Shown: piece after piece, positions 1 through 13,572 of the stretch
How positions within the stretch are numbered: the first letter of the stretch is position 1
Layout of the letters: every line of letters starts with the position of its first letter
Virus record (IMG/VR): IMGVR_UViG_2671181050_000011
Direction: 5' to 3' (one strand)
Source: a virus
Lineage: Duplodnaviria > Heunggongvirae > Uroviricota > Caudoviricetes
DNA length: 13,572 bases
The notes under the pieces: model-generated
Told to the model about the DNA's origin: nothing
Databases searched by the model: none
The model's input: the letters and a program-made list of their open reading frames with translations, nothing else
Position numbers and translations under genes: made by a program

Positions 1-102
1 AGGCGGAATATATGCGTCACCTTCACCAATAAATTCATTAGTTCCGGCCAGCAGATTATAAATTTTTATGGTCCGTGGTTGTTCACTCATTCTGAATGCC
101 AT
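1..102 (-). CDS. tfa: tail fibre assembly protein Tfa, 5' end only (first 34 codons; CDS continues beyond the window start)
   Basis: Reverse-complement translation from ATG at 102..100 gives [34 protein letters not shown], which matches the N-terminus of lambdoid Tfa proteins as I recall them. The ATG overlaps the stop of the upstream tail-fibre ORF (TAATG), the usual stf-tfa coupling. Confidence 0.8.
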
Positions 103-410
103 TACGCAAGCCTCACAATATAGTTAAATGCGATGTTTTTGACGGTGTTTTCCGCGTTACCAGCAGCGTTAACGGTGATGGTATGTCCATGTGAACCAAT
201 CGCAACGGAGTGCGTATGAGCACCAATACCGACAGTATGTGCGTGTGCACCTGCGCTTGCAGCAGTACCCGATACAGAGTGCGTATGAGCGCCTGCAGAA
301 GAAGTGTTAACACTGTATTTAGAATAATCAGGTGATCCACTTCCCGGAGCACCACTGGAACCACCTGAAACAAATGTCATCGAATGGGTATGTGCACCGG
401 CTGTCCCCAT
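102..410 (-). pseudogene. stf: side tail fibre protein (Stf-like), C-terminal ~100 codons only; remnant joined out of frame to truncated J
   Basis: The minus-strand frame ends ...[22 protein letters not shown] and carries five His-x-His motifs (AHTHS x3, AHAHT, SHGHT), typical of the C-terminal domain of T4 gp37 / lambdoid side tail fibres. No tail-fibre N-terminus is present; upstream of about 405 the J-homologous frame takes over. Confidence 0.65.
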
Positions 411-2427
411 GCATTTACCGCCCGGACTGTCAGCCTGTAATTTCCCAGCGCCAGCTGCGTGAAGCGATATGTGGTTTCCGTCGTCCGGGCCGTGCTGACC
501 AACCGCTCACTGCCGTCGTCCGCTGCCACGGTCAGGCGAAGCATAAAGCTCACCCCCTTCACCACCTTCGGCGTGTCCCAGCGCGCCAGCACCTGGTATT
601 CCCCGCTGTCTGCGGTGACTTCTGCGGTCAGGTGCTGAACTGCTGGCGGCGTGACACCATTCACCGTGCCGCTCTGGTCACCGTCAAAGTGCGCCCCGTT
701 ATCCACGATGGCTTCTTTCTCCGGTACATGCTGCACGGCAGCTTCAGCCCCCACACGCTGTACTCGGCAACGCCGTCAGGAACCCGGCTCACTTTCACCT
801 TCACGCCGTCGGTGACGGACTGGACCTCCACGCTCACCGGATTACCCTGCCCGTCAACCAGGCTTATCAGCGTGGTGCCGGAGGATGGCAGCGTGATTTC
901 ACGGTCGAGCGTCAGTGTCCGCGTCTGGCTGTTCACCGCCAGCACGCGCCCGCCGATGCTGATCCCCGCATAGTCATCATCACAGATTTCAATGACATCA
1001 CCTGGTACATGGCGAAGCCCTTCGGCACCCACGCTGAAGTCCACGGTCTGCGTTTCCAGCAGTTCCGTTTTAATCAGCCACAGCCCGGCTCGGTGCGCCT
1101 GCCCCCGCCTGGTACAGCCAAAGGCATCCATCTTCGTGACGTTACGACCGTAACGGGCAATGGCCTGCGTGTCCTCCACAAGCTCTGTCGCCGTCTCCCA
1201 GCCGTTATCCGGGTCAATCCAGTTCACCTCAACGGCATTATGGCGGTCCTTCAGGGCGCTGAAGCTGTAGCGGAACGGCGCGCCATCATCCGGCATCACC
1301 ACATTACTGCGGTTATAGGTCCACACCTTATCTGATGGTCGGTCCTGCACGAACGTCAGCGTCTGCCCGTTCCATACCGGCATACAGCGCATCGCCGAGC
1401 AGAAATCACTGAGAACATCCCACGCCTTACGCTGTGTGGTCAGCCAGGCATTACAGGTGATGCGCGGCTCCGTGCCGCCAAAACCGTCTGGCACCGACTG
1501 GTCGCAACACTGGCCGATGACATACAGCGCCCATTTATCCACATCTGCCGCACCAAGACGTTTACCCATGCCGTAGCGCGGGTGGGTCAGCATATCCCAC
1601 AGACACCAGGCCATGTTGTTGCTGTATGCTGGCTTAAACGTTCCGTCCCAGATACCGCTGTATTGCCGCGTCTGCGGGTTATAGTTCGACGGCACCTGCA
1701 GAATACGCCCGCGAAGATGATAATTACGGCTCACCTGCTGGCTGCCGAACTGCTCCGAATCCACCTGTACGCCGACCAGTGCCGTGTTCGGGTAGCACTG
1801 TTTCACATCGATGATTTCGGTGTATGACGACCAGAGCGTTTTGTTCTGCAGCTGGTCTGTGGTGCTGTCCGGCGTCATCCTGCGCATCCGGATGTTGAAC
1901 GGGCGCGGCGGCAGATTATCCACCACTACCGAGGCCAGATACTGCGAGGTGGTTTTGCCCTTAATGGTGATGTCTTTTTCCGTCACCCAGCCACCGTTAC
2001 GTTGTATCTGAACCAGCAGGCGAACTTCCGACGGATTCCTGTCCCCCTTTGAGGTGGTTTCCACCAGTGCCTGCACACCGAAGGTAAAGCGCAGACGGTC
2101 GATGTTTGCAGACGTAATGGTGCGGGTGATCGGCGTGTCATATTTCACTTCCGTACCCAGCACCGTCTCGGAGCCGGAGGATTCAAACCCCTCCGGCGGT
2201 GTCTGCTCCTGCTCACCGGCACGGAACACCACCGTGACACCGGAGATGTTGGTATTCCCCTCAGTGTCCAGCACCGGCGTACTGTTCAGCAGCACGCTTT
2301 TTAATCCATCCACCGGACCTTCAACCGGCCCTTCGCTGATGGCATCGATCACACTCAGCAACTGCGTGGACTTCAGGTTGTCCTTCGCTTCGCGCGGGGT
2401 ATGCCCCTTACTGCTTCCTTTACCCAT
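377..2427 (-). pseudogene. J: tail tip / host specificity protein J, N-terminal ~690 of ~1130 codons, disrupted by an internal frameshifting deletion and truncated at a junction with stf
   Basis: ORF 2427..661 starts MGKGSSKGHTPREAKDNLKSTQLLSVIDAISEGP..., near-identical to the lambda gpJ N-terminus as recalled. J similarity then continues in a different frame (754..377: AVQHVPEKEAIVDNGAHFDG...RAVNAWGQ) and stops at about 401. ATG at 2427..2425; 60-nt gap after I as in lambda. Confidence 0.88.
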
Positions 2428-2487
2428 TCCTCACGCTCCATAAACGACAAAACCGCCCGGAGGCGGTTTCACATAAAACATTTTGCA

Positions 2488-3135
2488 TCAGCGACCAATC
2501 ACCACAACCTGACCACCGTCCCCTTCGTCTGCCGTGCTGATCTCCTGAGAAGCCACCCGCGACCCCACGCGCATTTCACCGTACAGAACAGGCAGAACAT
2601 TGCCCTGGGCAACCATGTTATCCAGTGAGGAGAAATAGGTGTTCTGCTTACCGTTATCCGTTGTCTGTGTACGGGGAGTTCTGGCTTTCGGTGCCAGCAT
2701 CTGCGCCACACCGCCAAGGATCATACTGGCCCCCGCAGCATACATGCCCGATAAAGCCGCAGCTCCCAGCCAGCCTGCAGGGTTCCACCACGCCACTGCA
2801 ATCAGCGCCGCACCCAGCACCGCCTGAAACACACCGCCACTTTTTGCTCCCGCAAGACGCGGAACGATGTGGATCACGGCACCATTTTTCAGCGGCTCAT
2901 TAAGACGGGCTGATAATTCGTTTTCGCCTGCATCACGCCCGGCAATGCGCACCTGATACCAGCCCTCATTCAGTTTCTGACGAAACGCCGGGAGCTGTGT
3001 GACCAGTGCCCGGATGGCTTCAGCCCCCGTTTTCACACGAAGGTCGATGCGGCGGCCAAATCGTTGCAAATCCCCGTAAAGGCAGATGCGTGCCATGCCC
3101 GGTGACGCCAGAGGGAGTGTGTGCGTCGCTGCCAT
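2488..3135 (-). CDS. I: tail assembly protein I
   Basis: 215-aa ORF MAATHTLPLASPGMARICLYGDLQRFGRRIDLRVKTGAEAIRAL...GDGGQVVVIGR, very similar to lambda gpI as recalled. ATG at 3135..3133. Its 5' end overlaps K by 103 nt, as in lambda. Confidence 0.9.
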   Translation of the reverse strand: MAATHTLPLASPGMARICLYGDLQRFGRRIDLRVKTGAEAIRALVTQLPAFRQKLNEGWYQVRIAGRDAGENELSARLNEPLKNGAVIHIVPRLAGAKSGGVFQAVLGAALIAVAWWNPAGWLGAAALSGMYAAGASMILGGVAQMLAPKARTPRTQTTDNGKQNTYFSSLDNMVAQGNVLPVLYGEMRVGSRVASQEISTADEGDGGQVVVIGR

Positions 3136-3776
3136 TTGTCGGTGTACCTCTCTCGTTTACTCAGTTGTTCAGGAATATGGTGCAGCAGCTCGCCGTCGCC
3201 ACAGTAAATGGCGGCATGATTCGGCACCGATGAACCAAAACAGCACAGCAGCACGTCGCCAGGCTGCGCCTCTGTCAGTGGGACACGGTAAAAACCCGTT
3301 GCCTCCATATTGTCAAGATAGAGATTCTGGCCGTGACGCCACCAGTCATCCCCGCGATGAAAATCCGGCATCTCAATTCCCGCCAGATGGTAAGCGTCCC
3401 GGAACAGCGTGTAACAGTCCGTCACCCCGTGCTCAAAGCGCCACCCGGTGAGATGCGGCACACAGAGGAATTTATGAATCGCCCCCCGGCAGACCAGCCA
3501 CCACGGCAAATCACTCTGCACCTGCAGCCGCCGGTCGGCCTCACTCAGCCAGGGCAGACCACCGGGGTGGCTGTGGACCAGCGCCACAATCTCTCCCTGC
3601 ATTTCTGCACTCAGCCAGTCCTCCGGCGACATCCGGAAATACTCCTCCGGCTCACCGGAGATATTCACGCAGGGAAAATATCTTTCTCCCTCCGGCGTTC
3701 TCACCACGAAGCCGCACGACTCTGCTGGCGCACATCGCCGGGCGTGCGCCAGAATCGCTGATTCTGTCTCTGTCAT
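3033..3776 (-). CDS. K: tail assembly protein K (JAB/MPN-type HSHP motif plus NlpC/P60-like C-terminal region)
   Basis: 247-aa ORF MTETESAILAHARRCAPAESCGFVV...ALVHSHPGG..., lambda gpK-like. ATG at 3776..3774, 5 nt after the L stop; the lambda L-K-I-J spacing is conserved. Confidence 0.9.
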   Translation of the reverse strand: MTETESAILAHARRCAPAESCGFVVRTPEGERYFPCVNISGEPEEYFRMSPEDWLSAEMQGEIVALVHSHPGGLPWLSEADRRLQVQSDLPWWLVCRGAIHKFLCVPHLTGWRFEHGVTDCYTLFRDAYHLAGIEMPDFHRGDDWWRHGQNLYLDNMEATGFYRVPLTEAQPGDVLLCCFGSSVPNHAAIYCGDGELLHHIPEQLSKRERYTDKWQRRTHSLWRHRAWHASAFTGICNDLAAASTFV

Positions 3777-3781
3777 GGGAT

Positions 3782-4480
3782 TTACTGCGAAAGTTTGTTA
3801 ATGGAAAGGAAGCCGCCAAAGTTGCCGACGTTATTGCGAAACTTACAGCCGCTCAGGCATTTGCTGCATTTATCCTTCGTGATATCGGACGTCGGCTGGT
3901 CATATTCATCCGCGACAGCCGGACCGTGATAACCGCACTCATCACCGCGATAGGTCCAGGTGCAGGTATTAGCCAGCATGATGCGCCCCGGAAAAACGGC
4001 ACCATCCGTTTCCGTCGGTGTGGAGAGCACAAAGGAGGCACTGACCGCGCTCAGTTCGCTGCACTGCTCGATGCGCCAGCGGCTGATCACCTCCTGCTCC
4101 GGATCGGCGTCACTGTTTCCGTTGACGAAGTTCACCGCATCCAGAAAACGGGCGTAAACCTTACGCCGGACCACCGTTCCGCCGACCAGACTCTGCAGAT
4201 CTTCCGCCATCCCGGTGACCATACCGTACAGGTTAGAAACCGTCAGCGTGGGGCGCGTACTGGTGCCTTTGCCATTCAGTTCAAAACCACTCCCCTGAAT
4301 GGGATACGGCTGATACTGTCGCCCCTGCCAGGTGACCGGCTCACCTTTTTCGTTCTGCTCATTACAGAAAAAATAACGTTCTCCACCAACCTCTGTCAGG
4401 TCGATTTCCCAGAGCACCACGCTGGCCGACTGCTCCGCACGGGTGCATTCATTCAGTGTTTCCTGCCGGATAACCAACAC
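3782..4480 (-). CDS. L: minor tail protein L (Cys-rich C-terminus), but native ATG start replaced by a deletion junction; frame now opens with GTG-TTG
   Basis: 232-codon ORF ...IRQETLNECTRAEQSASVVLWEIDLTEVGGERYFFCNEQ...GGFLSINKLSQ matches lambda gpL from codon 4 onward. The first codons read GTG TTG GTT where lambda has ATG CAG GAT, and no ribosome-binding site is evident upstream. Confidence 0.8.
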   Translation of the reverse strand: MLVIRQETLNECTRAEQSASVVLWEIDLTEVGGERYFFCNEQNEKGEPVTWQGRQYQPYPIQGSGFELNGKGTSTRPTLTVSNLYGMVTGMAEDLQSLVGGTVVRRKVYARFLDAVNFVNGNSDADPEQEVISRWRIEQCSELSAVSASFVLSTPTETDGAVFPGRIMLANTCTWTYRGDECGYHGPAVADEYDQPTSDITKDKCSKCLSGCKFRNNVGNFGGFLSINKLSQ

Positions 4481-4715
4481 GGGCAGACTTCACCACATTC
4501 ACCTCGCGGATGTAGTCGCTGCCCATCGCATTCATGATGGCCCGCTGAAAGGGCAGTGTTTCCCAGCGCCCTTCCTGGTATGCGGATTCTTTCGGGAGAT
4601 AGTAATTGGCATCCGCCCATTCAACGGCGGTCTGTGGCTCCGGCCTGAACAGTGAGCGAAGCCCGGCGCGGACAAAATGCCGCAGCCTGTTAACCTGACT
4701 GTTCGATATATTCAC
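4449..4715 (-). pseudogene. A: terminase large subunit A, N-terminal ~80 codons only, fused out of frame into the start of L
   Basis: GTG-initiated frame MNISNSQVNRLRHFVRAGLRSLFRPEPQTAVEWADANYYLPKESAYQEGRWETLPFQRAIMNAMGSDYIREVNVVKSARVGY matches the lambda gpA N-terminus as recalled, then diverges (PAGNTE*). It overlaps the Nu1 stop by 26 nt, as in lambda. Confidence 0.85.
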
Positions 4716-5235
4716 TCAGCAACCCCGGTATCAGTTCATCCAGCGCGGCTGCTTTGTTCATGGCTTTGATGATATCCCGTTTCAGGAAATCAACATGTCG
4801 GTTTTCCAGTTCCGGAAAACGCCGCTGCACCGACAGGGGGATCCCGTCGAGAATACTGGCAATTTCACCTGCGATCCGCGACAGCACGAAAGTACAGAAT
4901 GCGGTTTCCACCACTTCAGCGGAGTCTCTGGCATTTTTCAGCTCCTGTGCGTCGGCCTGCGCACGCGTAAGTCGATGGCGTTCGTACTCAATAGTCCCTG
5001 GCTGGAGATCTGTCTCGCTGGCCTGCCGCAGTTCTTCAACTTCCCGGCGCAGCTTTTCGTTCTCAATTTCAGCATCCCTTTCGGCATACCATTTTATGAC
5101 GGCGGCAGAATCATAAAGCACCTCATTACCCTTGCCACCGCCTCGCAGAACGGGCATTCCCTGTTCCTGCCAGTTCTGAATGGTACGGATACTCGCACCG
5201 AAAATGTCAGCCAGCTGCTTTTTGTTGACTTCCAT
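4690..5235 (-). CDS. nohA: terminase small subunit Nu1 (cosB-binding, winged-HTH N-terminus)
   Basis: 181-aa ORF MEVNKKQLADIFGASIRTIQNWQEQGMPVLRGGGKGNEVLYDSAAVIKWYAERD...LSEYIEQSG, essentially lambda Nu1 as recalled. ATG at 5235..5233, at the expected distance from the cos end. Confidence 0.92.
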   Translation of the reverse strand: MEVNKKQLADIFGASIRTIQNWQEQGMPVLRGGGKGNEVLYDSAAVIKWYAERDAEIENEKLRREVEELRQASETDLQPGTIEYERHRLTRAQADAQELKNARDSAEVVETAFCTFVLSRIAGEIASILDGIPLSVQRRFPELENRHVDFLKRDIIKAMNKAAALDELIPGLLSEYIEQSG

Positions 5236-5412
5236 TGTTCATTCCACGGACAAAAACAGAGAAAGGAAACGACAAAGGCCAAAAAGCCCGCTTTCAGCAC
5301 CTGTCGTTTCCTTTCTTTTCAGGGGGTATTTTAAATAAAAACATTAAGTTACGACGAAGAAGAACGGAAACACCTTAAACCGGAAAATTTTCATAAATAG
5401 CGAAAACCCGCG
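5236..5412 (-). promoter_or_regulatory. cosB-equivalent region (terminase/IHF binding sites between cosN and Nu1)
   Basis: The reverse complement is near-identical to the first ~190 nt of the lambda genome as I recall it (GGGCGGCGACCTCGCGGGTTTTCGCTATTTATGAAAATTTTCCGGTTTAAGG...). Individual R and I1 sites were not mapped. Confidence 0.6.
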
Positions 5413-5424
5413 AGGTCGCCGCCC
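5413..5424 (-). other. cosN: 12-nt cohesive-end sequence (minus strand GGGCGGCGACCT)
   Basis: The plus strand reads aggtcgccgccc; the reverse complement is GGGCGGCGACCT. It is flanked on one side by cgtaacctgtcggatcacc (reverse complement of the lambda right end ...GGTGATCCGACAGGTTACG), so both cos halves are contiguous as in an integrated or circularised genome. Confidence 0.85.
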
Positions 5425-5623
5425 CGTAACCTGTCGGATCACCGGAAAGGACCCGTAAAGTGATAATGATTATCATCTACATATCACAACGTGCGTGGAG
5501 GCCATCAAACCACGTCAAATAATCAATTATGACGCAGGTATCGTATTAATTGATCTGCATCAACTTAACGTAAAAACAACTTCAGACAATACAAATCAGC
5601 GACACTGAATACGGGGCAACCTC
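5425..5623 (-). other. lambda right-end non-coding region containing cosQ
   Basis: The reverse complement matches the terminal ~200 nt of lambda as recalled (...GATGATAATCATTATCACTTTACGGGTCCTTTCCGGTGATCCGACAGGTTACG). The exact cosQ element was not delimited. Confidence 0.6.
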
Positions 5624-5857
5624 ATGTCAACGAAGAACAGAACCCGCAGAACAACAACCCGCAACATCCGCTTTCCTAACCAAATGATTGAACAAATTAA
5701 CATCGCTCTTGAGCAAAAAGGGTCCGGGAATTTCTCAGCCTGGGTCATTGAAGCCTGCCGCCGGAGACTGTGCTCAGAAAAAAGAGTTTCTTCTGAAGCA
5801 AACAAAGAAAAGAGTGACATTACTGAATTGCTCAGAAAACAGGTCAGACCAGATTGA
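5624..5857 (+). CDS. ynfO: small basic protein with a possible ribbon-helix-helix-like N-terminal region (YnfO-like)
   Basis: 77-aa ORF MSTKNRTRRTTTRNIRFPNQMIEQINIALEQKGSGNFSAWVIEACRRRL..., ATG at 5624 with a weak GGGG Shine-Dalgarno 7 nt upstream. Position and orientation match K-12 Qin ynfO. The fold assignment is inference. Confidence 0.7.
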   Translation: MSTKNRTRRTTTRNIRFPNQMIEQINIALEQKGSGNFSAWVIEACRRRLCSEKRVSSEANKEKSDITELLRKQVRPD

Positions 5858-5914
5858 AGCAATTTAGATAATCGTGCAGACTACGCCCCCTCATATCACA
5901 TGGAAGGTTTATCT

Positions 5915-6325
5915 ATGGATCAGGTAGTCATTTTTAAACAAATATTTGATAAAGTTCGAAACGATTTAAACTATCAATGGTTTTATTCTGAGCTAAAACG
6001 TCACAATGTCTCACATTACATTTACTATTTAGCCACAGAGAATGTTCATATTGTATTAAAAAATGATAATACAGTGTTATTAAAGGGCCTAAAAAACATT
6101 GTGTCTGTCAAATTTTCAAAGGATAGGCATCTTATAGAAACGACCTCTAATAAGCTGAAATCCAGAGAGATCACATTTCAGGAATACAGAAGAAACCTTG
6201 CTAAAGCAGGAGTTTTTCGGTGGGTTACAAATATCCACGAACAAAAAAGATATTACTATACCTTTGATAATTCATTACTATTTACTGAAAGCATCCAGAA
6301 AACTACACAGATCTTACCACGCTAA
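5915..6325 (+). CDS. ydfO: uncharacterised prophage protein (YdfO-like, DUF1398 family as recalled)
   Basis: ORF 5900..6325; preferred start is the ATG at 5915 ([32 protein letters not shown]...), which has GGAAGG 7 nt upstream and gives 136 aa. AT-rich codon usage, unlike the tail genes. Confidence 0.75.
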
Positions 6326-6333
6326 ACCATAAC

Positions 6334-6362
6334 GTCCGGCTTCTCTCACTCCTGAGCCGGAC
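6334..6362. other. GC-rich inverted repeat (8-bp stem GTCCGGCT / AGCCGGAC, 13-nt loop) just after ydfO
   Basis: Perfect 8-bp inverted repeat seen directly. There is no clear U-tract, so its role (terminator, RNA stability element or protein site) is unresolved. Confidence 0.3.
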
Positions 6363-6476
6363 TGCATTGGTTTAATAAAAACCATCAACAATTGTGATTT
6401 AGATATTCGGAACCATTCAAATATAACAAAACCCCGTAAAAACGAGGTTTATGGATAAATTTTATTATTGAATACA

Positions 6477-6649
6477 TCAGATTAAATTAATCTTGACATC
6501 ATAGCTTTCAAGACCCGTCATTTTTTCCCGTGCGGTAAACTGAATACTGGTAACTTCTTTCCCGGTCTTTTTCTTAAGTTCAATAATTTTTTTGTTATAT
6601 ATTCAGAAATATCTGCTTCTGCTTTTGTTTTTAAGTTTTCAATATTCAT
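6477..6649 (-). pseudogene. gnsB: GnsB-like small protein gene interrupted by a 1-nt frameshift in an A7 homopolymer
   Basis: From ATG 6649 (AAGAGGA just upstream) the frame reads MNIENLKTKAEADISEYITKK, then shifts. The continuation IIELKKKTGKEVTSIQFTAREKMTGLESYDVKINLI* lies in the +1 frame after the A-run at 6587..6593. Both halves resemble GnsA/GnsB (MNIEELKKQAETEIADFIAQKIAELNKNTGKEVSEIRFTAREKMTGLESYDVKIKIM, from memory). Confidence 0.7.
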
Positions 6650-6820
6650 CATTTCCTCTTTTAGTCTGTTATGACTTTCCAGTTACACAGTAAGTCGATT
6701 ATATGGTGCAAACGTGTAAAAGATAAGATGAAACATCGCAATAATCAACATACGATAGTCTAAATTTTACACAAACAGACAAAGAGAATTTTCCTGAATT
6801 ATCAATGCAATAGCATCAAA

Positions 6821-7051
6821 TCAACTCAAGAGCCTTATTGCTGCTTCCAGAATTTCTTCTGAAGTAACATGTCGATCCGCGGCTACATAAATGACTTTAT
6901 GATCTCCGGTCAGAGATGGAAACCCTGCGGCCATTACAGTAAGGTGTGTTTTTTCGCCATTTGGATATTCACGCATGATGGTGTTAACTCCAGTCATCGC
7001 TGGCACTACCACTGCTGGTTCAGAGTTAAAAAAAACTATGATTTTTTTCAT
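6821..7051 (-). CDS. ynfN: small uncharacterised protein (YnfN-like by position)
   Basis: ORF 6821..7093; preferred start is ATG 7051 (MKKIIVFFNSEPAVVVPAMTGVNTIMREYPNGEKTH..., 76 aa). No convincing Shine-Dalgarno, so the start is uncertain. Position matches ynfN in K-12 Qin gene order. Confidence 0.55.
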   Translation of the reverse strand: MKKIIVFFNSEPAVVVPAMTGVNTIMREYPNGEKTHLTVMAAGFPSLTGDHKVIYVAADRHVTSEEILEAAIRLLS

Positions 7052-7095
7052 GATGTTACCGTAGTATGTGAGTATCCATCGAATAGACACCAAGC

Positions 7096-7117
7096 AAAAA
7101 AGCTCCCGAAGGAGCCT
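7096..7117 (-). terminator. candidate intrinsic terminator downstream of cspI (minus-strand orientation)
   Basis: Hairpin GCTCC-cgaa-GGAGC (7102..7115); on the minus strand the stem is followed by TTTTTTGCTT. Confidence 0.45.
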
Positions 7118-7322
7118 TCATTTTCACTTTTTTAAATCCAACGACAGACGGCTGGCATTTAAGTATTGTGAAATATTATCAAATGTAATCATCATTGATT
7201 TACAAAAGATACATTTTGCCCCGAAAGGATTCATGTCAGAAACATCAAAAGATGATGTTCTATACTGGGAACCATGACAACACGGGCATCTAAAGTGAAT
7301 ATGGTTTGTAATATTGTCTACC

Positions 7323-7535
7323 TCAAAGCGCCACTACATGAACAGCGGCAGGACCTTTAGGTCCGTTCTCAATACCAAATTCAACTTCCTGATTCTCAGT
7401 TAATGTTTTGAAATCGTTGCTCTGAATTGCTGAGAAATGGACAAACACATCTTTGCTGCCATCTTTCGGCGTGATGAAACCAAAACCTTTTTCAGGGTTA
7501 AACCATTTCACTAAACCAGTCATTTTGTTAGACAT
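7323..7535 (-). CDS. cspI: cold-shock protein, CspA family (CspI-like)
   Basis: 70-aa [73 protein letters not shown] with RNP1-like (KGFGFI) and RNP2-like (VFVHF) motifs. ATG at 7535 preceded by AAAGGTAATAATT, resembling the cspA translation initiation region. Confidence 0.9.
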
Positions 7536-7898
7536 AATTATTACCTTTTGAAGAAATTAGCCCTTGGGCAGAATGGTCCGAAAAAAAAATATCAGAGAGA
7601 AAAACCAACAAGGAAATCTCAAGAGGTACAAATAATAAAATTATAACAATGACTGCTTCAGATAAATTTGTAACAAACCAGAACACCATTAACGCATGAT
7701 TAACCACCCATAGCAAGGATTACTTTTGTAAAGAAAAACACAGCAATGAAAGAATAGCTTTATTTATTAATAAAACGTGTCATTCTGATTAAGACCTTTT
7801 ATCTTACCCTTAAGATTTCAGGAATTTTGGCTCATGGAAGAGTCCTTTTTATTTAAATTTTACATTCCGCGATGTAAATGTTCCGATTTAATATTACC

Positions 7899-8922
<1,024 letters not shown>

Positions 8923-8926
<4 letters not shown>

Positions 8927-9234
8927 AGATATTTATGATGAGGACGCTCGTGCTTATTGGCAGGATTTTCAATCTTAAAGGAGTACTGATGCTGCAGATA
9001 AGACTCAACTTTTTCTGACAATTTTTCTGCTACTTCCAGGAAGACTTGCCGGACGCTCCTTCTGGCTGCTGCCTCATAAAACTCCAGCGCAGCTCCTTCA
9101 ACACGGTCCATGGCGACATCCAGGTCAAAAATTTCACCGTCAAAGCGTTCTTTGTCCTGTAAGGCTACAGTTACCGTAACTTTATTCTCAAAATTACGGA
9201 CTCCTTTCACAACCAGTTCATAGTCTTGAGTCAT
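8923..9234 (-). CDS. ydfR: uncharacterised protein between holin and endolysin (YdfR-like, DUF1327 as recalled)
   Basis: 103-aa ORF MTQDYELVVKGVRNFENKVTVTVALQDKERFDGEIFDLDVAMDRVEGAALEFYEAAARR.... ATG at 9234, 4 nt after the holin stop; its stop overlaps the endolysin start. Confidence 0.7.
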
Positions 9235-9238
9235 TGGA

Positions 9239-9454
9239 TTACTCTCCTCTCGCAGCCTTACGCCTGTCTTCTTTAATCTTGAAATAAAGATTTGTCAGAT
9301 ACGTCAGCAGGCCAAAAACCAGGCTACCCAGCACACCGATTGCAGCCCACTGTGACGGAGTTACTTTATCGAGTAACTGCAATGCCCAGAAACCAGCATT
9401 ACCCGCCGATGTGCCATAGGCAACACCTGTTGTTAACTTATCCATTGATTTCAT
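9239..9454 (-). CDS. essQ: class II holin / pinholin (phage 21 S-like) with dual-start motif
   Basis: From ATG 9454: [71 protein letters not shown] (71 aa), two transmembrane segments and a charged C-terminus. Met1-Lys-Ser-Met4 gives the holin/antiholin dual start; GAGGA lies just upstream. Confidence 0.85.
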
Positions 9455-9673
9455 ATCCTCACCCCGATGTACACGGATGGTGCAATATGTTTGAAAAGAT
9501 CGGAGTCTACGGGGTAGTTTTGACAGCACACGTTGTTCTCAACGGCGCTAAAAAAACATACACATTAAAAATGTGGGTAATTATTTTGAAAGAAAGTCAT
9601 ATATAAAATAATAATACGAGAAATGTTTTCATATTTAGTGTACTGTATACGGCCATTTATACAGGAAAAGCCT

Positions 9674-9844
9674 ATGTCAGAACGTAAAAACTCAAAATCA
9701 CGCCGTAATTATCTCGTTAAATGTTCCTGCCCAAACTGCACCCAAGAGTCAGAACACAGTTTTTCAAGAGTACAAAAAGGTGCCCTTTTGATCTGCCCTC
9801 ATTGCAACAAAGTATTCCAGACAAATCTTAAAGCTGTAGCCTGA
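9674..9844 (+). CDS. small zinc-ribbon protein (CxxC ... CxxC), possibly the Qin small protein YnfU
   Basis: ATG at 9674 with AGGA 7 nt upstream: MSERKNSKSRRNYLVKCSCPNCTQESEHSFSRVQKGALLICPHCNKVFQTNLKAVA (56 aa). Two Cys pairs are spaced as in a zinc ribbon. The ynfU name is a guess from memory. Confidence 0.55.
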   Translation: MSERKNSKSRRNYLVKCSCPNCTQESEHSFSRVQKGALLICPHCNKVFQTNLKAVA

Positions 9845-9907
9845 TTGATTTTATTAGTAACAAGTATTTTTTATATTTTAATAATATATTTAAAGCAGAT
9901 AATAAAA

Positions 9908-9926
9908 AACCCGCCTGAGCGGGTTT
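9908..9926 (-). terminator. candidate intrinsic terminator (7-bp stem AACCCGC / GCGGGTT, loop CTGA), strongest in minus-strand orientation
   Basis: On the minus strand the stem is followed by TTTTTTATTAT. It lies ~280 nt downstream of the cspB stop and upstream of the lysis cassette. Confidence 0.5.
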
Positions 9927-10207
9927 GAGATTGTGGTGCTTTTTGTGGGAGTCATCCACTTACGCACTTTGTTTTGCCATGCCAGCAGTTAGCTTCTGCT
10001 GTAAAACTATTCATGCAGCAAACCTGCACTTCACCACAATGGTTAGCATACTTTTCCTGATTAAGATTTTGCCAAATATGCTAGCCATTGTTTCATGTAT
10101 TGGACCTCCTTACTTTTTATTAAAGAGATCCAATATTCACTACTCTGTCCGTATCTCTACTCAGGCATCAGCCTTCTTCGTTATCGTATACAGACGAGCG
10201 ATGAATT

Positions 10208-10423
10208 TTAATCAGTAATGATGACATTTGCTGCTGCAGGACCTTTAGCACCACTCTCTATAGAGAAGGTAACCTTTTGACCTTCAAATAAGGTTCGATA
10301 ATTATCATTCTGAATCGCAGAAAAATGCACAAACACATCTTTACTACCATCAACAGGAGAAATAAAGCCGAAACCTTTATCAGCGTTAAACCATTTTACT
10401 AAACCAGTCATTTTATTTGACAT
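10208..10423 (-). CDS. cspB: cold-shock protein, CspA family (CspB-like)
   Basis: 71-aa [77 protein letters not shown] at 10423 with AAGGA 7 nt upstream. Divergent from cspF, as in K-12 Qin. Confidence 0.9.
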
Positions 10424-10723
10424 TCTACATTCCTTAACTTGAGCCTTTCGGCATAAATGGTTTGCATAACAGAAACGACTTCGTACTTAATTGGAGAGAC
10501 TCAAAGAAGGAATAAGTGAATAACACCTGAAATGAGAACTGCTTTAGTAAACTACTTCGTATATCGTCTGTTCTTCAAACCGACGCAATCATTAACGCAT
10601 AGTTGAACATATGAAGCAATGTTTATTTTAGACATCCAGCCATCTTCAACCCCATCAAAAAACTATAGCTTTCTTCAGGAACGTGTGTATAGTGTGCCAA
10701 GTTATCAGTATTAAGGAATTTTT

Positions 10724-10936
10724 TTGTCCCGTAAAATGACAGGAATTGTCAAAACCTTTGACGGCAAAAGCGGCAAGGGTCTTATCACCCCATCCGATGG
10801 TCGTATCGATGTCCAGCTTCATGTTTCAGCGCTCAATCTCCGCGATGCAGAAGAAATTACCACCGGATTACGCGTGGAATTTTGCCGGATAAATGGTCTG
10901 CGTGGCCCTTCAGCTGCCAATGTTTACCTTTCATGA
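10724..10936 (+). CDS. cspF: CspA-family paralogue lacking the aromatic RNP motifs (CspF/CspH-like), apparent TTG start
   Basis: [70 protein letters not shown]. Codon 1 is TTG (10724..10726) with AGGA 6 nt upstream; the first ATG (10736) has no Shine-Dalgarno at proper spacing. Confidence 0.85.
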
Positions 10937-10990
10937 GCTATATTAAAGCTTTAATTTCAGGCCCCATCGGATCACACATGGAGAGTTTTT

Positions 10991-11080
10991 ATGAATAACC
11001 CCGTCTGTCTTGATGACTGGTTGATTGGCTTTAAAAGCTTATGCTGTACTTTGGCCGTAATAGCTCTGCTAATAATATAA
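10991..11080 (+). CDS. candidate 29-aa hydrophobic small protein (unannotated-size ORF)
   Basis: GGAGAG 5 nt upstream of the ATG: [29 protein letters not shown]. The C-terminal half is hydrophobic and could span a membrane. Too short for the supplied ORF track. Confidence 0.3.
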
Positions 11081-11230
11081 TAAGCAGACTCATTGTGTTT
11101 AGGGACATTGTACTGGAAGAAAACATTTTAAACATCAGGCAAATAACCAAGTCACCAGCTAAATAATAAGTTAACAGACATGAGTCCCGGGATGAGATTC
11201 AACATTACCATTGCCCCATTTAAAGCACAA

Positions 11231-11248
11231 AACCCGCTCATCAGCGGG
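11231..11248. terminator. bidirectional-looking intrinsic terminator hairpin (7-bp stem ACCCGCT / AGCGGGT, loop CATC)
   Basis: The plus strand has AAAA before and TTTTCTACTTTTTCTT after the stem; the minus strand has TTTGTGCTTT after it. It sits between the Q stop (11358) and cspF, where a lambdoid tR' would be expected. Confidence 0.5.
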
Positions 11249-11286
11249 TTTTCTACTTTTTCTTAACGTCGGGTATACAAAGCCCA

Positions 11287-11315
11287 TCGTTGAAAAAATT
11301 TTATCCATATTTTTT
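11287..11315 (-). promoter_or_regulatory. candidate sigma-70 late promoter (pR'-like) downstream of Q
   Basis: On the minus strand: TTGCAT (11315..11310), 17-nt spacer, TAAAAT (11292..11287). It is ~45-70 nt downstream of the Q stop and upstream of the 11231..11248 hairpin. No qut/pause site was verified. Confidence 0.35.
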
Positions 11316-11357
11316 GAAAAATGCAAACATCATGTCGCCATCTTCAGCAAAAATCAT

Positions 11358-12110
11358 TTATCTCGTCACCTTCCTCAATTGCGCTTCCGCGTATGCTTCT
11401 TCCTGCCAGCACTTTGTTACCAGTTTACCAATGACGTCCGCATACCCCTTATACCACTGATAATCGGTCAGGTCTGGTACCAGCTTCTGGACATGACGTC
11501 GTGCCAGCGTGGTCGGTAAACGACTAAACCGGTTTCCATTACAACGCCCACAAATCTTATATACCGGTACGCCATGAAACCGGGTTCTTTTTTCATCCAG
11601 AACAATCCCTTTACCCTTACACCCTCTGCACGCTGTGCTGGCTTCGCCCTTACCATGGCAATGCTGACATAGTTCCTTCACCCATTCTTCCTTGATTACA
11701 GATTCCCCGCGTCTGTAGTGTTTCACCACTTCGCGCAATACATTATAAAATCCCGTACCTGAACAATGCTCACAGCGAGCCTTACTTGCCGCAGACCTGG
11801 AGTAATCAGCAAAGGCAAAACTCACGAGGTAAGGAATAATCTGTAACCGGATTTCTTCACTCAATTTGTTCAATGTCGGGTTATCCAGTGCCATCGCGTA
11901 ATTTAGCAGGCCTTCAATCGCAAACTGAGGGTCCTGAACACCAACTTTTGCCAGAAATAAGGCCAACCCAAATGGTGCTTTCGACTGCACCATCCTCTGC
12001 GCTGCCATTACATCCGTAATTGTTAAACAACCGGTGCCTGTCGCTGGAGCGTCATCGCTCAATTTTGGAGATTTTGGGGAGTAATATTTTGGTAAGGCTT
12101 CAAGGTTCAT
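11358..12110 (-). CDS. quuQ: late-gene antiterminator Q (Cys-rich, multiple CxxC zinc-binding motifs)
   Basis: ORF 11358..12140; preferred start ATG 12110 (MNLEALPKYYSPKSPK..., 250 aa) with GGAG 7 nt upstream. Motifs CEHCSGTG, CQHCHGKG, CRGCKGKG and CGRCNGN are present. Position is immediately upstream of the lysis region, as for Q. Confidence 0.88.
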   Translation of the reverse strand: MNLEALPKYYSPKSPKLSDDAPATGTGCLTITDVMAAQRMVQSKAPFGLALFLAKVGVQDPQFAIEGLLNYAMALDNPTLNKLSEEIRLQIIPYLVSFAFADYSRSAASKARCEHCSGTGFYNVLREVVKHYRRGESVIKEEWVKELCQHCHGKGEASTACRGCKGKGIVLDEKRTRFHGVPVYKICGRCNGNRFSRLPTTLARRHVQKLVPDLTDYQWYKGYADVIGKLVTKCWQEEAYAEAQLRKVTR

Positions 12111-12123
12111 GCTCGTTCTCCAC

Positions 12124-13173
12124 TTACGCCAGTACGCCAATTGCCAGCGCGCGATCGATAAAACGAAATATCAGCTCCAGTTGGGAGCCATACTTATCTT
12201 CAAATGCCACTGTATCCGTATGCAGCTCGTTGTGATGCTTTCTGCACAAAGGCAACACAAAGAGATCATGTGCTTTTGTTCCCATTCCGCCCTGCCCGTG
12301 ACCAATCAGATGATGCGGATCGTCGGCTGGCATACCGCAGCAAGCACACGGCTGTGTCTTAACCCAACGTGTGTATTTCTCCTTAACCCAGCGGCGACGT
12401 TTAGGCAGCTTCATGAAAGATTCCGGAGACTCTGGATCAACGGTGATGCTTACCACCGTCTTTTCCTGTGGTGATTTTTGTTGCTGGTGGGCGTAAGGCA
12501 ACGGTGCAAGATTTTTTGTGCGTTGTTTCAATATGCTGGTGGCGGTCTGCTCTCCCGGTACGATGTCGCTTTCGCGGTACACCGAGCAGATTTTTTCCGC
12601 TGGTAATCCCAGCGAACGACGCGATACAGCCTCAGGTAGTGCATCCACCACCTGATTGCAGACCGCCCACCAGGATAATTCAGCCAAAGATAATTCCCGC
12701 TCCTGCGTACCGCTTATTGCGTGACGGATGACGTCAATCACCCATGCTGTCAGATTTTGTTGAGCAAGCAGCTCCAGTGATTCCGATGTCTGGTCACGCA
12801 GTTGGTTGTCGCAGTGCCAGCACAACACCATTGCGCCGGTACCATAACGGTGAATGACTGTTTCAGTGTGATGGTAATCGCCATTAGGCCACTGGCAGGA
12901 TGTAACATGACGTAATAGCCAGTCGGACAATGCGCCAACGCCGCCAGCAGCACGAATCACCCGTTCGTTACTAAAAAACGGCAGCAATGTTTTGTCTTCC
13001 GCCAGCGGCTGGCGAACGGCAGGAACGACTCCGGATGGCAGATTACGCATGCTTTTTGGTTCCGGTTCCACCAGCACTCGAGGATTATGAAATATCTGTA
13101 TGGATTCACGGCCCGGCTTAAGGACCACCAGCCCAAGCTCAGGCACCAGAACAGGTCTAAGTAATACCCGCAC
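12124..13173 (-). CDS. ydfU: YdfU-like protein (DUF968 as recalled) with C-terminal HNH-like Cys/His motif
   Basis: ORF 12124..13212; preferred start is GTG 13173 (349 aa), which has GGAGG upstream and abuts the rem stop. C-terminal motif CACCGMPADDPHHLIGHGQGG...LCRKHHNELH. Confidence 0.8.
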   Translation of the reverse strand: MRVLLRPVLVPELGLVVLKPGRESIQIFHNPRVLVEPEPKSMRNLPSGVVPAVRQPLAEDKTLLPFFSNERVIRAAGGVGALSDWLLRHVTSCQWPNGDYHHTETVIHRYGTGAMVLCWHCDNQLRDQTSESLELLAQQNLTAWVIDVIRHAISGTQERELSLAELSWWAVCNQVVDALPEAVSRRSLGLPAEKICSVYRESDIVPGEQTATSILKQRTKNLAPLPYAHQQQKSPQEKTVVSITVDPESPESFMKLPKRRRWVKEKYTRWVKTQPCACCGMPADDPHHLIGHGQGGMGTKAHDLFVLPLCRKHHNELHTDTVAFEDKYGSQLELIFRFIDRALAIGVLA

Positions 13174-13174
13174 G

Positions 13175-13453
13175 TTACCTCCAGATCCGTTGCTGGAAAG
13201 TGCGGGACGCACGTGGTGGGCGTTCGGAATAAGGCAGCCTGACAGAGATTATCCAGTGCCGATAGTCGAGACTGAGAGCTTTCTTAACCTCGAACCCGCG
13301 CCTGCGGTAAGAATGAATCAGCCATTCGGCCTGTTCTGCAGTGCATGGAGGGTGCTGGAACCATTCAGACTTGAATGCGTGAGAATACCGCCCGTGCGTG
13401 CAGGCAAGAACGGGCGAATTATCAGAATTGTAATATTTTGCGTTGCGTGCCAT
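13175..13453 (-). CDS. rem: small uncharacterised prophage protein (Rem-like by position)
   Basis: ORF MARNAKYYNSDNSPVLACTHGRYSHAFKSEWFQHPPCTAEQAEWLIHSYRRRGFEVKK..., ATG at 13453 with GGAG 8 nt upstream. Location 5' of ydfU matches K-12 Qin order. Confidence 0.75.
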   Translation of the reverse strand: MARNAKYYNSDNSPVLACTHGRYSHAFKSEWFQHPPCTAEQAEWLIHSYRRRGFEVKKALSLDYRHWIISVRLPYSERPPRASRTFQQRIWR

Positions 13454-13572
13454 CGGTTTTCTCCGGTGGCACGGTGTTACTCAGCGGGAGTTCAGCCCAT
13501 AAGCGCTAACTTAAGGGTTGAACCATCTGAAGAATGCGACGCCTCGGTGCCTCGTTAAGACGATGCCTCGCG

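Follow-up and report, generated by a model that had tools for sequence, protein, structure and literature searches.

An inherited decay scar joins remnants of the tail genes J and stf in an Escherichia coli prophage

Exchange of side tail fibre tips among phages is well established. In the Qin prophage of E. coli K-12, the annotation of which (stfQ-tfaQ-pinQ end; b1545-b1548) was used here as the comparison reference, a truncated stf is followed by an overlapping tfaQ; a deletion scar there leaves a 320-aa StfQ remnant abutting nohA, and J, I, K and L are all lost. Infecting lambda recombines with the stf-tfa region of K-12 Qin at a frequency of ~2e-6 (PMC3945230). The lambda Stf/T4 gp37 tip (PDB 2XGF) is an iron-binding needle with HxH motifs; in T4 gp37, seven irons lie along the needle; the histidines that bind them are reported to be critical for folding and function (PMC6957217).

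The stretch of DNA analysed here (13,572 nucleotides, IMG/VR record IMGVR_UViG_2671181050_000011; hereafter ‘the window’) matches, over positions 1-13498, a locus of E. coli 1332KP at 99.9% identity, and an IS end lies at ~13497. In 1332KP the matching region is flanked by the ydfJ remnant, ydfK and pinQ on one side and by rem, hokD and relBE on the other. Its gene order is as follows:

First part: tfaQ, partial tail fibre, partial TipJ, I, K, L, partial terminase
Second part: nohA, ynfO, ydfO, gnsB, cspI, rzpQ, rrrQ, essD, cspB, cspF, ydfT, ydfU

The second part has the same order in K-12 Qin, a truncated stf followed by an overlapping tfaQ is common to both, and the chromosomal locus, judged via the relatives 1332KP and ML35, is also the same. 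The Qin gene set and order, together with insertion at ydfJ, were thus found by way of 1332KP; the attachment flank itself lies beyond the window. By its sequence, the window is assigned to a Qin-type cryptic lambdoid prophage of E. coli. Its scar nevertheless differs from that of K-12 Qin, because I, K, L and 700 codons of J are retained, while only 99 codons of stf are left, directly abutting J codon 700. The K-12 scar and the scar described here are independent deletion endpoints within one prophage lineage.

On the J side of the junction, the window contains these features of the tail-tip protein gene:

Positions 736-2427, minus strand: J segment 1, codons 1 to ~564, with the FNIII-A and Phage-tail_3 domains
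Positions 736-741, minus strand: scar of a private 73-bp deletion in J, where a 6-bp direct repeat (coding-strand CTGCCG) survives as one copy; frameshift
Positions 400-741, minus strand: J segment 2, ~codons 589-700 of intact J, with the Ig_J domain
Positions 400-403, minus strand: deletion junction, a 4-base microhomology, CAGC, found in both parents
Positions 377-399, minus strand: stf bases as read in the J frame, completing the first junk codon and supplying the other six (PVHIPIR, 400-380), after which comes TGA

Pfam searches identified the N-terminal domains of J in window 661-2427 (FNIII-A_GpJ, PF24801, E = 4e-42; Phage-tail_3, PF13550, E = 2e-42); past the 73-bp deletion, segment 1 continues for 24 junk codons to a stop at 661. 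Segment 2 matches Ig_J (PF24421, E = 3.9e-36), where the match breaks off at position 90 of the 104-position profile; its DNA is 99.4% identical to gpJ of strain GN04530 and 97.9% identical to J of phage mEp460. Intact gpJ, as found in strain 14EC017, comprises FNIII-A, Phage-tail_3, Ig_J, Ig_J_second, Phage_Tail_Tip and the C-terminal receptor-binding domain PF12421. The last three were absent from the window in the Pfam search and Ig_J is incomplete. The 700 N-terminal codons are close in DNA to a lambda-type J (TipJ), with 97.9% identity to J of mEp460 and 99.4% to an intact E. coli prophage gpJ, yet everything beyond position 90 of the 104 in Ig_J is missing, the receptor-binding domain included, and the gene is in addition frameshifted by the 73-bp deletion. 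No single uninterrupted J frame was found: the frameshift at 736-741 leads to the stop at 661 and the second piece ends at 377. The J of the window is a pseudogene fragment and not a J gene.

The initial annotation had recognized that J similarity ends at ...RAVNAWGQ and is followed by seven junk codons and a stop at 377. This reading proved accurate: on the minus strand the Q codon occupies 403-401, followed by PVHIPIR and by TGA at 379-377. Its proposal that J is truncated at about codon 690 stands as regards the truncation itself and is corrected as regards the codon, the last J codon kept being 700 in the three alleles checked (encoding 1,132, 1,137 and 1,159 aa).

To resolve the junction base by base, the window was aligned in three-way comparisons with five J alleles (mEp460, Evi, 14EC017, 789 and GN04530) and, on the stf side, three alleles (14EC017, G4/9 and GN04530). 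Identity to J continues to 400 and identity to stf begins at 403; the parents are unrelated on either side and there are zero inserted bases. If one mismatch is permitted, the microhomology reaches 397 as CAGC[A/C]GG. Hits to Evi, Kati and Turner seemed to reach 397, suggesting an allele with a longer microhomology; this was rejected, as all five inspected J alleles, that of Evi included, read CAGCAGG. The junction therefore has the form of a microhomology deletion, with few shared bases, one copy kept, no filler and no extended homology. A microhomology of at least 4 bp has a probability of 0.016 at a random join; four bases are short, and would be met by chance at 1-2% of random joins.

The reading frames on the two sides do not agree. 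Taking the first-base position modulo 3, J part 1 is in frame 0, J part 2 in frame 1, stf in frame 2 and tfa in frame 0; an stf frame continuous with J across the junction, which would have contradicted the initial annotation, is therefore not what is found. A programmed frameshift from J into stf was also considered and rejected, no slippery heptamer of the form X XXY YYZ being seen by eye in 410-377.

These observations bear directly on whether the arrangement could instead be the product of modular exchange, in which homologous or PinQ invertase recombination swapped the tail-fibre tip to give a functional chimeric fibre. Tip exchange is common enough, a pin invertase gene adjoins tfaQ in relatives of this prophage, and lambda does recombine with the Qin stf-tfa region at the frequency cited above. 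Nevertheless, the partners here, J and stf, are non-homologous and share four bases; the join is out of frame and is closed by a stop after seven codons; and J has lost its receptor-binding domain and Stf 90% of its length. A recombinase target was sought by a pattern search for the gix/pix-like core alone (AAACCNNGGTTT, with at most two mismatches): none was found near 400, and the five matches in the window, against 7.7 expected by chance, all lie at or past 4720. We consider modular exchange extremely improbable. Because four bases are shared, without filler and with mismatched frames, the junction is attributed to illegitimate deletion rather than to homologous module exchange, in agreement with the initial annotation.

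The stf side of the junction comprises the following:

Positions 102-403, minus strand: 3' remnant of stf, the last 99 codons plus stop, with five HxH motifs; its upper edge lies inside the 400-403 microhomology
Positions 102-410, minus strand: mechanical ORF of 102 aa, whose first three codons, starting with ATG 410-408, come from out-of-frame J DNA
Positions 1-102, minus strand: 5' end of the tail fibre assembly gene tfaQ, the first 34 codons; the rest of the gene lies beyond the left window edge

Only from its fourth codon is the ORF at 102-410 derived from Stf, the stf sequence beginning at 403-399; its ATG stands in J-derived DNA, in the context GC ATG GGG ACA GC. HxH motifs lie at residues 7, 42, 56, 65 and 74 of the 102 aa. 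Had the product of 102-410 been unlike tail-fibre C-termini, the assignment made initially would have failed; in fact it aligns with the very end of the phrog_295 tail-fibre profile (positions 695-794 of 794, E = 3e-40), and for intact Stf the last 215 residues can be aligned with the crystal structure of the T4 gp37 tip, 2XGF (E = 2.8e-89). The similarity of this product to phrog_295 and that of the J piece to Ig_J are well outside what chance would give. The remnant thus resembles the lambda Stf/T4 gp37 tip in being the exact C-terminus of the family, in its HxH motifs and in having a tfa chaperone gene downstream. The match is nevertheless partial, with five HxH motifs as against seven in intact Stf. 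The N-terminal domain PF08400 and the shaft, present in intact Stf of 14EC017, are not in the window ORF, their bases being deleted, and the collar domain PF07484 (residues 826-873 of intact Stf) is likewise lost from the remnant (Pfam). Hence, of the view that a third frame starting at 410 encodes a tail-fibre C-terminal domain with five HxH motifs, the similarity holds, whereas the start codon turns out to be J-derived and the tip domain incomplete.

The TAA of stf (104-102) overlaps the ATG of tfa (102-100) as TAATG, at 104-100, the overlap that had been reported between the tail-fibre frame and tfa, and tfaQ is annotated at the corresponding position in 1332KP, ML35 and 14EC017. In the PGAP annotation the partial tail fibre pseudogene spans just 102-308, and RefSeq/PGAP tags both junction pieces as partial pseudogenes (‘incomplete; partial in the middle of a contig’). 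The ORF at 102-410 is probably not a gene.

In the phage collection, lambdoid phages match the window only from 1 to ~300, and window 240-400 is matched, at 87.6%, only by the T4-like phages AV116 and AV118. By these matches, the tip segment itself is a mosaic.

The extent of the loss was read from intact relatives. At the same chromosomal locus, strain 14EC017 carries the intact arrangement tfaQ-stf (1,035 aa)-Lom/Ail-gpJ (1,159 aa)-I-K-L-M-H (tape measure), and an intact J-lom-stf order is also present in strain 789, at the Qin locus, and in GN04530, at another locus; colinear intact alleles were thus found in all three strains. Window 1-403 is 100% identical to stf/tfaQ of 14EC017 (L004 11762-12164) and 99.75% identical to that of GN04530, while window 397-741 is 92.5% identical to J of 14EC017 and 99.4% identical to J of GN04530. 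The offset between the two alignments gives the deletion size, which is 4,921 bp against 14EC017 and 4,754 bp against GN04530; the latter figure is made up of 1,298 nt of J, a 600-nt lom, 2,722 nt of stf and spacers. Strain 789, for which extrapolation gave a loss of ~5.2 kb, was dropped as a sizing reference, since its stf diverges in window 306-396 and the stf breakpoint is unreadable there; 14EC017 and GN04530 were used in its place. The phage collection was also dropped for sizing on the stf side, its lambdoid members matching only to ~300.

GN04530 is the best proxy on both sides at once (99.4-99.8%) but stands at another locus, and the comparisons yielded no intact prophage that equals the ancestor on both flanks; the deletion size is therefore given as a range, 4,754-4,921 bp, by the comparison with intact lambdoid prophages that the initial annotation had proposed. 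Since intact Stf is ~1,007-1,035 aa long and its last 99 residues are kept, about 90% of stf has been lost. In the intact relatives the missing interval holds the C-terminal part of J, the Lom/Ail gene, and the N-terminus and shaft of stf. This bears out the prediction that the interval would contain the J receptor-binding C-terminus, a lom-like gene, and the tail-fibre N-terminus and shaft.

We therefore regard it as very probable that the arrangement arose by a single illegitimate, microhomology-mediated deletion in a Qin-type prophage, followed by vertical inheritance. The ancestor would have had a late tail region in the order J-lom-stf-tfaQ, in a prophage that was presumably no longer selected for tail function when the deletion occurred. 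A break-and-join reaction of the end-joining type, or replication slippage (slipped-strand), may have acted between two CAGC copies, one at J codon 700/701 and the other 99 codons before the end of stf, and would have removed ~4.75-4.9 kb. From J, ~1.3 kb has gone, with the second Ig domain, the tail-tip domain and the receptor-binding domain; lom has been lost altogether; and stf is shorter by ~2.7-2.8 kb, which held its N-terminal domain, the shaft, the collar domain and two of the seven HxH motifs. The out-of-frame join leaves J ending after seven foreign codons and the stf remnant without a start codon of its own. The scar would then have been inherited vertically and eroded further in each lineage, here by the 73-bp deletion in J. 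Both pieces are pseudogene fragments without tail function. Of this account, the two parental sequences, the breakpoints and microhomology, the frames, the domain content and the distribution are shown; that there was one event, and that nothing is expressed, are inferred.

Two other deletions in the window have the same character. Aligned to 1332KP, the window falls into two blocks, 1-741 and 736-13498, offset from each other by 73 bases, and 1332KP has CGGCAG in two copies; the extra 73 bases are present in 38/38 long matches among complete genomes. A second deletion, from the terminase large subunit into gene L, has a 6-bp overlap at 4470-4475. An overlap of 6 bp is thus found at each, for which P(>=6) = 0.0013, and three microhomology-flanked deletion scars lie within the 13.6-kb window. 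The J-stf junction shares with the microhomology-mediated deletions of decaying prophages a short direct repeat, one copy kept, no filler, non-homologous partners and a broken frame; we find no respect in which it differs from them, and it is a textbook case.

The distribution of the junction was assessed with a 121-base probe (window 340-460). The exact junction (100% identity, at least 80% coverage) was found in 91 of 5,426 complete E. coli genomes; window 1-1200 is preserved to 80% or more in just 38 of them. E. coli genomes hold several copies of prophage tail genes, a median of three places per genome matching window 1-1200, and such repeats can confuse assemblers; a chimeric join of two repeats, arising in assembly or sequencing, could in principle have produced the junction. 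With 91 complete genomes, each sequenced independently, showing the identical join at one and the same chromosomal locus, an artefact is scarcely credible, and since all of these genomes share it, the junction is an inherited scar.

Some junction-bearing genomes have further, nested deletions. ML35 has the same junction, then 303 bp of J only, abutting nohA; the J-stf scar is therefore older than the later lineage-specific deletions. In G4/9 the end state is a 3.2-kb stf remnant fused to a packaging gene. Across E. coli strains, the Qin prophage is seen in graded states of decay.

Given so many decay states among strains, and repeated independent deletions in the same prophage, the loss might have occurred in several steps, for example first inside stf and then through J and lom, with the present junction being merely the last. 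We consider this unlikely. Both flanks are colinear with one intact arrangement and no filler or orphan fragment lies between them; the 121-bp junction is identical in 91/91 junction-bearing genomes; and no intermediate allele was met in the comparisons made, which were no systematic screen for one. Together these points argue for one event rather than several. A multi-step loss would in any case leave the nature of the feature unchanged.

A further question is whether the stub is expressed, or otherwise of use. No Shine-Dalgarno-like sequence was found 5' of ATG 410 or ATG 380, and neither a minus-strand promoter-like site nor a terminator-like site was found in 1-2600; judged from these bases, the remnants are probably not expressed. 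The remnant could nevertheless have been kept through use, either as a translated Stf tip of 92-102 aa or as a selected recombination cassette. Translation would proceed by termination-reinitiation at ATGA 380-377, where the J-frame TGA (379-377) overlaps the stf-frame ATG (380-378), and the product would fold with TfaQ; as a cassette, the stf-tfaQ stub would serve incoming lambdoid phages. Besides the overlapping ATG, the intact state of tfaQ in relatives and the demonstrated use of K-12 Qin stf-tfa as a recombination substrate by lambda (PMC3945230) are consistent with such a role. It is nevertheless very unlikely, given that Shine-Dalgarno-like and promoter-like sequences were not found. 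The fragment also has no collar and has lost two of seven iron-binding HxH motifs, so that folding of the stub is improbable, the iron sites being reported as critical for folding (PMC6957217); and its retention is equally explained if deletions have yet to reach it.

Translational coupling is impossible in this window: owing to the 73-bp frameshift, J translation already ends at 661, 280 nt short of the overlap. In relatives without that frameshift, reinitiation at ATG 380-378 could yield a 92-aa Stf tip which, with the intact TfaQ chaperone, might form a small trimeric HxH needle of benefit to the host, the stub being kept by selection. We give this version even less credence; were it true, the needle might act, for example, as a receptor decoy or in superinfection interference.

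In conclusion, the feature is already known in kind: it is an ordinary decay scar, of the sort left by a textbook prophage deletion. It offers a clean, base-resolved case of cryptic prophage erosion and matters little alone, but the junction, carried by 91/5,426 genomes, might be used to mark a lineage or in teaching. Annotators should not name the ORF at 102-410 as a gene, since J, read in the wrong frame, lends it its start codon. The surviving stf-tfaQ stub could still donate sequence by recombination to incoming lambdoid phages, as is known for K-12 Qin (PMC3945230).

A deletion of 73 bp lies inside J, the lambda-type tail-tip gene, with its scar at window 736-741. On each side it is bounded by a copy of the 6-bp direct repeat CTGCCG (coding-strand sequence), and it shifts the J reading frame ~112 codons ahead of the stf junction, the deletion scar at window 400-403 that joins the J fragment out of frame to the remnant of the side tail fibre gene, stf. 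The J open reading frames around the 73-bp scar, both on the minus strand, are as follows.

661-2427, minus strand: J open reading frame
377-754, minus strand: J open reading frame

This small deletion appears to be private to the window's genome, because the 73 bases are kept in all 38 of the complete Escherichia coli genomes (of 5,426 compared) that retain at least 80% of window 1-1200. At window 377-380, the TGA that closes the truncated J frame overlaps an ATG in the stf frame. An ATGA stop/start overlap is a classic arrangement for translational coupling; here it has almost certainly arisen by accident, since intact Stf has its natural methionine at this codon, in ...HTHSMTF....

The stf tip segment itself, window 240-400, is found at an identity of at least 95% in ~650 E. 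coli genomes and at 99% or more in 485 records. Among sequenced phages, it is matched only by AV116 and AV118, both T4-like, at 87.6%; the match to the tip region in lambdoid phages reaches only ~300 in window coordinates. This distribution illustrates how temperate and virulent phages exchange tail-fibre tips as mosaic segments.

In a second large deletion, all of the head genes and the tail genes up to M were lost, which brought the start of tail gene L up against the ~80 N-terminal codons of the terminase large subunit. Alignment to strain 789 revealed a 6-base overlap between its flanks, at window 4470-4475.

3782-4480: gene L
4470-4480: terminase-L junction, between gene L and the terminase-large stub
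~4476-4727: terminase-large stub, adjoining nohA
4690-5235: nohA
~13497-13572: IS end, at the right end of the window

Similarity to Qin ends at window 13498, and the final ~76 bases correspond to one terminus of an IS4-family element, so an IS has inserted upstream of rem in the window's genome; it is absent from this position in 1332KP, 789 and G4/9. In 14EC017, the same IS end is matched at 5974-6049 of the Qin locus (L004), adjoining an IS421 transposase gene, and a 25-nt inverted-repeat match lies at L004 4710-4734. The left end of the window falls inside tfaQ. To the left of the stretch covered by the window, 1332KP, its closest relative, carries IS1414 between a frameshifted pinQ and tfaQ (L002 4191-5399).

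The state of Qin differs among the strains compared.

14EC017 (L004): full tail module
789 (L001): without head genes
1332KP (L002) and the window: J-stf deletion and terminase-L deletion
ML35 (L008): J-stf junction and nohA-J deletion
G4/9 (L003): nohA fused to a 3.2-kb stf remnant
K-12 (L007): nohA fused to a 0.96-kb stf remnant

Comparison of these loci indicates that 789, 1332KP, G4/9, 14EC017, K-12 and ML35 carry one prophage at one chromosomal site, in a graded series of decay.

Follow-up and report, generated by a model that had tools for sequence, protein, structure and literature searches.

The remnant of the tail tip gene J in a Qin-like cryptic prophage of E. coli carries a 73-bp frameshifting gap. 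We put the probability at about 85% that this gap is a late, private and neutral slippage-type loss in a J gene that was already dead. The window, meaning the whole stretch of DNA that was analysed (13,572 nucleotides, IMG/VR record IMGVR_UViG_2671181050_000011), records two successive events. J first became a pseudogene, cut past codon 700 and fused to a tail-fibre fragment, and later, in the lineage of one strain, 73 bp would have been lost between two CTGCCG repeats, one copy being kept, as a neutral and private step of prophage decay. The case amounts to the usual decay of a pseudogene; the cryptic prophage is already known and only the strain-specific allele is new. It offers a clean case of cryptic prophage erosion with a datable order of events.

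A 73-bp gap splits J over two reading frames

The minus-strand ORF 2427..661 encodes a 588-aa product (translation of window 661..2427). Residues 1-564 of this product align without gaps to J of phage mEp460 (1,137 aa), with 560/564 residues identical in BLASTP, and the match stops after ...AEYSVWGLKLP. The codon of Pro564 (738..736) is followed by 24 junk codons, translated as CSMYRRKKPSWITGRTLTVTRAAR, and a TGA at 663..661; BLASTP gave no similarity between this 24-residue tail and mEp460 J past residue 564. A second minus-strand ORF in another frame (377..754) matches mEp460 J residues 585-700 at 114/116 positions (BLASTP), with the true homology starting at V589/Q590 (...AVQHVPEKEAIVDNGAHFDG...). 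J restarts one base back in this other frame and runs on to codon 700 (window 401). The gene does not hold the ~1,132-1,137 aa of J in one continuous frame, being broken at window 736 and stopped at 663..661, and the predicted translation from the J start is J(1-564) plus 24 junk residues. The features referred to below, all on the minus strand, are as follows.

400..2427, minus strand: J' pseudogene remnant, J codons 1-700 minus 73 bp (megablast to mEp460 J, annotation, Pfam)
736..2427, minus strand: J codons 1-564, read in the original frame and running from the start ATG (2427..2425) to Pro564 (738..736) (BLASTP, translation)
736..741, minus strand: deletion junction with the lone remaining CTGCCG copy (alignments to mEp460 and 1332KP)
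661..735, minus strand: 24 junk codons read out of frame past the junction, closed by the TGA at 663..661 (translation, BLASTP)
401..736, minus strand: J codons 589-700 in the displaced frame (BLASTP 114/116 to mEp460; Pfam Ig_J, E = 3.9e-36)
736..734, 733..731 and 403..401, minus strand: displaced-frame codons GTG (V589), CAG (Q590) and Q700, respectively
102..400, minus strand: stf' fragment, annotated in 1332KP as 'tail fiber protein, incomplete, missing N-terminus', and then tfaQ

DNA alignments to mEp460 and to E. coli 1332KP place a gap of exactly 73 nt here, which is the sole indel in J. Missing are codons 565-588 (24 residues, TLRQRLFRCVSIRENDDGTYAITA) and the first base of codon 589; since 73 = 3x24+1, the frame shifts. 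The join in the window reads GCTGAAGCTGCCG followed directly by TGCAGCATGTA, and the undeleted J' form of 1332KP contains ...CTGCCGACGCTGCG.... The gap rests on alignments at 98-100% identity and not on a statistical pattern, so that chance is no concern. It should be noted for annotators that the 588-aa and 109-aa 'genes' called in this region are two pieces of one pseudogene.

A preliminary description of the window, made from the sequence alone, had proposed an internal out-of-frame deletion in J, and the one clean 73-nt gap against both mEp460 and 1332KP bears this out. Its codon positions (P at 738..736, Q at 733..731, stop at 663..661) are all exact, its 24 junk codons before the stop at 661 are the CSMYRRKKPSWITGRTLTVTRAAR then TGA of the translation, and the lambda gpJ peptide that it named as missing is correct (TLRQRLFRCVSIRENDDGTYAITA). 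The estimated loss of ~70 nt or ~25 codons was near, the exact figure being 73 nt, that is, 24 codons and 1 nt. Alignment at the protein level across the junction likewise leaves J split over two frames, with genuine homology in the second frame (114/116).

Both J' segments, codons 1-564 as well as 589-700, show 98-99% identity to J of mEp460 (mEp460 gp18). That protein aligns from end to end with lambda gpJ chain 8iyk_J (PDB 8IYK), one of several lambda gpJ structures on record. Pfam analysis of the 588-aa product returned FNIII-A_GpJ and Phage-tail_3 (E = 4e-42 and 2e-42), so the hub region is present. The deleted residues 565-588 sit between Phage-tail_3 (330-498) and Ig_J (610-714), and codons 589-700 hold most of the first Ig/FNIII domain (Pfam Ig_J). 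J' differs from an intact lambda-type J in two respects, namely the 73-bp frameshifting deletion and the loss of everything after residue 700.

The J remnant was already truncated

J is cut after codon 700 and joined directly to a C-terminal piece of the side tail fibre gene (window 377-420); the megablast match to mEp460 J stops at J nt 2101, corresponding to window 400. The stop codon of stf' (104..102) overlaps the start codon of tfaQ (102..100). The C-terminal ~437 codons of J are absent, and with them the second Ig domain, the tail-tip fibre and the receptor-binding domain. In Pfam terms, the J' remnant holds FNIII-A_GpJ, Phage-tail_3 and Ig_J only, and Ig_J_second, Phage_Tail_Tip and Ig_GpJ_C, all found in mEp460 J, are absent from both window fragments. 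PMC11101478 gives the domain order of gpJ as hub domains including OB, FNIII-1, FNIII-2, AHS (helical shaft), CSF (central fibre) and RBD, so that in its nomenclature the parts lost after residue 700 are FNIII-2, AHS, CSF and RBD. The corresponding J' of 1332KP was annotated by PGAP as 'TipJ family phage tail tip protein, incomplete, missing C-terminus'.

The order of the two lesions can be read from their distribution. A 40-mer spanning the J'-stf' junction (window 381-420) occurs in 90 of 5,426 complete E. coli chromosomes, once in each, and the deletion in none, which makes the truncation the older, inherited lesion and the deletion recent and private. By this sequence distribution, the J'-stf' fusion is an inherited feature of the present Qin variant. 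The preliminary description had called the deletion a second, independent inactivating lesion. It is indeed independent of the stf' fusion at ~400, but because the gene was already truncated before the deletion, 'inactivating' is true only in a formal sense.

A Qin-like prophage closely related to that of 1332KP

Gene content and order identify the window as a Qin-like cryptic prophage of E. coli, in which the minus-strand genes run ydfU - quuQ/ydfT - cspF/cspB - essD-ydfR-rrrQ-rzpQ - cspI - gnsB - ydfO - nohA, continuing after nohA with terL' - L - K - I - J' - stf' - tfaQ'. The alignment of window 1..13498 with the annotated locus in 1332KP shows this Qin-type gene set and order. The RefSeq annotation of 1332KP lists rem, a hypothetical gene, ydfU, ydfT (antiterminator Q), cspF, cspB, ynfU, essD, ydfR, rrrQ, rzpQ, cspI, ymcF, ynfR, ynfN, gnsB, ydfO, ynfO, nohA, a terminase-large fragment, L, K (C40 peptidase), I, J', stf', tfaQ, IS1414, pinQ, ydfK and ydfJ. 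In 1332KP, relBE/hokD/rem border the locus at one end and pinQ/ydfK/ydfJ at the other; the window stops short of these host flanks. The names and order annotated in 1332KP are those of the Qin cryptic prophage, whose K-12 genes include essQ/D, stfQ, tfaQ and pinQ, and the present Qin variant keeps terL'-L-K-I-J' between nohA and stf'/tfaQ. Qin of K-12 is not known to carry the terL'-L-K-I-J' genes.

Window 1..741 is 100% identical to 1332KP, and window 736..13498 differs from it by six SNPs and two 1-nt homopolymer indels. With so few other differences, the deletion must be recent on this background. Gene order and the older lesions (terL' fragment, J' without C-terminus, stf' without N-terminus) are common to 1332KP and the window, and to these the window adds a homopolymer frameshift in gnsB, the IS421/IS186-like insertion at 13498/13499 and the private 73-bp deletion. 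The SNPs correspond to K R112W, a synonymous change at J P313, rrrQ I80T, ydfT L47F and G39R, and window position 10695.

Head genes, tail tube genes and the tape measure gene are absent from the prophage. The terL' fragment after nohA (window ~4470-4715, minus strand), for which 1332KP has the annotation 'phage terminase large subunit, incomplete', lies directly against the minor tail gene L, itself intact. This terL'/L join is the scar of a large deletion of the head genes and most tail genes. In the ~22-kb version of strain 789, tail genes and the tape measure gene are still in place. L (232 aa), K (247 aa) and I (215 aa) are intact ORFs (window 2488-4480, minus strand) even though the prophage cannot make a tail.

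The deletion junction is known from the window and one public draft contig

The 40-mer across the deletion junction (window 718-757) was found in 0/5,426 complete E. coli genomes and 0/50,697 phage records, and a junction 24-mer gave zero matches in GTDB species representatives, IMG/VR and JGI metagenomes. The J'-stf' junction, found in 90 genomes, served as positive control for the exact 40-mer search. Recurrence of the junction elsewhere was rejected on the basis of these exact searches. Both junction flanks were matched in 111 genomes of the complete E. coli set, and the match span was 153 bases (the 80-base query plus 73 extra) in 30/30 of the matches listed.

The exact 588-aa product was found on one public contig only, CAJSJY010000070.1 of assembly GCA_907175985.1 (13,443 bp, listed for '2 samples'), which is 100% identical to window 107..8427, the junction included. 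The window outreaches this contig by 106 nt at the tfaQ end and, by arithmetic, by ~23 nt at the other end. Given these different ends, the window is a separately built contig with the same junction. The known junction carriers are draft contigs of short-read style, ~13.4-13.6 kb long and ending in repeats, and they may derive from one isolate or even one read set. In practical terms, the deletion junction can be used as a strain- or lineage-specific marker.

End points of the deletion and a possible mechanism

A perfect 6-bp direct repeat, left out of the preliminary description, flanks the lost segment. The 1332KP sequence reads ...GGGCTGAAG CTGCCG ACGCTGCGT...TATGCCATCA CTGCCG TGCAGCATG..., with CTGCCG at J nt 1687 and 1760 of the undeleted gene, 73 bp apart, and the window retains one copy at 741..736. 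Correspondingly, the BLAST pieces 1..741 and 736..13498 overlap by the 6 CTGCCG bases. For a random 20-200-bp deletion of this gene, the probability of junction microhomology of at least 6 bp is 0.0024 (0.24%). The 2.1-kb gene remnant contains 117 comparable repeat pairs, so that the CTGCCG pair is not special among them.

End points at a short direct repeat, with one copy kept, are a classic signature of biological deletion by slipped-strand mispairing or RecA-independent microhomology deletion. Spontaneous deletions between short direct repeats, attributed to replication slippage or RecA-independent processes, have classically been described for lacI in E. coli, and the J' deletion resembles such events in its perfect 6-bp flanks, 73 bp apart, with one copy kept. 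The 6-bp repeat at the junction is what makes slippage between short repeats the most likely mechanism. A nascent strand ending in the first CTGCCG would re-pair with the second copy and the 73 nt between them would be skipped, either through slipped-strand mispairing in replication or through an equivalent RecA-independent microhomology-mediated deletion. The lost J segment contains no palindrome able to form a hairpin: the fold of the undeleted 96-nt DNA segment contained no notable hairpin and was no stabler than that of shuffled sequences (z = -0.77), and hairpin-promoted slippage was therefore rejected.

Could the gap be an artefact?

The alternative that survives best, which we nevertheless consider unlikely, is that the 73-bp gap arose in assembly or sequencing and that the strain has an undeleted J' like that of 1332KP. 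Such an error would fit a junction that none of the 5,426 complete genomes contains, and likewise carriers that are all draft contigs ending in repeats. J-like genes are moreover multicopy in E. coli, at a median of 3 places per genome, and the two 1-nt homopolymer differences from 1332KP are possible sequencing errors in either assembly. However, a 6-bp repeat is far below any assembler k-mer, so repeat collapse cannot account for the gap, and the sequences on either side of it match one and the same Qin J' copy at 100% identity, not two different J paralogues. The junction is also present both in the window and in the NCBI contig with its different ends, and short direct repeats at the end points are, as established, typical of biological deletions. 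We infer that the deletion exists in cells, beyond the assemblies.

Consequences for the J remnant

Taken as a real loss of 73 bp, the deletion is probably neutral. In a prophage without head genes, tail tube genes and the J receptor-binding domain, no phage function would be affected.

We see very little room for the idea that the frameshifted gene is functional, either through a programmed -1 frameshift restoring J(1-564)+J(589-700) or through co-option of the 588-aa hub fragment by the host. A -1 shift at the junction leads from one frame to the other and the upstream genes L, K and I are still intact ORFs, but a slippery heptamer of the type X XXY YYZ is absent at GCTGCCGTGC, the junction G CTG CCG TGC not being slippery. 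Even the restored frame would end in the fusion stop after codon 700, without the tail-tip domains. In addition, the junk tail is unlike anything in J, and the allele is private to one strain, without conservation pointing to selection. Programmed frameshifting was accordingly rejected, given the missing slippery site and the absence of the junction from complete E. coli and phage records.

Similarly improbable is a selective advantage in this lineage, whether of the J(1-564)+24 product or of the lost J' read-through into stf'/tfaQ, which would make the deletion a domestication step. If true, a toxic or immunogenic hub-Ig fusion would have been removed, or a stand-alone hub fragment would have been made available to the host or a co-resident phage.

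That the gap is a natural length variant of J and no lesion at all can practically be dismissed: J proteins are mosaic and 25-30% of the phage matches are quite diverged, but a gap of 73 nt is not divisible by three and throws the gene out of frame, arithmetic on which this candidate was rejected, the related phages and genomes listed all carry ~73 extra bases here, and the flanks are 100% identical to an allele with the segment, with the junction in 0 complete E. coli genomes and phages.

Lesions of J' in other strains

Gene callers place a 109-aa ORF downstream of the break (window 706..380, with a GTG start at 706), and with this ORF as query two further contigs were retrieved in which the J' remnant is broken differently. 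The first, CBDHSH010000140.1 of GCA_965266225.1, has the end of a Mu-like transposable prophage (~1-1470 of the retrieved sequence) inserted in the J' remnant, with genes for c-repressor-like, Ner-like and MuA-like transposase proteins beside it; only 4 bp separate this end from the right end point of the deletion seen in the window, upstream of which it lies. The second is an ENA metagenome scaffold in which the J' remnant is joined to an unrelated upstream gene. Both lesions start within ~15 nt of the right end of the deletion. A breakpoint hotspot was considered and rejected as ascertainment bias, since the query retrieves only cases in which the gene caller starts at GTG 706. Such a start needs a lesion just upstream, and the nearness of the break points is thus no evidence for a hotspot. 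Independent lesions in other strains do indicate that the J' remnant decays freely.

Other recent changes in the window

The deletion is accompanied by an IS insertion and a homopolymer frameshift, all three recent and absent from the nearest complete genome, that of 1332KP. The window closes with the terminus of an IS4-family element (IS421/IS186-like; last 74 bases, 13499-13572) that is multicopy: this sequence occurs at 8,421 places in 2,144 E. coli genomes, and in strain 720632 it adjoins a gene annotated 'IS4-like element IS421 family transposase'. As 1332KP has no IS at 13498/13499, the insertion, near the hypothetical gene next to ydfU, is strain-specific, and its terminus probably explains why the draft contig ends here.

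In gnsB (window ~6477-6652, minus strand), the window has an A7 run at 6587-6593 where 1332KP has A8. The frame shifts after codon ~21, giving a 44-aa product compared with the 57-aa GnsB; either a real phase-type frameshift or an error in sequencing the homopolymer, in one assembly or the other, may account for this. An intergenic A8-to-A9 difference from 1332KP lies between cspI and rzpQ (window ~7573-7581).

Follow-up and report, generated by a model that had tools for sequence, protein, structure and literature searches.

A lambdoid prophage in the 13,572-nucleotide stretch of DNA analysed here (the window) carries a join at which codon 82 of the terminase gene A is fused straight to codon 4 of the tail gene L on the minus strand, and the base at which A ends is also the left end of many other prophage deletions. 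Taken as a whole, the join is best explained as a true deletion scar made by illegitimate recombination in a Qin-type cryptic lambdoid prophage, to which we give a probability of about 0.9. Demonstrated below are the join with its two parents, the extent of the deletion, the genomes that have it and the identity of the locus. The reuse of the left breakpoint, to the base, is the unexpected part of the finding.

The sequences that meet at the join are the following (a slash marks a join throughout):

4470..4715, minus strand: A', the first 246 nt (82 codons) of a lambda-type A, ending GGTTAT (translation, BLAST against lambda)
4449..4469, minus strand: out-of-frame tail of A', six codons reading PAGNTE, in DNA that is L sequence (translation)
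4470..4472, minus strand: TAT microhomology common to A (GGTTAT) and L (GGATAT) (BLAST, sequence comparison)
3782..4469, minus strand: tail-tip gene L, from codon 4 to its stop (translation, comparison with lambda)
4475..4480, minus strand: GTG (4480-4478) and TTG (4477-4475), A-derived and in frame with L, the sole candidate starts for L (translation, PGAP start)

The A-frame open reading frame (4715..4449) is translated as VNISNSQ...VVKSARVGY followed by PAGNTE, with a TGA stop at 4451-4449 on the minus strand. Its first 82 codons are those of lambda gpA, and it is of lambda type in being colinear with lambda A from the start codon and in overlapping the end of nu1. Lambda and PhiR70_1 served as stand-ins for the parental phage. 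Window 5424-4470 aligns with lambda 1-956 at 98.4% identity and window 4475-736 with lambda 13434-17196 at 92.6%, and the two alignments abut, overlapping on GGTTAT. The gap between them runs from 956 to 13439 in lambda coordinates, and the 12,483 bp absent from the window comprise, by the lambda annotation, the rest of A, then W, B, C/Nu3, D, E, FI, FII, Z, U, V, G, T, H and M, and the first three codons of L. A preliminary description, made from the sequence alone, had proposed an out-of-frame deletion join of A to L codon 4 at a TAT microhomology, with a loss of about 12 kb. Pairwise alignment to the lambda A and M/L regions confirms a two-parent join, and together with the translations it upholds the reading frame, the size of the loss and the microhomology (window 4472-4470). 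The same description had ended A at codon ~80, which was near, the exact last codon being 82; its divergence point of 4473..4480 needs a similarly small shift, the alignment putting divergence at 4470/4469.

The same short sequence is found at both parental sites and in a single copy at the join. With the flanking GG, GGTTAT of A and GGATAT of L match at five of six positions, the perfect part being the 3-bp TAT. Under random joining we calculate P of ∼0.05 for 3 bp or more, which is mildly unusual, and the 3-bp microhomology alone is weak evidence of mechanism. Microhomology-mediated joining is nonetheless the mechanism that we infer for the A'/L deletion. In the window sequence A runs directly into L at the join, with neither an insertion sequence nor a recombinase site.

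On the terminase side the packaging end of the prophage is retained:

5413..5424, minus strand: cosN cohesive-end sequence GGGCGGCGACCT, upstream of nohA as in lambda (exact match)
4690..5235, minus strand: nohA, an intact homologue of Nu1, the terminase small subunit, 181 aa (translation; annotated in the near-identical locus of strain 1332KP)

The A stub presumably ends within the deviant Walker A motif K76-SARVGY-S83, the ATP-binding P-loop. This assignment of the A region is consistent with PMC9410871. RefSeq labels A' of strain 1332KP a pseudogene with its C-terminus missing, and the stub can at most keep the Nu1-interacting N-terminus.

By sequence comparison the window is the Qin cryptic prophage, in a less decayed state than that of K-12; the preliminary description recognised neither this nor the broken J nor the recurrence of the A breakpoint. 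Window 4707-13498 is 99.8% identical to Qin of K-12 MG1655 and has the Qin gene order ydfU-ydfT(Q)-cspF/cspB-ess-ydfR-rrrQ-rzpQ-cspI-gnsB-ydfO-ynfO-nohA, with ynfN also among the matching genes, between gnsB and cspI. Rfam cspA thermoregulator matches lie on the minus strand at 7296-7682 and 10192-10584 (112 and 159 bits), overlapping cspI and cspB. The closest complete genome is that of strain 1332KP (99.94% identity). There the join leads into L, K and I, and after these come a truncated J, a tail-fibre remnant, tfaQ, pinQ, ydfK and a truncated ydfJ; ETEC P13-6, which has the same join, likewise has pinQ, ydfK and a truncated ydfJ at its right end. Both relatives are thus placed at ydfJ, the chromosomal site of Qin in K-12. 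The window is distinct from 1332KP in an extra 73-bp deletion in J and a putative IS186 end at 13499-13572. These last 74 bases of the window, beginning CATAAGCGCTAACTTAAGGGTTG, have no match to Qin of K-12, 1332KP or the ETEC strain, and we take them to be an IS186 end. Such an insertion would be lineage-specific and would separate the rem-side hypothetical gene from the remainder of Qin. Qin of K-12 (also Kim; b1544-b1579) is the same prophage and resembles the window from nohA leftwards through ydfU, but only 9 nt of A remain there, joined to stfQ (GAATATA/ACCGCG); K-12 has none of L, K, I and J, and its stretch of stf is longer than that of the window.

L has lost its native ATG, as the preliminary description held, and its overlap with the M stop is gone too. 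The frame 4480..3782 reads VLV and then IRQETLNECTRAEQ, ending KLSQ before its stop; this is lambda L from codon 4 onward, and 226 of the 229 residues after codon 4 are identical to lambda L. It had also been supposed that L, K, I and J are probably silent in translation unless reinitiated. The loss of the ATG speaks for this, but the join provides in-frame GTG and TTG codons and the NCBI pipeline does call L: in RefSeq, PGAP begins a 232-aa L of 1332KP at the GTG equivalent to 4480, and an exact match to this GTG-started protein is recorded from 77 contigs. The only Shine-Dalgarno-like sequence within the usual distance is a weak GGTGAAG, 8–14 nt upstream of the GTG, and in the 25 nt read there is a GAGGTG further upstream (20–25 nt). 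Translation of A' would end 29 nt downstream of GTG 4480. L is possibly translated from the GTG supplied by the join.

The genes beyond L, and two further scars, are these:

3033..3776, minus strand: tail-tip gene K (C40 peptidase), intact open reading frame (ORF list, 1332KP annotation)
2488..3135, minus strand: tail assembly gene I, intact open reading frame (ORF list, 1332KP annotation)
399..2427, minus strand: J', remnant of the host-specificity gene J, with the C-terminal ∼430 codons lost (ORF list, alignments)
736..741, minus strand: second scar, a 73-bp deletion in J between 6-bp direct repeats CTGCCG (alignment offsets against 1332KP differ by 73)
102..399, minus strand: third scar, a J'/stf' join near 399, then a short side-tail-fibre remnant (alignments)
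∼102 to 1, minus strand: 5' end of tfaQ, inside which the window stops (alignments)

J has lost its C-terminal third, and its frame is broken at 741-736, where the frameshift from the 73-bp deletion brings the reading frame to an end at 661. This deletion is absent from 1332KP and the ETEC strain and is particular to the lineage of the window. The J'/stf' join reads GGGGACAGCC/GGTGCACATACCC, and the fibre remnant behind it is ∼200 nt long (102-308). The first 293 nt of the window are 95.6% identical to K-12, as against 99.8% elsewhere, which suggests that the fibre end has a separate history.

Because J is truncated and frameshifted, the phage is dead whether or not L is translated, and with J broken and no head or shaft genes left, the L-K-I-J block is unable to build a tail tip. 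The locus cannot make particles. The state of J and the loss of the head and shaft genes also make it very improbable that the L-K-I block owes its retention to expression and a benefit for the host, as a domesticated block not awaiting deletion. The intact L, K and I frames, the annotated GTG start and the recorded L product would suit such a role, but a further deletion, seen in one of the six complete genomes with the A'/L join and probably shared by four more, has taken away K and I completely, the greater part of L and some of J, and the whole block is missing from other Qin variants.

These six genomes, 1332KP and five pig or farm strains that are mostly ETEC, are the ones with the same join among 5,426 complete E. 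coli genomes. A seventh high-coverage match, in strain A25 (L007), was rejected as a separate event, A nt 198 being joined just upstream of M; it lies in another lambdoid prophage with M-L-K-I-J intact, and the outcome resembles that of the window's deletion. In IMG/VR the A'/L join was found twice (L177 and L180), the alleles of A' and L being different ones in one of the two cases. An exact match to the 88-aa A' product is recorded for 12 contigs, among which are E. coli P12b and a STEC strain. Six independent complete genomes, IMG/VR contigs and draft contigs all show the identical sequence, and the chance that the join is an assembly or chimera artefact is negligible. In ETEC P13-6 a second deletion fuses L codon ∼49 to mid-J at a TC microhomology, and identical partial matches suggest that the other four pig and farm strains share it.

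Other strains carry further forms of the same chromosomal locus. In S3, A' (to GGTTA) is joined to stf; in strain 5735 the same A' end is joined within tfaQ; in PigCaeca_2, A nt 168 is joined to stf; and in K-12, A nt 9 is joined to the exact stf base that is used in S3. This stf base, /ACCGCGYTGACAGACAATACG, is itself a recurrent right end, joined to A nt 9 (K-12, L003), nt 245 (S3, L006) and nt 170 (IMG/VR L302). Since the K-12 and S3 forms retain ∼760 nt of stf that the window lacks, they are not descended from the window's form, and the Qin lineages of K-12, S3 and the window diverged from a more complete ancestor. The A'/L join of the window most probably arose in a single illegitimate exchange, in which GGTTAT at codon 82 of A was joined to GGATAT near the beginning of L. 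This removed 12.5 kb, with all of the head genes and the tail-shaft genes. The locus now has cos, an intact nohA, the 82-codon A stub, intact L, K and I frames and a truncated J. Such a form is an intermediate stage of decay, with K-12, in which nohA is joined directly to stfQ, further on.

A' ends at ...CCCGTGTYGGTTA/ in many prophages and is fused to different DNA in each. At least 13 different right partners share one left base, GGTTA/, at the Y82/S83 codon boundary, and they fall in C, E, L, the end of L, J (two), lom, stf (four), tfaQ and intergenic DNA:

L: the A'/L join of this window
stf, four sites: S3, E32, L138, L176
tfaQ: strain 5735
J, two sites: 38M23, L179
lom: E94
intergenic, upstream of an AraC-type gene: E423
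head protease gene C: L175
capsid gene E: L178
end of L, just before K: L181

The undeleted context of every partner was recovered from an intact phage or prophage. Upstream of the join, lambda-type A' is present at 98–100% identity in all 13 junctions, and at all 13 right sites TA directly precedes the join, with a perfect microhomology of 2–5 bp (mean 3.2). By our calculation the random chance of at least 2 bp is 0.156, and that of 13 out of 13 is ∼3e-11. Every partner lies downstream and in the same orientation, the cos-nohA side is always kept, and the right ends are spread over more than 25 kb while the left end is fixed. Not all 13 junctions need be independent, as one may have given rise to another; the lom junction could derive from the L type via a 7-bp TATCCGG repeat, and the stf-3 junction from stf-1 via a GTTA repeat. 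Several scars per prophage are common, and L178 (FII/I) and L181 (I/stf) have further internal deletions beside the hotspot join. A second site in A, CCTTAT/ at nt 308, is reused as well, with tfaD in DLP12 (L011) and with another stf position in L205; it shares the ending TTAT with the main hotspot.

Since the earliest examples had been picked up through a ranking in which matches extending past the join have the advantage, controls were added. Nu1-anchored loci were sampled from species-representative genomes and metagenomes, and truncations were counted after removal of vector and adapter artefacts. This sample gave 94 intact A genes and natural truncations of A at nt 203, 308, 855, 1146, 1469 and 246, so that nt 246 is one of six classes. 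Copies of lambda nu1-A were also met in unrelated assemblies (Kitasatospora, Chromatium, Paenibacillus and others; L023-L031, L034, L037, L038, L069 and L154); these foreign copies, some of them fused to a T7 promoter, pUC or an Illumina adapter, are contamination with control DNA or vector. Among 119 IMG/VR contigs anchored 50 nt upstream of the nt 246 site, the ∼9 truncation classes had breaks at nt 308, 830, 1167, 1469, 1556, 1558, 1649, 1652 and 1819, and none at nt 246. A spread sample of E. coli gave breaks at nt 308, 246 and 168. The 16 unbiased classes include one coincident pair at nt 245/246 and another at nt 308, where by our calculation ∼0.2 coincidences within 1 nt would be expected (P ∼0.02).

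IMG/VR was also scanned by one and the same method at several positions in A, for a conserved 20–27-mer followed by a base other than that of intact A. Seven distinct deletion partners were found at GGTTA(T)/ and none at either of two neutral control positions; nt 170 and nt 308, which were chosen for their known junctions, gave two partners each. The 90% cluster of the A' reading frame has 207 members, and most of the 15 that were read are labelled 'partial' and end at residues 79–92. Short-read contigs therefore seem to end frequently right behind A nt 245, which is what the branching of a multi-copy repeat would lead one to expect. Truncations of A are thus common and mostly dispersed, and the hotspot is not dominant; the clustering at nt 245/246 is real but not exclusive.

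At least 13 deletions begin on the left at this one base, whereas their right ends differ and have in common only a TA-containing microhomology, and from this we infer that the site in A is intrinsically prone to breakage or strand switching. The deletion process appears one-sided, and the data are best accommodated by a fixed 3' end annealing to microhomologies that contain TA. As the end is reused whatever follows it, its determinant should lie in the retained left sequence. What fixes the end is a separate matter, and one tentative answer, on balance doubtful, is a site-specific nick, cleavage or stall just 3' of ...AAGTCTGCCCGTGTYGGTTA. The 3' end so left would prime or ligate at downstream TA microhomologies and erode the prophage rightwards, possibly repeatedly. 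Candidate agents would be a homing or defence nuclease directed against the P-loop-coding sequence of lambdoid terminases, or a topoisomerase site. Such a break would account for the single left base with 13 variable partners, all downstream and in one orientation, for the terminal TA that always lies within the microhomology, and for reuse that is independent of the right-hand sequence. The site stands exactly at the Y82/S83 boundary, before the P-loop Ser/Thr, and a codon boundary at this place is typical of intein and homing-endonuclease targets in terminase genes. Reciprocal junctions, which would keep the right side of the site, were not found in a search that is a partial test, blind to joins that retain the base A at -1. 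Against a specific break, neither an enzyme nor a recognisable site was found, and the IMG/VR scans and the tail of the E. coli search contained no A allele with an insertion at the site. A protein search likewise returned no intein-type domain among listed proteins of 118–346 aa, a range that is unable to show insertions or 82-codon stubs. A nuclease aimed at the P-loop-coding sequence is an attractive but unsupported speculation.

Recurrence could also be without mechanistic meaning. One old A'/X junction may have spread by homologous recombination in the cos-nu1-A' arm, and later deletions may have met their best microhomology there, between GGTTAT and GGATAT-like words. According to PMC3945230, cos-nu1-A recombines readily between lambda and defective prophages, and A' differs by ∼1% among Qin variants where its flanks differ by ∼0.3%, which suggests exchange in the arm. 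Some partners, that of S3 for example, have long imperfect matches to the site (GTCGGTTA against GTCGGGTA, 7/8), and GGATAT-type words recur at other junctions. Homologous exchange, however, cannot make a new right partner, and 13 partners require 13 joins at one base; other TA words in the first 310 nt of A are far less used, nt 308 having two partners and nt 203 and nt 9 one each. We regard the spread of an old junction as rather unlikely.

Several other causes were tried and rejected. The five junctions found first suggested an N-CCG-S motif on the right-hand side, but this was an artefact of the ranking and is gone in the wider set. The 13 partners share nothing to the right of the join, where a site-specific recombinase (Int or Pin) would demand a conserved core or half-site. 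A mosaic homology boundary at GGTTA/, at which strand exchange would stall, is excluded by L170, L171 and L173, which are ∼60% identical to lambda A on both sides of the site, and by 85 of 86 isolated phages, in which lambda-type A spans it. These three are gpA homologues with ∼60% DNA identity and an identical 20-mer, AAGTCTGCCCGTGTYGGTTA, encoding KSARVGY; they were retrieved by that 20-mer, so its identity says nothing about its conservation. A hairpin, TTGG-TTATT-CCAA, folds no better than shuffled sequences (z = -0.6 and 0.0). The end of A' lacks the inverted-repeat partner that an IS-like terminus or an IS-mediated adjacent deletion would require, and the nearest Chi lies ∼4 kb away, too far to direct the 3' ends. 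Interruption of A by an element inserted at the site was dropped on the IMG/VR scans and the tail of the E. coli search, in which none was seen.

The window's join has counterparts among known deletions. In the aaaD pseudogene of DLP12 (K-12, next to nohD) a lambda-type A has likewise lost all but its 5' part, and a TAT microhomology connects it with a gene for tail-fibre assembly (CCTTAT/TCCAGC), although the breakpoint is at A nt 308 rather than 246, and both prophage and partner are different. Albertini et al. in 1982 reportedly described deletions by short-homology illegitimate recombination in E. coli, for example in lacI. The window's join is like these in having a few bp of identity at both sites, of which one copy is kept, and no mobile element, but hotspots in lacI-type spectra are set by the repeat pair, whereas the A breakpoint has a constant partner on one side and, on the other, partners spread across more than 25 kb. 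Integrase-promoted deletions of lambda, anchored at att, are said to have been described by Parkinson and Huskey in 1971. They share with the A breakpoint one invariant end, many variable ends and a weak sequence resemblance; the A breakpoint differs in having no att-like core, no conserved right-partner sequence and no recombinase implicated.

Vertical decay of defective prophages in enterobacteria was reportedly described by Bobay et al. in 2014. Qin resembles published prophage decay in that the same integrated prophage is found at successive deletion stages in many strains. To our knowledge, the studies of prophage decay by Bobay and by De Paepe and their colleagues have not reported reuse of a breakpoint at the level of the base. 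It was not found in the available part of the latter (De Paepe et al. 2014; PMC3945230), which does report that defective prophages exchange with infecting phages, and that lambda recombines with Qin and DLP12 through the very homologies that the window retains. Given such recombination, the realistic role of the remnant is that of a reservoir of tail-tip and packaging sequences for infecting phages.

By itself, the A'/L scar is one more case of the ordinary decay that a well-known cryptic prophage undergoes; it can help to retrace the loss of the Qin structural genes and can serve as a lineage marker. Its interest is raised by the reuse of the breakpoint across prophages, which is documented here. 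The common picture of prophage inactivation is one of deletions that occur at random and are then sifted by selection. If the reuse reflects a specific break, it offers a testable mechanism for prophage domestication. That the Y82/S83 boundary (...GTCTGCCCGTGTYGGTTA/) is a specific break or stall site driving a one-sided, repeatable deletion of prophage structural genes seems to us rather unlikely; if true, lambdoid prophages would be disarmed in E. coli along a defined molecular route that spares cos and nohA, and this would explain why nohA-type remnants with ∼82 codons of A are common in E. coli.

Follow-up and report, generated by a model that had tools for sequence, protein, structure and literature searches.

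Positions 5236-5623 of the window (the whole 13,572-nt stretch of DNA analyzed here) were confirmed, on all sequence-level criteria applied, as a cos site of the lambda type. The interval corresponds exactly to the intergenic region between nohA and ynfO, and it carries all elements for the initiation (cosN, I2, and cosB) and the termination (cosQ and cosN) of packaging. As judged from gene order and sequence identity, the surrounding element is a Qin-type cryptic lambdoid prophage of Escherichia coli in a strain-specific deletion state. Within it, the site occupies its usual position, with the late/lysis region on one side and nohA on the other. It is highly likely that the Qin-type cos is a relic with a functional allele, at which a cut by the terminase of a helper phage would result in dead-end packaging or in a recombination-stimulating break. 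The Qin-type cos itself is ordinary, very widespread, and already known, because the same arrangement is present in Qin and DLP12 of strain K-12 and in most E. coli genomes and because the scenario is in print. The sole new detail is the deletion endpoint of this strain, where codon 82 of A is fused to L.

When the window was searched for the 12-mer of cosN, GGGCGGCGACCT, a single exact match was found, at 5413-5424 of the minus strand. Taken by itself, this match is weak evidence, since 14 of 200 shuffled sequences also contained the 12-mer with one mismatch or none. The decisive evidence for the identity of the site was a colinear alignment of 1,317 bp with lambda. For this alignment, the two ends of lambda were joined and the junction was aligned to the window; lambda 48141..48502 followed by 1..956 corresponded to window 5786..4470 (minus strand), with 20 substitutions and one 1-bp deletion. 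Within it, the 388 bp of lambda 48167..52, comprising cosQ, cosN, and I2, were identical in the window. The claim of the first-pass annotation that a lambda cohesive-end 12-mer is present here between lambda-like flanks was borne out by the exact 12-mer and this alignment. Rfam and tRNA scans of the window gave no match at cos and detected only two cspA leaders elsewhere, and a promoter and terminator scan around cos gave a result no better than that for shuffled sequences.

The subsites were found on the minus strand in the order and with the spacing of lambda. The packaging-termination subsite cosQ (GGGTCCT; 5448..5454) is identical to that of lambda, at lambda 48473-48479 according to the coordinates reportedly given by Wieczorek and Feiss (2001). 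Lambda positions 48473-48486 were invariant in all 11 aligned cos regions, with variable flanks, and a conserved 7-bp element was located approximately 30 bp upstream of the nick, in accordance with the published cosQ size of 7 bp (PMC4669245). The nicking site cosN, reported to extend over ~22 bp (PMC4856287), was assigned to 5408..5429 on the minus strand (boundaries approximate) and is identical to lambda; it includes the 12-nt cohesive end at 5413-5424 (minus strand). By analogy with lambda, nicks are predicted at 5425/5424 on the minus strand and at 5413/5412 on the plus strand, and the left cohesive end would begin at 5424 on the minus strand. The DNA ends at 5413 and 5424 that had been proposed from the sequence match these predicted, lambda-derived nick positions. 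The 23-mer GGTTACGGGGCGGCGACCTCGCG, which spans cosN, had an exact and unique match in the closest genome.

The bent, AT-rich spacer I2 (5375..5407, minus strand; lambda bp 18-50) is identical to lambda in both sequence and length. The spacing between cosN and R3 is therefore as in lambda, with no indel across lambda 18-50; I2 is essential, and the spacing between cosN and cosB is critical (PMC4856287). In cosB, the TerS binding site R3 was located at ~5357..5372 (minus strand; lambda ~53-68). Its sequence, TGTTTCCGTTCTTCTT, is the third and imperfect copy of the repeat, and it contains the substitution C53T at window 5372. Lambda bases 56 and 59, which matter for recognition, and base 58, which matters for IHF independence (PMC4669245, Figure 2 legend), are critical and were unchanged in the window. 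The IHF-binding and bend segment I1, with limits taken from PMC4856287 (lambda 65-90), lies at ~5335..5360 (minus strand) and contains A73G at window 5352. R2 (5302..5316, minus strand; lambda 109-123), which has the opposite orientation to R3 and R1, and R1 (5260..5274, minus strand; lambda 152-166) were both identical to lambda and form a perfect 15-nt inverted repeat, the substitution C151T (window 5275) lying just outside R1. All components of cosB, namely R3, the IHF site I1, inverted R2, and R1, were thus present, with subsite definitions taken from papers of the Feiss laboratory (PMC4669245; PMC4856287).

The cosB region of the window differed from that of lambda at five places: 53 C>T (window 5372), 73 A>G (5352), 102 T>C (5323), a 1-bp deletion with A>G at 137/138, and 151 C>T (5275). 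These were compared in an alignment of the cos regions of the window, lambda, K-12 Qin, K-12 DLP12, and seven deposited phage genomes, to which HK630 and D2 were later added. All five variants co-occurred in phages 2H10 (LR595862) and PhiR70_1 (PV340577), whose cosB differed from that of the window solely at lambda position 134. Individually, 53T was also found in 2H10, PhiR70_1, and K-12 DLP12; 73G was shared by 2H10, PhiR70_1, PhiR34_1, PhiR42_1, K-12 Qin, and DLP12; and 151T was found in 2H10 and PhiR70_1. The 1-bp "deletion" was common to all 12 non-lambda sequences aligned. The viability of 2H10 and PhiR70_1 was assumed because both were deposited as complete phage genomes for which a propagation host is named. 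Since all variants were found in phage genomes, the cosB of the window is, as far as its sequence indicates, a natural phage-type allele, joined to cosQ, cosN, and I2 of the lambda type. The exact combination of a lambda-type cosQ side with a 2H10-type cosB was found in no phage of the collection, the closest differing at lambda 134. Comparison with the lambda ends, suggested beforehand as a check for mutated cos elements, thus left cosN and cosQ unmutated and traced every cosB variant to deposited phage genomes.

The two cryptic prophages of K-12 were also informative with respect to cosB. In K-12 Qin (b1548 nohA to b4533 ynfO), the cosQ-cosN-I2 sequence was identical to that of the window, whereas its cosB carried 54A, 134A, 145G, and 176G, the allele of PhiR34_1 and PhiR42_1, in place of the 53T, 138G, and 151T that the window shares with 2H10 and PhiR70_1. 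DLP12 carried three of the window variants (53T, 73G, and 102C), and on its cosQ side it differed from lambda and the window at ~10 positions. That these three variants are tolerated is supported by the activity of all lambda recombinants that had acquired the DLP12 nu1 (PMC3945230). This strain-to-strain mosaic of cosB suggests repeated recombination at cos between cryptic prophages and infecting phages, and would represent a small direct trace of phage-prophage exchange.

On one side of the cos site, nohA (4690..5235, minus strand) encodes a full-length homolog of the terminase small subunit Nu1. The 181-aa NohA was identical to lambda Nu1 at 179 of 181 residues (changes A75T and L132I), including the whole of residues 1-74 with the N-terminal DNA-binding part; it matched the Pfam profile Phage_Nu1 (E = 3.9e-101), and the gene is annotated as nohA in the closest genome. 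The adjoining remnant of A (A'; 4449..4715, minus strand) comprises gpA codons 1-82 followed by six unrelated codons and a stop codon. It gave a weak match to Pfam GpA_ATPase, covering profile positions 3-40 only, and the annotation of the closest genome lists it as an incomplete pseudogene. The deletion junction was located at 4470..4475 (minus strand), where lambda ~956 in A is joined to lambda ~13435 at the start of L with a 3-bp TAT microhomology. With lambda 957-13434 (~12.5 kb), the remainder of A, all head genes, and most tail genes were lost, the missing genes being W, B, C, Nu3, D, E, FI, FII, Z, U, V, G, T, H, and M. No head genes were found in the window by annotation, translation, or Pfam search. 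The description of a full-length Nu1 next to an A gene of ~80 codons without capsid genes was hence accurate (82 codons were found).

As judged from this gene content, the element is unable to package itself, as had been stated in the first-pass annotation, because functional A, portal, and capsid genes are all missing; the genes that a lambdoid prophage needs in order to package itself, for an intact large terminase subunit, a portal, and a capsid, were not found. Compared with lambda cos, then, the site has the same subsites in the same arrangement and an accompanying Nu1 that is 99% identical, and it differs in its cosB variants and in lacking functional gpA, portal, and capsid proteins.

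Beyond the junction, a tail remnant (661..4480) was ~95% identical to lambda 13434-17196. It contains, all on the minus strand, L (3782-4480; Pfam Phage_tail_L), K (3033-3776; NLPC_P60), I (2488-3135; Lambda_tail_I), and a truncated J (661-2427; GpJ domains). At the A'-L junction, a GTG of the A remnant is in frame with L, whose ORF remains of full length and has three new residues at its N-terminus. Another internal deletion or rearrangement was observed at window 75-251, 400-739, and 736-2733. In the J homology, a gap of ~69 bp separates lambda 17196 from 17266, and the homology ends at ~lambda 17605. A short remnant past J matches lambda 21824-22000, at the stf/tfa junction; most of the side tail fiber gene, as well as lom, is therefore missing. 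On the other side of cos, the gene bounding the cosQ side is ynfO (5624..5857, plus strand), which was assigned by annotation and Pfam (DUF3950). The right end of lambda contains a 64-codon minus-strand ORF (~lambda 48303 to 48109) that is unannotated in NC_001416, and its first ~50 residues were identical to YnfO of the window (window 5624-5786 versus lambda 48303-48141). The homology between the window and lambda ends inside ynfO, at lambda 48141.

The window was 99.9% identical to the genome of E. coli strain 1332KP, the closest genome, where it lies in a prophage remnant of ~25 kb between ydfJ and rspB. In 1332KP, the genes to the left of cos are tfaQ, a tail-fiber remnant, J', I, K, L, A', and nohA, and those to the right are ynfO, ydfO, gnsB, ynfN, cspI, rzpQ, rrrQ, ydfR, and ess, followed by cspB, cspF, ydfT(Q), ydfU, rem, hokD, and relBE. 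The assignment to Qin was made by synteny, as both the gene order and the insertion site between ydfJ and rspB, the latter read in 1332KP, were those of K-12 Qin. K-12 Qin shares with the element the chromosomal site (ydfJ..rspB) and the flanking genes ynfO, ydfO, gnsB, cspI, rzpQ, rrrQ, essQ, cspB/F, ydfT, and ydfU. The deletion in K-12 Qin is deeper: nohA runs straight into stfQ, and A', L, K, I, and J are absent, whereas the window keeps 82 codons of A and the tail genes L-K-I-J'. In 1332KP, outside the window (L001 27779-33125), IS1414 and IS3 occupy the place that the dicA/dicC immunity region and dicB/dicF take in K-12. The excisionase and integrase genes of Qin are annotated as intact in 1332KP, whereas intQ of K-12 is a pseudogene.

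A 451-bp region around cos matched 4615 of 5426 complete E. coli genomes, and the match covered at least 80% of the query in 3303 genomes; the genes flanking the matching regions were annotated as nohA/ynfO or nohD/ylcI. Given the matches in 4615 of 5426 genomes, the cos relic is among the commonest prophage relics of the species. A cos next to nohA or nohD in Qin and DLP12 belongs to the standard annotation of E. coli K-12. DLP12 is a different prophage at another location, with the same architecture: ylcI (a paralog of ynfO), cos, nohD (a full-length Nu1 homolog), and aaaD (a truncated A). Phage geneticists regard the cos sites of cryptic prophages as a nuisance and avoid them, for instance by working with E. 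coli C, where "no cosN-lambda is present." Abortive packaging, cos-stimulated recombination, and the rescue of phage functions are consequences that earlier work has discussed and in part shown. An explicit statement on the cos site of Qin was not found in the open-access literature searched.

Cutting of a Qin-type cos by the terminase of a helper phage is probably still possible, and the earlier proposal that the site remains a substrate for such a terminase is well supported by inference from the intact cos sequence and from lambda biology. A terminase of lambda specificity would come from a lambdoid phage, either infecting or induced. Nu1 and IHF would bind R3-I1-R2, and gpA would nick cosN at 5424/5425 and 5412/5413. 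The terminase complex would remain on the nohA side, and DNA would be translocated toward lower window coordinates in the order nohA, A', L, K, I, and J', and then, with the gene order of 1332KP, tfaQ, pinQ, and ydfJ through marRAB to lsr; if packaging starts here, the tail remnant (661..4480) would be the first DNA into the head. In the passive-prophage or "doc" packaging described for lambda, a helper terminase likewise starts at a chromosomal cos and packages toward Nu1-A-J and beyond (PMC4669245). Those studies used complete lambda prophages, whereas Qin here is a deletion remnant, and nearly all packaged DNA would therefore be bacterial. The literature on doc particles reportedly includes Little and Gottesman in 1971 and Sternberg and Weisberg in 1975.

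Helper terminase is efficient on repressed, unreplicated cos sites in the chromosome (Feiss, 2015, PMC4669245), and 1-4 virions per cell, approximately the number of chromosomes, are produced provided that another cos is located a genome length downstream (PMC4669245). In lambda packaging, termination needs such a downstream cosQ-cosN (PMC4669245; PMC4856287; PMC9026076). A search with the 23-mer at three or fewer mismatches identified no second cosN-like site in the ~56 kb downstream, in the direction of packaging, in 1332KP; this 99.9%-identical genome was searched in place of the source genome of the window. The ~56 kb contained tail remnants, pinQ, ydfJ, dcp, marRAB, sad, uxaB, lsr, and hipBA. 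As no cosQ-cosN is present one genome length downstream, packaging initiated here could not terminate; the head would fill and the motor would stall, giving a tailless, non-infectious particle, as described for a lone prophage cos (headful-stalled particles; PMC4669245, section 18).

The alternative outcome would be that the double-strand break at cos stimulates recombination with replicating phage DNA, and for a prophage cos a downstream crossover with phage DNA has been described to yield a recombinant phage (PMC4669245). Recombination between lambda and DLP12 was ~100-fold above that at the tail-fiber homologies of Rac or Qin, although DLP12 also offers a much more extended homology; of 19 lambda-DLP12 junctions, 10 were at cos (PMC3945230). 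Recombinants carrying the DLP12 nu1 in place of nu1 were all active (De Paepe et al., PMC3945230). The cos site would thereby act as an entry point for swapping cos, nu1, and late-region alleles between phages and the cryptic prophage, and such exchange would also account for the persistently phage-like sequence of the site. Qin and DLP12 are the sources of the lambda qin/qsr' substitution phages. Fisher and Feiss (1980) reportedly observed that a lambda cos mutant reverted through recombination with a defective prophage. In this sense, cryptic prophages remain substrates for the enzymes of incoming phages as well as reservoirs of functional packaging alleles, and the cos site described here appears to be a relic, not an adaptation, yet with a functional allele.

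Three other readings were weighed against dead-end packaging or recombination at a relic cos. The first, that a helper phage packages from this cos and transduces the element together with the neighboring chromosome, in a form of cos hitchhiking comparable to lateral transduction and to cos-type phage-inducible chromosomal islands (PICIs), is unlikely. The intact cos of lambda specificity is compatible with it, and potential helpers are common, since 3244 of 5426 genomes contained the part of the lambda-type A missing here. There is a documented case in which a defective lambdoid prophage was packaged in trans via a shared cos: in E. coli O157 Sakai, the defective prophage Sp4 was packaged, probably by the terminase of the co-resident Sp14, via an identical cos (PMC2669165). 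Similarly, PICIs such as EcCICFT073 and its relatives are chromosomal elements with lambda-like cosQ and cosN, and are packaged by lambda-like helpers in dependence on the helper terminase (PMC9026076). The element of 1332KP, at ~25 kb and with int and xis annotated as intact, could in addition give a dimer of ~50 kb that would fit a lambda head.

However, the missing downstream cosQ-cosN within ~56 kb in 1332KP and the tailless, non-infectious particle expected from a lone prophage cos (PMC4669245) stand against hitchhiking. Transduction of the locus and the neighboring chromosome, as put forward in the first-pass annotation, was for the former reason not supported as an outcome of any significance. 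No replication module was found in the 1332KP element, where IS elements occupy the place of the immunity and replication genes of K-12, and concatemers or dimers would therefore be very rare. Neither an Rpp-like redirecting protein nor a capsid-size gene was detected. The packaging of Sp4 relied on excision and regional amplification (PMC2669165); Sp4 also keeps most of its genome, whereas nothing suggests replication of the Qin element. A rare route in strains with this less eroded Qin, in which the element excises, dimerizes (~50 kb), and is packaged from cos to cos by a helper of lambda specificity, or in which packaging from the lone cos mobilizes ydfJ-marRAB-lsr, is very improbable. The mobilization of ydfJ-marRAB-lsr could use a downstream crossover or nuclease trimming and could occur at a frequency well above that of generalized transduction; if it does take place, it would be the equivalent, for cos phages, of lateral transduction, with a cryptic prophage as its driver.

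The second reading regards the site as an inert fossil whose cos is intact merely through recent deletion, and which is never cut in vivo owing to topology or occlusion and has no consequence. The decay of the element via deletions and IS insertions is consistent with this reading, but the efficient use of repressed chromosomal prophage cos sites by helper terminase (1-4 virions per cell; PMC4669245), the clustering of junctions at the chromosomal cos of DLP12 in recombination upon lambda infection (PMC3945230), and the phage-like mosaic of Qin cosB alleles, which vary by strain, make it quite improbable.

In the third, cosB, NohA, and the 82-residue gpA fragment would act as a decoy that sequesters helper terminase and cuts phage yield, as a weak anti-phage defense. 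Initiation at a prophage cos has been noted to waste proheads and to lower efficiency (Feiss et al., PMC4669245). A' retains the extreme N-terminus of gpA. The work of Frackman and Feiss is said to place the Nu1-interaction region in this part of gpA. Against these points, A' is absent from K-12 Qin and is therefore not a conserved feature, and one to few chromosomal cos copies would face many copies of phage cos. Lambda grows productively on K-12 with the cos/noh loci of both Qin and DLP12, and nohD works in lambda in place of nu1 (PMC3945230); on these two grounds the decoy reading was rejected as extremely improbable. The titration of terminase through Nu1 and cosB, which had also been suggested, is thus unlikely, and with a single chromosomal copy, a NohA close to wild-type Nu1, and a functional nohD, complementation would be likelier than poisoning.

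Classification as a PICI or another satellite was rejected, as PICIs have their own cosB, an Rpp that retargets the helper TerS, int/xis, a replication module, and derepression induced by the helper, whereas the window has a lambda cosB and a plain Nu1, with no int/xis, replication module, helper-responsive regulation, Rpp, or own cosB.

Two further features of the window were observed away from the cos site. The last 74 bases (13499-13572) lie outside the best genome matches, all of which end at 13498, and the end of the window past ydfU is possibly a strain-specific junction. The two cspA leaders detected by Rfam were full-length matches to the cspA thermoregulator (RF01766) at 7296-7682 (minus strand; 111.9 bits) and 10192-10584 (minus strand; 158.8 bits), and are the leaders of cspI and cspB, two cold-shock genes carried by the prophage.

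Follow-up and report, generated by a model that had tools for sequence, protein, structure and literature searches.

Two neighboring genes at the lambda-type right end of a Qin prophage segment, ynfO and ydfO, are probably separate units, and YnfO most likely has a ribbon-helix-helix fold

Two small genes, ynfO and ydfO, stand between cos and the lysis genes in the 13,572-nt stretch of lambdoid phage DNA analyzed here (the window; IMG/VR record IMGVR_UViG_2671181050_000011). Do they form one inserted functional module, as a sequence-only reading of the locus had proposed, or are they separate units? Both genes lie on the plus strand, against the minus-strand Nu1/A, tail and lysis genes. Their GC contents are 44% (ynfO) and 32% (ydfO) versus 53% for Nu1 and 58% for the tail genes, so the description of AT-rich genes opposing a late operon, all of which is on the minus strand, was correct. 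The features of the locus are listed in Table 1.

Table 1. Positions of genes and of observed or putative elements in the window
Feature	Coordinates	Strand	Description and basis
Nu1, terminase small subunit	4690..5235	-	First gene of the packaging module, divergent from ynfO; ORF list, annotation
cosN	5413..5424	.	AGGTCGCCGCCC; within the 388-bp divergent Nu1-ynfO spacer; sequence, phage DE3 cos feature mapped by blastn offset
Candidate operator region upstream of ynfO	5522..5563	.	Putative; repeat search
ynfO CDS	5624..5857	+	77 aa, YlcI/YnfO family, Pfam DUF3950; ORF list, RefSeq name, dN/dS
YnfO conserved core, residues 1-50	5624..5773	+	Proposed RHH DNA-binding domain; alignment, AlphaFold, Foldseek, hhalign
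Qin-specific mosaic joint	5787..5840	+	In the 3′ part of ynfO; blastn block boundaries
DUF1398-cassette leader	5841..5914	+	Overlaps the last ynfO codons; PdhR-box-like palindrome and Shine-Dalgarno sequence
ydfO CDS	5915..6325	+	136 aa, DUF1398, predicted soluble, structure PDB 2HH8
GC-rich hairpin	6429..6450	.	Between the convergent ydfO and gnsB-like ORF; terminator-like on the minus strand; terminator scan

Both genes are already catalogued: they are named K-12 genes that belong to curated families, with one solved structure, and RefSeq names and Pfam matches confirmed the earlier assignments as ynfO, ydfO and DUF1398. The plus-strand ORF for a basic 77-residue protein is real, with the sequence quoted earlier and the charge and pI as computed (17 Lys and Arg versus 9 Asp and Glu residues; pI 10.55). 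YnfO matches PF13132 (DUF3950) with 75.6 bits (cut-off 25; E 2.7e-21), NCBIfam NF041551 (YlcI_YnfO_N) with 36.6 bits (cut-off 30) and PHROG 949 with an E value of 6e-34. YdfO matches PF07166 (DUF1398) with 157.7 bits (cut-off 22; E 1.5e-46) and is identical to PDB 2hh8_A at 135 of 136 residues (E 9.5e-87). The downstream 136-residue ORF and its own Shine-Dalgarno sequence, GGAAGG at 5903-5908, are also as described. The true start of ydfO is the ATG at 5915, which is 57 nt past the ynfO stop codon (58 nt had been given), and its stop is at 6325; an alternative ATG at 5900, in frame here, does not keep the reading frame in lambda.

We compared the locus with lambda by blastn. The lambda-derived sequence had been thought to stop at about 5623 and to be replaced by the gene pair, but positions 4600-5786 of the window, i.e. 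through ynfO codon 54, are 98.4% identical to lambda, and positions 5841-6344, comprising the ydfO leader and gene, are 84% identical. The sole non-lambda stretch here is the 54 nt of the joint in between (5787-5840). Homologues of both genes are present in lambda, so a replacement is not supported: an ORF of 64 aa (J02459 48139-48303, complement) is identical to YnfO over residues 1-49, and lambdap78, whose annotation is probably over-extended, contains a 136-aa YdfO homologue. The YnfO-homologous ORF carries no annotation in the reference records J02459 and NC_001416; the reference annotation of lambda thus misses a conserved gene under selection.

At the position of the joint, lambda and DLP12 harbor approximately 610 bp including lambdap79/ybcW (DLP12-type loci L244 and L245), and this opposite-strand gene parts their ynfO and ydfO homologues. 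As judged from these alignments, Qin is without the ~610-bp lambdap79 segment, and the region represents the right end native to phages of the lambda family, with no inserted two-gene module. A 2026 preprint describes that lambda gains a lambdap79-less allele by recombination and escapes the Vulcan defence system. The Qin joint is this lambdap79-less allele; on the preprint's account, the cryptic-prophage segment thus serves as a reservoir for phage escape.

If ynfO and ydfO worked as a pair, they might be expected to travel together. A check of their co-occurrence across prophages found the opposite, as each is widespread without the other. DUF1398 genes are located within 5 kb in 17 of 80 diverse DUF3950 loci, all of them of the E. 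coli Qin/lambda type, and are absent from the other 63. In the phage collection, DUF3950 occurs in 153 records versus 43 for DUF1398. Phage BP-4795 carries DUF3950 but lacks DUF1398, and no DUF1398 gene was found beside DUF3950 in the PICI loci examined. The K-12 gene ycgX, which encodes a DUF1398 protein, has no DUF3950 gene within 8 kb, and a conserved leader of ~75 nt accompanies DUF1398 genes even where DUF3950 is absent. Since each gene occurs widely alone and the ydfO leader is conserved without DUF3950, a ynfO-ydfO module is not supported, a conclusion to which the 610-bp segment in lambda also contributes. The two genes are probably separate units, adjacent by chance in Qin.

The explanation that we consider probable as a whole is a native lambda right end with a positional DUF3950 regulator and an independent ydfO moron. 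While the prophage or satellite is quiescent, YnfO would be produced and bind repeated sites in the divergent spacer; bound YnfO would then autoregulate and keep the downstream module quiet. Beside it, in a variable slot, ydfO would be optional AT-rich cargo (moron), expressed from its own leader with a PdhR-type box and answering host signals independently of ynfO. For YdfO, our best guess is an action under stress through binding to a host partner. The promoter assignments are putative.

The regulator part of this explanation depends on what YnfO is. Members of the family share an almost invariant core and differ in their C-terminal tails, of which at least six are unrelated to one another. 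The core consists of a basic N-terminal arm, a predicted ribbon strand (NIRFP), helix A (residues 19-32), an NFS loop and helix B from residue 37. It aligns without gaps to the Arc and Mnt repressors (strands NIRFP, NLRWP and NFRMP), whose sequences were verified against 1ARQ and 1MNT, and hhalign of YnfO against Arc plus Mnt recovered the correct register with a pairwise E value of 0.005 and a probability of 7%. Further profile matches, each weak but mutually agreeing, were to the CopG-family structure 9kkd (E 1.2), Pfam RHH_6 (E 0.092) and CdbA (E 0.55); the Pfam Arc and RHH models gave no above-threshold match. In the AlphaFold model, a monomer only, residues 1-18 of the protomer are extended, residues 19-32 form a helix, and a second helix starts at residue 37 after a 4-residue loop, with a core pLDDT of 74-82. 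The model thus has the ribbon-helix-helix (RHH) topology, in which ~45 residues provide a short N-terminal strand and then helices A and B joined by a tight turn. Approximately 45 of its top 50 Foldseek matches in the PDB were RHH proteins, all with E > 2. Although the single tests are each non-significant, the conserved core of YnfO is most likely an Arc/Mnt-like RHH domain, and the Arc/Mnt register, the predicted topology and the Foldseek matches support the RHH fold that had been guessed for this small basic protein. With this predicted fold, YnfO would dimerize and bind DNA as RHH proteins do, through a two-stranded antiparallel ribbon that enters the major groove at repeated operator sites.

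Like YnfO, Arc and Mnt (phage P22 immI, Arc/MetJ superfamily) are small and encoded by temperate phages, and their N-[IL]-R-[FW]-P strand, helix A, G/N-x-S loop and helix B are the elements that align without gaps. YnfO differs in its long basic N-terminal arm and variable C-terminal tail, and the sequence match is below significance. The gene settings also differ: arc and ant are transcribed together, but DUF3950 genes converge with an antirepressor gene.

The leader of ydfO contains a PdhR-box-like palindrome, AACAGGTCAGACCAGAT, at 5840-5856, and an alignment of the leaders from the window, lambda, E. albertii and K-12 ycgX revealed the invariant sequence CAGACCAGATTGAA. The box was compared with the PdhR SELEX site from PMC7660256, a study in which a PdhR site was reported and ybcV mRNA was 10-fold lower in the pdhR mutant. 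No consensus sigma-70 site was found for ydfO. A conserved RNA element in the leader was considered and rejected (consensus fold of -1.24 kcal/mol, no compensatory pairs, single-sequence z-score of -0.27); an Rfam scan of the window detected only two cspA thermoregulators, both outside the leader.

This leader raises the alternative that, in phages of the lambda type, YnfO serves ydfO locally as its own regulator and would bind the leader or its PdhR-like box, so that the pair would be regulator and cargo but not toxin and antitoxin. RHH proteins often regulate adjacent genes; every Qin-type locus has the two genes side by side on one strand, with two different downstream contexts, and the palindromic box of the ydfO leader includes the stop codon of ynfO. 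We nevertheless consider this rather unlikely. The same leader is conserved at ycgX, with no DUF3950 gene within 8 kb, and the box matches a site of a host regulator, PdhR. Moreover, DUF1398 is absent near most DUF3950 genes, and in lambda and DLP12 the 610-bp segment with its opposite-strand gene intervenes between the two genes. The reported responses also differ: ydfO is among four Qin genes responding to DicC, and ynfO is not; ydfO is induced by ionic liquid (PMC4077768), with no such report for ynfO.

In the explanation that we favor, ydfO is a moron. Its GC content stands out against flanks of 53-58%, and it is absent from at least 110 of the 153 DUF3950 phage records, in agreement with the composition and polymorphism expected of a moron. 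The lambda morons bor and lom, lysogenic-conversion genes set against the late operon, are comparable: ydfO occupies the cos-to-lysis slot that also holds bor, and it is counter-oriented, AT-rich, variably present in related phages and dispensable for lytic growth. In contrast to Bor, an outer-membrane lipoprotein with a serum-resistance phenotype, YdfO is predicted to be soluble and cytoplasmic, as its hydrophobic runs do not exceed 4 residues and it has no signal or membrane segment; the promoter and terminator of ydfO are putative. Because of the lack of such a segment and the dispensability of lambdap78 for lambda lytic growth (PMC10695390), there is no support in the present data for calling DUF1398 members 'putative envelope protein' or 'head protein'. 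The direct YdfO homologues, lambdap78 of lambda and ybcV of DLP12 (79% identity), have the same conserved leader, as does ycgX, a paralogue with partial similarity to YdfO. Stress protection upon YdfO overexpression is cited in the literature; the main text of Wang et al., 2010, does not mention ydfO. An internal duplication in YdfO (..DNTVLL.. versus ..DNSLLF..) was not supported by hhalign of its N-terminal and C-terminal halves (E 0.19). When genomes were scanned for DUF1398 at the species level, the matches were mainly contaminating lambda sequence in place of distant relatives.

The DUF3950 genes are bound to a position, not to a partner: each is a lone counter-oriented gene. Both neighbors were on the opposite strand in 38 of 51 dereplicated loci. 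The opposite-strand neighbors encode Nu1 and GpA terminase or P4/PICI-type primases; Phage_Nu1 is also the upstream neighbor in related loci. The DUF3950 gene is convergent with the preceding module, which consists of lysis genes in phages and of alpA or an antirepressor gene in PICI satellites (Bro-N, AntA, Rha or ANT in 15 of 38 downstream neighbors in satellites). It is divergent from the next module, namely Nu1/A across cos in lambda and Qin, HNH/TerS/TerL in Stx phages, and small ORFs plus primase in PICIs.

No PICI gene other than that for DUF3950 is counter-oriented, and the ~180-bp divergent spacer that the DUF3950 gene shares with the replication operon holds three repeated palindromic boxes. 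GTG-N6-CAC boxes repeated upstream of the PICI homologues are candidate binding sites; in a 12.2-kb PICI locus, all three GTGYRYNNNCAC matches fall within the 68 bp upstream of the DUF3950 gene. The spacer upstream of ynfO contains an inverted repeat, ATCAATTATGACG/CGTATTAATTGAT, at 5522-5554, and a palindrome, TTGATCTGCATCAA, at 5550-5563; the latter is unique in the window and kept in all lambda-cos-type upstream regions, and it is not significant alone. A single operator common to all DUF3950 contexts was rejected, as the lambda-cos-type and HK97-type upstream regions are unrelated.

The PICI arrangement resembles that of the divergently transcribed master repressors SaPI Stl and lambda CI; the DUF3950 proteins, which are putative repressors, are far smaller (60-77 aa) with a different predicted fold. 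Gram-negative PICIs have been described as controlled by the activator AlpA (bioRxiv 10.1101/2022.09.08.507074). As a speculation in which we place limited confidence, DUF3950 (YnfO/YlcI) may represent a class of Arc-like RHH repressors that has so far escaped recognition, encoded by counter-transcribed genes where modules meet in lambdoid phages and in Gram-negative PICI/cf-PICI. These proteins would bind arrays of short palindromic boxes (GTG-N6-CAC in the satellites) in the shared spacer and hold the divergent operon off in the quiescent state (replication in satellites, packaging in phages). If this is true, DUF3950 would be the missing negative regulator of Gram-negative PICIs, so far explained by AlpA alone. 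DUF3950 in any case gains a likely RHH fold and a clear positional rule common to phages and satellites, and this rule bears on PICI regulation.

The position beside cos could also suit a packaging accessory, in which YnfO would bind next to cos and tune the cleavage of cos or the access of terminase to it, to the benefit of its own phage or to the detriment of competing phages and satellites. The ynfO gene begins 200 bp away from cosN; cos, Nu1 and ynfO are carried together on a stretch with 98% identity to lambda, and the Stx-phage DUF3950 gene is 41 bp from the first HNH/TerS/TerL gene. In PICIs, however, the DUF3950 gene adjoins the replication module, far from terminase genes. A Terminase_2 match in one family member would point to packaging, but it is flagged as weak and the gene is located between primase and integrase; this apparent DUF3950-Terminase_2 fusion (P0308) was rejected and not used for a packaging role. 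The cos function of lambda has been mapped to cosQ, cosN and cosB, and we know of no requirement for a ynfO-like ORF. We therefore regard a packaging role as improbable.

The ynfO-ydfO pair had been likened to type II toxin-antitoxin, superinfection-exclusion or anti-phage modules, in which the RHH protein would be antitoxin or regulator and the DUF1398 protein the effector. The type II RHH antitoxins (ParD, RelB, MazE and CopG-like) have the fold predicted for YnfO and are among its top Foldseek matches. Unlike these systems, ynfO has no cognate toxin family downstream, no co-conservation with its neighbor and no reading-frame overlap or coupling, and the genes do not form the tightly linked, co-inherited operon characteristic of type II systems. 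Neither YnfO nor YdfO matched a toxin family in Pfam, NCBIfam or PADLOC, and no PADLOC-DB 2.0 family matched either protein at E values up to 1. With no such match and no co-inheritance, we consider a toxin-antitoxin or defence function very unlikely, and this tempting reading of the pair is removed.

Finally, ynfO as a chance ORF conserved through DNA constraint near cos, for which the lack of annotation in the lambda records and the high conservation of the region at the DNA level could speak, is effectively refuted by the selection and distribution data, i.e. a core dN/dS of 0.04-0.11 at a dS of 0.7-1.5 between alleles, homologues with 35-60% identity that are found across Enterobacterales and Pasteurella within wholly dissimilar DNA surroundings, and the Pfam match well above threshold. 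With a dN/dS of 0.18-0.32 for ydfO, both genes are under purifying selection. Downstream of ydfO, the GC-rich hairpin is possibly bidirectional.

The window represents a defective, Qin-like lambdoid prophage of E. coli. Many E. coli chromosomes match positions 5200-6700 with 99.9-100% identity; the RefSeq gene order there is terminase small subunit, ynfO (YlcI/YnfO family), ydfO (DUF1398) and a GnsA/GnsB-family gene. Terminase A is reduced to an N-terminal remnant abutting gene L, indicating that the head genes and most of the tail-shaft genes have been deleted, and the distal end of the J-like ORF appears truncated and rearranged. As described in the sequence-only reading, ynfO and ydfO are two AT-rich ORFs (GC content 44% and 32%; Nu1 has 53% and the tail genes have 58%), which are transcribed opposite to Nu1/A and to the tail and lysis genes. 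The true start of ydfO is ATG 5915, which follows GGAAGG; ATG 5900 of the longer ORF call falls in another frame in lambda. Across 5250-6750, no promoter of the sigma-70 consensus was detected. The shortened gnsB-like ORF is convergent with ydfO, and its RefSeq label, 'GnsA/GnsB family addiction module toxin', is the sole toxin-antitoxin label in the neighbourhood. Two full-length Rfam cspA thermoregulators (112 and 159 bits) stand 5′ of cspI and cspB, two cold-shock genes of the prophage.

Features of the ynfO-ydfO locus and of the compared sequences (L-numbers are comparison loci; L001 is lambda)
Feature	Sequence	Position	Strand	Remark
J-like ORF	window	661-2427
gene L	window	3782-4480
terminase A remnant	window	4449-4715		88 aa; in region 3782-4715
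cosN	window	5413-5424
imperfect inverted repeat	window	5522-5554		5′ of ynfO
palindrome TTGATCTGCATCAA	window	5550-5563		5′ of ynfO
ynfO ORF	window	5624-5857	+	77 aa; ORF list
Qin-specific joint	window	5787-5840		lambda counterpart L001 3688-4300
PdhR SELEX site AAcaGGTcagACCAgaT	window	5840-5856		as reported (PMC7660256)
ydfO leader	window	5841-5914
longer ydfO ORF call	window	5900-6325	+	141 aa; ORF list
ydfO	window	5915-6325	+	136 aa
gnsB-like ORF	window	6518-6652	-	44 aa
cspA thermoregulator	window	7296-7682	-
cspA thermoregulator	window	10192-10584	-
DUF3950 ORF	lambda	48139-48303	complement	64 aa; L001 3525-3719
lambdap78 as annotated	L001	4253-4786		177 aa, from GTG
GTG-N6-CAC array	L288	5916-5983		PICI-type satellite
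GTG-N6-CAC array	L290	5899-5933		PICI-type satellite
GTG-N6-CAC array	L285	4592-4646		PICI-type satellite
'transcriptional repressor' CDS	Pmp7 (L281)	4435-5109	-	224 aa
DUF3950 ORF	Pmp7 (L281)	4778-5032	+

The claim that lambda-derived sequence ends abruptly at about 5623 proved wrong. By blastn, 4600-5786 is 98.4% identical to lambda (DE3 record), spanning Nu1, cos and ynfO codons 1-54, and a second block, 5841-6344, which comprises the ydfO leader and gene, is 84% identical. Both genes have lambda homologues: a 64-aa ORF, unannotated in J02459 and NC_001416, is identical to YnfO over residues 1-49, and lambdap78 holds a 136-aa YdfO homologue from an internal Met. Thus, ynfO and ydfO are native to the lambda right end and have not replaced lambda sequence. 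As the homologues begin at this Met and the stretch 5′ of it is kept at the DNA level but contains indels that break the frame, the reference annotation appears to over-extend lambdap78. In lambda and DLP12, the DUF3950 and DUF1398 genes are separated by ~610 bp including lambdap79/ybcW on the other strand; Qin carries 54 unrelated bases instead, an allele without lambdap79. A 2026 preprint reports that lambdap79 triggers the NADase defence Vulcan and that lambda-vir escapes via lambdap79 deletion, 'likely through recombination with the Qin prophage' (10.64898/2026.09.04.749371). The 98% and 84% flanking blocks fit what such a recombination needs.

Approximately 30 assemblies from unrelated taxa (L246-L277) contain ~3.5-kb or 48.5-kb contigs 99.4-100% identical to the lambda right end, such as the 3566-bp 'Arcanobacterium hippocoleae plasmid unnamed1' (CP136411.1, L251), a 'Brevibacillus fluminis plasmid' (L250) and a 48.5-kb Shewanella contig (L257). 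They resemble control DNA from sequencing runs, either whole lambda or the 3.6-kb nanopore amplicon, that was submitted as genome or 'plasmid' sequence. The protein matches include many noisy ENA contigs of 3.5 kb with the same look. One paper lists YnfO/YlcI among the genes of Arcanobacterium hippocoleae.

The sequence-only reading took ynfO and ydfO as a two-gene module of a DNA-binding protein and an effector. In 80 IMG/VR loci, a sample biased towards Qin, Nu1, cos, ynfO and ydfO occur together in two distinct downstream contexts. In a broad scan of 80 loci seeded on divergent DUF3950 proteins, DUF1398 lay within 5 kb of DUF3950 in only 17, all of the E. coli Qin type. DUF3950 is present in 153 of 50,697 phage records, including ~66 Stx-converting phages, vs 43 for DUF1398, essentially lambda and close relatives. 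The Stx phage BP-4795 has the order Rz, ORF52 (DUF3950, opposite strand), ORF53, TerS and TerL with no DUF1398, and in phage 2H10 a ynfO-like gene adjoins cos and Nu1 with no match to ydfO. Conversely, the DUF1398 gene ycgX of K-12 adjoins bluR and has no DUF3950 within 8 kb. Of 5,426 complete E. coli genomes, 4,184 carry DUF3950 (9,861 places) and 5,376 carry DUF1398 (8,903 places); one O157:H7 genome has DUF3950 in seven places and DUF1398 in one. Each gene is therefore common without the other.

A ~75-nt leader with an invariant CAGACCAGATTGAA is kept 5′ of every DUF1398 gene examined, including ycgX, and shows no RNA-structure signal. It contains a reported PdhR SELEX site, and ybcV mRNA was 10-fold lower in a pdhR mutant in the same study (PMC7660256). 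An ionic liquid strongly induces ydfO (PMC4077768), and ydfO is among the four Qin genes reported to respond to DicC induction while ynfO is not. This separate regulation, together with the independent distribution and the own leader, indicates that ydfO occupies a variable slot as a cassette in its own right, rather than forming the effector part of a ynfO operon. Local regulation of ydfO by YnfO, as adjacency in Qin might suggest, is unlikely.

The guess that the small basic protein (17 K+R vs 9 D+E, pI 10.55) has a ribbon-helix-helix (RHH) fold fared better. The DUF3950 consensus, [KR]-x-I-R-F-P-x-x-[LM]-[IL]-E-x-I ... N-F-S-A-W-V-x-[ED]-A-C, aligns gap-free with Arc (NLRWPREVLDLV...NGRSVNSEIYQRV) and Mnt, whose sequences were checked against 1ARQ and 1MNT. 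Alignment of the family profile with Arc and Mnt by hhalign gave E 0.005 in the same register, yet a probability of only 7%. Independent matches were weak: the CopG-family structure 9kkd (E 1.2), Pfam RHH_6 (E 0.092, one member) and the RHH protein CdbA (E 0.55). AlphaFold, run on a 57-sequence alignment, predicted an extended N-terminus and two helices, at 19-32 and from 37, joined by a loop of four residues (core pLDDT 74-82). Foldseek with this model returned no match at E < 2, but ~45 of the top 50 were RHH proteins, including NikR, StnY, ParD, Arc, MazE, MatP, HicB, NikA and KacA. These individually weak signals suggest that YnfO quite likely adopts the RHH fold.

DUF3950 is linked to position. 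In E. coli-type loci, Phage_Nu1 lies upstream of it on the opposite strand at a distance of ~390 bp, and GpA terminase comes next; in HK97-type Stx phages, 41 bp separate DUF3950 from the gene that opens the HNH/TerS/TerL module. A divergent clade (MATGxKNNKSxxKGIRFPHELIEEID...) resides in PICI and cf-PICI satellites in the order int, alpA, sometimes antA, DUF3950 (opposite strand), small ORFs, primase, capsid, protease and portal. Of 51 dereplicated loci, 38 have opposite-strand neighbours on both sides (neighbours of ≥90 aa counted), and in every case the DUF3950 gene converges with the module before it and diverges from the gene that begins the module after it. A repressor with divergent promoters has this layout. 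A role of YnfO as an accessory factor for cos or packaging, to which the proximity of Nu1 and cos would be suited, seems rather improbable.

Directly 5′ of the PICI DUF3950 genes, the spacers carry three 12-bp GTG-N6-CAC boxes about two helical turns apart (20-34 bp), for example GTGTACCCCCAC in Klebsiella and GTGCACAAACAC in Proteus and another element. Box positions are kept between the Klebsiella and Proteus elements, and the inner bases differ. In one 12.2-kb PICI locus, all three pattern matches fall within 68 bp 5′ of the DUF3950 gene (0.65 expected by chance, with the pattern set after seeing the data). On sequence grounds, these arrays are candidate operators. The inverted repeat and the palindrome are the sole operator candidates 5′ of ynfO; the latter is kept among lambda-cos-type phages and is not significant alone. 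A diverged phage of the lambda-cos type, L219, has matching changes in the two arms of the inverted repeat (..GACG/CGTA.. to ..GGCG/CGCA..). The repeat thereby stays symmetrical, a hint that it may be functional.

We propose that YnfO would be made from the quiescent prophage as an Arc-like RHH dimer, bind repeats in the spacer common to ynfO and the downstream module, and both autoregulate and dampen that module. YdfO is an accessory protein, soluble, cytoplasmic and dispensable for the phage, and its own host-responsive leader would drive its expression.

Both genes are already catalogued, and the finding itself was already known. YdfO matches DUF1398 (E 1.5e-46) and is one residue off PDB 2HH8, which was solved by NMR and bears the title 'hypothetical protein ydfO'. 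The families matched by YnfO are Pfam DUF3950 (E 2.7e-21), NCBIfam YlcI_YnfO_N and PHROG 949, the last without an assigned function. We found no paper assigning a mechanism to either. With the module interpretation unsupported, the new points are modest: a likely RHH fold for DUF3950, a positional rule across phages and satellites, candidate operator arrays, and gaps in the lambda annotation. A toxin-antitoxin or defence function of the pair is very improbable: neither protein matched the PADLOC models, and nothing points to toxicity. Lambdap78 is non-essential by CRISPRi (PMC10695390). The DUF1398 labels 'head protein' (via PHROG 413) and 'putative envelope protein' (NC_001416, NC_042057 etc.) likewise have no support, given this non-essentiality and the lack of a hydrophobic segment in YdfO. 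Purifying selection acts on YdfO (dN/dS 0.18-0.32) and on the YnfO core (dN/dS 0.04-0.11 at dS 0.7-1.5), and that ynfO is a chance ORF is scarcely credible.

DUF3950 is a narrow family, with only 118 representatives among 1.84 billion clustered proteins; those named are from Enterobacterales plus one Pasteurella element. The N-terminal 50 residues of YnfO are near-invariant within E. coli and are joined to at least six unrelated C-terminal tails, that of Qin being encoded by the mosaic joint and the ydfO leader. One predicted protein, P0122 (233 aa; 761 member sequences; Logan/ENA), combines DUF3950 and DUF1398 and is probably a product of draft assemblies in which a frameshift or read-through bridges the short spacer of the Qin type. 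In the Pasteurella 'phage' Pmp7 (OR544138.1), the low-complexity 'transcriptional repressor' CDS lies antisense over a clear DUF3950 ORF and is probably spurious; this 10.7-kb record has the look of a PICI-type satellite (integrase, primase, TerS/TerL, HNH).

Follow-up and report, generated by a model that had tools for sequence, protein, structure and literature searches.

Does the short gene between ydfO and ynfN in this prophage still encode GnsB, or has the loss of a single base from a run of A residues broken it? If it is broken, is the break an inherited mutation, an error of sequencing or assembly, one position of a reversible switch, or a site at which slippage restores the protein? 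We examined these questions in the 13,572-nt stretch of DNA presented here, the whole of which we call the window. We find that gnsB is very probably a real frameshift pseudogene, fixed in one clade and produced by loss of one base from a tract of eight A residues (A8).

The two reading frames of gnsB

The open reading frames of the window, compared with annotated genomes, identify it as an E. coli cryptic lambdoid prophage of the Qin type. Its upstream part carries the tail genes J' (truncated), I, K and L, the last of which is joined to what remains of the terminase large subunit. Between this part and gnsB lie nohA (4690..5235, minus strand), ynfO (5624..5857, plus strand) and ydfO (5900..6325, plus strand). 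On the other side of gnsB are ynfN (6822..7052) and then ynfR, ymcF (7124..7312) and cspI (7323..7535), with ynfN, ymcF and cspI all on the minus strand, and beyond cspI are rzpQ, rrrQ, ydfR, essQ, ynfU, cspB, cspF, quuQ/ydfT and ydfU. The fusion at L is an internal deletion (~4449..4715; 1..4480) that joins the first ~80 codons for the terminase large subunit to L, past which come K, I and the truncated J. Strain 1332KP, the only near-identical full-length match among complete genomes (99% coverage, 99.9% identity), has the same junction annotated; of the six complete-genome records with coverage of 80% or more, it is the one in which this junction was examined.

The gnsB pseudogene occupies 6477..6649 on the minus strand and is 173 nt long, against 174 nt (57 codons and a stop) for the intact gene. 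The T7 run on the plus strand at 6587..6593 is an A7 run on the coding strand of gnsB, evident in the sequence, in the codon listing and as a single-base gap in the alignment with 1332KP. Around the run, the coding strand reads ATA ACA AAA AAA TTA TTG, such that the seven A's are the third base of ACA (Thr19) followed by AAA AAA (Lys20 and Lys21). The frame that begins with the ATG at 6649 encodes the 21 N-terminal residues of GnsB, MNIENLKTKAEADISEYITKK (6587..6649), continues into 22 unrelated residues, LLNLRKRPGKKLPVFSLPHGKK, and ends at a premature TGA (6520..6518), with the out-of-frame tail and its stop spanning 6518..6586 in the translation and in the list of open reading frames. The C-terminal 36 codons of GnsB, IIELKKKTGKEVTSIQFTAREKMTGLESYDVKINLI, are stranded with their TGA (6477..6587) in the -1 frame relative to the start, and this frame runs to the stop that ends at 6477. 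The gene lacks a single uninterrupted reading frame of ~57 codons, since its frame breaks after codon 21 and meets TGA after codon 43. Counted from the gnsB ATG, the truncated product has 43 aa, and a start at the ATG one codon further upstream would make it 44 aa; the length of 42 codons given in the original prediction was thus off by one.

Both parts of the divided gene match the Pfam family PF08178 (GnsAB_toxin), as does the protein obtained when the missing A is restored. The N-terminal part matches profile positions 1-32 (E 2.3e-13, 50.3 bits), the C-terminal part matches positions 22-54 (E 3e-21, 75.5 bits), and the restored 57-aa protein matches positions 1-54 (E 3.1e-35, 120.3 bits); all three exceed the gathering score of 27 bits. 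The original prediction of a GnsA/GnsB-like gene split by a single-base frameshift in an A7 run is borne out by the reading of both frames and by these matches, and the downstream frame, whose lack of GnsA/GnsB similarity had been named as grounds for refutation, gives a clear match. Likewise, one added A does restore a continuous gene: the protein is identical to WP_001019606.1, the gnsB product annotated in 1332KP, and the two genes are identical at 173 of 174 nucleotides, the exception being the missing A. The restored protein also aligns with the GnsA crystal structures 4XO1 and 4XO2 over 56 residues (E 5e-20), and the position of the gene between ydfO and ynfN/cspI matches that in 1332KP and in ER1709, which has a K-12-type Qin locus. 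Judged by sequence and position, then, the feature is the gnsB orthologue of a Qin-type prophage, and because its reading frame is broken after codon 21 we class it among the pseudogenes of the family and not among its functional members. Neither GnsB nor YnfN matches a family in NCBIfam, and YnfN thus has no antitoxin family match there.

Beyond gnsB, 27 nt downstream of its stop, a hairpin and the T-rich tail behind it (6429..6450, minus strand) resemble a terminator; the consensus scan found this one site where 0.2 would be expected from shuffled sequences. A simple scan for sigma-70-like promoters, which is only weakly informative, found none in 6330..6830.

This arrangement is best explained by an A8 tract at codons 19-22 that has become one A shorter, converting ACA AAA AAA ATT to ACA AAA AAA TTA, and slipped-strand mispairing during replication, which usually has this kind of outcome, would be the likely cause. 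Translation of the resulting allele would retain GnsB residues 1-21, add 22 unrelated basic residues and stop, and thus would omit the 36 conserved C-terminal residues, or about two thirds of the Pfam domain. GnsB function is expected to be lost from the 43-aa product, because the C-terminal segment that it would lack is the stronger of the two Pfam matches. The activity at stake is known from overexpression of gnsA or gnsB, which increases unsaturated fatty acids, suppresses fabA6(Ts) and also suppresses the cold sensitivity of a secG null mutant (Sugai et al. 2001, as cited in PMC10607373).

Inheritance of the A7 allele

The A7 run could be an under-called homopolymer in a strain that truly has A8, or it could be inherited. 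The closest complete genome, 1332KP, shares the rare junction between tail gene L and terminase but has gnsB with A8. Alignment of the window to 1332KP yields six transitions and two 1-nt indels, and both indels fall in 8-nt homopolymers: the gnsB run, with 8 in 1332KP and 7 here, and a run in the cspI leader (7581..7589), with 8 in 1332KP and 9 here. The four substitutions of the window that could be compared are found in 0 of 17 other loci. Although such a set of differences might suggest a noisy assembly or a mutator strain, we rejected this idea, since all of them proved to be shared lineage markers.

We identified sibling assemblies by exact look-ups of the variant proteins of the window and then aligned their contigs to the window. 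The ydfT variant (G39R, L47F) occurs in 107 index blocks of the public collection and the rrrQ I80T variant in 61. A sister group of two assemblies (GCA_903973615 and GCA_948144105; L020 and L021) shares 1489T, 11972A, 11996T and the A9 run in the cspI leader with the window, but has gnsB with A8, an intact 57-aa gene, and lacks 3443A, 8688G, 10695T and the IS junction. The clade of the window itself includes five independent records: GCA_036607565 (L022/L027), an ENA metagenome scaffold (L023), GCA_900450305 (L024/L028), GCA_037023175 (L025) and a MEGAHIT-style ENA k141 contig (L026). All five have every substitution of the window together with gnsB A7, and the clade contigs that extend to 13498/13499 have the IS186/IS421 junction. 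The contig names of two of the five suggest short-read metagenome assemblies. All of the members of the clade that we retrieved carry A7. From this nested pattern of markers we conclude that the frameshift is an inherited mutation of the branch that also bears the three SNPs and the IS insertion; A7 would have arisen on the branch that gained 3443A, 8688G, 10695T and the IS186/IS421 insertion at 13498/13499. The clade may owe A7 to a slippage event of its own or to recombination with a different prophage that carries A7. Recent pseudogenisation, one of the options originally raised, is thus the one that the data favor: A7 is common to at least five assemblies of the same lineage, and both the sister sub-lineage and 1332KP have A8.

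One apparent relative among the complete genomes did not hold up. Strain KE55 was the sole match in complete genomes to a 71-mer spanning both ydfT SNPs, but it has only one SNP in common with the window, its prophage is built differently and its gnsB run is A8; its match is homoplasy, not kinship.

Several features of the lineage markers are of separate interest. The last 74 nt of the window (13499..13572) are the end of the IS4-family element IS421 (IS186-like), located just past a small open reading frame downstream of ydfU. This sequence is present in multiple copies in E. coli genomes (median, three places per genome), and in strain 300709 it adjoins the IS421 transposase gene. The insertion at this position is a clade marker, since it is absent from 1332KP and from the sister loci and present in L022, L025 and L026. 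All six lineage substitutions are transitions, and four of the five that are coding are non-synonymous (3443, 8688, 11972 and 11996, giving K R112W, RrrQ I80T, QuuQ L47F and G39R), which fits relaxed selection on a decaying prophage. The A9 run of the cspI 5' leader, which reads T9 on the coding strand of that gene, is A8 in most genomes and lies within a match to the Rfam cspA-thermoregulator (7296..7682, minus strand, 111.9 bits); within the clade, L025 and L026 have A8 at this run and the remaining members have A9. A second cspA-thermoregulator match (10192..10584, minus strand, 158.8 bits) covers cspB and its leader, as expected for Qin, which carries a cluster of cold-shock genes.

We also examined how often the A7 allele occurs across E. 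coli. Among 5426 complete RefSeq E. coli genomes, in which the locus is found in 2137 records, the exact A7 67-mer is present in 41 (1.9%), while about 98% of gnsB copies are in one frame with A8; this is the comparison of homopolymer length at other gnsB loci that had been proposed as a check. At least 22 of the 41 A7 records have no other indel over 1.78 kb that includes three other long runs, and therefore are not simply assemblies that render homopolymers poorly. The suspicion of poor assembly holds in part only, for four A7 assemblies (L005, L010, L011 and L013) with other shortened homopolymers nearby, and because some A7 calls sit beside other shortened runs, part of the 2% figure may be artefact. 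We had also taken the frameshift in ynfN of ER1709 as a sign of an error-prone assembly, which was wrong, as K-12 normally has A7 in ynfN.

Exact matches to the 43-aa peptide occur in at least 1000 contigs and in 2217 index blocks; several of them come from older draft assemblies, and one is on a SPAdes-style contig with the label cov 89. The same truncation is found on the N5D haplotype, the full-length form of which is common, in 224 contigs; therefore, the -1 event happened, or was transferred, at least twice. The products expected from a 9-A allele (23 or 24 aa) are each found in one contig, a count from which frequency cannot be inferred, as open reading frames so short are rarely called.

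Taken together, these observations leave next to no probability that the window has an under-called A8. A read error would account for the placement of the only two indels relative to 1332KP in 8-nt homopolymers, and it is consistent with the additional shortened runs near the A7 tract in several public assemblies. However, the second of these indels, the A9 run of the cspI leader, and the six substitutions recur in other assemblies as markers of the lineage, five independent records have A7 itself on this marked haplotype, and at least 22 complete genomes have A7 while their neighbouring runs are all normal. Read error, which the original prediction had allowed for, is disfavoured by this recurrence, since independent assemblies, among them the MEGAHIT-style contig and the metagenome scaffold, repeat A7 together with the marker SNPs. 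More generally, a homopolymer frameshift can be separated from a read error in the absence of reads, by finding sibling assemblies through look-ups of lineage-specific proteins.

Tract variation and slippage

A real A7 allele might still be more than a dead gene, and we considered two ways in which it could be. In one, the A tract is a contingency locus, a reversible switch of a GnsB toxin or lipid modulator that is on with 8 A's and off with 7; a slippage-prone switch was among the options raised in the original prediction. In its favor, the same -1 change is found on at least two gnsB haplotypes and in different prophage architectures, and the neighbouring run in the cspI leader is present as both A9 and A8 within the clade, which indicates that such tracts are mutable on this timescale. 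The gnsB change is also about five times more common than the shortening of T8 to T7 in rzpQ (41/2137 versus 6/1503 records). However, the rzpQ run (0.4%) is only one of the 8-nt runs available for comparison. The cspI-leader run has changed from A8 to A9 in 75 of 2100 records (3.6%) and the ynfN run from A8 to A7 in 417 of 1477 records (28%), where the variant is the K-12 allele; the 1.9% observed for gnsB falls inside this background, although all four frequencies are confounded by clonal sampling. Moreover, some 98% of loci keep A8, and an 8-nt A tract is short compared to established phase-variable tracts. Within the clade we found no revertant, as all four distinct places retrieved (24 contigs) have A7. 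Similarly, we did not find both tract lengths among very close relatives at gnsB; the clade has A7 and the sister group A8, a distribution that, as far as these sequences go, fits a single change on one branch. With no revertant in the clade and control runs that vary from 0.4 to 28%, a dedicated switch is unsupported, and we give it very little credence.

The ynfN run that served in this comparison (7028..7035, minus strand) is A8 in the window and gives an intact YnfN of 76 aa. The K-12 strains have A7, which PGAP annotates as 'frameshifted' in ER1709; reference K-12 ynfN thus appears to be the frameshifted allele, since the A8 of the window yields the intact protein.

The other way in which the allele could remain active is by recoding, such that relevant, if attenuated, expression is obtained through -1 ribosomal frameshifting or transcriptional slippage. 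The seven A's form an A_AAA_AAA slippery heptamer in the 0 frame, exactly at the junction of the two gnsB frames, and a -1 shift on the heptamer reads ATT ATT GAA and so on, which is exact wild-type GnsB. Basal -1 slippage of the ribosome, or slippage of RNA polymerase, would thus remake the wild-type protein from A7. The motif A_AA.A_AA.A, which IS elements use, is prone to frameshifting in E. coli (PMC4066793), and an AAA-AAA sequence in pDEST17 rescues 1-nt deletions (PMC1851650). However, the efficiency of the motif without stimulators is only tenths of a percent: in E. coli reporters it gave >0.10% -1 frameshifting over a background of 0.055%, and the largest ratio of motif to background without a stimulator was ~10 (PMC4066793). 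In a 111-nt stretch that surrounds the heptamer and extends downstream of it, no stimulatory RNA fold was found beyond what shuffled sequences give (z = +0.92); the minimum free energy is -11.5 kcal/mol compared to a shuffle mean of -14.2, and 165 of 200 shuffles equal or better it. Upstream, no SD-like stimulator is visible by eye. Furthermore, the two-frame arrangement is not conserved, but is a rare, derived state carried by a minority of copies. Full-length GnsB is possible because the A's form an in-frame heptamer, but only a trace is expected, about 0.1-1% without a stimulator if the published reporter data apply here. That recoding makes the allele a working gene in any relevant sense is something to which we assign hardly any weight.

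A broader idea would combine these observations, namely that the recurrence of A8 to A7 in independent lineages represents a selected state, in which GnsB is attenuated, revertible and supplied by slippage. We consider this very unlikely, but if it were true, a leaky gnsB A7 would be a small natural case of attenuation of expression by a 'savior' slippery site. An inherited pseudogene is the reading that we prefer.

Annotation of the allele and known counterparts

The gnsB A7 allele is an ordinary one that public annotation already includes. In ER1709, RM10042 and OkiPb01711, PGAP labels it 'GnsA/GnsB family addiction module toxin, frameshifted', and both nr and UniRef name the 43-aa peptide 'protein GnsB' or 'GnsA/GnsB family protein'. 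In other genomes, PGAP gives the same A7 allele as a 126-nt CDS in the C-terminal frame, encoding 41 aa (WP_349812768.1); it is placed on the minus strand in L015 and L016 at 4921..5046, which corresponds to 6477..6602 of the window. This 41-aa form is found in 315 contigs. From the sequence, its start appears to be a non-canonical ATA, because ATA is the first codon after the upstream stop. PGAP is thus inconsistent on gnsB A7, which appears as a 'frameshifted' pseudogene in one set of genomes and as a 41-aa CDS in another. As gnsB is a dispensable gene of 57 codons in a decaying prophage, the matter has little weight beyond annotation hygiene.

The nearest counterpart is the gnsB gene of K-12 Qin (ydfY, b1550; PF08178). 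The restored product of the window is identical to WP_001019606.1, but the window copy is without one A of the A8 tract and has only residues 1-21 in frame. The neighbourhood in K-12 Qin is the same, with nohA, ynfO, ydfO, gnsB, ynfN, ynfR, ymcF, cspI, rzpQ and rrrQ, as well as ydfR, essQ, cspB, cspF, quuQ and ydfU; upstream, however, K-12 Qin has stfQ/tfaQ/pinQ, whereas the window has the lambda-like J', I, K and L and the terminase remnant. GnsA (yccL) of E. coli belongs to the same Pfam family but, unlike prophage gnsB, it is chromosomal and adjoins cspG/ymcE; ymcE-gnsA is listed as a type II pair in which GnsA is the toxin (PMC8484670).

With respect to the heptamer, the -1 sites of IS1, IS3-family elements and dnaX (A_AAA_AAA or A_AAA_AAG) likewise have an in-frame heptamer that joins two halves of a protein. 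The gnsB A7 site differs from these in that it is without a stimulatory hairpin or pseudoknot and its split is a rare derived allele. The closest likeness is to the gnsB pseudogenes annotated as 'frameshifted' and the 43-aa entries of nr and UniRef, which are exactly the same allele and peptide, with no difference in sequence; what distinguishes the copy in the window is that it resides on a lineage haplotype marked by three SNPs and the IS186/IS421 insertion.
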